The notes beneath the pieces were generated by a model. The model ran no database searches, was not told where the DNA came from, and saw only the letters and a list, made by a program, of their open reading frames with translations. The position numbers and the translations under genes are program-made. Below are positions 1 through 64,000 of a DNA stretch of 64,000 bases, piece after piece. Each line of letters begins with the position of its first letter. Position 1 is the first letter of the stretch. This DNA is from a virus (Duplodnaviria; Caudoviricetes), in the IMG/VR virus record IMGVR_UViG_3300042363_001486, one strand, 5' to 3'.

Positions 1-7
1 AAAAGTC

Positions 8-40
8 AAAAAAAGAGGCACCGTATTGTTACGATACCTC
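8..40 (-). terminator. Rho-independent terminator downstream of the AAA ATPase
   Basis: Minus-strand RNA GAGGUAUCGU-AACAAU-ACGGUGCCUC followed by U7. The two G-U pairs form only on the minus strand. Confidence 0.85.
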
Positions 41-44
41 AAAC

Positions 45-81
45 AGATTGTCTAAACAGGAGCGTTTACTACAGACAATCC
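45..81 (-). ncRNA. Candidate structured 3'UTR/small RNA hairpin exposing an anti-Shine-Dalgarno loop (GCUCCU)
   Basis: GGAUUGUCU/AGACAAUCU stem, 5-nt bulge, AAAC/GUUU stem, loop GCUCCU. Lies directly before the terminator. Confidence 0.35.
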
Positions 82-114
82 GGGTAAAAATTTATATAGT
101 CAAATACTGCACTA

Positions 115-1134
115 TCAGGCAGATTTCATACAAGTGACTTCGGTCATGGCCTTCCATTTGAGTGGAAAGCTCTTGCGTAAGTCAGCAATCTTGATTGCCA
201 TACGCAAGCTCATTTCACGGAAACGTGTGGCATTGTGTGTCATGAAGTCAATGATCTCTTCTTGCGTTTCTGCGTCAAACTCGTATTCTTCAAACAACTG
301 GCCATCATTGGCAATCTGTTTGATACGCAAGATCTTGTCACGCATGGTGTCCAAGGTCAGATCCAAGTAGTGGCAGCGTGATTGGAGAGCATCCAAGTGA
401 TCGCGCAGTTTCTGGCTTTTCATCTTGTCAAACTTCAAGTTAGTGATAAAGATCACAGTGCCGTTGAAGTTGAAGCTGTCCGGGATACCTTCGCGGCGCA
501 ACACTGAGCTGTCCGATAACCAGCTAATCTTACGCTTCTTGCCTGAGTCCAAGGCACCTTTCAACAAGTTCAAGGCCACGTCATCTAACAAGATGCTGTC
601 GCAGTCATCAAAAACCAACACACAGTTACGGTCGCTGTACTTGTAAAGTGTCTGATACAGGCCTAGTGCTGTGGCACTGCCTTTGACCACTTCGGCACGT
701 AGTCGCTTGCCGGAGATCTTGTCAAACAAGCAGGCAGCTTCTACAATTTTCTCAACACCGTAGCTCTTGCCCACACCCGGAGGACCTGACACAATCATGG
801 CACGAACATCACCGGCCACTGCAGCCTTGGTCATTTCGTCCAGGATTTCAAAACGCTCACGGATTCGAGCCATTACTTCTTCGTCACTAGCTTCTGCCGC
901 AGGTGCTGCCTTAACAGCAGATTCTGTAGTGGCATCTGCACCCATGATCTCAATTTCTTCCATGCTGTCAATTTTGACACGAGCAATACCAAACTCGGGT
1001 CCAAAAAAGCCCTTGCTGTCGATGGTAACAAAGCCACCTTTGGCACCGGCTGTATAATCTTTAACCAATTCGAAAACCTCGTTGTGTACGGGTTTATTGC
1101 GATAAACGCCGTTGCGGATGAGAACTTGGGTCAT
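115..1134 (-). CDS. AAA+ family ATPase
   Basis: Walker A GPPGVGKS, Walker B VLVFDD, sensor-1 ITN, arginine-finger region ALQSR. AGGAG RBS. Confidence 0.85.
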   Translation of the reverse strand: MTQVLIRNGVYRNKPVHNEVFELVKDYTAGAKGGFVTIDSKGFFGPEFGIARVKIDSMEEIEIMGADATTESAVKAAPAAEASDEEVMARIRERFEILDEMTKAAVAGDVRAMIVSGPPGVGKSYGVEKIVEAACLFDKISGKRLRAEVVKGSATALGLYQTLYKYSDRNCVLVFDDCDSILLDDVALNLLKGALDSGKKRKISWLSDSSVLRREGIPDSFNFNGTVIFITNLKFDKMKSQKLRDHLDALQSRCHYLDLTLDTMRDKILRIKQIANDGQLFEEYEFDAETQEEIIDFMTHNATRFREMSLRMAIKIADLRKSFPLKWKAMTEVTCMKSA

Positions 1135-1164
1135 TTACTGCTCCTGTTTTGTTAGTGTATATAC

Positions 1165-1193
1165 ATTATAGCCGGTATTGTATTACCGGTCTA
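1165..1193 (-). promoter_or_regulatory. Sigma70-type early promoter TAGACC-17-TATAAT
   Basis: 17-nt spacing; followed by leader TACACTAACAAAACAGGAG. Confidence 0.75.
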
Positions 1194-1200
1194 CCACTTT

Positions 1201-1383
1201 TTAAGTGTTGTTTTTATGCAACGTTTTTGCTGGGCCAGCAAACATTGCATCGCTCATAATACCCAGGAATTTGGCTATGCTTTCTTCACGTTCTGCTTCT
1301 GATGCATCCGGAAGAGCTTCTCTGGCAGATTCTCTAAGAGTCTCCAAAATTACACGACCGACATCTTTTGCTAGGATAGCCAT
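1201..1383 (-). CDS. Small hypothetical early protein
   Basis: 60-aa ORF with its own promoter and AGGAG RBS. Confidence 0.7.
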   Translation of the reverse strand: MAILAKDVGRVILETLRESAREALPDASEAEREESIAKFLGIMSDAMFAGPAKTLHKNNT

Positions 1384-1413
1384 TTTGTGCTCCTGTTTTG
1401 TTACTGTAAATAT

Positions 1414-1442
1414 ATTATAGCAAATTGGGTATTTCCGGTCAA
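1414..1442 (-). promoter_or_regulatory. Sigma70-type early promoter TTGACC-17-TATAAT
   Basis: Near-consensus hexamers, 17-nt spacer, leader TACAGTAACAAAACAGGAG. Confidence 0.85.
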
Positions 1443-1452
1443 CCTGTTGTTT

Positions 1453-1788
1453 TTATGCAACTTTTGGAATTTTGTACAGCAAGCCCTGTTCGCTACGTGC
1501 TTTTACATAGCCGCGTTCAGCACAAATCTCATCTAGCTCACGTACAACTTTACGGTCTCTAACTTGAGGTTTAGTAATTTTAATACTGATTATTTTTTTA
1601 CGGAAGTTAATAAACACTTGCTCGCCTGTATATGCCAGTGCAAGTATGTCACGGAATGTTTCAACATGAGCACGTTGACTCGGGGTGAACGTCATGCGAC
1701 ATTCATCGCTATAGCGTGTTGCATCCAGTGCGGCTGCATACGCAAAACGTCCAGCGGGTTTATTAGCTAAATCTTTTTCGTTGAGCAT
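1453..1788 (-). CDS. Hypothetical early protein
   Basis: 111-aa ORF with promoter and GGAG RBS. Confidence 0.75.
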   Translation of the reverse strand: MLNEKDLANKPAGRFAYAAALDATRYSDECRMTFTPSQRAHVETFRDILALAYTGEQVFINFRKKIISIKITKPQVRDRKVVRELDEICAERGYVKARSEQGLLYKIPKVA

Positions 1789-1816
1789 TTTAACTCCGTT
1801 TTGTTACTGTAAAGCT

Positions 1817-1845
1817 AGTATAGCCGAAAAAGAGTTTCAGGTCAA
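1817..1845 (-). promoter_or_regulatory. Sigma70-type early promoter TTGACC-17-TATACT
   Basis: Near-consensus hexamers, 17-nt spacer, leader TACAGTAACAAAACGGAG. Confidence 0.85.
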
Positions 1846-1846
1846 C

Positions 1847-1872
1847 AAAAAACCCCAATGTTTTGGGGCTTT
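1847..1872 (-). terminator. Rho-independent terminator
   Basis: Minus strand AGCCCCAA-AACA-TTGGGGTT then T run, just after the 1895..2416 ORF. Confidence 0.7.
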
Positions 1873-1894
1873 GATTGTGGGATTTTTACAACTT

Positions 1895-2416
1895 TTATGG
1901 CGTGGGAGGTAATTGTCCAGCTGTAATATTCAAAGTTCCTGTGAACGTTGACTCGCTGTCTACTGTATACCACCATTGTCCGTCTAACGGATTAGCAGGA
2001 TCAAAATCACGAACTCTAAGAACTTCTGCACCGTCAATTTTTGGATTGCTGAAAGGATCTGATATTATTACTCCGTTTTCGGTGTATGAGTAAAAAGAAC
2101 CGTAAACATTGGCACCGGGTGCAGTATTGCCTATTACTACATAATTTGCAACAGTATCGTTTACGATCAGTGTTCCAGTTCCATTGACAATAATTTCTAA
2201 ATTGGCAGTTCCAGAAAAATCTACTGTGCCTTCCCAGGAAAATATTGGATTGCTAAGAATAACACTGGGATCGACTTGATCTGGTTGATCTGGTAATGGT
2301 ATGTCAAGAGTCGGAATGTCTCCTTCAAAAACCACTGCACCGTCGATTTTTGCAATGATGCTAACAGGCTCACTACCGATTCCTTGGCCACATTGTTTGA
2401 AAGTTCTTACTGTCAT
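1895..2416 (-). CDS. Hypothetical protein (acidic, beta-rich; possibly virion-associated)
   Basis: 173-aa ORF with upstream TAAATA motif and AGGAG RBS. Confidence 0.65.
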   Translation of the reverse strand: MTVRTFKQCGQGIGSEPVSIIAKIDGAVVFEGDIPTLDIPLPDQPDQVDPSVILSNPIFSWEGTVDFSGTANLEIIVNGTGTLIVNDTVANYVVIGNTAPGANVYGSFYSYTENGVIISDPFSNPKIDGAEVLRVRDFDPANPLDGQWWYTVDSESTFTGTLNITAGQLPPTP

Positions 2417-2434
2417 TAAAATCTCCTGGTACTC

Positions 2435-3172
2435 TTATTTATCCAAACTATTGGTTATATTCCATAATCGCTGAATGATAGGATCTGTAACTTCGTGGGG
2501 TTTGGGTTTTCCGTGAAATATTAATATTCTTGCCTTGGGATCTAGCACTGTTCCGGCATCCGGTCGTCGATAAATTCTAGTTTTCATATCCATACCTCCA
2601 TCTTTGATTTGCCATCGCCAACTTTTGATTAATCCATCTTCGACAAGTCTAAGAACTTTTCCAGTAAGAACTGCATTAAGATAGTCTTGATCACCGTGAT
2701 ATTGTTTAACTAATGCATATATATTTTCTTCTGAAAACTTTTTCCAAATCCAATCAAAATTACTAGGATTCCAGTACATAAAACTGCTGTTTAATCCGTT
2801 CCAATTGGCTCTCCAGAGATATTTAAAATCTCTAATAGACCAAAAATAATCTGGACTTAAATCCCAAACCCAATCAATGTTGCCGGTTACTACAGTATCC
2901 AAATCGAGGTATAACATTTGCCCCACGCCGTGAATGGGATCGAACATCTGCATCTTATACCACCAGGATTTTTTAGGTCCCGCAACCCCGGGCCAGGGTT
3001 TTAACACATGCTTGATCATGTAATCAGGCACGTCTCGGGTTGGCTCAGTAAATACATGCAACCGTATATTTCTTTCGGAGTTTAATTTCAACATTGCATA
3101 AAGATTTTCAACATAATTCCAGGAGTAAGCATCTCCGTGTATCACGCAAGCACAATTTACTGTTTGAGTCAT
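2435..3172 (-). CDS. GT-A glycosyltransferase (GT8-like)
   Basis: YLDLDTV DxD motif, NSS motif, GDQDYL and FHGKPKPH motifs. Confidence 0.8.
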   Translation of the reverse strand: MTQTVNCACVIHGDAYSWNYVENLYAMLKLNSERNIRLHVFTEPTRDVPDYMIKHVLKPWPGVAGPKKSWWYKMQMFDPIHGVGQMLYLDLDTVVTGNIDWVWDLSPDYFWSIRDFKYLWRANWNGLNSSFMYWNPSNFDWIWKKFSEENIYALVKQYHGDQDYLNAVLTGKVLRLVEDGLIKSWRWQIKDGGMDMKTRIYRRPDAGTVLDPKARILIFHGKPKPHEVTDPIIQRLWNITNSLDK

Positions 3173-3177
3173 GGAGA

Positions 3178-3207
3178 TATTTATATCATTATATTAGCCG
3201 ATAAATA
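3178..3207. promoter_or_regulatory. Back-to-back T4-like late promoters (TATAAATA on minus, TAAATA on plus)
   Basis: Each motif is 5 nt upstream of a divergent ATG (3172 and 3213). Confidence 0.7.
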
Positions 3208-3212
3208 TCAAT

Positions 3213-3974
3213 ATGAGCATAGTATTAATTACCGGTGGATTCGATCCTGTACATTCAGGACACATTGATTATATCAGAGCGGCCAAACAACTGGGCCATC
3301 GACTGATTGTTGGTATCAATAGCGATGCATGGTTGGAACGCAAGAAGGGTCGAGCATTTATGCCCTTGCGAGAACGCGGAACTATTGTCAGTAACATAGT
3401 CGGTGTAGATCAAGTAATTGTGTTTGATGATTCAGACAACAGTGCCAGCGATGCCATTCGTCAGGTTAGAGAACAATTTCCTAAAGATCGTATTGTGTTT
3501 GCCAATGGCGGTGATAGGACTGCCGATAACATACCCGAAATGTCAATTAATGATGACAACTTGGAATTCCAATTTGGTGTCGGCGGCGAATTTAAAAGGA
3601 ACAGCAGCAGCTGGATCTTGGAAGAATGGAAAGCTCCCAGGACTGAGAGACTCTGGGGTTATTATCGTGTACTACACGAAGCACCGGGAATCAAGGTAAA
3701 AGAGCTGACTGTTAATCCTGGGCAAAAACTCAGCATGCAACGTCATCAGTATCGGTCCGAATATTGGTTAGTAGAAGAAGGTTCCGGAATAGTAGCCAGT
3801 GAACTAAACAGTGGTTACGCCTTGCCTGCCAAGGATCTTACAATCCATAGTAATTATCATGTTGATATCGGCGCCTGGCATCAACTGCAAAATCCTTACG
3901 ACAAGCCGTTGAAAGTAGTCGAAATACAATACGGACACTGCTGCGATGAAAATGACATTGAGAGAAAAACATGA
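3213..3974 (+). CDS. HxGH cytidylyl/adenylyltransferase (RfaE/TagD-like) fused to a type II mannose-6-phosphate-isomerase-like cupin
   Basis: TGGFDPVHSGH, FANGGDR and SSS motifs; C-terminal WGYYRVL...LSMQRHQYRSEYW...WHQLQNP cupin. Confidence 0.85.
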   Translation: MSIVLITGGFDPVHSGHIDYIRAAKQLGHRLIVGINSDAWLERKKGRAFMPLRERGTIVSNIVGVDQVIVFDDSDNSASDAIRQVREQFPKDRIVFANGGDRTADNIPEMSINDDNLEFQFGVGGEFKRNSSSWILEEWKAPRTERLWGYYRVLHEAPGIKVKELTVNPGQKLSMQRHQYRSEYWLVEEGSGIVASELNSGYALPAKDLTIHSNYHVDIGAWHQLQNPYDKPLKVVEIQYGHCCDENDIERKT

Positions 3975-4657
3975 CAATGATTCCTGTGTTCATTGGATAT
4001 GATCCTCGCGAAGCAGTGGCTTATCATGTCTGTTCTAATTCGATTATTAGGCTAGCCGGTCAGCCAGTATCACTGAATCCCTTGGCATTAAACATACTAA
4101 GCGGGTACAAAGAAACTCATACCGACGGTAGCAATCATTTTATCTACAGTAGATTTTTAGTACCGCATTTGATGAATTACAGTGGATGGGCTATATTCAT
4201 CGACGGCGATATGATTTTACGCGAGGATATTGTCAAACTATGGGCATTGCGTGACGAACAGTATGCTGTACAGGTTGTCAAACACAACTATCAAACACGC
4301 ATGACTACCAAATATCTGGGATCCAAGAATGAGAACTATCCTTGTAAAAATTGGTCTAGTGTAATATTATGGAATTGTGGACACCCATCAAATCGTCAAT
4401 TAACTCCAGAGTTTGTTCAATCAGCTACAGGAGCTCAGTTACATAGATTTACCTGGATTGAACCCAGCTATGTTGGTGAGTTGCCAACAGAATGGAATTG
4501 GTTACCGGATGAATACGGATCGAATACTGAGGCCAAACTCTTACACTACACTCTGGGGACACCTTGTTTTCATGATTTTGCTGATACGCCGCAAGGCAAT
4601 GAGTGGCATCGGGAACGTATATTAACTAATTATTGCTTACAAAGAGGTCTAGATTGA
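3971..4657 (+). CDS. Phage glycosyltransferase (GT-A)
   Basis: FIGYDPRE, FIDGDM DxD, KNWSSV and LHYTLGTP motifs. Confidence 0.8.
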   Translation: MTMIPVFIGYDPREAVAYHVCSNSIIRLAGQPVSLNPLALNILSGYKETHTDGSNHFIYSRFLVPHLMNYSGWAIFIDGDMILREDIVKLWALRDEQYAVQVVKHNYQTRMTTKYLGSKNENYPCKNWSSVILWNCGHPSNRQLTPEFVQSATGAQLHRFTWIEPSYVGELPTEWNWLPDEYGSNTEAKLLHYTLGTPCFHDFADTPQGNEWHRERILTNYCLQRGLD

Positions 4658-5415
4658 AGATATGGTGGCCTAAAAAACCCAAACCTGGAAATTTTGGTGA
4701 TGTATTGACTCCTCAAATTCTCAGCTATTTCGGAATTCCTTACGAATATAACAAAGAAAATTATGACACCCTGTGTGTAGGGTCAATTGCTAAAATGGCT
4801 CGCAAGGGAGTTCAGGTGCTAGGTAGCGGTATATTGAACATCAACGAAGAACCTGACCCCAGTGCCCGATGGCGATTTGTTCGAGGACCTATCACACGAA
4901 ACTGTGTGATGTCGGCCGGCGGACATTGTCCTCCCATCTACGGTGACCCGGCATTGCTGCTTCCATTGATGTGTCCCGAAAGTCGTAAACGTTACAACAT
5001 AGGCATTGTGCCCCACTATACTGAGTATGAATGGGTTAAAAAATCATATCCAGAATACCATGTGATCAATGTGCTTAATGCTAAACCACTAAATGTAGCA
5101 AGAGAAATCACTGAGTGTCAATACATTGTTTCTAGCTCGTTGCATGGTATTATTTGTGCGCATGCTTACGGCATACCAGCTGCTTGGGTCAAGTTTCAAA
5201 ACAATGTCAAAGGTAGCGACATCAAATTTTATGACCACTATGCCAGTGTAGGATTGCCGGCTACTTTGTCAACCATCGATGATTTGCATTTTAGTACACC
5301 AGAGTCAATTGATTTAGATCCTATTATTGATATATTTCGAGAAGTTTGCCATGAACAAAAACAAGGAACTCAGTCAGAGTTTAACTTTTTACCGCAATAC
5401 CAAGAAGAATCATGA
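4633..5415 (+). CDS. Polysaccharide pyruvyltransferase (ExoV-like); start may be TTG at 4654
   Basis: GNFGD, VRGP, GDPALL, IVPH and SSSLHGII motifs. Confidence 0.8.
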   Translation: MLTKRSRLKIWWPKKPKPGNFGDVLTPQILSYFGIPYEYNKENYDTLCVGSIAKMARKGVQVLGSGILNINEEPDPSARWRFVRGPITRNCVMSAGGHCPPIYGDPALLLPLMCPESRKRYNIGIVPHYTEYEWVKKSYPEYHVINVLNAKPLNVAREITECQYIVSSSLHGIICAHAYGIPAAWVKFQNNVKGSDIKFYDHYASVGLPATLSTIDDLHFSTPESIDLDPIIDIFREVCHEQKQGTQSEFNFLPQYQEES

Positions 5416-6206
5416 ATAATTGGATTTTTCATAGCAAGAATTTAAAAGACGAATACATCAACATGATTGCTCAGAGCTGTGGCAATACACCAGTTGCTGA
5501 TTTTGATTACAATGCAACTGATCAACCAATTGTAGTCAGAGGCATACTCAAACACAAAATAATGAAACAGTGTTGGGCCGACGGCAGAGATTTTTATTAT
5601 ATAGATTCTGGCTATTTCGGTAATAATGCTAATCCAATGAATCCACATGGCTGGAAACTATGGCACAGGATTGTTAAAAATAATTTACAACACGGAGACA
5701 TTGTTCCTAGACCCGACGACCGCTGGAAAAAGTTTAGAATCAACTTGCAAGCAAAGCGCACAGGATCAAAAATTATTTTAGCGGTGCCTGACGAAAAACC
5801 TTGCAAATTTTACGGAATAGATCAGCAAGAATGGATCAACAACACTGTAAGTGCAATTGAAAAATATACCGACCGTCCAATTATTGTCAGACAACGAGCT
5901 GCCAACAGATCAGATCGAATACTGAATGATCCCTTGAGCAAATTGCTGTCCAATGATGTTCATGCGTTGGTTACATTTAATAGTGTATCAGCAATTGAAA
6001 GTATTCTGTCAGGTATTCCAGCATTTGTGTTGGCTCCTTGTCATGCAGCAGCACCGGTGGCCAATCAGGATCTCAGTCAAATTGAAACTCCTTACTGGCC
6101 TGATCAAGATAAATTATATGCATGGGCTTGTCACTTGTCTTACGGACAATTCCATGTTTCGGAGCTGCGGAATGGCACTGCTTATAGGATATTAAATGCT
6201 AGTTAA
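5412..6206 (+). CDS. KpsS/KpsC-like capsule polysaccharide protein (GT-B), paralogue 1
   Basis: YIDSGYF, TDRPIIVR, VTFNSVSAIESILSGIP, LSYGQF; aligns by eye with the neighbouring paralogues. Confidence 0.6.
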   Translation: MNNWIFHSKNLKDEYINMIAQSCGNTPVADFDYNATDQPIVVRGILKHKIMKQCWADGRDFYYIDSGYFGNNANPMNPHGWKLWHRIVKNNLQHGDIVPRPDDRWKKFRINLQAKRTGSKIILAVPDEKPCKFYGIDQQEWINNTVSAIEKYTDRPIIVRQRAANRSDRILNDPLSKLLSNDVHALVTFNSVSAIESILSGIPAFVLAPCHAAAPVANQDLSQIETPYWPDQDKLYAWACHLSYGQFHVSELRNGTAYRILNAS

Positions 6207-7137
6207 AATATTTTTAGAAACTGCCGGAAACTTTGAAGAAAGAGAAATTTTAACAAAGTTTTACAACGGCATTGTAAAATCTGCCAACGAAAATACACAA
6301 GTTGCGATAGAACTTTATAACTCTTATACCCCTTGCGATATAGGCGTTATATTCGGCAGTTGGAAACCTCGAGATAGAAATCATCACAATGTTCGCAATG
6401 ACATTGTGGAAAATGCTCCAAAATTCATTGTTCTTGAAACTCCGTTACTTAACAGAATAGTCAATCAACAAAACAAACAATACCGAGTGGGCATCGACGG
6501 ATTTTTAAATCACAGCGGAGTTTTTAACAACGGTCAACACAAAGACACTCGACTAAAAAAACTCAAGATAGCTTGGGAGGGCTGGTACCACAATCCAGAT
6601 GGGCACATTCTTTTAATGCTACAGTTGCCAGGAGATGCTAGTCTTCGCGGAATTAATTTGTATGAGTGGGTTAACTATACAATTAAAAAAATTAGATCTC
6701 AAACCGATCGCCCAATTGTGATTAGAACTCATCCAGGACACACTATCAAAGACTCTGACGAGTTTCATAATCTTGTTTCGTCTGTTACTTTGTCAGGCGC
6801 AATTTCCAATATATCTTTTAGCATAGGACGACACAAGCCTTTTGCCAACGATATAAAAGGTGCATTTTGTTCTGTAGCATACACCAGTGGCAGTAGCATT
6901 GATAGTATAATGCACGGAGTTCCTACTTTAACAGCTGATCCAGGAAATTTTGCCTGGGATATATCATCACACTACACCGAGGAGATCGAAGATATCAAAT
7001 TTGCTAGTAACGAAGAAGTTTCTCAATGGCTAAACAATCTAAGTTATAGCCAGTGGTCTCCGGAGGAAATGCAAAACGGTACTGTGTGGAAACATCTAAC
7101 AAGACTTTTGAATACAGATACCGGTGATGAAGAATGA
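6196..7137 (+). CDS. KpsS/KpsC-like glycosyltransferase, paralogue 2
   Basis: QLPGD (QxxxD) and IRTHP (HP) motifs as in GT107 beta-Kdo transferases; SYSQW. Confidence 0.7.
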   Translation: MLVKIFLETAGNFEEREILTKFYNGIVKSANENTQVAIELYNSYTPCDIGVIFGSWKPRDRNHHNVRNDIVENAPKFIVLETPLLNRIVNQQNKQYRVGIDGFLNHSGVFNNGQHKDTRLKKLKIAWEGWYHNPDGHILLMLQLPGDASLRGINLYEWVNYTIKKIRSQTDRPIVIRTHPGHTIKDSDEFHNLVSSVTLSGAISNISFSIGRHKPFANDIKGAFCSVAYTSGSSIDSIMHGVPTLTADPGNFAWDISSHYTEEIEDIKFASNEEVSQWLNNLSYSQWSPEEMQNGTVWKHLTRLLNTDTGDEE

Positions 7138-8066
7138 AGGTAGCAGTTTATCATCGTAGTGTACCAAATGCAAAAAATCAAGAAAAAATTGATTTACTGC
7201 GTAAATTTGCACAGGGAGTTCAATGTATCGGCGATCAACTGATCAATGTTGACAATCATAATTATTGTCCATCAGATGTAGCAGTAATACAAGGTTGGGT
7301 CAACGAATATGATTGCAACAACATGCGAGCTCATTTGAATCTAAGAAAAATAGTCATTGAACAACAACTTAAAAATAACTCTCATGTGATCGCTGTTGAC
7401 AGTAATTTATTTTTATATGCTGATACCAGTAACACTTTGCATTATTTGAGATATAGCTTTGATGGAATTTTTCCAAACACTGGTATCTATTGCGACGACT
7501 CGGTTGACCCAAATAGATGGAAGAAAATCAGTCATAATCTAAATATCAGATTACAACCTTATAGAAATAACGGAAATCATATTTTATTACTGCTGCAACG
7601 CAACGGCGGTTGGAGCATGCAAGGCTATCATGTGCTTGACTGGGCTGCCCAGACTATTTTAACACTTCGAAAATATACCGATAGACCCATTGTTATAAGA
7701 ACACATCCAGGTGACAAATCAGCTAGAGATTACCTTGGTGAATTCAGTAATGTTGGTGAATTAAAAAATGTATCATTGAGTTCTCCTGGCAGCTCCCTAA
7801 TGCAGGATTTATCCAGCTGCTGGGCTGCTGTAAATCATAATTCTAGTCCAGTAGTGGGTGCTGCAATCGAAGGCTACCCAATATTTGTAACAGATCCTGT
7901 GCGAAGCCAGTGTGCTGAAATTGCCAACACCGATTTGAGCCAGATTGAACATCCGCAGTTGCCAGATCGACAGCAATGGGTTGAACGTTTGGCCATGAGT
8001 CACTGGAATTTTGACGAGCTAAAAAGCGGCGAGTGTTGGCAGCACATGCGCAAATACATTGCATGA
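7134..8066 (+). CDS. KpsS/KpsC-like glycosyltransferase, paralogue 3
   Basis: LLLQR, TDRPIVIRTHP, NHNSSPVVGAAIEGYP. Confidence 0.65.
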   Translation: MKVAVYHRSVPNAKNQEKIDLLRKFAQGVQCIGDQLINVDNHNYCPSDVAVIQGWVNEYDCNNMRAHLNLRKIVIEQQLKNNSHVIAVDSNLFLYADTSNTLHYLRYSFDGIFPNTGIYCDDSVDPNRWKKISHNLNIRLQPYRNNGNHILLLLQRNGGWSMQGYHVLDWAAQTILTLRKYTDRPIVIRTHPGDKSARDYLGEFSNVGELKNVSLSSPGSSLMQDLSSCWAAVNHNSSPVVGAAIEGYPIFVTDPVRSQCAEIANTDLSQIEHPQLPDRQQWVERLAMSHWNFDELKSGECWQHMRKYIA

Positions 8067-8878
8067 ATCAGATACAAGTGTTATCTCAAGAATATCGAGA
8101 TCATCCATGGATTTCGGGCTGGAGAAATAAGTTTTCAAGCATTGATTTTTTGGATGATTGGCAAAAGGCGTCTGCGCAAAAGATTGTTGTTTGCGGTGCA
8201 GACGTAAATCAAATACATGTAAAGCATTGGTTAAATCAAAGGCAATCAGCTGTGTATGTTGGCCGAGGATACTGCGGCAATCACATTGTTAAACAAAGAA
8301 AATGGTGGCGTGCCAGTATCAATAGCTGGGCTAACACTATTCTTAAGTCTGTGCCATACAGCCGATGGTCATTATTAAACTTACCGTATCATAAATGGAA
8401 GGTAAAAAACATTAATCGAGTGTTGATTGCTCCTAGTGCATTAGCAACCAGAGCGTGGGAAGGGCAACCTAGTCAAGACTGGGCTACAAATTTATTAAAT
8501 AAATTTCCCAGAGCCGAGGTAAAAATTAGATTCAAGGACAGCACACCAGGATTACGTTATGCGACACTGTGGGACGATCTAGACTGGTGCGACCTGGTGG
8601 TGACACAAAGTTCGTCTATATCATGCGAAGCTTTTTGGTACGGTAAAAAAGTCATTAGCCTACAACCGTGTCCTACCTGGGCTGCTGGATTAACAACACT
8701 GGATGACTGGCAAAATCCCACCGAACCGTCTGATCGAGATGCGTGGCACGAACATTTAGCTTGGAGTCAATACAGCGTTAATGAATGGTCTACCGGCGAG
8801 GCGTTTGAGTTGATGCAACAATATTTAGGTGCAATCGAAACTTACGATCCCCAACACACTTACAATTTACCAATTTGA
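8063..8878 (+). CDS. KpsS/KpsC-like protein, paralogue 4
   Basis: VVTQSSSISCEAFWYG and LAWSQY; start placed at the ATGA overlap at 8063. Confidence 0.55.
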   Translation: MNQIQVLSQEYRDHPWISGWRNKFSSIDFLDDWQKASAQKIVVCGADVNQIHVKHWLNQRQSAVYVGRGYCGNHIVKQRKWWRASINSWANTILKSVPYSRWSLLNLPYHKWKVKNINRVLIAPSALATRAWEGQPSQDWATNLLNKFPRAEVKIRFKDSTPGLRYATLWDDLDWCDLVVTQSSSISCEAFWYGKKVISLQPCPTWAAGLTTLDDWQNPTEPSDRDAWHEHLAWSQYSVNEWSTGEAFELMQQYLGAIETYDPQHTYNLPI

Positions 8879-9669
8879 TAATTTTTTAATTCAACCAACA
8901 TAGTATCATAATCTGGTATGCCAAAATCACCTTCGCAGCGAGTATCGATCAATACTTTGTTTACAGTTTTTGATCCTTGTGTTTGAATAATTTGTTTATC
9001 CAATTTATAAATTTTGTTGATCTTGCACAACAAATCGTATTTGTTGATTTGATTTTTATTACTAACCAGATGATATATGCCTGCAATTGTAGGATTGTTG
9101 ATATACTGATTGATACATTTTGCCAACTGCAATGTAGTGATACCGTTCCACCAAGCATTGTCCCATCCTGGTAGCTGTGCAGCACCGTTTGTTAGAACCC
9201 AATTAAGTAGCCCGGTTCCGTTTTTCAGTTCTGGACCAATGATACTCATTCTAAAAGTAATATCTTTGTTGTTGTTTATTTCACCTAGACTCTTGCTACG
9301 ACCGTAAGCATTGGTCTCAGTATGTGTGTCTGATTCAACATAATTGCCACGTAGTCCGTCAAAAACACAGTCAGTTGATAAATGTATTAAACGTGTGTTT
9401 GTATTCTGTAGACGATAAGCACAGTATTGAGGCCACCAGGAATTAATAACAGCAGCCCGGTCTGGTCGATCTAAACAATCTTTTACCAATAAACCAACAG
9501 CATTGATTAAAAAATCTGCGTCTAACGAATCAAAAAAACTGTCAGCTGAATTTTTCTCGATATCAAGTTGTGTTCTATCAATAGCTGTAACTGTGTGACC
9601 ACAATGTTTTAGATAATCTGTTATCATGTGTCCAGCCATACCGTTGCTGCCAATTACAGTTATTTTCAT
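8860..9669 (-). CDS. RmlD-like NDP-4-keto-6-deoxysugar reductase (extended SDR)
   Basis: GSNGMAG Rossmann motif, HLSTDCVFDG, YGRSK catalytic YxxxK. Confidence 0.85.
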   Translation of the reverse strand: MKITVIGSNGMAGHMITDYLKHCGHTVTAIDRTQLDIEKNSADSFFDSLDADFLINAVGLLVKDCLDRPDRAAVINSWWPQYCAYRLQNTNTRLIHLSTDCVFDGLRGNYVESDTHTETNAYGRSKSLGEINNNKDITFRMSIIGPELKNGTGLLNWVLTNGAAQLPGWDNAWWNGITTLQLAKCINQYINNPTIAGIYHLVSNKNQINKYDLLCKINKIYKLDKQIIQTQGSKTVNKVLIDTRCEGDFGIPDYDTMLVELKNYQIGKL

Positions 9670-10649
9670 ATAAAGTTACCTTTCTTTAACATTTCTTTAA
9701 TTTCTTTTTTGTTCATAATAGTTGTTTTAGATGAAAACTCAGCGTGCGGAAATGCCGGACAGTCTTGATAACGAACAGCCAAGGCTTGACTGTAGTTGCT
9801 GGGCAATGTCAAAAAATAATTGTCATCGTAGCAGTACGATAGCTTAGACTCATGATGAGATATTAACATTTCGTCTAGTTTTTCTCCGGGTCTCATACCA
9901 GTTTCTTTAATTTCAACTTTTCCGTATACATCCATGAGAACTTCTGCTAAATCTTTGATGTAGCAAGCTGGCATGTTCATCACAAATGTTTCTCCGCCAA
10001 TACTATCAATGCTGGCTTTAAACAGTAATTGAATAGCTTCTTCCAAGGTCAAGAAAAATCTAGTCATGTTTTGATCTGTTAGTGTTATAGGACCACCAGA
10101 CTTAATTTGCTCAATAAAATAAGGAATAACTGATCCGCTCGAACCCATAACATTACCACCGCGAATACATACAAATTTGGTATAGTCTGTGAGATCGTTG
10201 GCCTGTACAATAATTTTTTCTCCCACTGCTTTGGTCATACCATAAAGATTGATCGGTTCCACTGCCTTGTCGCTAGAAACATCAATGACTTTTCGAACTC
10301 GATTTTCAATTGCAGCGTTTACAATATTTGTTGTGCCTGTAATATTTGTTTTGATTGTTTCCTGTACATTTTCTTCGCAAACAGGAACATGCTTGAGAGC
10401 CGCCAAGTGGAAGATATAATCTATTTGTTTTGTTGCTATTCTAACGGCTTCGTAATCTCTAATGTCTCCAATCACAAATTTAAGTTTGGGATTATTAAAA
10501 CGACGCTTCATCAGCACTTGTTGTAATTCTCCTCTGCTGAAGCATATAATCTCTTCGACATTGTACTTGTTTAGCAACATAGTGATTAGGGTTTGACCCC
10601 ATGATCCTGTTGCACCACTAACAAAAATTCTTGATCCGTCAAACATCAT
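9666..10649 (-). CDS. UDP-GlcNAc 4,6-dehydratase (FnlA/PseB/CapD family)
   Basis: GATGSWG, HLAALKHVP, SDKA, YGMTK, GNVMGSSGSV, MTRF, RPGEKL. Confidence 0.9.
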   Translation of the reverse strand: MMFDGSRIFVSGATGSWGQTLITMLLNKYNVEEIICFSRGELQQVLMKRRFNNPKLKFVIGDIRDYEAVRIATKQIDYIFHLAALKHVPVCEENVQETIKTNITGTTNIVNAAIENRVRKVIDVSSDKAVEPINLYGMTKAVGEKIIVQANDLTDYTKFVCIRGGNVMGSSGSVIPYFIEQIKSGGPITLTDQNMTRFFLTLEEAIQLLFKASIDSIGGETFVMNMPACYIKDLAEVLMDVYGKVEIKETGMRPGEKLDEMLISHHESKLSYCYDDNYFLTLPSNYSQALAVRYQDCPAFPHAEFSSKTTIMNKKEIKEMLKKGNFI

Positions 10650-11199
10650 AATCCTTTAGCAGACTGATTATTTCTTCATCTGAATATAATTTTACAGATT
10701 CAATAAATTGCATGAACTCTTCGTACGATACTGCAGCATATGATTTAGGTGGCTGAATTTTCTTGGCTGGCATGCGTATCAGAGTAAATCCAAAGTTATT
10801 GTTCATTGGATAGATTTCAAAATTTGTCTCTTTGAGCATGTAATACAAAATTTTATAAGAATCAGAACAAAATTTAGCGGCTGTATATTTCAGCGACGGC
10901 GGTATCATGTCATGCAGTAATATCCAATCCGTAGCATAATCGATTGAATTATTGAAATCTCGTAATACGTATTCGTAGTCGTGGCAGGCATCGATGAATA
11001 CAATGTTAAACTTTTTATCAGGTGTCAAGCTGGCAAAATATTCATCTGTTGTTCCGTTAAACATAGCATCGCCGTTGATGTCTACTGACATTTTAGTCTT
11101 GGCGTTTATTTTGTTGAAATTAATGTTGTCTCTTACACCCAGTTCCAAATAAGAACATTGTTGTATATTTTTTAAATTGTTAATTATTTCACTACTCAT
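10639..11199 (-). CDS. Class I SAM-dependent methyltransferase
   Basis: YLELGV, FIDACH and LHD motifs. Confidence 0.75.
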   Translation of the reverse strand: MSSEIINNLKNIQQCSYLELGVRDNINFNKINAKTKMSVDINGDAMFNGTTDEYFASLTPDKKFNIVFIDACHDYEYVLRDFNNSIDYATDWILLHDMIPPSLKYTAAKFCSDSYKILYYMLKETNFEIYPMNNNFGFTLIRMPAKKIQPPKSYAAVSYEEFMQFIESVKLYSDEEIISLLKDYDV

Positions 11200-11214
11200 A
11201 TTATTCCTTTGATG

Positions 11215-11853
11215 TTATTTAACTATTGGATATTGTGTGTATTTTTTTACCTTGTTCGTCAATATTACACTCTGATTCCAAGACAAGAATTTAGTCGGAA
11301 CGCAAGGACCTAAATTGTATTGGTATTGTTCTTCCTGAAGATTTCGTTTTACTATACCAGTTTCGGCAACGTTGCCCCATTTGTTGACAAAGTGTCCTTG
11401 TGCAAGATTGTAATTCCATCCAGACTGGCTTTTAGTATAAGGTATTTCGTGTGTGATATACACTCCCAGGTCTGCTTCCTTGAGTCTTATATAGAAATCA
11501 TCGTCCTCAAATCCTCCGCCAACAAAACGTTCGTCAAACATGCCTATTTTTCTCAGTAGTTGTTTTTTGAACCCAAAAAATGCCAAGCGGTAGAATGCTA
11601 CCATTGCGTAACCTTGATCCAACAATTTAAGCAATCTAACTACATCGTTGTTGGTGGGCATGACTTTGTCTGACATCAAGATCACGGTTTCAGAATCTGC
11701 TGACACCACACACGAATTTACCAGTTGAGAGAAGCTGGGATATCCTGTGCCGTCGAAGTATTTCACTGATTCTGGCAGAATATTTTTCTGTATTGGTTCA
11801 AACAGATGAGGACGATTTGATATTACAAAACTGTTATGATTTATCAATTTCAT
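11215..11853 (-). CDS. GT2-like glycosyltransferase
   Basis: IGMFDERFVGGGFEDDDF motif. Confidence 0.7.
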   Translation of the reverse strand: MKLINHNSFVISNRPHLFEPIQKNILPESVKYFDGTGYPSFSQLVNSCVVSADSETVILMSDKVMPTNNDVVRLLKLLDQGYAMVAFYRLAFFGFKKQLLRKIGMFDERFVGGGFEDDDFYIRLKEADLGVYITHEIPYTKSQSGWNYNLAQGHFVNKWGNVAETGIVKRNLQEEQYQYNLGPCVPTKFLSWNQSVILTNKVKKYTQYPIVK

Positions 11854-12520
11854 TCCAATAGCTTGTCCTTGTCAAACTTTTCTTTATACCTTTACCAACC
11901 AATGCAGTACCCATAATGTAATTGTGTATTTCGATTGTTACATGATGCTGATTAATTGCATTATCCGCCGGAAGATAAGTGTTGGCATAAATTTCAACCA
12001 GCTTTCTTGCTGCATGAGGCTTTAATGCATATCCGCAACAACCGGGCATGCTGGAATTCTTATAAGGCATTGCTTCAGGTGTGCCAATTGGATTATTGAG
12101 ATAATCCAAGTATCTTTCACTTTTTTTTGGATGACCCAGTGCCACAACCAACACATCTTTCCAGTCCACTGGAATGTAGGGTCTTGTTAATACAATATCA
12201 TCTTCCCAGATAAAGATAGGTTGATCAAGATCAGAACACTTTTCCCAAAGTCTATAGTGACTTAAAAAACATCCACGAACTCCAGGAGATGATATTTTTC
12301 CATTGTTTTGATACGTTGCATCACTGTCAGTACTGGGTCCTTTGATTCCAAAAGGATGTATTGTACGCCCTTGATCTTCCATTATATCAACTGCGTCATT
12401 GCCGTATGTTCCTTCAAATAATTCAGCCACCATGTCAAAACTTTCAAGTTGTTTTTTTAAATTTGTAGCAGTGGTCAATGACGCTGGAATTTTTGAGAGA
12501 CAGATTATATAACTATTCAT
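11834..12520 (-). CDS. GT25-family glycosyltransferase
   Basis: YIICL, GCFLSHYRLW, WEDD, GYALKPHAARKL, PAD motifs; start placed at an ATGA overlap. Confidence 0.8.
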   Translation of the reverse strand: MNSYIICLSKIPASLTTATNLKKQLESFDMVAELFEGTYGNDAVDIMEDQGRTIHPFGIKGPSTDSDATYQNNGKISSPGVRGCFLSHYRLWEKCSDLDQPIFIWEDDIVLTRPYIPVDWKDVLVVALGHPKKSERYLDYLNNPIGTPEAMPYKNSSMPGCCGYALKPHAARKLVEIYANTYLPADNAINQHHVTIEIHNYIMGTALVGKGIKKSLTRTSYWNEIDKS

Positions 12521-13338
12521 TGCCAATAAGCCTCTGTTCTTTTAACCTTTAAGTCTTTAGGTAAACTACGCTGAGACTGTTTTCGGTCTCCTTTGAGATG
12601 ATCAAGGTACGCTCCCCATTCTGAATTGATCAAAGGATGTCCTTCGCCTGTAATTAGTCCTTCGCTCCAATTTAGTTGCCGCCAGCTTGATTGTTTGTCA
12701 GCGATTTCTTGGCGTATCTGATCAAATACCCAACTATCGTGCCACTCCGACATGGTAAAAATACCTTGCTCGGCATAATCGTAAACGCCTTGAAAAAGTT
12801 CAACAAATTCTTTGGTTACCGGACTTGCAAGATTTAACGCATACAGACCGCACTCAGTGTACTTGTTTTTACGTCCTAAAAATGCAATATCAACTGAATC
12901 CGGTATTAATCTATTTAATGTTGTTGTATCAACAGGACTATGACATACTGTATCTGCATCCATCCATAATAATATGCCGTTGATTTTTCTAGCCAAATCA
13001 CACACAGCATATACCTTATGACTGAATCTTACCGCGTCCCACTTGAATCCTATACCTTGCTGTTTGCCTTTGCGATCTGGTGGTCCCATTGCCAGGCGGC
13101 CAGTAGCTCGTAAATCGTTGCTCCAGCGTTGCTTGAATTCTGTTAGAGCTGGTACAGCAGTTTCGTAATCGATGATGTGTAAATTTGGTGCTGTTTGAAT
13201 CACTGAACAATTTTCAGCATACACATAAAGATCCACTGAACTGGGCCAGTTTTTTAAAAAAGTGTCAATCATTCTGCTACCGTATTGATCATAGCCGGCT
13301 TGATGAAATGTAGTGACGACAGAGATTTTACGAGACAT
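12517..13338 (-). CDS. GT-A nucleotide-diphospho-sugar transferase
   Basis: RFSHKV, WMDADT DxD, EWHDSW, HLKG; AAGGA RBS before ATG 13338. Confidence 0.7.
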   Translation of the reverse strand: MSRKISVVTTFHQAGYDQYGSRMIDTFLKNWPSSVDLYVYAENCSVIQTAPNLHIIDYETAVPALTEFKQRWSNDLRATGRLAMGPPDRKGKQQGIGFKWDAVRFSHKVYAVCDLARKINGILLWMDADTVCHSPVDTTTLNRLIPDSVDIAFLGRKNKYTECGLYALNLASPVTKEFVELFQGVYDYAEQGIFTMSEWHDSWVFDQIRQEIADKQSSWRQLNWSEGLITGEGHPLINSEWGAYLDHLKGDRKQSQRSLPKDLKVKRTEAYWQ

Positions 13339-13377
13339 CGTATTCCTTATAATTAACAATGTAGATTATTTAACCAT

Positions 13378-14220
13378 ATGAAAATTTCTCTGTTTAATAA
13401 GTTCGGTGCTCTCAACAGTATTCCTGTTTTTTCAGCGTTTCAGCAGGGACTTGAAAGCATGAATTTAAATTATAACTTTCACGATATGTCTGCAGATGTA
13501 GCAGTAATCTGGAGCATGGTTTGGGCTGGACGCATGCAGTCAAATCAGACCGTATGGCAACAGTTTAGATCTTCTGGGCGTCCAGTTATAGTATTAGAAG
13601 TAGGCATGTTGAATCGAGGGCATACATGGAAAATAGGATTAAATGGCATCAGTAAAGGCTGTTATTACGATAAAGATCTCGATACCAACCGACCATCAGA
13701 TCTAGGAATTGAATTAATGCCGTGGAAACAATCTGGTCAAAATATAGTGATAGCAGTGCAAAGGCACGACAGCGAACAATGGCACGGTCAACCTAGCATC
13801 AATACCTGGCTAAACGACACTGTTAGCACTGTTAGAAAATATACAGATCGTCCCATTGCTGTAAGATCTCATCCGCGTCAACCAGTATCTATTCCAACAG
13901 GATGTATAAGAGAAATGCCATCCAAGATCGAAGGCAGTTACGACAGTTATAACTTTGCCGAAAGTTTAAGTAATACTTGGGCAGTAATTAATCACAACTC
14001 TGGTCCTGGTAGTCAGTCTGTAATTGCAGGAGTTCCAGCATTTGTTTCTGCTGACAGTTTAGCAGTACCCGTTGCATGCACTGATCTAAAACAAATAGAA
14101 AATCCATTGCGGCCAGATCGATCGCAATGGATTGTAGAAGTTTGTCATACAGAATGGACTTTGGCAGAAATTGCCGACGGTCGGCCTTTAGAAAGATTAT
14201 TAGTTGGTCTTGCTCAATAG
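13378..14220 (+). CDS. KpsS/KpsC-like glycosyltransferase, paralogue 5
   Basis: IVLEVG, IAVQR, TDRPIAVRSHP, NHNSGPGSQSVIAGVP. Confidence 0.65.
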   Translation: MKISLFNKFGALNSIPVFSAFQQGLESMNLNYNFHDMSADVAVIWSMVWAGRMQSNQTVWQQFRSSGRPVIVLEVGMLNRGHTWKIGLNGISKGCYYDKDLDTNRPSDLGIELMPWKQSGQNIVIAVQRHDSEQWHGQPSINTWLNDTVSTVRKYTDRPIAVRSHPRQPVSIPTGCIREMPSKIEGSYDSYNFAESLSNTWAVINHNSGPGSQSVIAGVPAFVSADSLAVPVACTDLKQIENPLRPDRSQWIVEVCHTEWTLAEIADGRPLERLLVGLAQ

Positions 14221-14466
14221 GTAAAATTCTTTGGCCTGATTTAACAATTCTCTCAGCCCTTGATTGTGTTGAGCGGAACGTATAATCTCTGCCCATAATT
14301 TATCGTCACGTATATGATCAATCAAAGGGCGTCCATCAGCAGTGCGAGAATCATAATCCCAGCCTACTTCAGTACGTGTACTGGGATCTGCTCCAACTTC
14401 TCTAGCATACACTGTGCCTGCATTGCGCTCGTATACATAGGTTGTTCCCGATTTAAGTGTTCCCAT
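14200..14466 (-). CDS. Small hypothetical phage protein
   Basis: Likely ATG at 14466 (MGTLKSG...), overlapping the upstream cupin gene. Confidence 0.6.
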   Translation of the reverse strand: MGTLKSGTTYVYERNAGTVYAREVGADPSTRTEVGWDYDSRTADGRPLIDHIRDDKLWAEIIRSAQHNQGLRELLNQAKEFYLLSKTN

Positions 14467-14812
14467 CTTTGTTGTATCCCACAGTTTCACGTTCAATGTC
14501 ATCGTGATCAAATTCAGCCCAGTACAATTCAAATGCTACTGTGTCTTCCAGTGCTTCGAATTGGTGATATTCGCCTGGTGCTACTCGTGTATACTGGCCA
14601 TCACGTATGACAGTTTCGTCCACAAGATCGTAGTTGTTTTTCCACACACGAATCAGCAAGGCACCTTTTTCCACAAAGAAACCGTTCCATTTATACCGGT
14701 GACGATGTTTGCTGCACACTCCGCCGGCTATGGCTTCGATTCTGTGAAATTCCAGCACGCCATTGGCTTCCAACAGTTCTGTTTTCCCCCACACTTTACC
14801 GCTTACCATCAT
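14453..14812 (-). CDS. Cupin-domain protein
   Basis: GKVWG, CSKHRH and PGEYHQF cupin motifs. Confidence 0.75.
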   Translation of the reverse strand: MMVSGKVWGKTELLEANGVLEFHRIEAIAGGVCSKHRHRYKWNGFFVEKGALLIRVWKNNYDLVDETVIRDGQYTRVAPGEYHQFEALEDTVAFELYWAEFDHDDIERETVGYNKDGNT

Positions 14813-15045
14813 AATGTTCCTTTAAGTTTTGCCATGAGATATTGATTTTTATCAATCCAGTGATGTTCAAATACTGGCTCTCCGGGACCAAGCCACATAG
14901 CTGTACCTTTATAGGCTTTAGTCAGCCACAACCAACGACCGCTTATACAACAACGTTGCGGCCACCAAACAAACTTTACATACCAAATAGCACGATTAGC
15001 GAAATCATCGTTACGGTACATAAAGTTGTCTAAGGGCATGAGCAT
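14809..15045 (-). CDS. Small Trp-rich hypothetical protein
   Basis: Fills the gap between two minus-strand genes; start uncertain. Confidence 0.5.
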   Translation of the reverse strand: MLMPLDNFMYRNDDFANRAIWYVKFVWWPQRCCISGRWLWLTKAYKGTAMWLGPGEPVFEHHWIDKNQYLMAKLKGTL

Positions 15046-15047
15046 AT

Positions 15048-15803
15048 TTAATGTTGAGAGAATGCGGATAAACTTTTGTCCAACCACGGTAATACTAAAT
15101 CTCGTTGACGCACGTACCCATGTTTTTGTACCGACGCTGCTGCAGATGCTGGCAGTAACTCAAGATCTCTAAGCGTATACCATGAAGTTTTTCGTGGATC
15201 TAGAGGTTTGACTTGGCTTTTATAAACTACTGCATGCAACCAGTTATCTGCAGGATCTTTTCGAAAAAATCCGCCAGAGCAGTCAAAGCCTGACACAGCT
15301 AACATGTGTATTAACGAAACCATAGTCCAATGATAATAGCAATAATCTCGCTGATCGTAAGCTTGAACATTAAATTCTATATTGGTAGTCTGCGGTAAAA
15401 TCAACACTAACATACCATCTTCGTTCATTACTTGCCACCAGTTTGCTAGAGTTTCAAACGGATTGATTACATATTGAAAGGCGTTGTGGCACCAAACAAC
15501 ATCAAACTTACGTTTGTGAACAGCAATAGGTTTTTCAAAATCCTGCGACAGATATTGTATATTTTTGTGTTTGTGAGCAATCGGTAATGATTCAACTAGG
15601 TCAATACCTGTGCAACGTATATTTAATGGAGTTTGGCTCTCATCTCTGGTAGTTCTGGTGGCCCACCATTCTAAATCTCTACCTACACCGCAGCCCATAT
15701 CTGCTAGAGTTGCAATGCTCTGCATAAAATCATCATACTCATATAAAGCATCGAGCGTTTGCAAACTATGTTTATGACTAAGATCAGGTGAAGAAAAAGT
15801 CAT
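15048..15803 (-). CDS. SAM-dependent methyltransferase
   Basis: ADMGCGVG motif I, FDVVWCH. Confidence 0.8.
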   Translation of the reverse strand: MTFSSPDLSHKHSLQTLDALYEYDDFMQSIATLADMGCGVGRDLEWWATRTTRDESQTPLNIRCTGIDLVESLPIAHKHKNIQYLSQDFEKPIAVHKRKFDVVWCHNAFQYVINPFETLANWWQVMNEDGMLVLILPQTTNIEFNVQAYDQRDYCYYHWTMVSLIHMLAVSGFDCSGGFFRKDPADNWLHAVVYKSQVKPLDPRKTSWYTLRDLELLPASAAASVQKHGYVRQRDLVLPWLDKSLSAFSQH

Positions 15804-16252
15804 ACTTGCACATCTTCCATGCCAGCAGTTCGTAATCTAACAATGTGTCCTGACATCCATTGTTTAGACTCTAAACCTTTCATTACTCCCAACCATTTGT
15901 TACGTAATAGTGCTACTTCGTTGATGATGGTTTCAAAGTCAATGACTTCGTCTTCACCATCCACATACTTTTCAGCATCCCTGCTGGTTAACGCACGAGC
16001 ATAAGCTTCTAAGTATTTTTGAAAATGTCTGCGTCTTATTTTTCGCAACTGAATATTAAGAAAATTAAGCACTGCTTCAATTTCTTGTAATTGGTTATAA
16101 CGATGTTCAGTTAGTCCGGGCAATTCTTTAATATTACGCTCAACGTTTCCAGCAAGTTTGCAGTCTTTCTTGGCATCCTGTAACTCATTTTCGTAATAGG
16201 CTATGAAGTCAGGAATTTTGCCAAGATCAGAAACTACACGATTATACCACAT
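15800..16252 (-). CDS. uvsY: UvsY-like recombination mediator
   Basis: Helical 150 aa with LTSRDAEKYVDGE; downstream of uvsX. Confidence 0.7.
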   Translation of the reverse strand: MWYNRVVSDLGKIPDFIAYYENELQDAKKDCKLAGNVERNIKELPGLTEHRYNQLQEIEAVLNFLNIQLRKIRRRHFQKYLEAYARALTSRDAEKYVDGEDEVIDFETIINEVALLRNKWLGVMKGLESKQWMSGHIVRLRTAGMEDVQV

Positions 16253-16254
16253 TG

Positions 16255-16512
16255 TTAATAATCTTCATCATCGTCGTCGATGTCATCATATTCTTCCTCG
16301 TATTCTTCGTCGTCGTCGGTACGATCGTCGAGATATACTTCAATTGCTCGCTTGACTTCGGCATCTCCTTTAAACGCTAAACGAATCTCTTCGGCATCCA
16401 TGTCGTTGTCGATTAATAGATTAACCATTGAGTCAGCTGCTTCGGTCCGATCAGCACCACCAATAAAACGTTTGAGTTCATTCCAAAGGTCATATGCTAA
16501 ATTTACTGACAT
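16255..16512 (-). CDS. Small highly acidic hypothetical protein
   Basis: 85 aa with D/E/Y-rich tail, between uvsX and uvsY. Confidence 0.75.
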   Translation of the reverse strand: MSVNLAYDLWNELKRFIGGADRTEAADSMVNLLIDNDMDAEEIRLAFKGDAEVKRAIEVYLDDRTDDDEEYEEEYDDIDDDDEDY

Positions 16513-17577
16513 TTACACTTCTCCTTCTGATTCTGTGTCGGGTGTACTTACCTCAGACGGCTGCCGTGTAAAATCTTGCATGACAGCGTCCAGGCATCCG
16601 CCTTCGTTGCTTTCCCAGGCCTTGCGGAATTGTTTGATAACTTCACCGTCGGCAGTGGTAAAAGCCAAACGATTGCCATCTTTCTTTAGCAAGCCACGCT
16701 TTTCAGCCAAGTCCACTAGACCCGAATAAGGATTCATGCCTGTTTCGTACGGAATCTTGACCTGGACACCTTCAAACGGTTTAGCATAGCGTGTTTTCAT
16801 GACCTTGCAAGCAGCTCGAATACCCATGACATCAGAGATCTTGTTGCCATCCTCATCTTCTTTTAGCTTGAGCTTTTTCATTGCAATCACAATGCTTGAC
16901 GCATAGATAAAGCCTTGTCCACCTGAAATTTTGTCATCGGGGTCAAACATATCCTGACTTGCGTAAGTGTGGTTAGTACAGACCATGCCCACGTTGTAAC
17001 TTCCAAACATGTTGACACAATTACGAACCAAAGCTGTGAGTGCTTTTGGCTTTCGACCCAAGTCGCCTTTCATTTCCCCTGCTTCGAACTGATTTACATC
17101 AGTAGGAGTTAACAACATACCCAATGAATCAATAACAAACAAGACCTTAGGACGTTCTCCGTCTGGCAAACTCTTGTACTCGCTCATGAATGTAGCAATG
17201 GTTTTTGCCACATCGTCAATCATGGCCATACTCAATTTCAGCAACTTGTCTGGGCTGGTATCTACGCCCAGGGCCTGCATCCAAGACTCGTCCAATGCGT
17301 TTTCACTGTCAACCAACACAACAAAGATACCTTGCTCTTGTGCGTTTTTGATAATGTTACCGCTGCAGAAATAACTCTTGCCTGCACCGGACTCTCCTGC
17401 AAATACTGTGACCTTGCCCAGTGGTACACCTTTGTTAAAGTCACCGGAGATCAAGTAGTTGAGTGCATAGTTACCGGTTGAGATCCAGTCAGTAGGATCA
17501 TTAAATCCGATGCTGAGACCATCAATGCTTTTTGTGATTTCCTTGCGGAATTTGCTTACGTCAAATGGTTTTGCCAT
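16513..17577 (-). CDS. uvsX: UvsX/RecA-like recombinase
   Basis: Walker A GESGAGKS, DSENA, VIDSLG, NHTY, SGGQG. Confidence 0.92.
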   Translation of the reverse strand: MAKPFDVSKFRKEITKSIDGLSIGFNDPTDWISTGNYALNYLISGDFNKGVPLGKVTVFAGESGAGKSYFCSGNIIKNAQEQGIFVVLVDSENALDESWMQALGVDTSPDKLLKLSMAMIDDVAKTIATFMSEYKSLPDGERPKVLFVIDSLGMLLTPTDVNQFEAGEMKGDLGRKPKALTALVRNCVNMFGSYNVGMVCTNHTYASQDMFDPDDKISGGQGFIYASSIVIAMKKLKLKEDEDGNKISDVMGIRAACKVMKTRYAKPFEGVQVKIPYETGMNPYSGLVDLAEKRGLLKKDGNRLAFTTADGEVIKQFRKAWESNEGGCLDAVMQDFTRQPSEVSTPDTESEGEV

Positions 17578-17607
17578 GATATTTCCTTAAATTGAAGCTT
17601 GTGTTAT

Positions 17608-17636
17608 ATTTTACAATAAATTTAGACTAAGGTCAA
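17608..17636 (-). promoter_or_regulatory. Sigma70-type promoter of uvsX, TTGACC-17-TAAAAT
   Basis: 17-nt spacing, upstream of AAGGA RBS. Confidence 0.7.
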
Positions 17637-18607
17637 TTTTTGTACTGATGTAATTGTCCTAAGTAATTGCCGCTGAAGTAATGATGGTAGTTGTACTCTA
17701 TAGTGTCCTGTTCTAGCAAGTATAAATCGTGCCAGTCAGCCACAGTAAGATTCTGAAACTTTGAGATCATTGTTATCAGTTCGACTAGTCGCTGTATGGG
17801 ATTCTGCATAGAATCAAATCGATAATCAAATAATTTAGTATAGCGTTTAAATCCGTAATATTTTTCCAGATGGACATGCCAGTTTGGTTGGGCATAAGCT
17901 AAAAAAAGACCACGGGTCACAATACTGTACAAAAATTTTTCTGTAACATATGGATAGTAACTGGTAGCCAAGGTTTCAGATATGATGTGTAAAAAACTAG
18001 AGGTTAGTTTGTTTTCCAGATTATAGATATTGGTTGCATGTTCGAATCGGACATGACCAAAACTGTTGACAGTTTTGAAAAAATTTTCGCTATCGTCACC
18101 GATAAAAAATTTCCTATAAAATCTCTGTTGCTCTAGATCAAGGTAATCTCCGAGATGTCCATCAACTACATCAGTATCAAAGGCAAAATTTTTGCTTATC
18201 TGATCTGGATGATACCAGCCAAATCTGTGCAGAATTGCCACTAGCAATTTGCGACCTACATGCGGCGATCCGTTAAAACTGCAAACAAAATGATCATATG
18301 ACTTTTCGGGATGGACGTGGTAATTATGGAAATGCTTAAAATTCCAGTAGTCGTGTGCCTGGAAGTCAGAAAGTAATGTTAGATTTGGATATTTTTCTTT
18401 CAATTGCGAAGTAACAACTTGATAGAGAGTTATTTTGTATTCAAGGTCATTGGACTGAGCATGATTTTGCAAATTAGAAAACAAAGTATTTCCTAGGTTT
18501 TCGTCAAAACCACCCAGATGGTCTCCCATTTCAAATTGCAGTGGAAGATCATGTATATTATCAAATTCTCGATATGGATAAAAAATAGAAAACATTGTTG
18601 ATTTCAT
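17633..18607 (-). CDS. Putative glycosyltransferase with a GT10/fucosyltransferase-like ExT...TEK motif
   Basis: IISET...YVTEK...FDYRFD; paralogous to 49156..50235. Confidence 0.5.
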   Translation of the reverse strand: MKSTMFSIFYPYREFDNIHDLPLQFEMGDHLGGFDENLGNTLFSNLQNHAQSNDLEYKITLYQVVTSQLKEKYPNLTLLSDFQAHDYWNFKHFHNYHVHPEKSYDHFVCSFNGSPHVGRKLLVAILHRFGWYHPDQISKNFAFDTDVVDGHLGDYLDLEQQRFYRKFFIGDDSENFFKTVNSFGHVRFEHATNIYNLENKLTSSFLHIISETLATSYYPYVTEKFLYSIVTRGLFLAYAQPNWHVHLEKYYGFKRYTKLFDYRFDSMQNPIQRLVELITMISKFQNLTVADWHDLYLLEQDTIEYNYHHYFSGNYLGQLHQYKN

Positions 18608-19221
18608 TTTGGTAACAATGAATCATTGTTAGATAACAAGACGGTTTTTTTATTGCCGTAATATTTTCCAGGTTGATCAATACTTTTCGTTACTACACTG
18701 CTCATAATAAACTCGCAATCAGAACAGATATTAATCTTGTCAGATACAATTGTACCTATGCCGATAGTGACATTGTCACCGATGGTGGTAGATCCGCCTA
18801 CAATAACACGAGGACTCAGTACAACGTTAGATCCTAACACATCGCCGTGACTGACTAAACAATAAGGGGTTATCCAACCAAACGGACCAATACTGGCTTC
18901 GTATCCCACAGTAACCATTGGTTGTATCACTGTGCCATTTGAAATTTTTTCTATGCCGGTCAATATCACGCTAGTGGGATGAATATAGCTGATCCATCTT
19001 AGATTCTCGCAGACAGAGTCCGAAACCAATGATAGTCTAAATGATCGATTAGCAAAGCCTGGAATACATTGGCTGTTTTTAGGTAGATTATATAGTTCTT
19101 GACGATCTATCAGCTTTATTTCTGCAGAAGTTTCTGCTTGAATCCAGTGTTTTAGTTCAACAGCCGGAACCCCGGTACCGATCACATAAAGAGTTTCGTC
19201 GGGATTAAAGTTAATCAACAT
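18604..19221 (-). CDS. PglD/NeuD-like hexapeptide-repeat sugar acyltransferase
   Basis: YIHPTS, left-handed beta-helix repeats, His in VSHG, SVVTKSI..PGKYYG. Confidence 0.8.
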   Translation of the reverse strand: MLINFNPDETLYVIGTGVPAVELKHWIQAETSAEIKLIDRQELYNLPKNSQCIPGFANRSFRLSLVSDSVCENLRWISYIHPTSVILTGIEKISNGTVIQPMVTVGYEASIGPFGWITPYCLVSHGDVLGSNVVLSPRVIVGGSTTIGDNVTIGIGTIVSDKINICSDCEFIMSSVVTKSIDQPGKYYGNKKTVLLSNNDSLLPK

Positions 19222-20686
19222 TCACTATAGATCCCAAAGTCTTACGATCTTTTTTACCGGTGACTGTTTCCGGGAATTGATCAACCATGTGTATCTTTTT
19301 AGGCAGTTGATGTTTCAGTAATTTGGAATTTAAAAATTGATCAAACTGGTCAGCATCAAAACAATCTGTTGGTATTACAAATGCATGGACTTGTGTGTTG
19401 ACGTCCTTCTTGATCCCGACTATTGCTACATTCTCTATTCCGGGGTATTTGAGTATTTCATTTTCTATATCAACCGGACTGACAATCAGATCGTTGACTT
19501 TAAACACATCATCCACTCGTCCAACAAAGATCAAATTTCCAGCCGAATCGATGTATCCAGTATCACCAGTTTTTACCCAGTGTCCAAAAAAAGTATTTTT
19601 TGTGGTATTATAATTTTTTAGGTAGTAACTAGCGATCATTTTGCTTCGAACATGTATTTCTCCGACAATACCTTGTTCGCATTCTTGATCTTGTTTATCC
19701 ATTATTTTTATCGTGACTCCGGGCAATGCCTTGCCCACTGTCCCTTGTTCGGATAGATTATTATTCGTAGTAGCGTAGTGAGTATTTGCCACTTCCAATT
19801 GTCCGATACTAGTAGATATCTTTATTCCAAATCTTTTGTAAAACTCATTGTAAGTCAGGTCCGGCAGAGATTCTCCGCTGCATTGCACTCGCACGACGCT
19901 AGTAGGTATTGAATATTTTTTAGAAGCTGGACCCAACAATTTTTTTATCACTGCAGGAGTAGATGCAACGACTGTGGGGCGGTATTTTTGCATCATTTGA
20001 AAAACCGTAGTGGGATTTGGCGGACCGGGTATCACAACCGCTGTGCCTCCTACTCCCAAAGTATACGTGATGGTGTTGTGTAATCCATAACCCCACGACA
20101 TTTTTGGCAGACTCATCATTGTGCTTGAGCTATCCATGCCATAGAGTGCCCGAGGTACTAACTCAACAATATCGAATAATATCTGATGTCGAAATACTGC
20201 TATTTTGGGAAGACCAGTCGAACCACTACTTAACCCCATATACACTGGAGCATCTGGATGTACCATGATTGGATTAATATCAGAAGTGGTTGTACTATAC
20301 AGTCGCAACATATGACTGCGAGATATCAAGGGTATATTTTTATGTTTAAATTGATCAATTCGAGCATCATCTATAAACATCATCTTACAGTCAACAAAAT
20401 CTATTATATCGTTAAATATTTCTTTTGTGATGTTGGCAGCAACTGGGATCGGTATTGCTCCGGCATAGATGCATCCTAAAAAAGCCACCGGCCAATCCAC
20501 ACAATCTTCCATGGTGATAATGATGTTTTGTCCTGGGGATAGCCCCATCTCAATTAGATTAGATGCTACTTGCCGAATCCTAATGGCCATTTGTCCGTAA
20601 GACATCTCTTGTATGCCATCAATGATCGCTATTTTTTCTGCTCGCTCTTTGTTTAATTCGATGACATGCTGTGCGAAATTGATCAT
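19211..20686 (-). CDS. AMP-dependent acyl/aryl-CoA ligase (benzoate-CoA-ligase-like, ANL superfamily)
   Basis: SSGSTGLPK P-loop, TGD, GRVDD, PETVTGK catalytic Lys; N-terminal DWPVAFLG..AG.IP resembles benzoate-CoA ligases. Confidence 0.85.
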   Translation of the reverse strand: MINFAQHVIELNKERAEKIAIIDGIQEMSYGQMAIRIRQVASNLIEMGLSPGQNIIITMEDCVDWPVAFLGCIYAGAIPIPVAANITKEIFNDIIDFVDCKMMFIDDARIDQFKHKNIPLISRSHMLRLYSTTTSDINPIMVHPDAPVYMGLSSGSTGLPKIAVFRHQILFDIVELVPRALYGMDSSSTMMSLPKMSWGYGLHNTITYTLGVGGTAVVIPGPPNPTTVFQMMQKYRPTVVASTPAVIKKLLGPASKKYSIPTSVVRVQCSGESLPDLTYNEFYKRFGIKISTSIGQLEVANTHYATTNNNLSEQGTVGKALPGVTIKIMDKQDQECEQGIVGEIHVRSKMIASYYLKNYNTTKNTFFGHWVKTGDTGYIDSAGNLIFVGRVDDVFKVNDLIVSPVDIENEILKYPGIENVAIVGIKKDVNTQVHAFVIPTDCFDADQFDQFLNSKLLKHQLPKKIHMVDQFPETVTGKKDRKTLGSIVNVD

Positions 20687-20774
20687 TGTATTATTTTTCT
20701 AGATTAATTGAGCTGCTCATTTTTTTCCAGTGTGCAGTCTGAGACTCAAACCACGGCTGCATATTTTTGAATAG

Positions 20775-20799
20775 CCAGTCCGGGCAATGCCCGGACTGG
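20775..20799. terminator. Perfect GC-rich 11-bp hairpin after gp32
   Basis: CCAGTCCGGGC-AAT-GCCCGGACTGG; no good U-tract on the minus strand. Confidence 0.55.
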
Positions 20800-20804
20800 T
20801 TTTG

Positions 20805-21812
20805 TTATTTCTGTTGACGGGCGCGGATCATAGCCAAGATGTCTTGAGCATTCTGACCACCGGCAGGTTTTGCTGGTGCTGCAACCGGAGAATCTGGCTC
20901 GAAAGGAAGATCATCTTCTACTGCAGGTGTTGATGTCTTGCTGGCATTATTGCCACCCAACGGTACGTTACCTTTGGCTACTGTAGCAGAAGCATCTTCA
21001 TCGCTGTTGGATCCAGCAGGTGCTTGCACGCCTGCAGGACGGAAGTACTGCCCCCAGCGTTCTGTGTCATACGGCTGGCCATCTACTGATGCTTCAAACA
21101 TTTCTTTCATAACCTTGAGCTCAACGTCTGTGGGCTTCTTGGGCAAGAAAGTTGAAAGATCAAACAAACCATGAGCTTCGATAGCAGATTGTTCTGCTTC
21201 AGTCAGCGCAGATTCTTTTCTAGACCATTTGCTGGTTGAGTAATCAGCATATCCACCTTTGCTGGTCTTAGCAATACGGAAGTCCAAACCACGCAACATG
21301 TCTGTTGGCAATTCTTCCAGTTCTGGATCCATCAAGGCCGACTTGATAGTGGCAAAAATTTGTGGACCGATTATGAATCGACGAATTGGATTTTCTGGAG
21401 TCTTGTCTTCGCTGATGGGATTTTCACGCACAAAGCCTTGAAACACATAGCTGCGCTTTTTCCAGTACTTACGACCCATTTCTTCAAGACTCTTGTCTTT
21501 GAACCAAGTGCGTACTTCTGCAAGAATAGGACATGCTTCTCCCCACATTTCTACACAAGGAACTTGAACCATTACTTGCTTGGAATCCATTTCACCTTTG
21601 ATTCCGTTGAAAGGCAAACGAATCATTGCTCGTTCGACCCAGAAAAATGTGTTTTTAGTGTTGGCGTCGGGTAAGAATCTCAGCAGTGCTGAGCTACCTT
21701 CTTCCATATTCCAGTGTGGGTAAATTGCCCCATCACCGCCGCCTGTGGATTGACCACCTTTGTTTGATTCTGCTGCTTGTAAACGTGCGCGAATTTCTGC
21801 TAGAGATGCCAT
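20805..21812 (-). CDS. gp32: Single-stranded DNA-binding protein (T4 gp32-like)
   Basis: LRFLP, zinc-site C..CP, GLDFRI.K..KGGYADY..SKW, acidic tail with DDLPF. Confidence 0.9.
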   Translation of the reverse strand: MASLAEIRARLQAAESNKGGQSTGGGDGAIYPHWNMEEGSSALLRFLPDANTKNTFFWVERAMIRLPFNGIKGEMDSKQVMVQVPCVEMWGEACPILAEVRTWFKDKSLEEMGRKYWKKRSYVFQGFVRENPISEDKTPENPIRRFIIGPQIFATIKSALMDPELEELPTDMLRGLDFRIAKTSKGGYADYSTSKWSRKESALTEAEQSAIEAHGLFDLSTFLPKKPTDVELKVMKEMFEASVDGQPYDTERWGQYFRPAGVQAPAGSNSDEDASATVAKGNVPLGGNNASKTSTPAVEDDLPFEPDSPVAAPAKPAGGQNAQDILAMIRARQQK

Positions 21813-21891
21813 AGTTGATTTTCCTTTAAGTTGCCTATGTTAAGTTGTTTTACTAATGCCTAGTATATGCCTGTTGCGTACACTATAATAC

Positions 21892-21921
21892 ATTGTACAC
21901 GAAACTATTTAGCTAAGTCAA
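21892..21921 (-). promoter_or_regulatory. gp32 promoter: TTGACT-18-TACAAT with a nested TAAATA late motif
   Basis: Direct reading of the upstream sequence. Confidence 0.55.
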
Positions 21922-21946
21922 AGATAAAGGCAAGACTATTTTGCCT

Positions 21947-22600
21947 TTATTGATGCATTATTTCAATATAATAAATCAAACATGAATCTTTGGGATACTT
22001 GAACCACTTAGGACTTCGAAACCAGTCTGTGACTTTCAATCCGGCAGACTCGATGTAAGGAGCAAATGTATCTACAGTAGTTTCCACCATGTTCTCTTGC
22101 AACAGTATTACTCCGTCTTTGGTCAGATGTCGGGCTATGTTGGCAAAGAAATTTTGATGCACTTGCCAGCCCGGGTCGCTTTCGATTCTAGAAACAGTAG
22201 GATCTGTTGAAGCGTGAAAAAAATGCGGCGGGTTTCCAACTATGAGATCAAATTTGGCGTTTTCTGGCAATTGACCGATGTCGCCTGTGTTGTAAATTGT
22301 AACTTGTGAATTGCACTGGTTATCCGGGTCGTCTTTAGTGCGCTGCGCTTGCTGTGCAGTCAGTGCGTGAATTTCAACCAGAGATAAGTGATTACAAAAA
22401 CCGTGATCCAATATAGAATATCCAATGTATCCAGGGCCAGAGCACCATTCCAAACAGTTATCAAAAATTCTGTTAGGATATCTTTCTGGTATGATTGAAA
22501 TATATTCTTGTCCAAACCAGGTGCCGCCGCCATCCATACCGGGCTGATAAAAAACTTTAAAATTTCTTGGGCCTTCTGTTGAAAAATACAAATTATTCAT
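21947..22600 (-). CDS. SAM-dependent amino-methyltransferase (NPPH motif)
   Basis: LEWCSGPG motif I, FDLIVGNPPHF; start placed at a TAATG overlap. Confidence 0.75.
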   Translation of the reverse strand: MNNLYFSTEGPRNFKVFYQPGMDGGGTWFGQEYISIIPERYPNRIFDNCLEWCSGPGYIGYSILDHGFCNHLSLVEIHALTAQQAQRTKDDPDNQCNSQVTIYNTGDIGQLPENAKFDLIVGNPPHFFHASTDPTVSRIESDPGWQVHQNFFANIARHLTKDGVILLQENMVETTVDTFAPYIESAGLKVTDWFRSPKWFKYPKDSCLIYYIEIMHQ

Positions 22601-23373
22601 TATAGTCTTTTGGGTAAATGTTTCCACTGTTCTTCTAACTCCCATTGCTTGTTGTCGGACAAAGCCCGATCTTGCCAGGACTGCATCCAGTTAGTGGTCG
22701 ATGTGCTAGTAATTAAGCCAGGAGCAACCACAGAGAGATATTCTAGGTGTTCCATTGGAGTAGGGTGAAAGTCTCTGCGGCCTATATTAGAATCAACAAT
22801 ACCGGTTCTGGACTGCCAATCTCTGTGGAATACTGTGTCGTATACGCTGGGTTTAATGACTGCAACAGTGTCTGCATACAGTTCTCGTACGTCCAGATCA
22901 TCAGATAATGTATCGTTAGGGTTTGATGCTAACCCCACATTCTCATTGGTTTCTGAAAAAGGAACCATACTAAAAAATGTGTACCGGCAACCAATCTGAT
23001 CTAGAAAATATCGTGCAGCAGTTATAGTAGCCAAATCACGTATAAGATATCCGCGTTCGCAGGTAAAATTCAAAATATATTCTGCAGGTAAGGAATTGCC
23101 AGCAGTCCAATACACATTACCAGCAGCTAGCCAACGATCCTTAACATAGCGATCTTCTCTGCTGGTGTTGGTCCACATAATGTAAACATCGTCGTCTTTG
23201 GTGATGGCATTTCTTTGATTGCATTCAATTAAACTGTAAAAAATTAAGCTATTACCAGCACCACACATGCCCCAGTTTTCGTAAAACTCATACTGTTGCC
23301 CTAGTGCATCAGCCCAAGTTGGCCAACGCCAGTACTGTGTAAAACTACAACCAAATGTAAACAGTCTTTTCAT
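22600..23373 (-). CDS. SGNH-like hydrolase/acyltransferase (GCSFT family)
   Basis: FGCSFT nucleophile block, GAGN, C-terminal DFHP. Confidence 0.55.
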   Translation of the reverse strand: MKRLFTFGCSFTQYWRWPTWADALGQQYEFYENWGMCGAGNSLIFYSLIECNQRNAITKDDDVYIMWTNTSREDRYVKDRWLAAGNVYWTAGNSLPAEYILNFTCERGYLIRDLATITAARYFLDQIGCRYTFFSMVPFSETNENVGLASNPNDTLSDDLDVRELYADTVAVIKPSVYDTVFHRDWQSRTGIVDSNIGRRDFHPTPMEHLEYLSVVAPGLITSTSTTNWMQSWQDRALSDNKQWELEEQWKHLPKRL

Positions 23374-24278
23374 AGATTTTGATTCATTATTTTATTCTGC
23401 AGTGCATCAAAATAGTGCAAGGACTTTGTCCAAAATTCTTCAGGAAAGTCTGGATACTGTGCTCGCATCCAAATCTCCGGTAACTCTGCGTCTTTATAAT
23501 AACCGTGTCGATAACGGGCAGGTTGTTTGTAAGATGTTTGTTGCATGGTATCGTAACCAAAGCTGATCACAACTATGGGTAATTGACCTGGGTACATCAG
23601 TTGGTTAACAGCTTCGATCAATTCCCATTCATGCATGATCAGTGCAGTCGGAGTATCGTTATAAACAATTAGTTGTTGATTGTACACCATCTCTACATGA
23701 CGAGACACAAACTCGCCTGAGAAATTCGCAGATACAAGTTTTCTTAATTGTTCTAAAGTAGATCTTTTTAGTATTCTAAAAGGAATTGCACTAGTGACAA
23801 AGAACCGATCGCCCTGTACCAATGGATGTTGCTGTATGTTTAATGCTTTTTTAATATAATTCAAAATCATCACAGTCATTGGATCATCTGTCAATGGCCT
23901 ATCTTGGACTGGAGTAATATTTTCTATATCTATGCGTTCGTCGAAGATGACATCACCGTCAACTACAAACCAAGAATCTCCCGGAAGGTATTGATCTAAA
24001 CAACACTTTACCAACTGCTGACGATACCACCCGATCGGGCATGATGTTATAGCAGGATTGATCTGGCCAAAGGGCACAAACTCTATTGGCAGATCAATGT
24101 CGCTGCAAATGTAAAATTGTTTCATGTCTGATACGTAGTCAGGCCAATGTTCAATTGTTACATCGTCGTAGACTAGAAAGAATTTTTCAATATCGGGATA
24201 AAAGAATTTAATAGAATCTAAGCACATCCGGGTCTGAAAAAAATGACCCGGATATGTAATAATTACAGCAGTTTTCAT
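23370..24278 (-). CDS. Putative GT-A glycosyltransferase
   Basis: GWYRQQLVK followed by VVDGD DxD motif. Confidence 0.55.
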   Translation of the reverse strand: MKTAVIITYPGHFFQTRMCLDSIKFFYPDIEKFFLVYDDVTIEHWPDYVSDMKQFYICSDIDLPIEFVPFGQINPAITSCPIGWYRQQLVKCCLDQYLPGDSWFVVDGDVIFDERIDIENITPVQDRPLTDDPMTVMILNYIKKALNIQQHPLVQGDRFFVTSAIPFRILKRSTLEQLRKLVSANFSGEFVSRHVEMVYNQQLIVYNDTPTALIMHEWELIEAVNQLMYPGQLPIVVISFGYDTMQQTSYKQPARYRHGYYKDAELPEIWMRAQYPDFPEEFWTKSLHYFDALQNKIMNQNL

Positions 24279-25682
24279 TTAGATTTTTGATAGATATTTT
24301 AGTCGTTCGATACTTTCACTGCTCATGTTTGACGGTTTAGTCATCATTACACCATCAGTGTCAAGATTTTCAGATTGAACAGGTTCTTCGTCGGGCGGAA
24401 CTGTAGCTGCAGTTGGATCAGCAGGAGGAGCAACTGTAAAATCTAGCTCGATACCTAATTCTGCTAACCTACTTTGTATTAAAGGTCTAGCATCGGCATC
24501 TGCATCACGTTCAGCTAACTCTGCCAGACGATCAAACAATTCGTCATCGCCAAAAATATCATACAATTGCTCAGTAGCATTGGTGGCATCTGCACCAACC
24601 GGTAAAGGCTTGCTCATTAAGAGTTTTAATTCAGCTTCAGCAGCAGGTGTGTCTGGTGTGCTCCACGTGCCTTCTGTAACCGAATCGGCCCAGTTTTCAA
24701 ATTCTGCAATTTCTTTCATGTCGGGATCCTGAGGTTGTGTTACAGCCTGAGCGGCACCGCTAAGTGCCAGTCGTGCCAACAAAGGAATAGCTTCTTCGAT
24801 CCTGCTGTCTAGACTCTGTTCGATAAACATATTTCTAATAGATTCAGCGGTAATTTCGGTTTCAGTGATTGCTGCAGGATCAAATGATGATTTTTCCTCG
24901 TGATAACCGCGTTGACTAATCATACGTTTAGCTTTGGCTTTGAGATCGCTGTAGTGTCTTATAGCCGTTTCAATCATGATCGAAGCTTCGTCTGAGAATT
25001 TTTTATTTTTAGCAGCACGAACAAACTTGGCCATGGTATTCATTTCTGAAACTATCTGACCGATATGTTGACCAAACGCATCGTACGGAGTACCCCCCTC
25101 ACTGACATGTCTAGCCATGGCGCGTCCTCCTACCATTTTGGTAAAAGGCAGTTTAAATCTTTCACCTTCGTCGGTTTCGATAAACAAGCTTTCGACATTA
25201 CGATAACGTGCTTCGCCTTCACCTAAGGGACGGCTATGTTTAATTACTAAGCGTGTTTTTTTTGGCTGATCGCTATAACTGATTTTACGTGTGCCATAAT
25301 AACCTTCGAATAAGCCTTCTTTGATAGCAGCTAATCCTTGCATGGTATACTTGAGTCGATTGAGATTTTCAACTTCGAATCCCATCAAATTGTTGCGTAC
25401 ACTGAATTGTTTGATCTGTTGTAGAAACTTGTACCATTCGTCCTTGTCTTGAGACTCCATTGTACGACCCAGGTTATCACCAAAGAATATCTTGAGACTG
25501 TTGTTGTCGCTGAACAAAATTACCACAGTGCCGTAATTTTTATTTTCGGTTTTCCAATCAAAACTAAACATCTCGGCTTCGCTGGGATCAGTGACTTCGG
25601 CTCCCTTAAAATCCAAGATATCTGGATCAAAGTCCTGTGTCACTAGTAAGTTGTAGAGTTGGGATTGTGGTGAATTCTGCAT
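24279..25682 (-). CDS. Hypothetical late/virion head-associated protein
   Basis: 467 aa after the terminase, TATAAATA promoter, several hydrophobic-x-E sites. Confidence 0.7.
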   Translation of the reverse strand: MQNSPQSQLYNLLVTQDFDPDILDFKGAEVTDPSEAEMFSFDWKTENKNYGTVVILFSDNNSLKIFFGDNLGRTMESQDKDEWYKFLQQIKQFSVRNNLMGFEVENLNRLKYTMQGLAAIKEGLFEGYYGTRKISYSDQPKKTRLVIKHSRPLGEGEARYRNVESLFIETDEGERFKLPFTKMVGGRAMARHVSEGGTPYDAFGQHIGQIVSEMNTMAKFVRAAKNKKFSDEASIMIETAIRHYSDLKAKAKRMISQRGYHEEKSSFDPAAITETEITAESIRNMFIEQSLDSRIEEAIPLLARLALSGAAQAVTQPQDPDMKEIAEFENWADSVTEGTWSTPDTPAAEAELKLLMSKPLPVGADATNATEQLYDIFGDDELFDRLAELAERDADADARPLIQSRLAELGIELDFTVAPPADPTAATVPPDEEPVQSENLDTDGVMMTKPSNMSSESIERLKYLSKI

Positions 25683-25696
25683 AATATGTATTTATA

Positions 25697-27247
25697 TCAA
25701 GTTAGCATAACAAACGGCAAGGGCTCTATGATAGAATCACGATGATCTCGCATTTGCTCATCTAAATCACTGTGATAACTTTGCAACACCTGCAGCATAC
25801 GAACTACTAGCAGTGCCGACATTACCAAGTCATCAGTTTCTCCAGGTTTGGCAGCATAACCAGTGCCGTGTGCTACAAAATTTTTAAGCTCCGTGACTAA
25901 GCTTGCACTGGATATAGTCATGCGTTGGCTTTCTATCAGATGTTTGAGTTTGGCGCAAGCAGCTAGTTTTGGCTTGTTACTGGTATTGAATCCTTTGCGA
26001 TTTTTTCCGGCTTCGCTAAGAAAATATCCTGGAATATTCTCTTCCCCGTATTCTGCAATACTAATTAATGCTGCTTCACCTATACTGTTGTTTTCAACAC
26101 TGTAATAAATGCTCTTGGAATCTTTGACTTCGTCATTGATATGCCGGATTATATCAGTCATGATACGAATTTGCGTAGGTATGTCGGTTCGATTGTGTCG
26201 CCACTCTGCTACTTGTTCTGTAGTGTTGGCTTCAAACACTTGAATAGCTGCTGGATCACCACCGGTTCCTAAGCTGGGGTCTAATCCAACCGCATAAATC
26301 TTTCCTGATTCTGGCTTTTTATACCAGCGAACTTCGCCTGTTTTGTACAAAGGATCACGGCCTGCTAAATCTATTAGCTTGGCAGGAGCAATTAAAGTTT
26401 CGTCGGCTATAATAAATTCGCAATCCATTTCTCTGCGAAAACGATCTACACCCAAAGCAGCACGTTGCTGTTGTGCCCAAGTTTCGTCTCTGTCAGGATG
26501 CTCATTCCAAAAGCTGCGATATGCTTTGAAACCGTTTTGTCCTACCATGGTAGGATTGCCGTATTCATCTTCACACTTGTTGGCACCTTTCCACAACAAG
26601 GCAAACTGATCTTCGTCTGAGTTTGGTGTTGATGTAATAATGGCTTTACCACCAGTTGCTAGTGTAGGGCTAATAGAAGTCCAGAACTCTGTGGCAATAG
26701 TGGGACGCACAAACGCAAATTCGTCAGCGTACAAGAGCGAGATACTCATACCTCGACCAGTATTTTCAGTTGTAGTGGCCGAAACTATACGTGATCCGTT
26801 ATCAAATTCTATGCTACCTTTGTTATAGTTAGTGGCACCAGCACGAATATGATCCGGTACACTTTCATAAGCGTAGCGTATACGCTGCATGATTTCTTGT
26901 GAGCCTGTGTATTTGTGTGCTGCTACTAAAATTGTACTGTCTGGCACAAACATAGCATACCATAACAGATATCCTGCTGCACTTGTTGATTTACCAGTCT
27001 GTCTGGGCATCATGCTGATGCTGTAACGGTAATTGTGATAAACGTCAATCAAGCGTTTCTGGTACTCAAACGGATGATACAACATACGCCCTTTGGTAGG
27101 ATGCTGTATGTAAAAGAAGTTATCCATAAAGTACTGTGGACCAGTAACTGAATCAGCACAGGCCACAAATTCATCAATCTGCTGTTGAGTATAAGTGAGA
27201 CTTTGATAAGGAGACTTAACTAAAACAACTTCTGGTTTCTTACTCAT
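25697..27247 (-). CDS. gp17: Terminase large subunit (T4 gp17-like)
   Basis: PRQTGKST Walker A, LLYADEFAF Walker B, TSTP, nuclease GLDPS and DDLVM motifs. Confidence 0.95.
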   Translation of the reverse strand: MSKKPEVVLVKSPYQSLTYTQQQIDEFVACADSVTGPQYFMDNFFYIQHPTKGRMLYHPFEYQKRLIDVYHNYRYSISMMPRQTGKSTSAAGYLLWYAMFVPDSTILVAAHKYTGSQEIMQRIRYAYESVPDHIRAGATNYNKGSIEFDNGSRIVSATTTENTGRGMSISLLYADEFAFVRPTIATEFWTSISPTLATGGKAIITSTPNSDEDQFALLWKGANKCEDEYGNPTMVGQNGFKAYRSFWNEHPDRDETWAQQQRAALGVDRFRREMDCEFIIADETLIAPAKLIDLAGRDPLYKTGEVRWYKKPESGKIYAVGLDPSLGTGGDPAAIQVFEANTTEQVAEWRHNRTDIPTQIRIMTDIIRHINDEVKDSKSIYYSVENNSIGEAALISIAEYGEENIPGYFLSEAGKNRKGFNTSNKPKLAACAKLKHLIESQRMTISSASLVTELKNFVAHGTGYAAKPGETDDLVMSALLVVRMLQVLQSYHSDLDEQMRDHRDSIIEPLPFVMLT

Positions 27248-27272
27248 TTTTATCTGCCTTGTATAACTGCAA

Positions 27273-27914
27273 TCATTTTACATCTACAGAACGCTTGCGT
27301 TGACAGACAAAAATATAATACTTTTCCAAGTATTGTGTGCCGTCGGGGTATTGAATTGGCACTTCGTAATCATACCAAACAACATCAAAACCGCTACGTT
27401 TTAACAGATTTAACCACATGCTTCGTCCCAAGATGCTGTAGTGATTGCGATTGGTTTCGTGCGGCTGATCGCCATCAGGTGCCGGCACTTCAATGTACAA
27501 ACGTCCGCCGGATTTCAGCACACGATTGTATTCCAACAGAGTAATGTAAGGAAAAGGGCTGTGTTCAAGACTATGCCGACAGAACAAGAGATCTACCGAT
27601 TCGTCTCGGGCTGTTAAAAAGTTCATGTCCGATCGTTCTACTTGATGTCCAGCTGCGGTACAAATATCAATGTCGCCTGCGCTCAGTGTCAAGCCAGTGA
27701 CGTTGCTATAGCCGCGGGCAGTCATTTGATCAAGAAAATATCCAGGACCGCAGCCCAGATCCAAGATACGGGCAGTTTTTGGCAAGTTCATGGGATCGAC
27801 AAATCTGGTGACTACGTCAGCAGTGATGTCGCGATGAAACGGACTGTGTCCTTCGGCATAAACCTGGCTGAGAATATGATCGTAATAGAATTTAATACGG
27901 AGCTGTGTGTTCAT
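27273..27914 (-). CDS. Class I SAM-dependent methyltransferase
   Basis: ILDLGCGPG, HSLEH, RVLKSGG. Confidence 0.85.
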   Translation of the reverse strand: MNTQLRIKFYYDHILSQVYAEGHSPFHRDITADVVTRFVDPMNLPKTARILDLGCGPGYFLDQMTARGYSNVTGLTLSAGDIDICTAAGHQVERSDMNFLTARDESVDLLFCRHSLEHSPFPYITLLEYNRVLKSGGRLYIEVPAPDGDQPHETNRNHYSILGRSMWLNLLKRSGFDVVWYDYEVPIQYPDGTQYLEKYYIFVCQRKRSVDVK

Positions 27915-27969
27915 AGCACTATTTAACTGGTATTGCCGGAGCGGTTAAATTAGAATATTACAGCCTAAA

Positions 27970-28575
27970 TTAATAAATTTCTACTACAGTACCGATCAAA
28001 GCTGCTGTGGCGTCAAGAGTAAAGTTGTCACCAGCCCAGGCTGTGAGATATTCGGCATAGGCCATACCATTGCTTATTGTCCAGCCTGCAGGAGCACTTT
28101 CTATTCCATTGTAAAAGCTAAAAGCTATCACAGTGGCTGGAACACGATTCACCGTTAAAGTAGGAATAGCCAAGGTAGTTCCTGTGCTGTTGTTGCTGAC
28201 TCCGGCGCCTGTGCCCACTTCACTTGCACCGCGAAATATTAAACATCCCGAATAAGGATCTGCACTGTCTCCGTCGCTACCGCCATCAAATGTTAGAGTT
28301 TGTGCTTCGCCATCTGTAAATTGATACACCATTTTTGTGCTTCGATCACCAGTAGTGCCAAATTGGTTGGATACTCCGGTGGCAATTGACGTCCATCCAG
28401 CAGGAGTAGGGCTAGGTGTAGTTGTTCTGTTGCTGCCGAACGCTATGATGAGATCGCCTGCGGCTGTGGCTGGGATAGAGATCGAGGTCACACCTCCGCT
28501 TGATACAGTTGAGCCTAATACTGATTCTACCAATATCGGCACAGGCGTCATCAATAGAGCCTGTTGTATACTCAT
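27970..28575 (-). CDS. Hypothetical fibre-associated beta-sandwich protein
   Basis: AAGDLIIA and repeated PAGWT motifs; coupled to the upstream fibre gene. Confidence 0.55.
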   Translation of the reverse strand: MSIQQALLMTPVPILVESVLGSTVSSGGVTSISIPATAAGDLIIAFGSNRTTTPSPTPAGWTSIATGVSNQFGTTGDRSTKMVYQFTDGEAQTLTFDGGSDGDSADPYSGCLIFRGASEVGTGAGVSNNSTGTTLAIPTLTVNRVPATVIAFSFYNGIESAPAGWTISNGMAYAEYLTAWAGDNFTLDATAALIGTVVEIY

Positions 28576-29996
28576 GTTAAACCTGCACCAGAAATTACAA
28601 ATGTGTTAGCAGCCACACAAACAATAGTAGACAGACCATATCTGGCCATGGTTCTATTGCCAGTGGCAGCAGTGCCGGCCAATCTCAGGGTAACACCTGC
28701 ACCTTGTACCACAGCATTAGAAGCGTTTTGATTGTTAAAAATTGAAACTGTTTGACCAAACGGGCTGGCAAATACACCAGCAGGAATAGTGACGTTGCCT
28801 GTTGTTATGTTGATCATTCGACCGTTGTCAGTGGCTTCCAAGGTATAGTTGGCAGATTTACCATTTTGCGGTATGCTGCGGACACTGCCAAGGCTGTCGC
28901 TTATTCCATCACCAGATGTAATTCCACCAGTGGCCGACATCAATCCCGCAGTTAACACATTCCCGCCCGAGATGTTGCCTGTGGCTATAACTGTTCCTGC
29001 TGTGGTAAACTTAGTTGCGGTAACTCCATTGGCCACAGTAATATTAGCCACTTCTACACGGTTTGCGGCAGTTTGTCCCACAGGTGTTACAATAAAACTC
29101 AATTCACTACCCTGAGCTGTAGTGGTTTGATTTTCCAGAGCTGCTGCGGAAATTTGCACTGTGGCCACATTGCCTACACCAGCATCGGTTGCTGCTGTAG
29201 CATTTATGCGAAGAATATCTTCGCCAGCCAGGACCTGAGTAGGCGTAGCTACGTTACCGTTCCAGCGTCTTGCTACCCAACTTACATAATCGCCGTTGCC
29301 ATCATAATAGAGACGGCAAGGTATATCTAACTGTCCTGTGACATGTAGCATGGCTCCTGTGATGCCAGGTGCAATACTGTTGCCCGAGGAGCTGCCAACA
29401 ATTTCTACTGCACCCAAGACGGGGTCTGTGTTGGGTACCAAGAACCGAACTTGTCCGTCGTCGGTGGCTTGAAAATATCTGTTGGCCACGTTGGGAGGAA
29501 ACCCATCGGTCTTATAAAAACCAATGTTGCCTACCAACTGAACTTCAGCCGATCCTTTGGTGGCCAGAATCATGTTTTGATCTTCGTTGACCAGAGTCAA
29601 GATATTGAGATTGGCTGTGAAGTCTCCAAAACTGAGTGGCAGTCCAGTAGTATCAATTGTTAATGTGCCGTCATTTGAAATGTTGGCCCCTGGACCGGCC
29701 TTGACGCCACCAATTTTTGTTGTTGTTGCTGGTGAAATATTTCCAGTGATCGAAATATCACCAGTGAGATTTACTGTACCCGACGTCGACGTAATTGTGC
29801 TAACTGTGAGTGTATTAATCAATGCGTTGGCATTAGCACCTAAATCTACCGGTTGGCCGCCTGGAGTTGTTCCGTCACTTACGAAGATTTGGTTAGTATC
29901 TGGATTGTACCAAAGACGATCAAGTTGGCCAACATAGGTAGCAGGATCGGTGTTGTTATCTCTGCTGGTAAAAAAATTCTGAACACTGTTACCCAT
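28572..29996 (-). CDS. Fibre/decoration structural protein
   Basis: N-terminal LWYNPDTNQIFVSDGTTPGG docking-type motif, ATTTKIGGVK, G/T/N-rich repeats. Confidence 0.65.
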   Translation of the reverse strand: MGNSVQNFFTSRDNNTDPATYVGQLDRLWYNPDTNQIFVSDGTTPGGQPVDLGANANALINTLTVSTITSTSGTVNLTGDISITGNISPATTTKIGGVKAGPGANISNDGTLTIDTTGLPLSFGDFTANLNILTLVNEDQNMILATKGSAEVQLVGNIGFYKTDGFPPNVANRYFQATDDGQVRFLVPNTDPVLGAVEIVGSSSGNSIAPGITGAMLHVTGQLDIPCRLYYDGNGDYVSWVARRWNGNVATPTQVLAGEDILRINATAATDAGVGNVATVQISAAALENQTTTAQGSELSFIVTPVGQTAANRVEVANITVANGVTATKFTTAGTVIATGNISGGNVLTAGLMSATGGITSGDGISDSLGSVRSIPQNGKSANYTLEATDNGRMINITTGNVTIPAGVFASPFGQTVSIFNNQNASNAVVQGAGVTLRLAGTAATGNRTMARYGLSTIVCVAANTFVISGAGLT

Positions 29997-30010
29997 TATG
30001 ATTGTTGTCC

Positions 30011-30385
30011 TTAGTCGTCAAGCACATCGTCATTGGACATTTCAGCAATGCCGGCCATCTGTTTCATTCTTGCTAGTTCATGCATGTGATCGTGACCATG
30101 ATCGTGCGATTGTTCCACCTCATCAGCACGTGGCTCACCAGGATCATAAATGTTGTCCACGCCTACTGCACGTTTTAACAGTTCTAATTTCAACTGCAAA
30201 GGCGGTACATAAACTTCATCGTCGGCTCCTGCATCTTGATTGTCCGGTGCGTCTACTGTGTCTCCGTAAGGTCCTGCCACTGCTGACAGTTCAGCAGGGT
30301 TCTGCAGTTGTGGGTCTGGCCGTCCAGGATCTGATTCGGTATCGATTACATCTGCTAACTTACGAAATATGTCACTGATTTTCAT
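30011..30385 (-). CDS. Acidic putative internal head protein
   Basis: MKISDI start, VPPLQLKLELLK, ELARMKQMAGI. Confidence 0.6.
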   Translation of the reverse strand: MKISDIFRKLADVIDTESDPGRPDPQLQNPAELSAVAGPYGDTVDAPDNQDAGADDEVYVPPLQLKLELLKRAVGVDNIYDPGEPRADEVEQSHDHGHDHMHELARMKQMAGIAEMSNDDVLDD

Positions 30386-30753
30386 CTTGGGTATCCTCGA
30401 AAGCCTTTAATAGGGCTTGTTGTATTGCCACCTGGTGGCTCTTCGCTGTTGAGATCGCCGCCGTTGAGATCTCGATAGTTGGCTCCGGCTGCTTTGTAGG
30501 CCATTTTTAACATGTCCTGTTCTTGTTTGGTGTAAGGGTGTGCTGTTTTGTCTTTGCCAAACCAACTTTTTTCGTCTATGTCGGGGATAAAAGTTCCGTC
30601 CGTTGAAGCCACTGCCATCATTACACGATTCAGTGTGTAGTCAGAATGCCTACGTTCACCATCACCAAATGTATTCAGACCACGTGTGCCTGCTTGACGC
30701 CGCTGTGAAATTTTAGCATTGTTGCTTTCAACGACAAACTCTCTGGCTCGCAT
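30382..30753 (-). CDS. Putative internal head protein
   Basis: N-terminus MRAREFVVE resembles a capsid-targeting sequence. Confidence 0.6.
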   Translation of the reverse strand: MRAREFVVESNNAKISQRRQAGTRGLNTFGDGERRHSDYTLNRVMMAVASTDGTFIPDIDEKSWFGKDKTAHPYTKQEQDMLKMAYKAAGANYRDLNGGDLNSEEPPGGNTTSPIKGFRGYPR

Positions 30754-31025
30754 TAGAGAACTCCGGCAGAACCTGAACTAGCAGTACCCACTTCCTGTAT
30801 AGTACAGTTGCCGCCTACAACGGTCAACTGATTACCTACTCCAACAAATACATCTTCTACCCAGTTAGCCGGAACTTGTGCGGGGGCAGAAAAAATATTA
30901 CCAGCAGCAGAAGGATATATCAAATTGACTTGATAAGTCACTGCATTTGTGCCAGTGGTGATTCTGGCCTTATCGGTGTACCATGTTTGTGCCGAAGCGG
31001 TAGTGTATACATTGGCTTGTGCCAT
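30753..31025 (-). CDS. Small hypothetical structural protein
   Basis: 90 aa, AAGGA RBS, coupled to the next gene. Confidence 0.65.
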   Translation of the reverse strand: MAQANVYTTASAQTWYTDKARITTGTNAVTYQVNLIYPSAAGNIFSAPAQVPANWVEDVFVGVGNQLTVVGGNCTIQEVGTASSGSAGVL

Positions 31026-31040
31026 TTTATTTCCTTTATA

Positions 31041-31793
31041 TTACCAAGCGCGACATGACCAGTATCTCGCCTTGTGACGAGGACCTGGGTTGTCGCAATT
31101 GTGTCGTGCTCTGAAACTCTTTCTACGTTCTGGATTTGATTTTTTAATACGCATATTAGGGTCGCCAAAGTTGACTTTGACCACATTGCCTTGCGGATTT
31201 TTCACGTACACTTTGGATTTTTTTACATCACCGGCCATGGGCTTGCCCAGTTTGACTTCACGACCTTGATACTTAGCTTCGTCGACATCGCCGATGGTGC
31301 TCGATGTGGCTTGACCGTGTAGATCTTCGGCATCTTGCCCTTGTGCGTTAACAGGATCGACTCCGTCCTCTTCCATAGGGCCAACTGCTGCATCAGCTGC
31401 TGCTTTGGCTGCAAGAGGATCGTTATGATCATCATCTGTTTCAGGTTGATACGGTGCTGTTTCTTCCAAGCCGGCTCTACTACGTATCAAACGTAACTCT
31501 CGATCGCTGTCGTGATCAACCTCGTCAATTTCTTCTTCAGCTACAGTAAATCCCATACCAGGACTGGAACCTACAGCACCGTAACGGCGAATAGTTTCCA
31601 TCTTGTAGCCGTATTGTTCCAGCAGACTGATCAGTTGATCATCACCGTGTATCACAATGCCATCTTCATGAGTGTCAACAACATAACTCTCGATCAAGCA
31701 TTCTTCGCGAATCACAATAGCAAAGCTGTCGCCTACAGTTGGTATATCAGCGTAGGCTTCTGATTCAGCTAGGTAATCTTTAAAAGTTTTCAT
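31041..31793 (-). CDS. Putative internal head protein with a basic C-terminal domain
   Basis: MKTFKDYLAE start, acidic middle, basic VNFGD...SFRARHNC...YWSC end. Confidence 0.7.
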   Translation of the reverse strand: MKTFKDYLAESEAYADIPTVGDSFAIVIREECLIESYVVDTHEDGIVIHGDDQLISLLEQYGYKMETIRRYGAVGSSPGMGFTVAEEEIDEVDHDSDRELRLIRSRAGLEETAPYQPETDDDHNDPLAAKAAADAAVGPMEEDGVDPVNAQGQDAEDLHGQATSSTIGDVDEAKYQGREVKLGKPMAGDVKKSKVYVKNPQGNVVKVNFGDPNMRIKKSNPERRKSFRARHNCDNPGPRHKARYWSCRAW

Positions 31794-34219
31794 TTGTTAT
31801 CGATATTTTTATAAAGATCCCACAGACGAGTAGATGTTTCTTTTTTGACACTTTCTGCCACATCTCCGAGATTCAAACTAGGCGACGATGTATGTCCCAA
31901 ACGACGCATGGCCAAGGGATTGTCGCCCATGTTGTTGGGGTTGGCTTGCAGCTTGGGACCGTTTAGTCCGCCCGATAAAGTATTGACCATGGTATCGGTA
32001 TCGCTGTACTGTTCATCTGGTGTGTTGGCTAATTCTTCGTCTACTTGTTCTGCACCGCAGGCCCCGGCTTCGTGTATTCCATGGCACTGATCGCAAACTC
32101 GACTATAGCCTTCACTAGAGAACAAGCCAGCCATCTTCAACATTTGTCCCAGTTGATCAGCTTGCTCGTCGCTGGCAGTGACAGTGATGTTTTTACGACC
32201 GCCATCATCTACACTGACGTTGACACTGTAGCCTTCGTTCAGTTGTTTCATCTTGTTTTCAAAGCTTTCGGCCAATGCGCCTTCGTACACACCTTTGCCG
32301 AACTGCATGCCGCCTTTGCTTCTGGCAGGAGCAGCACTGGTAGCAACAGATCCAGCTACTGTAGTTTCATCTACTTCTTTCTTTTTGTCTTTTTTGTCAT
32401 CGTACTCAATGTCTTTGGTGACTTTTTTACCGGCACGTTCAGCCTTGGTATCATCCTTGCCCTTGTGCTTCATATCGTATTCGAGATCTTTGGTGACTTT
32501 TTTACCGGCACGTTCGGCTCGCTGATCTTCTTTGTCAGCGGATTCTTCTTCAACTTTACCGGCTTTCTTAGCTTTCCAAGCAGTGGCGTAGGCAATGGCT
32601 TTTTCACGGTCAGTCAGCTTGCCATCTTTGGCATAGCCAGATTTGATGTGTTTGACCATGCGTTCAGCTTTGGCTCCCGGAGGTGCTTTTTCCTCTACAG
32701 ATTCAACATCTTCCTTGGCACGCAGCTTGGCCAACACAGCACCAGCAACTTTCTCGCCACGCTCTTTTGAGCCATACCGTTCAGCAGCATCTTTAGCAAT
32801 CTTCTCAAAGTTCTTGCCAGGCTTGCCAATGTCTTTACCAGCACGAGCAGCTTTGGCAGAATAACTGGCTTCGGCCATGGGCTCTTCGCCTCGAGCTGTG
32901 TACTGTTCGCCTTTGGCCTTCAGGTAGTCACGTGCGGTGTCGAGATAATCAACTGCCTTGGTGATTTTGCTTTGCACCCACTCTGGCAGGTTTTCGTTGG
33001 CATCTAAAATGCTGTGTAATTCTTCTGCTGCGTCAGCAATTTGATGCAGTTGATTCAAGGCCATGTCGCCTTCGCGATCGTATTCGCCGCGATCAGCAGG
33101 ATCAATGTCCTGCTCTTTTAATCCGCCTTTGCCTTTCAGCAGTTTGCTGTTGACTCCGGGGCCTTTGGCTCCTAAGCGACGCTTGGCACCAACTGGGCGG
33201 CCTTTTTTCTTTGGTGTGTCGTCGTCGGCTGCTTCAGGCTCTTCCTGATGCTTGCGACTATACACTGTTCCAGTTGAAATCTTTTTCTTGTCAAAAGCAC
33301 TAGACGCATCGTCTTTGCCAAAACGCAATTCGTATTCGGGTGTGCCTGGAAATACTTCGTTTAACTCAGATTCTTTAATAGAAAGACTTTTGGTGAGTTC
33401 TTTGGCACTGCCGCCCATTTGTTTCTGGAACGAACCTTTAGCATCGTTTTTGTCTTTTACAGCTTTTTTCATTGGCTCTTTCTTGTCGCCATCTTTGTCC
33501 ATGTCCAAGAAGTCAGGTTTAGACTTTTTAGCTTCCTTGACTGGATAACGCTTTCCGTCGACTTCGAATTCTTTGGCGCCAGCAGCTTTGGCTCGAGCCA
33601 ATTCTCCGCTAAATTCATTGCCTTCGCCAACAGCATCTTCTGCTACATCAGCAGGAAAAAGTTTGTTAGCATGCACTTGATCGTATGTGTTGCCAGGATA
33701 CTGTCGACCATCAAATCGAACTGCAAAGTATTTGGCTGCGCCGGCAGGAGTCTTCATTTGTCCTACAACAACAGCAGGCTTGCCTTCCACTGACACACGG
33801 TCACCTTTTTTAACAGTTGTTGCTATAACTTCTTTGACTGGCTGCTGTTGTGCTGACTTCTTGGCCAGCATGCGAGTATGATTGGGATTGGCTAGAGCAT
33901 CACGCTTGCGCTGTCCGCCACTGAGTGCTGCTTGACTAAACTTGTCAAGACCCAACTGATCTACAGGCAGTTTGTCGTAAGCTTCGTCGATCTCTTCTTC
34001 GCCATTGACTGCTGCCCAAAAATCAGCAGCTTCTTTGGCACTCATTCCGTATTCACCGGCATTGGCCACAAAGTCTGCTTTAGACATTTTTTCAGCGCGA
34101 TTTTCAAGATCACGTTTCATCTGTCCTTCGGCAACAGGTTCGGCCATGGTCTGACTTTCTGTTAGTGTTTTCTTTGAACTAATGGCGTCAAGTCGAGCCA
34201 TGATTTGATAGATATCCAT
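31790..34219 (-). CDS. Large modular Lys/Glu-rich putative head polyprotein
   Basis: 809 aa of short modules separated by hydrophobic-x-E sites. Confidence 0.7.
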   Translation of the reverse strand: MDIYQIMARLDAISSKKTLTESQTMAEPVAEGQMKRDLENRAEKMSKADFVANAGEYGMSAKEAADFWAAVNGEEEIDEAYDKLPVDQLGLDKFSQAALSGGQRKRDALANPNHTRMLAKKSAQQQPVKEVIATTVKKGDRVSVEGKPAVVVGQMKTPAGAAKYFAVRFDGRQYPGNTYDQVHANKLFPADVAEDAVGEGNEFSGELARAKAAGAKEFEVDGKRYPVKEAKKSKPDFLDMDKDGDKKEPMKKAVKDKNDAKGSFQKQMGGSAKELTKSLSIKESELNEVFPGTPEYELRFGKDDASSAFDKKKISTGTVYSRKHQEEPEAADDDTPKKKGRPVGAKRRLGAKGPGVNSKLLKGKGGLKEQDIDPADRGEYDREGDMALNQLHQIADAAEELHSILDANENLPEWVQSKITKAVDYLDTARDYLKAKGEQYTARGEEPMAEASYSAKAARAGKDIGKPGKNFEKIAKDAAERYGSKERGEKVAGAVLAKLRAKEDVESVEEKAPPGAKAERMVKHIKSGYAKDGKLTDREKAIAYATAWKAKKAGKVEEESADKEDQRAERAGKKVTKDLEYDMKHKGKDDTKAERAGKKVTKDIEYDDKKDKKKEVDETTVAGSVATSAAPARSKGGMQFGKGVYEGALAESFENKMKQLNEGYSVNVSVDDGGRKNITVTASDEQADQLGQMLKMAGLFSSEGYSRVCDQCHGIHEAGACGAEQVDEELANTPDEQYSDTDTMVNTLSGGLNGPKLQANPNNMGDNPLAMRRLGHTSSPSLNLGDVAESVKKETSTRLWDLYKNIDNK
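32412..32515. repeat. 29-nt exact direct repeat (32412-32440, 32487-32515), 75-nt period
   Basis: tctttggtgacttttttaccggcacgttc twice; encodes the ERAGKKVTKD repeat. Confidence 0.9.
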
Positions 34220-34827
34220 TATTGTTTTCCTTGGGGGTTGCGACCAGTGGCAGGACGAGCTGGACGTTTTACTGTTGACATAGGGCTAACGACCCCTTGT
34301 GGTAAATCATTTGTTGTAACAGCAGGCGGAGTCTTTCCGCCTGCCACAGTCCATGTGGCTTTTTCAGCAGAATTTTTTACAATCTGTAGATTACTATCGG
34401 CATATTCTTTACTGAGACGTTTTTGTTCAGCGGAGTCTGCTGGGTAATCAGAAGTTAACAAGGGTTCAGTTTGATCTGCAATACCAGCCAATTCTGTGTC
34501 CATACCTTCTGCCCATTGCAGGTCGTTGATGCAGATATTGTCAGCATCAAGACCCAACAACTCAGCAAACTGCTGAATCTGCGGCGGTGTTGCTGGATAT
34601 CGAAATGTTCCGTCGATGATGGTGACTCGTTGATTAGTTGCTGCAGGAAAATCCACAGGCTTGGCCTGTATGGGAGTAGTCTTGGGTTCAGAAATCTTCA
34701 CAGGATCAAACTTTTCGAGTTTTTCCTTGAATGCTTTCAAGAAACCAGGTGCTACTTCACCGCAGATTTTGATGCGATAATCAAAGGTTTTCGCGCTTTC
34801 TGTCAGGTATTGTGCAAATGTTTTCAT
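34219..34827 (-). CDS. Putative head/internal protein
   Basis: MKTFAQYLTE start; TAAATA late motif upstream. Confidence 0.7.
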   Translation of the reverse strand: MKTFAQYLTESAKTFDYRIKICGEVAPGFLKAFKEKLEKFDPVKISEPKTTPIQAKPVDFPAATNQRVTIIDGTFRYPATPPQIQQFAELLGLDADNICINDLQWAEGMDTELAGIADQTEPLLTSDYPADSAEQKRLSKEYADSNLQIVKNSAEKATWTVAGGKTPPAVTTNDLPQGVVSPMSTVKRPARPATGRNPQGKQ

Positions 34828-34857
34828 GTCATAGTCCTATGGATATATTTAGCGAAA

Positions 34858-35340
34858 TTATTTTTTTGTTGTGTCGTCGGCATTGCGATTGATTAGACGA
34901 CTCAATAATTCGTTTCGATCCAAAATAGTACCTTCACCTGTGGGCAAGTCGTTTTCTCGGTTGCCGGAGTCTTGATCTAGTTTGGCTTTTTTTAACTGCA
35001 GTTCGATTATTTTCAACTTTTTGTTGACTTTAGCAGTTTTGGCTGTGATTGCATGACCCAGCATCTGACTAGCTACACCAAATATTTCACTGGCGTAGCG
35101 GCTGTCCACATTCATACCAAGATCGAGTAAATTATTGAATTCTTTTACAGCCATTGTAGCTAATTCATCCATTTCTGCGTCAGATGATTCCAGCCCGCGC
35201 ACAGCAGGCAGAGCCTGTTCGATTTTATCTAATTCACTTAGAGTATTAGACATATCCGAAACAGAGTTGTTAACAGTCGAAACCGACTCCTCGGCAGCGC
35301 CAGGCGGAAATTGAAAAAGTTCTTCGAGCTTTTTTGTCAT
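34858..35340 (-). CDS. Probable terminase small subunit (gp16-like)
   Basis: 160-aa helical/coiled-coil protein ending in ILDRNELL, late motif upstream; call rests on size, architecture and context. Confidence 0.45.
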   Translation of the reverse strand: MTKKLEELFQFPPGAAEESVSTVNNSVSDMSNTLSELDKIEQALPAVRGLESSDAEMDELATMAVKEFNNLLDLGMNVDSRYASEIFGVASQMLGHAITAKTAKVNKKLKIIELQLKKAKLDQDSGNRENDLPTGEGTILDRNELLSRLINRNADDTTKK

Positions 35341-35411
35341 ACCGTATTTACCGGTTTAAGCGTCCACCCTTTGTAATTAGAAAGCTTACCAGAATTTACA
35401 CTGCTCATCAT
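35337..35411 (-). pseudogene. Possible relic of a homing-endonuclease C-terminal DNA-binding motif
   Basis: 24-aa frame MMSSVNSGKLSNYKGWTLKPVNTV with a GK...YKGW motif; in-frame TAA just upstream. Confidence 0.35.
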
Positions 35412-35436
35412 AGTTTACTATGCTGTATTAAATTAT

Positions 35437-35868
35437 TTATTTTCTTCCATTACGAAAGATGTCATCTTCTGTTATTATTCTAAAAGTAAGGCCGTTGGCC
35501 TTAGCCCACTTAGTAGCCTGATCCCACTTGGCATAGTTGATGGCCACAACCATTCGATCACGCTCACTCATTTTTCCTTCTAGAACACTTTGTTTGCGTG
35601 GTTTGATTTCAATTAATTCGCCTACAGTTTTACCCTGACTACTTTGATAAGTTATCAAAAAGTCTGGCACATACATGGTCATTTTGCCTGTTAAGGGATG
35701 ACGATACGGAATGGATATTGATTCGCTAGCCCACTGTAGTATGTGTGCGTTGTCGTCGCAGAATTTCATAAAATGCCATTCCCAACTGCTGCGATAACGC
35801 GGCGGTTTGACACCTACATATTTTTGGGGATTGTTGACTTTGTAAAGCCCTTGTGCAAACTTGCTCAT
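35437..35868 (-). CDS. gp4: Head completion nuclease (T4 gp4-like, TnsA-type)
   Basis: NPQKYVG, YRSSWE, WASE, YVPDF, EIKP, N.AKW. Confidence 0.88.
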   Translation of the reverse strand: MSKFAQGLYKVNNPQKYVGVKPPRYRSSWEWHFMKFCDDNAHILQWASESISIPYRHPLTGKMTMYVPDFLITYQSSQGKTVGELIEIKPRKQSVLEGKMSERDRMVVAINYAKWDQATKWAKANGLTFRIITEDDIFRNGRK

Positions 35869-36224
35869 GGCAATACATTTCTTGCAACATAAAAATTAGG
35901 CAGCACTGGTGCGTTAATCCCCAACAATGTACTAGGGCTACGCAAACCATTTAGATAATAGGCCATAGTAGCTGTCAACTGCACAGCATTTTGACCTTCT
36001 ACCTGAGATAACAAGGTTAACACTGGTGTATTAGTTGCTTGTGCTATTTGAAAAAATGTACTAGTGAGATTTTGTGCTTCAAGAGGATCTGCAAATACTG
36101 ACACAAAGTAACTGTTAACAACATCGTACTCATTGCCGTCGACTTCAATTGTAGGAGCATTAAAGTCATTGAATACTCTGGCCGACAAATCAATGTTGGG
36201 ATTTAATGCATTTACAGTGCCCAT
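35865..36224 (-). CDS. Hypothetical structural-region protein
   Basis: 119 aa, overlaps the gp4 start. Confidence 0.65.
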   Translation of the reverse strand: MGTVNALNPNIDLSARVFNDFNAPTIEVDGNEYDVVNSYFVSVFADPLEAQNLTSTFFQIAQATNTPVLTLLSQVEGQNAVQLTATMAYYLNGLRSPSTLLGINAPVLPNFYVARNVLP

Positions 36225-36232
36225 TTTAATTC

Positions 36233-37414
36233 CTATGCTGAGATTGGTAAGTCTGATCCCGGTTGTCCGCCTAGTTCACCAGTGGTGGGATTAAATTGTC
36301 TTGGCAATGGCGGTGTAGGTATTTGTAGTCCAGAATTTGGAGGTGTTCCGTTGGTGACAGAAGGTACTGCTGCAGGATTATTCAAAACTGGTGGTGTAGA
36401 TCCCACCGGTTTGGGTGTTGGAGGTCTCAGATAATCATTATAAGCAACATCTGGTTGTTGAACACCACCTACTCGTCCTGCCGTTGAAGTTGCTTGATCA
36501 TCGGATATTTTCCCTATACCCACTGGATAATTACCACCTTGTCCATTCACTAGAGATGTTTGTGATCGTGTCGACAGCGGACTCAGTGACTGATCATACG
36601 TGCTAGGATCAGCAAATCCCACTACATTAGTGTCGGGTCTATCAGCGCCAATTGCACCCGAATAATACTTGACTGTTTCATACTGTATAGTCATTGTGTT
36701 TTGCATGGTGCCGCCATCTTGACTATAGTCATAGGTATCATGATTCCAATTGCTGATTAACGGATTAATTAAAACATACGATACCCACTTGTGCTGATCG
36801 AACCCATAAATTGTAATGTCTCTGAAAAAAGCGGGTTTACCGTTCTCGGAGTTGGTACCGTCACTATAGCTTTCTCCAATGTAACCCCAGTCATTGACTG
36901 TGCGTTCATTGGTATAAATGTCCCGACTATTGTAGCTGAATCCTGCTGCTTGACTAGAGTCGACTCCGGCCGCGCCGTTAGTGGCAGCTACACCGTTGTA
37001 GGGCTGATTGGGATCTTTATAGTAGTAAGAAAAATAGTTGTACCAGAGATTGCGTATTAGATCGCCGCCATCGTCGTGCATTTCGACTTGAACAGGATTA
37101 TAGTCAATCTTTTTTTGTACAACTCTTTTGCGATTGTATTGATTTAACGTTTCTGTTGCAATGGTAAACTGCGGTAGCTGAACTGTTTTTACCAACATTC
37201 CTATGCGAGTCTGATCTTCGCCCAATGACTGTTGTAGCGCAGGGATACCAGTTTGCGGATTGGTATTAAGATTAAAATAAACATGAAATAAAAACTTGAC
37301 ACGAGGTACATGTTCAAGACTATTAGCACGGAAAAACTTAGGAGCATGTGCATAGTCCCTAAGAGTTTCAGTGCCATAGACGTTAGTGATATACTGCTGG
37401 CCAAATGATGACAT
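36233..37414 (-). CDS. Tail tube-like baseplate protein (gp54/gp48-like tube initiator)
   Basis: Tube-fold motifs VKTVQLP, NQYNRKR, HDD, TMTIQYE; Pro-rich tail; next to gp19. Confidence 0.65.
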   Translation of the reverse strand: MSSFGQQYITNVYGTETLRDYAHAPKFFRANSLEHVPRVKFLFHVYFNLNTNPQTGIPALQQSLGEDQTRIGMLVKTVQLPQFTIATETLNQYNRKRVVQKKIDYNPVQVEMHDDGGDLIRNLWYNYFSYYYKDPNQPYNGVAATNGAAGVDSSQAAGFSYNSRDIYTNERTVNDWGYIGESYSDGTNSENGKPAFFRDITIYGFDQHKWVSYVLINPLISNWNHDTYDYSQDGGTMQNTMTIQYETVKYYSGAIGADRPDTNVVGFADPSTYDQSLSPLSTRSQTSLVNGQGGNYPVGIGKISDDQATSTAGRVGGVQQPDVAYNDYLRPPTPKPVGSTPPVLNNPAAVPSVTNGTPPNSGLQIPTPPLPRQFNPTTGELGGQPGSDLPISA

Positions 37415-37430
37415 TCGTAGTTAAATATTT

Positions 37431-38075
37431 TTAACCTACGTTCAACGATCCAGTACTGGTTGTTGATACAACACCAGTATCGCCTCGACCAACAAATGTA
37501 CCAACACCAGTACCTAATGGAGTCTGTAATGCATTGTCAAAGCGGATAGTTAATGCAATGCTAACAACTTCGTTTGAAGCATAGTTCAAATCGTTGTAGT
37601 TTGCTGCTTGAAGGAAACAACCATATATTTCCCAAGTTTCTAATACTGTCGGAGTTAATGCTCCATTGCCACCATCAAGAATCTCGCAACGTGTCAGAAA
37701 CTTGTAGTCGCCGCTACTGCGTGCCGAAGCTTGTTCATAGAAATCCAACTGCTTCTGCAACTGCTCTCCTACCAGGCGTTGAACTTGTCCGCTAGCATCG
37801 TCGCGCAGATTGAGTGTAAGATCTTCCCATGAGTGCTTGCCGGCAAGTCTCAATTTAGAGTTGTACAAATCAATAGTGATATCCTCAAACGACACCGACG
37901 GTCTTGTGAAGTCAACCACTTGTTTAGTTAATTCTGTTCTAGGTGTACTTACACCAAAGTTTTCAAGTGTCACTCGAAAGCGATACTTGAGTTTAGGCAT
38001 CAGTAGACCTTGTGTTGGACTGGATTGATCGCTTGCCAACGGCACTGTCATTCTGGTTAGTGATGAAACGGCCAT
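37431..38075 (-). CDS. gp19: Tail tube protein (gp19-like)
   Basis: PKLKYRFRV, RP, AGKHSW, WEIYGCF, LTIRFD; immediately after the sheath. Confidence 0.85.
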   Translation of the reverse strand: MAVSSLTRMTVPLASDQSSPTQGLLMPKLKYRFRVTLENFGVSTPRTELTKQVVDFTRPSVSFEDITIDLYNSKLRLAGKHSWEDLTLNLRDDASGQVQRLVGEQLQKQLDFYEQASARSSGDYKFLTRCEILDGGNGALTPTVLETWEIYGCFLQAANYNDLNYASNEVVSIALTIRFDNALQTPLGTGVGTFVGRGDTGVVSTTSTGSLNVG

Positions 38076-38118
38076 AATGTATATCTCCTATATGCAATTA
38101 TTTATGATCTTTTCGATC

Positions 38119-38150
38119 AAAAAAAATGGGGTAATTAAACCCCATTTTTT
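38119..38150 (-). terminator. Bidirectional Rho-independent terminator after the sheath gene
   Basis: AAAAAATGGGG-taattaaa-CCCCATTTTTT. Confidence 0.8.
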
Positions 38151-38165
38151 ATGTGCTGCACATTG

Positions 38166-41100
38166 TTAAACAGCAGAAGAACTTGCTATATTACCTGAAG
38201 CAATTTCGCCAGTGTTCTTGATACGCACTGGAATGTAAATAAATTCCACTGCCTTAACTGGTTCGATTGCAATATCAACATAAAGTTCATTACGATCAAT
38301 ACGTGCTGGTGTATTGTTGCTGAGATCGCAGACAACCAAGTAATCGTAGATACCACGCTTGTTTTGCAAGTCAATCATCAAACCTGTGATAGCATTGGTG
38401 ATTTCGTTACGTGTGATCTGATCGTTTGGCTCAAACACAAATGCATTAGCAATCTGCTCAAGTCTAGCACGAATAAATGCTACCAAACGTGCCACGTTAA
38501 TACGATCCAACGCACTCGGGCTGCTAGCCACTGTCTTGTTACCGTAGTTGACAATACCAGAACCTGGAATAAAGGTAATGGGGTTGATACGATTTTCGTA
38601 CAAGACATCTCTTACACCTTGGCCGGTTGCAATTGTAACAAACTCGCCAGTTTGAGCATTGATATAACCCAGACGTGCAGCATTGTCTACTAAACCACGA
38701 CGTGTGCCTGCAGGTGCTAACCACGGATAGGCAATCTGATCGCTACGAACAATAGTACGCAGCATCATGTGACTTGGTGGCTGAACAACAGGGCTTCCGC
38801 TGAGGTCATTTGTTTGGCAACTGGGATAAAACACGCCTACATATGGATCTCCCAGTTGTATGCTGTCTCCGGCTGGAACGCCAAGACCGTTATTATTGGT
38901 TGCCCATGTTACCAAACTATTGCCCGAAGCGTCAAGTCTTAACGGTGTATCACCAATAACAAATCCTGTATTGCTGCGCTCGTTGTTGAGGGCAGTCATA
39001 TTGGGGATTAATTCTGGGTACTGTGGGCAAGAAAGCAAATTGAACACGTTTTGTTCTTCGCGCAAGGTTGCTTGAGAATCAATTGCAGCCTTTAACTGTT
39101 GTACCACAATTGCGCGAACTGCTAATCTACCCATGTACGGTGATCCGTCTATGCGATTTCCACTAGCTGTTACCCAAGCATTGGTTTCTAGCACTGCCCA
39201 GTAGGCAGTATTAGTAGGTAAATTACCAGTACCTGCTTGAATAGCAACATAGATAACGCCGTTGTATATAACCTTGTTATTAACAACATAAGCTGTACCG
39301 TTGTCGTAAGGTGAAACACTAAAAGCAGTTGCAGTAAAATAGTCAGGCTGGAATGTCTTAACATTAAAACCATTGCGGCGTGTGTTCCACAGCAGTGTGC
39401 CTGCAGGATAAACAGCAGGATTAGGTGCATCAATATCCAAATAGTTGCTGGTCAACAGACTTAAAATAGTCGGCAGTGCACCAGTGATAGGGTCAGTAGT
39501 GCCGTTGGTTGCCCAACGAGCATCGGCAAACAAAATACCATTTGAAGTAGTTTGATCAGCATTGTCAATAGCGACCCATTGATCAACGTTGGAGACAGAC
39601 TGCCAACGATATAGAACTGGATAAAGTTCGAGATTGCTGACATCTACCCATAGATCACCGTAAACCAATGGTGTTCCATCAGTTTGTGCAATTGGTGCAG
39701 ACGCAGAAATAATTGGTCCAGTGGAATTGGTTAAAGCCAAGTTATAGCCACGGACATCATTGGTTACGTTTTGATATCCTACCCAAGAACCGTTGTTGTT
39801 GATCATGATATCTACTTGATCAGTGGCAGAATAGTACCAGTATTGACCTGCATCAGGATCTTGATCTGGTGCTACATCGCTAGCAACATAAACTAATGCT
39901 TCCCAATTACTTAAAATCAATGATCCGTCGGTACCTGCACGAACTCCGTCTACTGAAGTGTCAAAACCAGCTGCAGTGACCGGAGTGCCTGTTACGTTCT
40001 TTAGTACAATCACGCCACCGTCAGTCTGTGTAAACACAATAGAACCTGTCGACGCTACTGTTGCAGAAACACCAGGAACGTTAGCAGCCGAAACTGCAGC
40101 AACAAAATCAGCAGCAGTTGTTCCGGCAAGTGTTACTGTTGCAGCCGCAGTTAATGCGGAACTGTTAATCTGGCTAGTTTGAATTGTAAATGTGTTGCCA
40201 TTTACAAATACCGGAGTTGCTACTGATCCAAAAACAATAGTTGCACCTGTGGTAACTCTTTCAAACAGCTTCATTGTGAATGTGTTGTTGAAACCGTTAG
40301 ATACTGACTCTGGGCTCACATTGTACTGAGTGTATAATGTGCCGGCAGGAATATTTTTACCGCCGCCAACAGGATCTAATACAGCATTAGCACTTTGATC
40401 ATCAGCATATAATGGAGCTGGTTTAGCAATAAAAGAAGCAACAGCAGTGCTGTATTCTTTAATACTGATAGCAGCACCTTGATTAGGAGCGGTTGTTTTA
40501 TTCCAGATAGAACCAGTTGGACGTGGTTGAGTATCTGTTGATCTCCAAAGAGGAACTGTAAAGTTAGGACTTTGCTGCAGTGCAGGTGCGTAATACAATC
40601 CGCTGACAATACCCAAAGTTGTCAAAAGTCCGGCAGTACTTGCTGGATCAATATTGATAACGCCGCCGTTGGCCGAAGAACCATCGCTCTCAGCGTCGCT
40701 GTCGGCTAACAGTACCAAACGATTGCTGGAATCTGCTACAGCAGTTACTCCAGCAATAGCAGCAGCATTAATAGCTGACACCAGTGCTGCCAAAGTAGTA
40801 GTACCGGGAACAGCCACACTAGAACCGTTGATAACAATAGTATTGCCGGTAGTTAGTGCTGAACCAATGACTGATTCAGTGCCTTGAACTGTTGGCCATG
40901 ATTTCTTCCAGTCGTCTGATCCCACCAACACCCACTCGTTGGCGCTGTTTTTGTAGTAAAGCGGGTTACTGCTATTGGTGGCAACTACAGCATATCCGCC
41001 AATCGAGCCAATACTGTCGGCAGGAATTCCGCCGTCTAATTGAGCAGTGTCAGTGATTACAATCGGAGCGATAACAGTAAATGCACCAGTGGTTTGATTC

Positions 41101-41546
41101 CACTGATTAATACCCCAGGCTGTAACTGTTGTATCTAACCAATAAGTTCCATTGTCAGGAGCTCCTGTTGGTCGTACCAAACTGGCAGTTAACGCAGCTA
41201 AGTCAATATCAGCACGTTGAATGTATGCACGGTTAGTAAGACCCAATACCGAATGAGCTGCCAATAGTCCGTATTCATTAAGTTCATAGCCGTTGATGGG
41301 GGTGCCGTTGCTGGTCTTATAAAAAGTTGGATTACCAAATGTGGCAGCCAAATCTCGTTGACTTGTGATTAAATAAACATTGTTGGCATTTTCAGCCAAG
41401 GTACCAGGAGCAACGTTGAGTCCTGTTCCAGAAATTTTGTCTTGTGCTGTTGCCAGCAAGATATAAGGTACTGAATTTGTACCTGCTGGTAGATAGCTGG
41501 ATTCGTCGATGACGGTTACTTCTACGCCGGGGGATACTAGTGCCAT
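38166..41546 (-). CDS. gp18: Tail sheath protein (gp18-like) with large insertions
   Basis: MALVSPGVEVTVIDES start; PWLAPAGTRRG, INPI, LDRINVARL, FVFEPND, IEPVKAVEFIYIP. Confidence 0.93.
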   Translation of the reverse strand: MALVSPGVEVTVIDESSYLPAGTNSVPYILLATAQDKISGTGLNVAPGTLAENANNVYLITSQRDLAATFGNPTFYKTSNGTPINGYELNEYGLLAAHSVLGLTNRAYIQRADIDLAALTASLVRPTGAPDNGTYWLDTTVTAWGINQWNQTTGAFTVIAPIVITDTAQLDGGIPADSIGSIGGYAVVATNSSNPLYYKNSANEWVLVGSDDWKKSWPTVQGTESVIGSALTTGNTIVINGSSVAVPGTTTLAALVSAINAAAIAGVTAVADSSNRLVLLADSDAESDGSSANGGVINIDPASTAGLLTTLGIVSGLYYAPALQQSPNFTVPLWRSTDTQPRPTGSIWNKTTAPNQGAAISIKEYSTAVASFIAKPAPLYADDQSANAVLDPVGGGKNIPAGTLYTQYNVSPESVSNGFNNTFTMKLFERVTTGATIVFGSVATPVFVNGNTFTIQTSQINSSALTAAATVTLAGTTAADFVAAVSAANVPGVSATVASTGSIVFTQTDGGVIVLKNVTGTPVTAAGFDTSVDGVRAGTDGSLILSNWEALVYVASDVAPDQDPDAGQYWYYSATDQVDIMINNNGSWVGYQNVTNDVRGYNLALTNSTGPIISASAPIAQTDGTPLVYGDLWVDVSNLELYPVLYRWQSVSNVDQWVAIDNADQTTSNGILFADARWATNGTTDPITGALPTILSLLTSNYLDIDAPNPAVYPAGTLLWNTRRNGFNVKTFQPDYFTATAFSVSPYDNGTAYVVNNKVIYNGVIYVAIQAGTGNLPTNTAYWAVLETNAWVTASGNRIDGSPYMGRLAVRAIVVQQLKAAIDSQATLREEQNVFNLLSCPQYPELIPNMTALNNERSNTGFVIGDTPLRLDASGNSLVTWATNNNGLGVPAGDSIQLGDPYVGVFYPSCQTNDLSGSPVVQPPSHMMLRTIVRSDQIAYPWLAPAGTRRGLVDNAARLGYINAQTGEFVTIATGQGVRDVLYENRINPITFIPGSGIVNYGNKTVASSPSALDRINVARLVAFIRARLEQIANAFVFEPNDQITRNEITNAITGLMIDLQNKRGIYDYLVVCDLSNNTPARIDRNELYVDIAIEPVKAVEFIYIPVRIKNTGEIASGNIASSSAV

Positions 41547-41574
41547 AATGTTATCCTTTTAAATGGGTTAACAA

Positions 41575-41640
41575 TATTTATAGCATTGACAAAAAAGTCG
41601 CCGGTTATGAATGCCTATATATAGGTTTATAGTATAAATA
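41575..41640. promoter_or_regulatory. Divergent late promoters TATAAATA (41575-41582 minus; 41633-41640 plus)
   Basis: Exact T4 late consensus on both strands. Confidence 0.75.
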
Positions 41641-41645
41641 CCCAC

Positions 41646-42002
41646 ATGATAACCAGACCTTTTTGTGAAGTCTGCGGCACAAGACCGCGTGCTGTGGCCT
41701 ATCACAAGTACGAACGTGTTTATTACAGAAGTAGGTGCAACTTTTGTATTAGACGCCATCGGAAATTGAAACCACAAGTGCCAAGATGGTCTGCTGCAGG
41801 ATACAAGAAAAAACCCGCATGTGATAGATGCGGTTTTCGGGCTAGGCACCATAGTCAGTTAGCTGTGTATCACGTCAATGGTAATCTCAACGATTGTGAT
41901 ACAAAAAACTTAAAAACGGTGTGTTTAAACTGTGTGGCGGAAGTGGTTAGATTAGAGTTGCCGTGGAGACGCGGAGATCTCGAACCAGATCATCGACACT
42001 AG
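41646..42002 (+). CDS. Zinc-binding HNH-like protein
   Basis: Four CxxC motifs and HVNGN...NL..VCLNC. Confidence 0.7.
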   Translation: MITRPFCEVCGTRPRAVAYHKYERVYYRSRCNFCIRRHRKLKPQVPRWSAAGYKKKPACDRCGFRARHHSQLAVYHVNGNLNDCDTKNLKTVCLNCVAEVVRLELPWRRGDLEPDHRH

Positions 42003-42594
42003 TATACAGCTGACTGATTAGTCCGTTGTTGTCGAGAATTACATCAAATTCTGTACCGATCCAGGCAGTTTCGCTAGCATGAACTTTTAATCTGGTTAAC
42101 TCAAATTTAGATTTTTCACATTTTTCTAAATTTTCTTTTAAAGCAAGATTGTACCAATCAGGTTCGGGTCCACGAACCACTCTAATAATTTTTCCTCCAG
42201 CACGCCTGATAGATTCGATTTCGTTAGGAAAACGACAGTCACTGATCACGATATCGTCCCGACTGTTACGGAGTTTGTTTTCTAAACTGGCAATCCAGAT
42301 ATTGTCGTGAAAATTACGGCGACAAACTTCTGTACCCCAATACTGTAAAACCCACCGAGGAGTCAAATTTGGCATGTTTAAGCGGTCTGCCCACCAAGCG
42401 TCTACCTGTTCGCGCCACTCTCTAGCTTCCTTTGTCCGTCCTTCCAACAAGGTGCGATCCCACCCAAACACCGCGGCCACTGCATCTTTTAGTGTTCCAG
42501 CAAAACTTTCGCGTCTGAATTCGTGCATGTTAACAAGACAGTCTGCAACTGTATCTTTGCCTGCTCCAATTAGTCCGCAAATTCCAACGATCAT
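41947..42594 (-). CDS. gp1: Deoxynucleoside monophosphate kinase (T4 gp1-like)
   Basis: GLIGAGKDT P-loop, FAGTLKD, TPRWVLQYWGTE, DCRFPNE, HASE. Confidence 0.9.
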   Translation of the reverse strand: MIVGICGLIGAGKDTVADCLVNMHEFRRESFAGTLKDAVAAVFGWDRTLLEGRTKEAREWREQVDAWWADRLNMPNLTPRWVLQYWGTEVCRRNFHDNIWIASLENKLRNSRDDIVISDCRFPNEIESIRRAGGKIIRVVRGPEPDWYNLALKENLEKCEKSKFELTRLKVHASETAWIGTEFDVILDNNGLISQLYTSVDDLVRDLRVSTATLI

Positions 42595-43112
42595 GATAGT
42601 TCCTTAACGTTCAAATGTCTAAGTGTTGCTTGCACTAGATCAATCTGCTTGCGACAATCTTCTAGCGCATGGTGTGTTGTAGGAGGTTTGGGTCGATTAG
42701 GCCATACGCTACAAAGTGTTCGGCTGTCACGTACTGAATAAAATTGCCAAGGAATGGGTTTGTTATAGCTTTTGTAAGCATGTTCTAAAATGTTCATGTC
42801 ATACGTAGGGCCTTGGGCCCAGACACGCTTACTATGCCAGATCAATCGTCCTAACTCGTCTAGTGCCTGATCCAATGGTAAACGATCGGATTCGCCGAAC
42901 GCTTCGTCTCGAGCATGAGCAGGCTGGGTTGCCCACCAATCTATTGTGCTTTGTTGAATGCTTCGAGACTCTTGGCTTTCTAGAGTGATGCGAGCGTAGT
43001 AATGTTGATCGTAATAACCTGTGCCCAAGGGGTCAAATGCCTGAGCAGCAATAGTTAGAATAGCAGTATCTGGGCCTGTTCCCAAGCCTTCCAAGTCGAT
43101 CATCAAGTCCAT
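42591..43112 (-). CDS. 3'-5' exonuclease (DEDDh, DexA-like)
   Basis: MIDLE, WAQGPTYD, RDSRT, HHALED. Confidence 0.85.
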   Translation of the reverse strand: MDLMIDLEGLGTGPDTAILTIAAQAFDPLGTGYYDQHYYARITLESQESRSIQQSTIDWWATQPAHARDEAFGESDRLPLDQALDELGRLIWHSKRVWAQGPTYDMNILEHAYKSYNKPIPWQFYSVRDSRTLCSVWPNRPKPPTTHHALEDCRKQIDLVQATLRHLNVKELS

Positions 43113-43117
43113 GCTGT

Positions 43118-43146
43118 ATTATAGCAGTACTTGTGACGTGTGTCTA
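43118..43146 (-). promoter_or_regulatory. Sigma70-type promoter TAGACA-17-TATAAT, 5 nt from the ATG (leaderless)
   Basis: Direct reading of the upstream sequence. Confidence 0.7.
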
Positions 43147-43422
43147 TCGGTATTTGTTCAGACGAGCTGCTAATTTGGCTGCTGGATTAATTCTTTTTGT
43201 GCGGGCAGTCCGACGACTTTGACGTACTTTGGTTTTTTGACGAGTCTTTTTCATGCGCTGACTGGCAGCCATATCAGGAGCAGCCGAGCAGTCTGTTGCA
43301 CGAGCTACAGTTCTACCTTTTCTAGGACCTGATTCGCAACGCCATTTTAAACTGACTTGACCAGTTTTGACATTGCGTTTCCACACCATACGATGTTCTG
43401 TAACAAATTCTGTTGCTCTCAT
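43144..43422 (-). CDS. Small very basic protein with a capsid-targeting-like N-terminus
   Basis: Starts MRATEFVTE at a TAATG overlap with the gp13 stop; R/K-rich. Confidence 0.65.
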   Translation of the reverse strand: MRATEFVTEHRMVWKRNVKTGQVSLKWRCESGPRKGRTVARATDCSAAPDMAASQRMKKTRQKTKVRQSRRTARTKRINPAAKLAARLNKYR

Positions 43423-44186
43423 TATCCAATCACAAATGAAAGTGGCTGCGAAGCATCTACATACAGCTTGAGATCTTCCAAGCACCGGTCCATTATGGCC
43501 TGGCCTTCACTTTTCATAGCAGCACCATTCAAGGTAGATCCACCTTGTGGTCCAGCAATTGAAGCAAACTTTTCTCTAGCTTCGCCAATAATGTACTTGC
43601 AAGCACCTACCATGTAGTCACGAATCCATTGACTAATCTGAAAATCGCTCAACAACACAATTTCAGGACGCAGATTGTAGGTCCACAACAACACAACTTC
43701 TCCGGTACCCTTTGGATCGCGAATTAGTTGCAGACGCTTAGTAACAGGATTCCATGTATAATTGATATAGCCACCAAACATTCTGGCGGCCAATTCTACG
43801 TACTGTTGATAAAAGTCGTACGTGGCCAAACTGCCGCCGGACTGATTAAAATTCAACAAGTAAACATTTAATGTTGCAGCGCCGAACGGATCAAAACTGC
43901 TGGCACTGCCCCCGGTTCCAAGACCAATGGTTCTGCGAAAAATTTGGCGTACCTGTGTGACTTCTTGCGGCAGAGTGTACTCATTGACATTGTCAATCAG
44001 TTCCATGAAGCTGTAGCTTTCTTCGTAGGCATTCTGCGCACGTTGACGATATGTACCAATGGTCTTTTGATACGCAGCTTCGTAATGTGCTGGGTCTAGC
44101 TCAACATCAATAATTTGATTGGCCAACTGCAGTTGTACATAATCAATTAACTGCTTTTTTAACGGGTCTAGCGTTTGATCTGCCAT
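43422..44186 (-). CDS. gp13: Neck protein (T4 gp13-like)
   Basis: IDVELD, GEAREKF...GPQGG..LNG motif, C-terminal FVIG. Confidence 0.8.
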   Translation of the reverse strand: MADQTLDPLKKQLIDYVQLQLANQIIDVELDPAHYEAAYQKTIGTYRQRAQNAYEESYSFMELIDNVNEYTLPQEVTQVRQIFRRTIGLGTGGSASSFDPFGAATLNVYLLNFNQSGGSLATYDFYQQYVELAARMFGGYINYTWNPVTKRLQLIRDPKGTGEVVLLWTYNLRPEIVLLSDFQISQWIRDYMVGACKYIIGEAREKFASIAGPQGGSTLNGAAMKSEGQAIMDRCLEDLKLYVDASQPLSFVIG

Positions 44187-44208
44187 ACGGGGCTCCTTGC
44201 CCCAGTAT

Positions 44209-45354
44209 TTAGTAGCATTTTAGTATAATGAGATTCTCATTTCCACGTCCGTTAAACTTGACTTCAGTGGCTTTGATTTCTTTAAATGCTTTTCTAGCAG
44301 CCGGTTTGCCCACACTGGTTATACTTTTGATCTGTTCTGCAGGCTTACGCAGTGTTTTTTGTACACTAGCAGCAGTATCAAATCCAATGATGCTGGATCC
44401 TTTGATAGTTAATGTACCCACATGAGTATCTGCTACCAAGTGGATTAGCTTTCTTTTGGCTGTGTCGTACAACCAAGCTTCGGTGGCGCCCACTAACCGA
44501 GCAGCAGATTCTCCCTGCAGTTTGAGTTCTGCAAACTCTCGCAGGTGCTTGAATTTGGCTGCAATTTTTTCTGGAGACGCTGCCTTTTTGGCACGTGGTT
44601 TGCGTTCAACTTTCTTAATTTGAATGTAAGCACCGCAGTCATTGATTACTGTTTCTGCAAACTTCACTAAGTTTTTAATTTGCAGTTTGCCGAGATGACT
44701 GTATCCTTCCACCAGTTGAGAGTCTTTGCCAGCTAACACTGCTTCTAGTTCGGTTAACCGAGCCTTCCACACAGTTGCAATTTCATTTACCATTTGCGGT
44801 GCTACGTTCATGCTGCGCAACAAACTAACAGGCTTGTAGTTGGCTGACATTTTGGCACCAGCTGTAATCATGTCATCGTACATGCCCTCCAACTCTCCCG
44901 CAGTTTCGATCATTTTTTCACGCAGTCGATCTTGGATGTTGGGACGAACTACTGCAGTTTCTGCTAATTCGATTACTTCTTTAACACGACGATATGCTTC
45001 AATGTAGTCAGCAATGGCAGCATTGACTGCGGCTAATTCTGGTTCCTGTAACTCAAGTCCTCGCAGGTTAGCTCTACATAACCAACCAATGCCCATTCTG
45101 GTAACAGCATTTTCAGGAACTCGAGCAAAATCCTTAGCTTCTGCTGTGCGTCCATTGCGCGACAACCAGTCAATAATACATTCTCTAGCTTCTTTTTTGC
45201 TGTGATAATAGTTGTACCAATTAAACATTGCTGTCAATCGACTTTTTCTGAAATCTTCATCGGGCTGCTGCTTCCATTCTGGTTCAGGACCAGTGCCGAC
45301 ATCTAAGCTACGCGGGGTCATAGATTTCAATGGTTTAGAGGCAGAATTTTTCAT
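44209..45354 (-). CDS. Hypothetical phage protein
   Basis: 381 aa with own sigma70 promoter (TTGACT-17-TATATT, 45388-45416); KTLRKP and GRGNE motifs. Confidence 0.75.
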   Translation of the reverse strand: MKNSASKPLKSMTPRSLDVGTGPEPEWKQQPDEDFRKSRLTAMFNWYNYYHSKKEARECIIDWLSRNGRTAEAKDFARVPENAVTRMGIGWLCRANLRGLELQEPELAAVNAAIADYIEAYRRVKEVIELAETAVVRPNIQDRLREKMIETAGELEGMYDDMITAGAKMSANYKPVSLLRSMNVAPQMVNEIATVWKARLTELEAVLAGKDSQLVEGYSHLGKLQIKNLVKFAETVINDCGAYIQIKKVERKPRAKKAASPEKIAAKFKHLREFAELKLQGESAARLVGATEAWLYDTAKRKLIHLVADTHVGTLTIKGSSIIGFDTAASVQKTLRKPAEQIKSITSVGKPAARKAFKEIKATEVKFNGRGNENLIILKCY

Positions 45355-45479
45355 GTGATTTCCTAAAGATTTTTGAAGTTACACAATAATATAACACAAT
45401 CTGAGTATGTAGTCAACCGCGCCAATTTCCAACTAAATACACAATGATTTTTACCAGAACACATTGATCGGGAATACAG

Positions 45480-46853
45480 ATGCCTAGACTCAGCCTTTAT
45501 AGGCCTAATAAAACCAACGACTTTCGATTTTTTGATCGCACCATCAGCGAAATGTTTACTGTTGGCGGACTTGATATATTTGTTCACAAGTACCTGGGGC
45601 CTAAGGTCTTGCCCGATGATGGTGCCAACGGCGATGCTACTCAACCGGTATATCCTACAACCAGTCCTTTGTTTGTCGAGGATCTTCTACTGGGAGAAAT
45701 ACGCGATCGTTCGTATGATCCTGATATCTATCGCATGCGGGGTGTTTATCGTCAACAGGATATTGATTTTGATTTAACTCAGTTTGGATTGTTTTTAAAC
45801 AACGATACCTTGTTTATCACCTTTCACTATAATGATATGATCGATACATTCCAGCGAAAATTAATGGCCGGTGATGTGTTGGAATTTCCTAACTTAAAAG
45901 ACTGGAATCCGTTAAATCCCGAAACTCCTCCTTTGCCGCGTTTCTATGTCATTCAAGATGCTGCATTTGCATCCGAAGGATTTAGTCAGACCTGGTTGCC
46001 GCATCTGTGGAGAGTTAAAGCCACGCCGCTGACCAATAGTCAAGAGTATCAAGACATTGTTAATAGACCTGCTACATCGGGCCCAATATGGGATCCAGGA
46101 AATTTTTATCCTGGAGGCAGCATTGTCCAGGATGGCGACAACTGGTACGAAGCTGAACAGAACGTGCCGCCTGGTACAGAAATCGGTGATACCGATTATT
46201 GGACTCCGATTGATCCGCCTACAGTTGAAGATGTGCAGAGTACTAGACCCAAAGATTTGGAAATCAATGATGCTATCTTAGTACAAGCCGAAGTAGAAGT
46301 GCCGTTGTCGGGTTACGATACAGTTAGATTCTACATATTCCCGACCAATCCTGACGGTACTCCTGCTAACCCAAACAGCATTACTATTGATAGTACCAAT
46401 GTCAATGCCGATCAATCCGGTGTCAACAGTGCCGATGCCAGTCAGACTCCCAGGGCCGACGGTTACACCATGGGCTATCTCACCGGAGATGGAATAGCAC
46501 CCAATGGATTACCGGTAACACCAGGTGTTAATTTTCCGTCTAATCCGCGCGAAGGCGAGTATGCATTGAGATTGGATTATTTTCCGAATCGCTTGTTTAG
46601 ATACGATGGACGTCGCTGGATTAAGATAGAGGAAAAAGTGAGAACCAACTTGACCAACGGGCCGCAGAACAATACTTTACGCTCAACATTTGTAAACAAT
46701 ACATACACTACACCAACAACCGATCAGGGCAACATACCAAGTCGTCAAAGTTTGAGCGACATACTGAAACCACAAGCTGACAACGGTAATCAAGGCGGTG
46801 ACAAGCCAGCCAATCCTTATCCTGGTACACAACCAGGTCAACCATCGAGTTAA
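45480..46853 (+). CDS. gp14: Neck/head-completion protein (T4 gp14-like) with extra domains
   Basis: LTQFGL, GDVLEFP; near gp13 and upstream of gp15; late motif at 45434. Confidence 0.65.
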   Translation: MPRLSLYRPNKTNDFRFFDRTISEMFTVGGLDIFVHKYLGPKVLPDDGANGDATQPVYPTTSPLFVEDLLLGEIRDRSYDPDIYRMRGVYRQQDIDFDLTQFGLFLNNDTLFITFHYNDMIDTFQRKLMAGDVLEFPNLKDWNPLNPETPPLPRFYVIQDAAFASEGFSQTWLPHLWRVKATPLTNSQEYQDIVNRPATSGPIWDPGNFYPGGSIVQDGDNWYEAEQNVPPGTEIGDTDYWTPIDPPTVEDVQSTRPKDLEINDAILVQAEVEVPLSGYDTVRFYIFPTNPDGTPANPNSITIDSTNVNADQSGVNSADASQTPRADGYTMGYLTGDGIAPNGLPVTPGVNFPSNPREGEYALRLDYFPNRLFRYDGRRWIKIEEKVRTNLTNGPQNNTLRSTFVNNTYTTPTTDQGNIPSRQSLSDILKPQADNGNQGGDKPANPYPGTQPGQPSS

Positions 46854-46855
46854 AA

Positions 46856-47371
46856 ATGTATATCTACAAAATTACTAATCTGGCGAACCAGAAAGTTTAC
46901 ATAGGTCAGACTGTACAAAAAAATCCTAAGATGCGCTGGTACAGTCACCAGGCAGATTCAAGAAAAGGAAAAAAAAGTTATCTTTATGATAGTATACGAA
47001 AACACGGTATTGATAACTTTACATGGGAAGTAATTGATGTAGCTTCTGATATAGATACTCTAAATTACAAAGAAGAATATTGGTTAACATACTATCGTAA
47101 TCTAGGTGTAGTATATAATAATCGAGGAGCCGGCGGTAATAAAATACATAGCGAAAAGAGCATCTTAAAGATGCAAGAATCGCAAAGACAAGCACATGAT
47201 CGGCGTCGGAAAATGATGGGAGGAAAGGAAATACACAAATCACATCAACCTCATAAAGGAGGTTGGAATCAAAGAAGAGTGTCGTGTCTTTGCTGTAAAA
47301 AAAATATCGGTATCAATGTGTTTGTTGCATACCACGGTAATAAATGTAAGTCTTACGGAGTTATTCTATAA
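46856..47371 (+). mobile_element. Free-standing GIY-YIG homing endonuclease gene (Seg-like)
   Basis: MYIYKITN...VYIGQT, R..H, E..W, YN..GG, C-terminal CxxC...H...C; visibly AT-richer than its flanks. Confidence 0.85.
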
Positions 47372-48750
47372 TGCAGCAATTCTTTTATGATGCCCAAATA
47401 CGCAGGTTCTTATTGCAATTTACTAGGATTTTCAGCAATTTTCAAATCGAATACGGGCGCACCAATTCCAACGACGCTGCCTTGATACGTGTTCCGGTGC
47501 GCTACGGGGACTGGTCGAGATTGGGTCAAACAGTGGTACAAGAAAATTCCTCTAGTAGTTTGCCGTCGACACCACTGATGACATTTTACATTACAGGCAT
47601 GAACTATGCTCGAGAGCGCCTGCAAGATCCGTATTTTGTCAGCAAAATGCAGGTGCGACAAAGATTTTACGACCAAAGCACTGCCACCTATGAAACCACA
47701 CAAGGCAACGCCTTTACTGTTGAGCGATTGATGCCGGTTCCTTATAAGATGTCGATCAGCTTAGATGTATGGACATCCAATACCAATCAAAAATTGCAGT
47801 TGTTTGAACAGATTTGTACGTTGTTCAATCCCAGTCTAGAAATACAAAGTACTGATAACTTTATTGATTGGACTAGTTTGAGTATAGTCGATCTAGAAGA
47901 TACTGTATGGACTAGCCGTACTATACCTCAAGGTACAGAAAATCCCATAGACATCATGACCATGAAGTTTAGTATTCCTATATGGATATCTAGCCCGGCA
48001 CGAGTTAAGAAATTGGGGGTTGTTGAAAAGATTATTGCGTCAGTATTTGACGCACAAGGCGATGCAGTCGAAGCTATTACCAACAGTGATCTACTGCTGG
48101 GTACCAGACAAAAGTTTACGCCTTTTAACTATCAAGTACTGTTGATCGGTAACAAATTACAAATTCTAAAGTACAGTGCAGTAGTCGACGAGCCCAATCA
48201 ATCTCCTGATCTACCAGACTCGCCACCCAGTAACGAATTTTGGCCTGCAGTGATTGGCATGTATGGCGGGTTTAGACCTGGCATCACCCAGATCAGACTC
48301 AACAGTCAGTGGGACGAAACTGTTGACATTATTGGCACTGTGAGCTACGATCCCACAGACGAGCGTTTCTTATTGTTTGATGTAGATCCTGATACCATAC
48401 CTCAAAACACATTGCCGCCAATTGACGCTGTGATTGATCCGTTGCTGAGTGGACCCGGTGCTGGGTTGCCTGCTGCAGTTGCAGGACAACGTTATTTAAT
48501 ATTGGAAAACATTGGCGATGCTGCAAATCCTGTTCCTGCTACAGCGTGGGGAGCATTAGTAGCCGCAGACAACGATATCATTGAGTTTGATGGAAATAAT
48601 TGGGTAGTTGCATTTGACAGCAGCACCGGAACTAATGTACAATACGCTACCAACATCACCACCGGTCTACAGTATCTTTGGACCGGTCAGCAATGGGTTA
48701 AGAGTTACGAAGGACTTTACGCAGCAGGCCAATGGAGCATAGTATTGTGA
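47371..48750 (+). CDS. gp15: Tail completion/sheath stabiliser (T4 gp15-like) with a C-terminal extension
   Basis: FYDAQIRRFLLQF..IFSN, VPVRYG, PVPY, QLFEQI..LFNP. Confidence 0.85.
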   Translation: MQQFFYDAQIRRFLLQFTRIFSNFQIEYGRTNSNDAALIRVPVRYGDWSRLGQTVVQENSSSSLPSTPLMTFYITGMNYARERLQDPYFVSKMQVRQRFYDQSTATYETTQGNAFTVERLMPVPYKMSISLDVWTSNTNQKLQLFEQICTLFNPSLEIQSTDNFIDWTSLSIVDLEDTVWTSRTIPQGTENPIDIMTMKFSIPIWISSPARVKKLGVVEKIIASVFDAQGDAVEAITNSDLLLGTRQKFTPFNYQVLLIGNKLQILKYSAVVDEPNQSPDLPDSPPSNEFWPAVIGMYGGFRPGITQIRLNSQWDETVDIIGTVSYDPTDERFLLFDVDPDTIPQNTLPPIDAVIDPLLSGPGAGLPAAVAGQRYLILENIGDAANPVPATAWGALVAADNDIIEFDGNNWVVAFDSSTGTNVQYATNITTGLQYLWTGQQWVKSYEGLYAAGQWSIVL

Positions 48751-49169
48751 CAGCAGTAGGAGTTTGGTTCTACAGTTTCCAAACTCAGAGATATCTTTAT
48801 CTCATGCGCAATGACATTAAGTATCCTATGACATGGGGATTGCCTGGCGGCAAAAGCGAAGCTGGCGAAACCCTGCTGGATACTATACAGAGAGAATGCA
48901 CTGAGGAATTGGGATTCATACCTGACTATCTGCATCTAGTACCGCTGGAGCAGTTTACCAGTGCCGACAATGCATTTGTATATCACACATTCTTTTGTTG
49001 TGTTGCAGATGAATTTCGCCCGGTGTTGAATCATGAACACCTGGGCTATGCCTGGATTGATACAGCATCTTGGCCCAAGCCCATGCACCCGGGACTTTGG
49101 AACACAGTGAATTTTGAAACCGTCAAACAAAAAATCGAAACAGTCAAAGAAACATTCAACAAAAAATAG
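48732..49169 (+). CDS. Nudix hydrolase
   Basis: GGKSEAGETLLDTIQRECTEELG Nudix box. Confidence 0.9.
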   Translation: MEHSIVTAVGVWFYSFQTQRYLYLMRNDIKYPMTWGLPGGKSEAGETLLDTIQRECTEELGFIPDYLHLVPLEQFTSADNAFVYHTFFCCVADEFRPVLNHEHLGYAWIDTASWPKPMHPGLWNTVNFETVKQKIETVKETFNKK

Positions 49170-50235
49170 CCTGTTGTAGTTGTTGTCTGTACAATTGTTT
49201 CCAGTTGGTATTCATCACCAGTTTAAAATTATGTTCTACCGCAGACTGTACTGCATCAAGTACAGTCTGCTGATTCATTTCACAAAGTCTATCAATTTGT
49301 TGTGCAGCAGCAGTCCATCTTTCGTGCGGATCTTCTATTAGGTCGTAGCTTTCGTCAATGACATTATCAAATGTACGAAATCCTAAATTTTTAAGGTGTC
49401 TTAGATGATACTGCCCGGCGAATGTCACAAATAGTCGTCGCGCCAGCATGGGCTTAATTGTTTTTTCTGTCACAAAAACAAAACTGTTGTCGGTGCAGGT
49501 TTCTGCCACTATCGAATACGCTGTTTGATTATATACTTCAATAGGAATAATGTAACAAATGTTAATCAATATTCTGTAATACTTGACCATGAGAGCAGCA
49601 AAAAGATCAGTGTCAGGCGGAATCTGATCTACGTCTACATCGTGCGGCCATCTATACCTACTGTCGTTAATATCTGATATTTTGATAGACTCAACTCGAT
49701 TACCGTAACAAGTTAATATGCAACGATCTTTGTGATATTTTTCTAAATGGTCTTTTACAAATAATCTGTGTGATCTTTCATAACCTAACAACGCATCAAA
49801 ATAATAAGGTTTAGATGATCGATATTCAATTTTTTCAAAGTAGTCAGCAGGAAGTTGTCGATAAAGGTCTTGCAGGTCTTTTAAAAAATTTTCATACTGA
49901 ACAACTCTCATGTGTTTTACCGCGCAGTTGAGTGTACCAGTTGTTAAAAAGGTAACATTGGGTAGGTCGTAATAATTGATCAGTTCGCCAAAGTTGTGGG
50001 GTGTTTCAGAATTGACAATAACCACACGTTGAGCTATCTTGACATATTCGGTAATCAGTTCTGGATTTGTCCTTAATGCAGCACTTTGAATAGAATCAAT
50101 TATAATTTTTTTGACCTCAGCAGGTGCTTGTTTTATATCATCAAGATTGTTGGTCCATGTGTCTATATGTTGGAATTCCTGTGTGTCAATGTCTATCCAT
50201 TGAATTTCTTTAGGAACATATATTAAATGATTCAT
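49156..50235 (-). CDS. Putative glycosyltransferase with a GT10-like ExT...TEK motif
   Basis: IVAET...FVTEKTIKP...GFRTF...IDESYD; paralogue of 17633..18607. Confidence 0.5.
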   Translation of the reverse strand: MNHLIYVPKEIQWIDIDTQEFQHIDTWTNNLDDIKQAPAEVKKIIIDSIQSAALRTNPELITEYVKIAQRVVIVNSETPHNFGELINYYDLPNVTFLTTGTLNCAVKHMRVVQYENFLKDLQDLYRQLPADYFEKIEYRSSKPYYFDALLGYERSHRLFVKDHLEKYHKDRCILTCYGNRVESIKISDINDSRYRWPHDVDVDQIPPDTDLFAALMVKYYRILINICYIIPIEVYNQTAYSIVAETCTDNSFVFVTEKTIKPMLARRLFVTFAGQYHLRHLKNLGFRTFDNVIDESYDLIEDPHERWTAAAQQIDRLCEMNQQTVLDAVQSAVEHNFKLVMNTNWKQLYRQQLQQAIFC

Positions 50236-50901
50236 TTATATGTCACAGTAAGTTACAAATTCTCTGTATTTGATGGCACGCACGTTGCGATTTGATCGCC
50301 ATGTTGCGGGCATATTGCTAGGAGTACCCACTAGAATAAAGTTAGTGGCAGAATAGGATTGAAACACAGTATTGAGATAGGCAATCCAGTTTTTATCTAC
50401 TGTGGGCGTTTCGTTGTTGTATCCCAAGAGAAATACTTCTTGGTGTCCATCAAATGCAGCCAAATAAACAGCCAAACTTAATTCATCTAACACAGGAGTA
50501 AATGGTACTAGATAAAATTGACCAGCATGCCTGATACAATTTCTAGCGGTGCTGTAAACAATATTGTCTTCACTGTAACCCGATTCAATGATTTTTTGTA
50601 AGTTATTGGATTCAATTGCCACTGTGAAATCCAGTTTCATATCTTGCCAAAGAACATTTGAACCATAGGTCTGTAGACGTTTTTTACCTAATAGCCCACC
50701 TTGATGTCTGGCTAAACGGCGATAGTCAAATTGATCTCGATCGATGCCGCTGCCTATCACAGCAGCACGACCCGATATGTGATGATTGTCAATGGGATTA
50801 GCGATCCATTCTCGCTTTTCAATCTTTTTGCCGCCCTCAAACTTTGTTTCTAACAAAACAAATTCACCTGGATAGTCTTTGCGATAACGTGGAATTAACA
50901 T
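50236..50901 (-). CDS. Hypothetical protein, possibly Maf/CstII-like glycosyltransferase fold
   Basis: AAVIGSG and LAAFDGHQEVFLLGY resemble the IIGNGPS and IYLLGFD motifs. Confidence 0.4.
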   Translation of the reverse strand: MLIPRYRKDYPGEFVLLETKFEGGKKIEKREWIANPIDNHHISGRAAVIGSGIDRDQFDYRRLARHQGGLLGKKRLQTYGSNVLWQDMKLDFTVAIESNNLQKIIESGYSEDNIVYSTARNCIRHAGQFYLVPFTPVLDELSLAVYLAAFDGHQEVFLLGYNNETPTVDKNWIAYLNTVFQSYSATNFILVGTPSNMPATWRSNRNVRAIKYREFVTYCDI

Positions 50902-50903
50902 TT

Positions 50904-51302
50904 TTATTTTAAGTTAGGCTTTTCGGGCCAAACAACATTTGTAATCACACCAACTTCGTCCACTTGCGGATCAATATTGGATTCTGTTAAGTCCCTGAGT
51001 GCCTGGCGATATGAATCCCATGCAGAACACCACTCTGCACCGCGCAATGCTCTTATATCGGCGCCTTGCGTCCAATCACAATGCATCAAAAGATAATTTC
51101 TAACTTCTCTAACTACCCGCATGGGTTCGCCTGCTTCGAGTTGTGCAATTTTTTCATCTAGTTCTTGTTTAGTAGGCTTGGGTATGTCTTCACTCATCCA
51201 TTCTAATGAATTGTAACTATTATCACGTACCACCCATTGCGAGGTTGGGTATAGAATAGATAGTGCTTCTGCATATCCATTAAATCTTCTCATTCCTATC
51301 AT
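50904..51302 (-). CDS. Tail fibre assembly chaperone
   Basis: RNYLL..CDWTQ..D, W..YRQALRDL, WPEKP. Confidence 0.85.
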   Translation of the reverse strand: MIGMRRFNGYAEALSILYPTSQWVVRDNSYNSLEWMSEDIPKPTKQELDEKIAQLEAGEPMRVVREVRNYLLMHCDWTQGADIRALRGAEWCSAWDSYRQALRDLTESNIDPQVDEVGVITNVVWPEKPNLK

Positions 51303-51303
51303 A

Positions 51304-51768
51304 TTAAGTTCCTATTTCGTAGAGTCTAAGATAATGCTGTATAGAACCACTATTATTGGTACCTAACCAAGCAGTTCCTTGATGTGCTAAACAGCTAGCA
51401 ACAAACGTATATGTTCCCACCGCAGCTGCCTGATGCACAAATGTTTTTTCAAAATAACCAATGTGTAAACTAGATGAACCTATATGTCCGCTGTACATCA
51501 CCTGAGATCCGTTGCACAATATTCTGTGATACACTAAACACCAGCTGCCTTGACCAAAATCATTGCGATGATTACACATGTATTCTACCATGATACGATT
51601 ATTGGCTTGACTAGTGGTAATTGATGTTGATAAAACATCAACCCAGGCCGCAGTAGTTGCTTGAGTGTTGACCGTTGTAGTGTTGTCAACAAATTGGATA
51701 ACGCTGTTTGGTATATTAATTCTACTGCCAGCGGCTGTAATACTCTTATTAGGGTAAATGATGGCCAT
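51304..51768 (-). CDS. Small fibre-tip/adhesin-like protein, paralogue C
   Basis: MAIIYPN start, VIQ, SITT..NNRI, LYEI end. Confidence 0.6.
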   Translation of the reverse strand: MAIIYPNKSITAAGSRINIPNSVIQFVDNTTTVNTQATTAAWVDVLSTSITTSQANNRIMVEYMCNHRNDFGQGSWCLVYHRILCNGSQVMYSGHIGSSSLHIGYFEKTFVHQAAAVGTYTFVASCLAHQGTAWLGTNNSGSIQHYLRLYEIGT

Positions 51769-52259
51769 TATACTGCAATCTCCGTGAGTCTTAGGTAAGC
51801 AATGCTGTCATTACCAACCCCGTAATTGAGTCCGTTAAAGCTGGTATTCAATGCTGAATAACTCCAACCTCTTACTTTGTAACTGTGTGGTCCTACTGAG
51901 CCGGGCTGGTGTCGACCCACACGATGTACATGTCGAATATTGTAAGTAAGCTCTCCGACGTATCCTGTATAGGTTATCTGCGTACCTGACTGAACATGTA
52001 CGATATCCATATAATACAAATTCCAGCCGCCATCGCTCCAGTCATTGGTTCGATTGTCACTATGATGCTCGATCAAGATTATGTTGTTGGCACTGGCAAG
52101 AGTGATAGCAGTACTGGTAAACCAATCTACAGGACTAGTGCTAGCAGTTTGCATACCAGCAGTTTGTACTGTATGAACTGTTTGAACGATACGACCTGGT
52201 GCAGATATTTTGTTAGAAATTTCGCTTAGTGTCTGGTTATTACTAAAATTGATGGCCAT
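51768..52259 (-). CDS. Small fibre-tip/adhesin-like protein, paralogue B
   Basis: MAINFSN start, PGRIVQ, AIT...NNII, LTEI end. Confidence 0.6.
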   Translation of the reverse strand: MAINFSNNQTLSEISNKISAPGRIVQTVHTVQTAGMQTASTSPVDWFTSTAITLASANNIILIEHHSDNRTNDWSDGGWNLYYMDIVHVQSGTQITYTGYVGELTYNIRHVHRVGRHQPGSVGPHSYKVRGWSYSALNTSFNGLNYGVGNDSIAYLRLTEIAV

Positions 52260-52735
52260 TATGCTGCAAACTCCTGTAATTTTATCACGGTTATCTGATC
52301 GCTAGCAGTGGCAGTATTCAAATAAAAAGTACCGTCGCTGGGATAATTATATCCTCCCAAAGTGTATGTTTGCGTAGCAGTTGTGCCAGGAGAGTCCAGA
52401 TATTGTTTTTGATACATGCCGATAACATGGCGCCATGTGCCGTTCCATCCGCCGCGAATTATCTCGGTTCCGGCTGCGTTTCTAAGAGCAATAATCCCAA
52501 GACTCCAAGAACCTTGGGTGCTGTCCTGCCTAAATGTAGTTTGTATGTAGATCAATATCTTATTGTTAGCGTTGGTTGGAGTAATACTAGCTGTACCTAA
52601 CGCATTGAAGGTCGCCCAGTTTTGAAACGCTAACGTTGCAGTGATTCTCTGCTCAACAACCTGCACCAAAGTACCAGGATAGGTAAACCCGGGCGAAACC
52701 TCGGATATAGTGTTGTTAGGAAATATGATGGCCAT
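52259..52735 (-). CDS. Small fibre-tip/adhesin-like protein, paralogue A
   Basis: MAIIFPN start, PGTLVQV, SITPT..NNKIL, LDSPGTT...TY, LQEF end. Confidence 0.6.
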   Translation of the reverse strand: MAIIFPNNTISEVSPGFTYPGTLVQVVEQRITATLAFQNWATFNALGTASITPTNANNKILIYIQTTFRQDSTQGSWSLGIIALRNAAGTEIIRGGWNGTWRHVIGMYQKQYLDSPGTTATQTYTLGGYNYPSDGTFYLNTATASDQITVIKLQEFAA

Positions 52736-54233
52736 ATATGTAATTATCTAAATTTTTTACAAATTCTGTGTTGTCGATGCTGTTTTTGACTATTTTTTTC
52801 ATGTTAAAATCATGTACCATATAAACTTGATCGGCTAAGTCCCTGTTCCCGTAAAAATCCAGTTCTCTCTTTGCTATTTCAGGCGTTAGATGCCCTAGTC
52901 CAGCCATGACCCAGTTATATAAATCAGCACCGGCATATCCATGATATCCCAAAAGATCTGTTGATCTAATGTGTCGAGACTTTTGCATTTCCAGCAACTC
53001 TGCTACAACAGTAGTATGTGTTTCACCTGTGCCGATCCAACGCCAAAAAGCAGAGTCTGTTCGGTTACCGGTATAATGCATGACCAAAAAGTCTTTGAAA
53101 TCGTCGTACATTTTGGCTACGCGACGATTGTAAGTGGCTTCGCTTCCTATGTTACAAGTCAACGCTTGTGTGTCTCGCAAGTATTCAAATACAAAATACT
53201 GTAGTTGAATAATGGTGCTGTGTATGCTGGTAGCTTCTAACGGCTCAGCAAAAGCAGCAGACAATCCTATCCACAAACAATTTTTTATCCAAGCTCGTTC
53301 AGTACGCCCAGTGTCAAACTTTAAAAATCTAATTGGGTCAATTTTACGTCCTAGTGCAGTTTCAATTTCTTGTTGCGCTTGTTCGTGTGTTATGAAATTA
53401 TCATCAAACACATACCCACAACCTTTACGAGCTTGAGTAGGAATTTGCCACATCCATCCTGCTGTTTGAGCCCAGGCAGTGGTAACAGGTGATATTTTTT
53501 CGTTTTCGTCGTAGGGCAAAAGAAAAGGCATTGCTGTATTGACTGGAAGATTTTTACTGTAGCTGTGCCAGGAATTTTCCATTGGTTTTAAAAATACTCT
53601 GGCAAATCCTGTAGAGTCAATGAAAAAATCTCCTTCTACAGTTAATCCATCAGAACAGGTTACACTTTTAGCATATCCTCGCTCGTCAAGATTTACTTGG
53701 TTGATTTCTGTATCGATATGATACACCTTATCTCCGCAGACTTTTTTAAAGTATTTGCCAACTAAGTGTGCATCAAAATGATAAGCATGACTGTGCATAT
53801 TAGACAACTTATTTTCATTGTCTAAAGAAAAAGACGAAGAACTGTTTTCAATTAGGTAACCGTTAATACTACTAGCATGAACAGGGAGACCGTCAATTAT
53901 AGACTTCAACAACATGTAATCGCACAAACCATTGCTGTTTGTGCCATCAATGGGACCAATATATTCGTGTCCTAGTTGTTTCCAATCTTGATGTTTAATA
54001 CCTAATTTTACAGTGGCACCAGTTTCTTTAAGAAAATCTATTTCGTTACATCCGTAATTCCAAGTATTACCTTGAACAATGTCTGTTAAGTATCCAGTGG
54101 ATCCTTCACCTGCGCCGACAATACCAATTCGGCTGGATTCAATAACTGTCACAGTGTGAGTGGGCTGTACTTTTGATATCATGAGTGCAGCAAGCCAGCC
54201 TGCTGTGCCGCCACCGCAAATTACAATTTTCAT
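52716..54233 (-). CDS. Flavin-dependent (tryptophan-type) halogenase
   Basis: GGGTAGW FAD motif, GAGEGS, catalytic Lys in TVKLGI, WMWQIP (WxWxIP), FAEPLEATSI. Confidence 0.9.
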   Translation of the reverse strand: MKIVICGGGTAGWLAALMISKVQPTHTVTVIESSRIGIVGAGEGSTGYLTDIVQGNTWNYGCNEIDFLKETGATVKLGIKHQDWKQLGHEYIGPIDGTNSNGLCDYMLLKSIIDGLPVHASSINGYLIENSSSSFSLDNENKLSNMHSHAYHFDAHLVGKYFKKVCGDKVYHIDTEINQVNLDERGYAKSVTCSDGLTVEGDFFIDSTGFARVFLKPMENSWHSYSKNLPVNTAMPFLLPYDENEKISPVTTAWAQTAGWMWQIPTQARKGCGYVFDDNFITHEQAQQEIETALGRKIDPIRFLKFDTGRTERAWIKNCLWIGLSAAFAEPLEATSIHSTIIQLQYFVFEYLRDTQALTCNIGSEATYNRRVAKMYDDFKDFLVMHYTGNRTDSAFWRWIGTGETHTTVVAELLEMQKSRHIRSTDLLGYHGYAGADLYNWVMAGLGHLTPEIAKRELDFYGNRDLADQVYMVHDFNMKKIVKNSIDNTEFVKNLDNYIYGHHIS

Positions 54234-54258
54234 TATTGACCTTTAGCTAAAACAATAT

Positions 54259-55377
54259 CTATGACTTTTTATTCAGGTCATTAATTTTTGGCGTTGCTGT
54301 TGTTGGGTCAACCTCAGTTAAATTAAATTTGTAAACCTTGTCACGTTTGTTGTTGTACAAGAATAAGTCATCTTCACCTTCAACAATGGTCCAGTCACCG
54401 ATTCCGTTATTTAAGTGCAAGTCCTGGGTGTAAATATTTCTCCAACGCAAGCTAGAAGTTCCTAAATCAAGAGAGTTATTAACCTGAGGATTTATATGGG
54501 CTCCCGAAACAATAGTTCCTGCACCAGAATTAATCTGAAACAAAGATGCAGCGGCAGTGGCTGTACCAAAATGGAATCCGATAGTATCACCGCCACCGGT
54601 ACCGGATGAGCCTTGAAAATAACTTATTCCGTATCCATCAGCATTACCAAATCTCCAAATTGGATTTCTCGCTCCCGCAGCGTAGGTGGTACTTGAAAAT
54701 CCGCCAGCACCAGATGCAGACACAGTAGATCCCGAAGTCACTGTTCCTGTAACAGACAAGCTCGAAAGAGTGCCGACTGAAGTAATATTAGGTTGTGCTG
54801 CTGTGGTCACAGTTGCAGCCGTAGTAGCTGCTCCTGATACTGTAATAGTATAGGTTCCACTGAGTCTTGCTGCAGGTAATGTTCCGCTGGCAATATTGCT
54901 GGCGTTAATAGCGGTTAACGCTGCTCCATTGCCTAATACATTAGTAAAATCGCCGTTGGTTCCGGATACTCTGGTACCGTCAACATTACCAGAAGTAATA
55001 TTACCTGTCACTGCTAAACTGGTCAGAGTACCAACACCGGTAATGTTGGGCTGTGCTGCTGTGGTCACCGTGCCGGCGGTTGTGGCTGCGCCAGATACTG
55101 TAATGGTATATGTTCCACTCAATCGATCTGCTGGCAATGTACCCGACGCAATATTACTGGCGTTAATTGCTGTCAGTGCATGCGCTGCGCCGCTTACATT
55201 AGTAAATGCTCCTGTTGCTCCTGTTATTGTACCCGAAGCGCCAATATCAGTTACAGTTAAACTAATAGACTGAGCTTGTGTTGCTACTTGCCAAACACCA
55301 ATACTGGTATTGTAAGTATATATTATTCCATTAACTGTTGTTTGTTGGCCGTTTGTAGGATTGGTTGGAAATGACAT
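54259..55377 (-). CDS. Tail fibre protein
   Basis: FPTNPTNG N-terminus, TTAAQPNITxVGTL repeats, DLGTSSLRWRNIY, C-terminal WTIVEGEDDLFL domain. Confidence 0.75.
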   Translation of the reverse strand: MSFPTNPTNGQQTTVNGIIYTYNTSIGVWQVATQAQSISLTVTDIGASGTITGATGAFTNVSGAAHALTAINASNIASGTLPADRLSGTYTITVSGAATTAGTVTTAAQPNITGVGTLTSLAVTGNITSGNVDGTRVSGTNGDFTNVLGNGAALTAINASNIASGTLPAARLSGTYTITVSGAATTAATVTTAAQPNITSVGTLSSLSVTGTVTSGSTVSASGAGGFSSTTYAAGARNPIWRFGNADGYGISYFQGSSGTGGGDTIGFHFGTATAAASLFQINSGAGTIVSGAHINPQVNNSLDLGTSSLRWRNIYTQDLHLNNGIGDWTIVEGEDDLFLYNNKRDKVYKFNLTEVDPTTATPKINDLNKKS

Positions 55378-58300
55378 TAGAATCTTCCTATAACTACTTC
55401 GATTAATCGAACGCTGTTGTCAGCAATGTCTTCAAGGCTTTTGCCAACGATACATCCAGGTTCGTATTCTGCTGATTTCATTCGTCCTCCAATACCGCAG
55501 CGGATATTGACAATTCTGTCGCCTTTGGTTACAGGACCTTGTACCCAGCAAGGAACACGGCCAGTTAAAGCTACTGCCGCAACCGACTCACCTGTCAATC
55601 CAGAATTCATCAAGTAACTGGGATTGGTAGAAACAACGCCTGCTACTCTAGTATCATGGCTGATGTCACTGACTGTAACTTCTGCCGATCCGCCAAACAC
55701 AACTACAGTACCAGGGTTGTATTCAGCATCTGCTTGATAATTTTCTGCCAAGTCGGCGTATTGTGCTGAAGTAGCTTTGGCAAATACTGTATTGAAATAT
55801 GTAGACGTACTGCCAATGTTACCGACGCCGTTAGATCCTGAATTAACAATAGCTATTGGATTGTTTGCGGCATTGATTCTTAGTTGTCCATAAAAATGGG
55901 CCCACTTGTCAGTTCCAGTGTTATTAGAGCCTGCATTCAAATAAAAATCTACTACGTTGTTTTCATCTTCTACGTAGATTGGATAGACATTGTCTCCACT
56001 GTCGTTGCTGTAGTCTGCAATGTGCAATATAACAGCGTTGCCAGAGTTATAAGGTTGGTTGTAGTTTCCGCCAATAACTAAAGATTTTTGAAAATCAGAT
56101 ACTAAACTACCTGCAGTTCCGCCGGTGTATCCGCGAATCGTCACTGCTGAATTTGCTGCTATTGTACTCCCGGCAAGCACAACATTTCCACTGGCTACAA
56201 CTCCAGTAGTAATAACATTTCCACCGGTGATATTGCCAGTAACAGCTAACGAAGTTAATGTACCGACACTAGTAACATTAGGCTGGGCTGCTGTTGTTAA
56301 TGTACCGCCTACATTGGTAAATGTACCGTTGGTTGAAAATACTGTGTTAAAATATCCGGTGGCAGAGCCAAGATTACCAGATCCGTTTGCACCACCGCTT
56401 AAGATATTACCAACAGTAAGATTACCAAAGCTAGTTGGAGCACTTTGATCAACCCAGGCATTTCCAGTACCGTCATTGATGTATTGATACTTCTTGTCAT
56501 CGTCGGTGTCGTACCAAAAGTCACCAGGATTGGGGCTGGACGGTGCTGTTGCACTAGTGGTCCAAGTGACTCCGCCACTGCTGGAAATGCCGGTCAACAA
56601 ACTTCCATCACCCTTAAAGAACGAAGCTGTTATATTACCTGTTGCAGTTACATTACCACCTTCGACATTTCCTGTCACTGCCAAACTGGTTAGTGTACCT
56701 ACACTGGTAATGTTGGGTTGTGCTGCGGTAGTTACAGTACCTGCTGTGGTAGCTGCACCTGAAACAGTAATAGTATAAGTCCCGCTTAACCTATCTGCTG
56801 GCAATGTACCAGTATCAATATTGCTAGCATTCAAACTAGTTAACACACGACCGTTGCCAGTAACTGCAGTAAAAGCACCTGTTGTTCCACTAACATTGCC
56901 CGTAGTGACATTTCCGCTGAAAGAACCAGTAGTGGCTGTAATTGCCCCAGCTTGCATAGATTGATATATAGCGTTGGCAAAGTCCACAGTGGTCGTGGGC
57001 TCTTCTACTACATTACCAAACAACTTCCAGGTGCCATCTGACGCATCACGTACCCAACCACCGTGTTGAGCAAGGCCATCATTGTAGGAAACAATCATTC
57101 CAAGGTCAAATAAATTGCCGGTGTTGTTGGCACCAATGAAGATGAGTGGATCACCAACAACCAAATCAGTAACATTGGCATAATTTAAATTGCCAGTGAC
57201 GTTGACGTTTCCGGTAATATCAACATTGCCAGTGTGTGTTGTCAGTCCAGTAACTGTTAAACTTGTTAATGTGCCAACACTAGTAATATTTGGTTGTGCT
57301 GCTGTGGTTACGGTTCCGGCTGTGGTAGCACTAGTAGCCGATCCTGCCGAAACAGCGTAAGTGGCATTGGCTACAGTGCCGGTGATATTAGACCCAGTGA
57401 TTGAACTTAGACTGCTTCCGTTTCCGGTTACGCTAGTAAACGAACCAATTGTTCCAGATACATTACCAGTTGTGACATTCCCCGATACTGATAACGATGT
57501 TAATGTGCCAACACTAGTAATATTTGGTTGTGCTGCTGTGGTCACTGTGCCTGCTGTTGTGGCGCTGGTTACTGAAATTGCATAACTACCTGTAAGTCTA
57601 TCGCTAGATAAAGTTCCAGAACTGATGTTACTGGCATTGATACCAGTTAATGCTGCTCCATTTCCTAATACATTTGTAAATGTTCCGTCAGTACCTGCTA
57701 TGTTACCGCCAGTGATATTTCCGGTCAATGTCAACGAATCACCGGCTGCACTGGTTATGACTGATTGATCACCGATTAATAATGTATTGTTGTTTGCTGA
57801 AAGAACTACATTTCCTAGATATATGCTACTGTTAGACAAGTAAATGTCTTTCCATCGATTGGTACTAGTTCCCAAATCATAAGTGATATTAGCTGAAGGA
57901 ATCAAGTTAGCAGCAAATGTCAACTGATTAGATTCAACAACAACAACATTACTAATTTCGCTGACACCTACAGTAACAGGACCGTTGGCAACATCTATAG
58001 AAACATTTGTAGTTCCGTTGTTGATGTTGGCAACAGACGTAATGATACCAGAAAGTTGACTGCCGTTACCTAAAAAATAATTGGCCGTGACATTACCCGA
58101 TATATCAACATTACTACCGTCGAATATAAAGTTTTCGCTGCCGGCAAAGACACCGGCATTGTTAAATTGTACTTCAGTGGTATTGCCGCCTGGTATACCT
58201 CCAACCGCACTAAATTCAATTGATTTACTGGTAGCATTACCGACGATAGTAACATTGTCTCCTGCAGTCAGCGTCAATACATCGTTTTGCACAGATGCTA

Positions 58301-58727
58301 TTACAGCGGTACTGTTGGCATAAATGTTGCCAAATCCAAAAGGCGTGTTGAGCACAAATGTTAATTCTGTGACACCTATTTGGATTGTACCATTAGTAAC
58401 CAATTTCCAAAGAGTGTCAGCATACGCTGTACCTTCAGTGACCATGACCAACATGCCGGGATCTATTTCGCCATCTGAGTTTCCGTCATTGGTTCTAATC
58501 CATACTCCGTTAGATCCAGCACCGACTGTTTCAACCTGGTATAGACCATTTTGGGCTCGATTTGTCTGCCCGTTTACTAAAATTCTATTTCCAGTCGACA
58601 AGTTAACGCCGTCAACTTGGTTAGGAGCTCCGCCGTTTAAAGTTACGTTTTCACTAGTTACAACACGTACAGCCTGTTTATAATCAATATCTGTAATTTG
58701 TTGTGCGCGGATTCGCGTTAATCCCAT
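55377..58727 (-). CDS. Long tail fibre with a C-terminal intramolecular-chaperone/autocleavage-like domain
   Basis: N-terminal RILV..Q....QNG.Y domain, four TTAAQPN repeats, TSAQYADLAE and GRVPC. Confidence 0.8.
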   Translation of the reverse strand: MGLTRIRAQQITDIDYKQAVRVVTSENVTLNGGAPNQVDGVNLSTGNRILVNGQTNRAQNGLYQVETVGAGSNGVWIRTNDGNSDGEIDPGMLVMVTEGTAYADTLWKLVTNGTIQIGVTELTFVLNTPFGFGNIYANSTAVIASVQNDVLTLTAGDNVTIVGNATSKSIEFSAVGGIPGGNTTEVQFNNAGVFAGSENFIFDGSNVDISGNVTANYFLGNGSQLSGIITSVANINNGTTNVSIDVANGPVTVGVSEISNVVVVESNQLTFAANLIPSANITYDLGTSTNRWKDIYLSNSSIYLGNVVLSANNNTLLIGDQSVITSAAGDSLTLTGNITGGNIAGTDGTFTNVLGNGAALTGINASNISSGTLSSDRLTGSYAISVTSATTAGTVTTAAQPNITSVGTLTSLSVSGNVTTGNVSGTIGSFTSVTGNGSSLSSITGSNITGTVANATYAVSAGSATSATTAGTVTTAAQPNITSVGTLTSLTVTGLTTHTGNVDITGNVNVTGNLNYANVTDLVVGDPLIFIGANNTGNLFDLGMIVSYNDGLAQHGGWVRDASDGTWKLFGNVVEEPTTTVDFANAIYQSMQAGAITATTGSFSGNVTTGNVSGTTGAFTAVTGNGRVLTSLNASNIDTGTLPADRLSGTYTITVSGAATTAGTVTTAAQPNITSVGTLTSLAVTGNVEGGNVTATGNITASFFKGDGSLLTGISSSGGVTWTTSATAPSSPNPGDFWYDTDDDKKYQYINDGTGNAWVDQSAPTSFGNLTVGNILSGGANGSGNLGSATGYFNTVFSTNGTFTNVGGTLTTAAQPNVTSVGTLTSLAVTGNITGGNVITTGVVASGNVVLAGSTIAANSAVTIRGYTGGTAGSLVSDFQKSLVIGGNYNQPYNSGNAVILHIADYSNDSGDNVYPIYVEDENNVVDFYLNAGSNNTGTDKWAHFYGQLRINAANNPIAIVNSGSNGVGNIGSTSTYFNTVFAKATSAQYADLAENYQADAEYNPGTVVVFGGSAEVTVSDISHDTRVAGVVSTNPSYLMNSGLTGESVAAVALTGRVPCWVQGPVTKGDRIVNIRCGIGGRMKSAEYEPGCIVGKSLEDIADNSVRLIEVVIGRF
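57264..57542. repeat. 45-nt exact direct repeat (57264-57308, 57498-57542) in the fibre gene
   Basis: tgttaatgtgccaacactagtaatatttggttgtgctgctgtggt twice, period 234. Confidence 0.9.
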
Positions 58728-58757
58728 AATGTCACCTAAGTAATGAAATATTTAGCC

Positions 58758-58791
58758 AAAAAAATAGGACTGTAATTAACAGTCCTATTTT
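58758..58791 (-). terminator. Rho-independent terminator
   Basis: AAAATAGGACTG-taattaa-CAGTCCTATTTT with U7 on the minus strand. Confidence 0.85.
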
Positions 58792-58806
58792 GAAATCAGC
58801 AGACGA

Positions 58807-61800
58807 TTAAACTCGGCCGATTACTACTTCGATTACTCCGTCGGCACCGTCAAAATCAGCCAAGGCTTTACCAATTACACTGCCTACTTGCGGATTCTCG
58901 TCGGCTCTGGCTCGACCGTCACCGGCGGCTACCATCATGTCACCTTTGCGAACACGACCAGTAACTTTAACTGGTACACGACCTTGCAAGGCCACTGCAA
59001 CAACATAATCTCCAGTTTGTCCCGAATTCATCAAGTAGCTGGGGTTAGTAGAAACAACTCCAGCTACTTTACGCGATGCATCAATATCGCAAACTGTGAC
59101 TTCTTTTGCGCCGCCAAAACACACAACTGTACCAGGCTCAACCGGACCGTCGGCTTCATACATTTCGGCCAAGTCAGCGTACTGCGCCGAAGTGGCTTTA
59201 GCAAACACAGTGTTAAATGTATTACTGGAAGATCCAATATTACCAACTCCATTGGCATTGGCATTAACAATGCCACCTACCGTGATAGTGTCAGTACCAA
59301 TGTCAATTGCACCAAATCCGCTTGTGATTGAACCTGCGTTCAATGCACCAACACCAGTGATATTAGTTTGCGAAGCAGTAGTCAATGTTCCTACAATGCT
59401 GGTACCCGACAAGTTGCCGCCGACAATGTTACCTGTAGCAGAAATACCTATTGCCGTACCCCAGCGATTATTGGGTTGATCATACAACCAAGTTGCATAT
59501 GAGCTACCAACTGGACCAACTTCTATACCACCACCGTTGGCAGCAGATGACGTGGCTGCATTATTAGCAACTGTAAATACCAAATCATTGATTGTTACTG
59601 TAGTGGAGTCGTATGCAGTAACATTACCCTGAACCGTCAAGTTACCAGCAATAACAACAGAACCTGTTATGCCTGGAGCACTCGGATCAATAGTCAATGT
59701 TGATCCAGAAGAACTAATTGTATTAGCATCTAGTGTTATGCCACCGCCAATGACACTAGTAGTGCCTGTTATAGTTGTACCTGATAAGTTTCCTGCTGAT
59801 ACATTTCCTGTAACACTTAAACTTGTGAGTGTACCAACACTGGTAATGTTGTTTTGTGCAGCAGTTTGTAATGTTCCTGTTAAATTAGTAGCAACAACTG
59901 ATGTGGCACCAATATTTGCAACGTTGGCATTACCAGTGGCATTAAATGTGCCTGTAATGTTAGCTCCAGTGTCTGTTACTACTAGCACATTAGCAAATCC
60001 GCCTACTGTAATAAATGCATTGCCATTTGGACCTCCAATACCAATTGTACTTGTTCCGCTGTTAAGTTGACTTACGTCAATTGCACCCACATCCAAGTTG
60101 GCTTGTGTAGTGCCGTCGCTTGTAAACACTGCAAATGTATTACTACCAATATCTTTGAGCTGCAAACTGCCTAAGAAAATTGTATTGCCTGACAAATACA
60201 AGTTATTCCAAAATGCAGTTGAGCTGCCTAGGTCGTATGTGACGTTAGCAGCAGGTATCAAATTACCTGTAATTTCAACATCTGCTGTGGTAAGTGCTTC
60301 AACTTTGGCTGTTTCGGGTCCATTACTAATGCTGACCACTGTTGTAGTGGTTGTTAAAATTCTAACGTCAATGACATCTGTGGATTCTGGTGCTTCAGTA
60401 AAGGTCAGTGTAGTTCCTGACACCGAATAAGCAGTAACTGGAATCTGTAACACACCGTTGATACTGACCAAGGTAGCAGCAGTTGTGCTGTCGGAGCTGA
60501 GTGTAAATATTAAAGTTGATCCATCACCAATAAACGAATCATCTGTGATGACTGTAAATTCACTTGATGCTGGTACCCAACTGTCGCTATCGTAGAATTC
60601 CAACACGTTTGTTGTGGTGTTGAAACGCAACATACCTGTGACACCAGTTCCAGGTCTTTGTGCTGTATTACCAACTGGTAGTAATATAGAATCAGTCGTT
60701 CCAATTTTTAGTGCAGCCCCGGTTGTAGCAGCACCTGTTGAAATCAACACAGTATCGCTGCCGGCGTCTACTACCAACAAGTTAGCCACTGTATCACCAG
60801 ATACAATAAAGTTGACATCATCGCCGGCACTGTTGATCAAGACCTGACCGTTGATTCCAGTAATTGTGTCGCCGCTGATTCTGATATTACCCAAATTGGC
60901 TTGTCCAGCAGTGGCAATGTTGCCGGCAGTTACGTTGCCAACAGCATCTACTGCACCTGCTGTAGTAATATTTCCACCAGCAACGTTACCTATAGCATCA
61001 ACACCTCCTGCTGTGGTGATATTTCCACCTGACACATTGCCAGACGCAGTAACGGTAGCAGTTGACACATCACCGGTGATGACAGCATTGCCGCCTTCCA
61101 AATTACCTGACGCAGTGATAGTAACACCTGTTACTGCTGCATTTGAATTGACATTACCTGCTAGAATATTGCCCGAGAATGTACCAGTTGCCGACGACAC
61201 ATCACCAATGACAACAGCATTACCGCCTTGCAAATTACCTGACGCTGTGATAGTTACACCTGTTACTGCTGCATTTGAATTGACATTACCTGCTAGAACA
61301 TTACCACTGGCAGTGACAGTGGCTGTAGTAACATCACCTGCAGTTGTTAGGTTACCTGCAGACACGTTGCCGCTGGCAGTGATCAAGTTACTGGCGCTGT
61401 TAAATGTAAATGCAGCAGAACCGTTTAGTATGTCGTTGTCGTTAAATTGTATTTGTGTATTGGCGCCGCCAGCATCAATGTTACCAGATATGTTACCAAA
61501 AAAGTTCTGTGCTGTAACGTTGCCCGTAAAGAAGCCGCCTGCTGCATCAACATTGCCCAAGGTCACCAGGTTACCACCCGACACATTTCCAGTGGCACTG
61601 ACTGTGGCAGTTGACACATCGCCTGTGATGACAGCATTACCGCCTTCTATGTTACCTGATGCAGTGATGGTTACACCTGTCACTGCTGCATTTGAGTTGA
61701 CATTACCTGCTACAACATTGCCGGTTGCATCAACTGTAGCAGTGTACACTCCATTGGTGATGTTGGCATTGCCACCCACTAGATTACCTGTTGCAGTGAT

Positions 61801-63999
61801 TGTGGTAGCATCAACAGTGGTGGCTGTTACACCACTATTAGCATTTAAATTAGCTGCTAGAATATTGCCTGTTACATCAACTGTAGCAGTGTACACTCCA
61901 TTGGTGATGACAGCATTACCGCCTTCTAGGTTACCTGATGCAGTGATTGTAGTAGCATCAACCGTGGTGGCTGTTACACCACTTGTAGCGTTAACATTAG
62001 CACCATCAATATTTCCACTAGCTGTGACTGTGACTGTGGTCACGTCGGCATTGCTGACCAAATTGCCGCCGGTGATGTTGCCCGAGGCGGAGATACTAGC
62101 AACAGCCAGCGTACCAGAAGTACTGATGTTACCTGCTGTAACGTTACCAGTAAAATCGCCTGTGGCAGCGTATACACCATTAGTGATATTAGCATTACCA
62201 CCTACTAAGTTACCTGTAGCTGTAACAGTAGTACCTGTTATGTTTGTAGTGGCGTTTATATTTGCAGCACTTACATTACCGCTGTAGGTACCGGTAGCAG
62301 CCGAAACGTCGCCTGTAACAACAGCATTACCGCCTACTAGATTACCACTTGCTGTAATGGTAACACCTGTTACAGCAGCATTTGAATTTAAATTACCAGC
62401 TAGTATATTTCCGGTAGCTGACACTGTAGCTGTGAATACACCTGTTGTGGCATTGACGTTAGAACCATTAACATTACCTGTTGCTGTAACAGTTGTTGCA
62501 CTCAACAATCCGTTGCCGCTCAGTGTTAGGCTATTACCAGTTGCATCACCAATATTAGGAGTAACCAAATTGGCACCAGCTTTAACAACCACTTGGTCTG
62601 CTACAATAGCTGTTGTCACATCATCAACATTGACTGAGAATACTGTACCGTTTAAGCTTAGACCGTTACCAGCTGAATATGTTGAGCTGGCACTGAACTG
62701 TGTGAATGTCAGTGGATTGTAGCCAACAATAATGACACCAGTCGGAGCTGTAAGAACATAGCTTTCACCTGCACCTGTGTTACCTGCTTGTACAAAGAAG
62801 TAGTCGCCGGAATCAACACCATTGACATCATCGGGAATGTACTTGTTCATATCTGAACTACGTGTCAACACCCAAGCATTACCGGCATCTCCTGGAATAG
62901 TAACATCGTAAACACCGTTTTGAGCACCATCGACCTGTTCGTAAACCAGTATACGCTCACCACCTGTGACAGTGATTCCGTCGATTACTAGTGCTGCATT
63001 AGCACCCGAGTTAGTCAGTGTAGCTCCAACGCCCGAGTTAACACGAACTGATTGGCTCAGTCCTGTGTTACCAGTAATATTGTTGACTGGTACACCGTTG
63101 TATGCTGTAGACAGCACTGCTGCGCTGGTATTAGGAGCAGACACAACAAAGTATCCTACGTTGGCCACAATGCCTTCAAAACTAGTGGAGAACCAAAGTT
63201 GGTCATTGACTTGTAAGTTGGCTGCCGTGCTAAACACAACAACGTTGCCAGCTACAGTGTCTGTGACTGTGAGTACAGTACCGCCTTGTGCGTATGTGGC
63301 AGTTAGTGCTGTAGGAGACTCAAGATATACTGGAGTGTGAATTGTAATACCAGTTGAAACAGCATCATCAACATACTGCTTGGTAGCAGCGTCAAAAGCC
63401 CGAACTGGATCAGCCAAATCGTTGATCCAACGTTGACCCATGTCGATGTTGCCTGTAAGCTCAAAATTGACATTGGCGCCTGTGACCACTATGTCAGTGC
63501 CTACAATGCTGTTGGTATTGATATTCCCGCCATTAACATTACCAGTAGCTGTTACATCGGCTGCAAATACACCACTAGTAATAACTGCATTACCACCTTC
63601 TAAATTGCCCGAAGCAGTGATAGTTACACCTGTCACTGCTGCATTTGAACTGATATTTCCAGCTACGATATTACCAGTAAAGTCGCCTGTGGCTGAGTAT
63701 ACGCCGCTAGTTACATTGATGTTTCCAGAATCTACATTGCCAGTAACAGAAGCACTGGCAGCAGTCACAGCGCCATTGGCGTTGACATTGCCACTTAACA
63801 CGTTGCCAGAAACATTTACTGCTCCGGTGACCTCTACTGCTGTAGGAGTAAAAACTACAACGTTGCTGACACCTGTTACACTGACAGTAATATTACCGTT
63901 GGCTTGAGAAACTTTGACATTGCTGTTTCCACTTGAAATTTGAGTAGCATCGATACCGGTAAGTTGACTGCCATTGCCAAAGAAATAATCAGCCGTAAC
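58807..63999 (-). CDS. Giant repetitive tail fibre, 5' end outside the window (>1730 aa)
   Basis: Frame stays open from 63801 to the window edge (VTADYFFGNGSQLTGIDA...); many TATGN/SASGN repeats, DAATKQYVD, C-terminal TSAQYADLAE domain. Confidence 0.85.
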   Translation of the reverse strand, partial: VTADYFFGNGSQLTGIDATQISSGNSNVKVSQANGNITVSVTGVSNVVVFTPTAVEVTGAVNVSGNVLSGNVNANGAVTAASASVTGNVDSGNINVTSGVYSATGDFTGNIVAGNISSNAAVTGVTITASGNLEGGNAVITSGVFAADVTATGNVNGGNINTNSIVGTDIVVTGANVNFELTGNIDMGQRWINDLADPVRAFDAATKQYVDDAVSTGITIHTPVYLESPTALTATYAQGGTVLTVTDTVAGNVVVFSTAANLQVNDQLWFSTSFEGIVANVGYFVVSAPNTSAAVLSTAYNGVPVNNITGNTGLSQSVRVNSGVGATLTNSGANAALVIDGITVTGGERILVYEQVDGAQNGVYDVTIPGDAGNAWVLTRSSDMNKYIPDDVNGVDSGDYFFVQAGNTGAGESYVLTAPTGVIIVGYNPLTFTQFSASSTYSAGNGLSLNGTVFSVNVDDVTTAIVADQVVVKAGANLVTPNIGDATGNSLTLSGNGLLSATTVTATGNVNGSNVNATTGVFTATVSATGNILAGNLNSNAAVTGVTITASGNLVGGNAVVTGDVSAATGTYSGNVSAANINATTNITGTTVTATGNLVGGNANITNGVYAATGDFTGNVTAGNISTSGTLAVASISASGNITGGNLVSNADVTTVTVTASGNIDGANVNATSGVTATTVDATTITASGNLEGGNAVITNGVYTATVDVTGNILAANLNANSGVTATTVDATTITATGNLVGGNANITNGVYTATVDATGNVVAGNVNSNAAVTGVTITASGNIEGGNAVITGDVSTATVSATGNVSGGNLVTLGNVDAAGGFFTGNVTAQNFFGNISGNIDAGGANTQIQFNDNDILNGSAAFTFNSASNLITASGNVSAGNLTTAGDVTTATVTASGNVLAGNVNSNAAVTGVTITASGNLQGGNAVVIGDVSSATGTFSGNILAGNVNSNAAVTGVTITASGNLEGGNAVITGDVSTATVTASGNVSGGNITTAGGVDAIGNVAGGNITTAGAVDAVGNVTAGNIATAGQANLGNIRISGDTITGINGQVLINSAGDDVNFIVSGDTVANLLVVDAGSDTVLISTGAATTGAALKIGTTDSILLPVGNTAQRPGTGVTGMLRFNTTTNVLEFYDSDSWVPASSEFTVITDDSFIGDGSTLIFTLSSDSTTAATLVSINGVLQIPVTAYSVSGTTLTFTEAPESTDVIDVRILTTTTTVVSISNGPETAKVEALTTADVEITGNLIPAANVTYDLGSSTAFWNNLYLSGNTIFLGSLQLKDIGSNTFAVFTSDGTTQANLDVGAIDVSQLNSGTSTIGIGGPNGNAFITVGGFANVLVVTDTGANITGTFNATGNANVANIGATSVVATNLTGTLQTAAQNNITSVGTLTSLSVTGNVSAGNLSGTTITGTTSVIGGGITLDANTISSSGSTLTIDPSAPGITGSVVIAGNLTVQGNVTAYDSTTVTINDLVFTVANNAATSSAANGGGIEVGPVGSSYATWLYDQPNNRWGTAIGISATGNIVGGNLSGTSIVGTLTTASQTNITGVGALNAGSITSGFGAIDIGTDTITVGGIVNANANGVGNIGSSSNTFNTVFAKATSAQYADLAEMYEADGPVEPGTVVCFGGAKEVTVCDIDASRKVAGVVSTNPSYLMNSGQTGDYVVAVALQGRVPVKVTGRVRKGDMMVAAGDGRARADENPQVGSVIGKALADFDGADGVIEVVIGRV
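61124..61909. repeat. Exact direct repeats in the giant fibre gene
   Basis: 43 nt at 61124-61166 and 61256-61298 (period 132); 35 nt at 61728-61762 and 61875-61909 (period 147). Confidence 0.85.
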
Positions 64000-64000
64000 A

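Follow-up and report, generated by a model that had tools for sequence, protein, structure and literature searches.

A conserved hairpin at the 3′ end of an AAA ATPase transcription unit in giant T4-like phages as a putative anti-RBS element

Introduction

To our knowledge, bacterial mRNAs whose two ends pair with each other are known from very few cases (icaR and hbs), each of them described by experiment and in one species. In the T4 genes e, soc, and I-TevI, a hairpin hides the ribosome-binding site (RBS) in read-through transcripts, where the occluding strand is located immediately upstream of the RBS. In icaR of Staphylococcus aureus, a pyrimidine-rich anti-Shine–Dalgarno (anti-SD) motif in the 3′UTR is complementary to the SD sequence of the same mRNA (Ruiz de los Mozos et al. 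2013, PMC3868564), and the pairing blocks the initiation complex and creates a substrate of RNase III (PMC3868564). OppZ and CarZ of Vibrio cholerae are autoregulatory sRNAs derived from 3′UTRs (Hoyos et al. 2020, PMC7398697); both are products of RNase E and act in trans with Hfq, and the target of OppZ is an internal cistron (PMC7398697). In Bacillus subtilis, a 14-bp interaction linking the 5′-UTR of hbs with its 3′-UTR modulates the cleavage by RNase Y (PMC5737220). Also in B. subtilis, the RBS is paired by anti-SD-like sequences placed hundreds of nucleotides downstream, whereby initiation is inhibited and decay is promoted (Gill et al. 2025 preprint, PMC12697547), and such long-range sequences are depleted from the natural genes of this bacterium, being harmful (PMC12697547).

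Here we describe a hairpin found in the window, i.e., the whole 64,000-nucleotide stretch of the IMG/VR virus record IMGVR_UViG_3300042363_001486 that was analyzed. Like icaR, this locus has an anti-SD-like motif in the 3′UTR of the transcript that carries the target RBS itself, and the complementarity to the SD region is extended. Whereas the 3′UTR of icaR is several hundred nucleotides long and its pairing was examined by experiments, the present case concerns a dsDNA phage with a 3′UTR of ~75 nt, and the evidence is evolutionary co-variation across many lineages; the phage motif, furthermore, is carried by a covarying hairpin that immediately precedes the terminator and in some loci marks the end of a multi-gene unit. 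The locus resembles OppZ/CarZ in that the 3′-terminal RNA of an operon is proposed to pair with the operon's own transcript, by which translation would be inhibited in a negative feedback, but the proposed target is the first, promoter-proximal RBS and not an internal cistron as in OppZ. A T4-like phage with an RNA hairpin proposed to occlude an RBS is also reminiscent of gene e, soc, and I-TevI. Unlike in those genes, however, the gene downstream of the present element has no SD, which does not fit a T4-type local occlusion of that gene, and the partner RBS is located more than 1 kb upstream. In contrast to the anti-SD-like sequences depleted in B. subtilis, where recent work suggests that distant ones are usually selected against, the phage sequence is positively maintained by compensatory evolution. 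The principle is already known from icaR, OppZ/CarZ, and the work on long-range anti-SD sequences; we found no published description of such an element in dsDNA phages in a literature search of incomplete coverage.

Results

The window opens within the 3′-terminal part of a minus-strand transcription unit, whose features are summarized in Table 1. The ATPase encoded there is an uncharacterized AAA protein homologous to T4 NrdC.10, and we found no solved structure among its relatives. No terminator was found between the ATPase promoter (1193..1165) and the hairpin element, and none was seen between the 60-aa gene (1383..1201) and the terminator (40..15). A strong sigma-70-like promoter combined with a ACAAAACAGGAGC-type leader was present in the window only in the three cassettes at 115..1788; most of the window is composed of structural and glycan genes with weak SDs. 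When positions 1..3000 of the window were searched against GenBank phages by megablast, there were no matches.

Table 1. Features at the 3′ end of the ATPase unit (window coordinates)
Feature	Position	Strand	Description
TTGACT, -35 of the next promoter	4..9	-	Overlaps the U-run of the terminator; continuation seen in L081
Intrinsic terminator	8..40	-	11-bp hairpin 40..15, tetraloop, U7 14..8
Anti-RBS hairpin (putative)	44..82	-	11-bp outer stem CGGAUUGUCUG/UAGACAAUCUG, 5-nt bulge, 3-bp inner stem, GCUCCU hexaloop
GCUCCUGUUU, exact complement of the ATPase RBS decamer	54..63	-	Loop and inner stem of the hairpin
TATAAATT, single-mismatch variant of the T4-type late motif TATAAATA	89..96	-	Lineage-specific; doubtful relevance
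AAA ATPase gene, 339 aa	115..1134	-	Stop TGA 117..115; Pfam AAA, phrog_1250
ATPase RBS, AAACAGGAGC	1140..1149	-	6-7 nt before ATG; proposed pairing partner
ATPase promoter, sigma-70-like	1165..1193	-	TAGACC-17-TATAAT; leader ~25 nt
60-aa gene	1201..1383	-	Own sigma-70-like promoter upstream
RBS of the 60-aa gene, second AAACAGGAGC	1389..1398	-	6-7 nt before ATG

Folding of the minus-strand RNA (114..1) with ViennaRNA gave a minimum free energy (MFE) of -30.1 kcal/mol (z = -3.73), and none of 200 shuffled sequences was as stable. The predicted structure is a bulged hairpin separated by a 3-nt spacer from the terminator hairpin, in which 5 of the 11 pairs are G-C, and a terminator scan recovered the same site; the bulged hairpin and strong terminator noted after the ATPase stop in the initial annotation are hence confirmed. 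The same applies to the decamer of the loop, which is located 3′ of the ATPase stop (115) and 5′ of the terminator (40..15) and was described as the exact complement of the RBS at 1140-1149 and 1389-1398: AAACAGGAGC occurs exactly three times in the 64-kb window, namely at 54-63 on the plus strand and at 1140-1149 and 1389-1398 on the minus strand, against a chance expectation of 0.10, and none of 100 shuffles reached three copies. In Rfam, no match was obtained on the element (cmscan of 1..3000, E<=1). Apart from the element, a sub-threshold match to the rimP leader (26 bits against the gathering threshold of 47, E = 0.23) was noticed on the minus strand at 1827-1904 and is taken as chance. 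We also considered and dropped the readings of the element as a MotA box, a nut/boxA site, a gene on the opposite strand, and a CsrA site; there is no -10 at the right spacing and no antisense promoter, and the plus strand has no start codon after AGGAGC.

In IMG/VR, at least 599 relatives were confirmed, this number being reached among 600 pattern matches listed, and 80 of them were kept for comparison. The ATPase identity of these 80 relatives is 69-97%, and several of the loci are on contigs of 300-357 kb; the element occurs in a large family of uncultured giant T4-like phages. In most of the 80 relatives, the end of the ATPase unit is equipped with a module that consists, in order, of a U-rich tract, a hairpin, (U/C)UUU, a terminator, and a U-run. 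The hairpin has 7-13 bp, and the CUCC-type motif of its loop abuts the 3′ arm (UCUAGCUCCU, GGUUGGCUCC, UUAGCUCCU, and others). In the related loci where the element was found, a terminator is located 3′ of it, and the U-run of the terminator overlaps TTGAC of the next promoter in most relatives. In L001-L006, which are the closest of the 80, and also in L008-L015, small genes of 0.5-1.5 kb in total separate the ATPase gene from the element, and despite these intervening genes the element is still placed directly before the terminator. In a minority layout (L014, L017-19, L021, L023, L032, L040, L043, and L066), the motif is single-stranded and located just 5′ of a hairpin and not in its loop.

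As a separate observation, the tract directly 5′ of the hairpin in ~40 loci reads (A/G)UUUUACC or UUUUUU, and (U/C)UUU directly follows the hairpin; these U-rich flanks recur across clades with unrelated stems and resemble the contexts of RNase E and Hfq modules. No such element was found after the homologue in PA5oct, the closest cultured relative of the ATPase (51% identity), and it was not found within 3 kb in L048 and L072. In these two loci (L048 2965-2990, L072 2111-2136), the leader opens with an in-frame ATG right after the -10, 8-9 codons before the SD-led start, which could represent a short N-terminal extension or a 5′-terminal AUG; leaderless ATPase genes were rejected there, given the in-frame ATG inside the leader together with a normal AGGAGCUAG-type RBS.

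The stem of the hairpin was examined in a model-fitted alignment (A3) of 22 distinct rows. In this alignment, 99% of the cells are paired and all nine pairs are compensatory, while none of 500 shuffles matched this result and only 20-43% of the cells were paired when the partners were slid by 1-3 columns. MAFFT by itself misaligned the 5′ arms and the clade of the window, and the covariance models R1 and R2, which were built from small seeds, were too sequence-specific to gather all classes of the hairpin, so that a descriptor scan and anchored counts were used instead. The scan revealed homologous hairpins in ~50 related loci with ~30 distinct stems (e.g., CGGAUUGUC, CAGUCGGCC, CUGUGAUUC, CCAUAACUC, UUGGUAGGAA, CCUGGGC, and AGAGUCGC). 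As judged from these substitutions, the hairpin is a selected structure. The check proposed in the initial annotation was thereby run: the CUCC-type loop motif is kept in relatives, and the stems covary. Because it is conserved and covarying in the relatives, the feature is far beyond chance.

The loop was furthermore found to change together with the RBS of the ATPase gene, which has its own promoter with a leader of ~25 nt in nearly all loci. At least six matched states of the RBS and the loop were identified in relatives (Table 2), with the RBS positioned 1.1-2.7 kb upstream of the loop motif; one of the six states counted has the RBS GGAGCCAACC and the 3′ motif GGUUGGCUCC. In L043, where the 5′ edge of the SD has changed from A to U, the motif shows the matching change from U to A. 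Even the SD core is affected in L065 and L075, where GGAG is replaced by GGGG and CUCC of the motif by CCC. The complementarity is 10 nt long in the window, and most relatives have 9-11 nt; the exceptions with only 6-7 nt are L014, L016, L020, and L033/L049. Its register differs by clade, on the 5′ side of the SD in the window and on the 3′ side elsewhere, and G-U pairs are tolerated.

Table 2. Matched states of the ATPase RBS and the 3′ motif
Loci	RBS	3′ motif	Pairs
Window, L001-6	AAACAGGAGC	GCUCCUGUUU	10
L008-13, L039	AGGAGCUAGA	UCUAGCUCCU	10
L064, L074, L079, many others	GGAGCCAAC(C)	(G)GUUGGCUCC	9-10
L041	AGGAGCUAAAA	UUUUAGCUCCU	11
L055	AGGAGCUAAC	GUUAGCUCCU	10
L043	UGGAGCAACA	UGUUGCUCCA	10
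L065, L075	GGGCUAGAAA	UUUCUAGCCC	10

The longest Watson-Crick run was 8.74 for own pairs and 7.09 for cross pairs (38 distinct pairs; reached in none of 5000 permutations), and the duplex energy was -16.3 and -14.3 kcal/mol, respectively (none of 10000 permutations); these permutations ignore phylogeny, and the independent evidence is therefore the count of distinct compensated states. In the core-anchored comparison, Watson-Crick pairs were present in 34 of 41 distinct pairs at column +5 (17.6 expected) and in 33 of 41 at column +7 (17.2 expected). From this co-variation across clades, the loop and the ATPase RBS very probably base-pair as RNA, which supports the long-range 3′-5′ interaction with the AAACAGGAGC leader that had been raised as one possibility in the initial annotation.

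In terms of target specificity, the ATPase RBS was the top real RBS match to the loop in 20 of 23 representative loci, including the window and L005, in which it ties with a small upstream gene; the remaining three (L009, L018, and L041) were missed by the start-codon filter of the script. The reverse strand of the downstream region was a poor control, since the downstream genes carry similar RBSs. In the complete 357-kb genome G002, the RBS of the ATPase gene ranks first among the RBS-located matches with 9 nt, as compared with 8 nt for three other genes, and a descriptor of the hairpin plus terminator gave one true instance. The octamer UAGCUCCU has a single occurrence in G001 (345 kb), which is inside the element; no AGGAGCUA RBS is present anywhere in G001, and the loop is kept all the same. 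The element is thus single-copy and syntenic, and with its best match at the ATPase RBS it is a part of the ATPase unit as opposed to a terminator motif of general use. The earlier suggestion that early leaders in general are the target accordingly gives way to the ATPase RBS specifically (23 loci and G002), and nothing points to host mRNAs, which had also been suggested as a target.

In cofolding, the element and the leader gained 5.4 kcal/mol over their separate folds. The MFE structure of the whole 1151-nt mRNA pairs AAACAGGAGC with 63..54, and pairing of the SD and the motif from end to end was also predicted in the MFE structures of 14 of 23 relatives (mRNAs of 1.1-2.5 kb), while MFE predictions for such long RNAs are unreliable. 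The inner stem of the hairpin in the window takes up GUUU of the decamer, and the hairpin must therefore partly open for the pairing.

As for the upstream flank of the hairpin, the late-promoter-like TATAAATT recorded in the initial annotation is indeed present at 96..89 but is absent at this place in relatives, its occurrence being limited to this phage and to the identical contig L081. A separately promoted sRNA is therefore not a conserved feature; in this phage, TATAAATT may give a late-made short RNA. Elsewhere in the window, the motif TATAAATA itself was noticed on the minus strand at 3185, 25696, and 41582. At the first two of these sites, ATG of a gene (3172..2435 and 25682..24279, respectively) follows after 5-6 nt, and at the third, ATG of the sheath gene follows after 28 nt. 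T4-type late promoters are therefore probably used, and some late mRNAs may be leaderless as judged from the spacing between TATAAATA and ATG.

The downstream side of the element was visible in L081 (IMGVR_UViG_3300034104_001299; 12.4 kb), of which positions 1-1058 are 100% identical to the reverse complement of 1..1058 of the window and which provides a further 11 kb past the far side of the window. TTGACT at the U-run of the terminator continues in L081 (1040-1090) as TTGACT-17-TATAAT-6-ATG of a 270-aa ORF of unknown family, which is followed by a UvsW-like helicase. In most loci (e.g., L006, L017, L040, and L069), the gene 3′ of the element is preceded by TTGACT-17-TATA(A/C)T with 5-8 nt to ATG and no SD, and this gene looks leaderless. 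In those four loci, ATG opens the conserved N-terminus of the UvsW-like helicase (MK..T.I.RDEV), and the downstream start is therefore secure.

Discussion

We propose, at about even odds, that the hairpin is a cis-encoded autoregulatory anti-RBS, which is placed at the 3′ end of the ATPase unit and acts intramolecularly as in icaR. Transcripts would start at the sigma-70-like promoter(s) with a short, unstructured, A-rich leader carrying the RBS AAACAGGAGC, pass through the NrdC.10-like ATPase gene, and end at the terminator (40..15). With the 3′ end completed, the exposed GCUCCU loop would nucleate the pairing with the RBS of the same molecule, and the 10-bp helix formed over the SD region would block the binding of 30S and may expose the mRNA to decay. 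Each message would then be translated mainly during its transcription, by which the output of ATPase would be kept low. Since pairing of the SD is incompatible with 30S binding, negative control of ATPase translation would be the most likely effect, and repression would be favored over stabilization. The strict linkage to the unit and the placement at its very end argue for pairing within one molecule.

Action in cis and in trans, nonetheless, predicts the same co-variation. It is possible, if on the unlikely side, that RNase E, or decay halted at the hairpin, frees a stable fragment of ~75-80 nt comprising the anti-RBS hairpin and the terminator, and that the fragment then acts in trans, in the manner of OppZ/CarZ, by pairing with the RBS of other ATPase mRNAs; the number of completed transcripts would then feed back on translation. 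Such a fragment explains the co-variation and specificity equally, and the U-rich flanks fit a processed, chaperone-bound RNA at least as well as the intramolecular pairing. With a double hairpin, a U-rich tract 5′ of it, (U/C)UUU separating the two hairpins, and a poly-U tail, the layout resembles the Hfq-binding module described for sRNAs. Also, the U-tail of the terminator would be the 3′ end of the sRNA with a conserved seed upstream and a target in its own operon, and the layout with a single-stranded motif puts this motif at the 5′ end of the would-be fragment. A mechanism in trans, however, does not require the strict physical linkage to the ATPase unit. The 3′ fragment might instead titrate the strong RBS shared by many early cassettes and hence serve as a general RNA for early shut-off, which in this phage may also come from the late-like promoter TATAAATT. 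The core AGGAGC is the preferred early RBS, a second early gene in the window has the identical decamer, three other genes of G002 match 8 nt, and TATAAATA precedes three genes of the window. The flanks of the motif nonetheless track the ATPase RBS, whereas other early RBSs usually match 6-8 nt; G001 keeps the loop in spite of having no AGGAGCUA RBS, and TATAAATT is not conserved. A general shut-off thus seems improbable to us.

The same pairing of the 5′ and 3′ ends might instead be protective, shielding the leader from the entry of an endonuclease and thereby stabilizing the mRNA like hbs of B. subtilis. While this would draw on the same evidence for pairing and has the precedent of hbs, the helix is centered on the SD in every clade, so that ribosome binding and pairing are mutually exclusive, and we consider protection decidedly unlikely. 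At the level of DNA, on the other hand, the two sites are one and the same sequence in opposite orientation and could be two inverted copies of one operator recognized by a DNA-binding protein; otherwise, the leader might have an inverted copy by chance or as a relic. Such readings are very hard to reconcile with a covarying stem that presents the motif, with a register of complementarity that shifts between clades, with the tolerance of G-U pairs, and with the lack of similarity past 9-11 nt, and we give such an origin hardly any weight.

The element might work as a timer of transcription completion, in which the ATPase RBS is open only while the polymerase is still on the unit; this reading is speculative, and we regard it as rather doubtful. 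It is suggested by the anti-RBS being flush against the terminator despite the inserts of 0.5-1.5 kb, as if the mRNA loops from 5′ to 3′ only when finished. Such a timer, if true, would fix the number of ATPase molecules per transcript and would represent a natural, evolutionarily proven closed-loop mRNA of bacteria or phages. The compensatory states, at least six in number and one of them in the SD core, constitute natural genetic evidence for the interaction. The element also points to the uncharacterized NrdC.10-type AAA ATPase as a gene that these phages would keep under tight dosage control. With ~75 nt for the element and ~25 nt for the leader, the system is small and portable and is therefore directly testable in reporters; it could also serve as a compact, programmable module for self-limiting expression.

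Two further observations concern the start sites and promoters of this phage group. An inverted repeat, CCGGTA-N6-TACCGG (~1171-1188, minus strand), occupies the spacer that separates the -35 from the -10 in the ATPase promoter and could be an operator, and the promoter of the neighboring cassette (1442..1414) is without this repeat. Of 125 distinct strong RBSs of L001-L081, 81 have C after AGGAG, 25 have T, 19 have A, and none has G; start sites thus avoid the canonical AGGAGG, which is generally depleted in this phage group.
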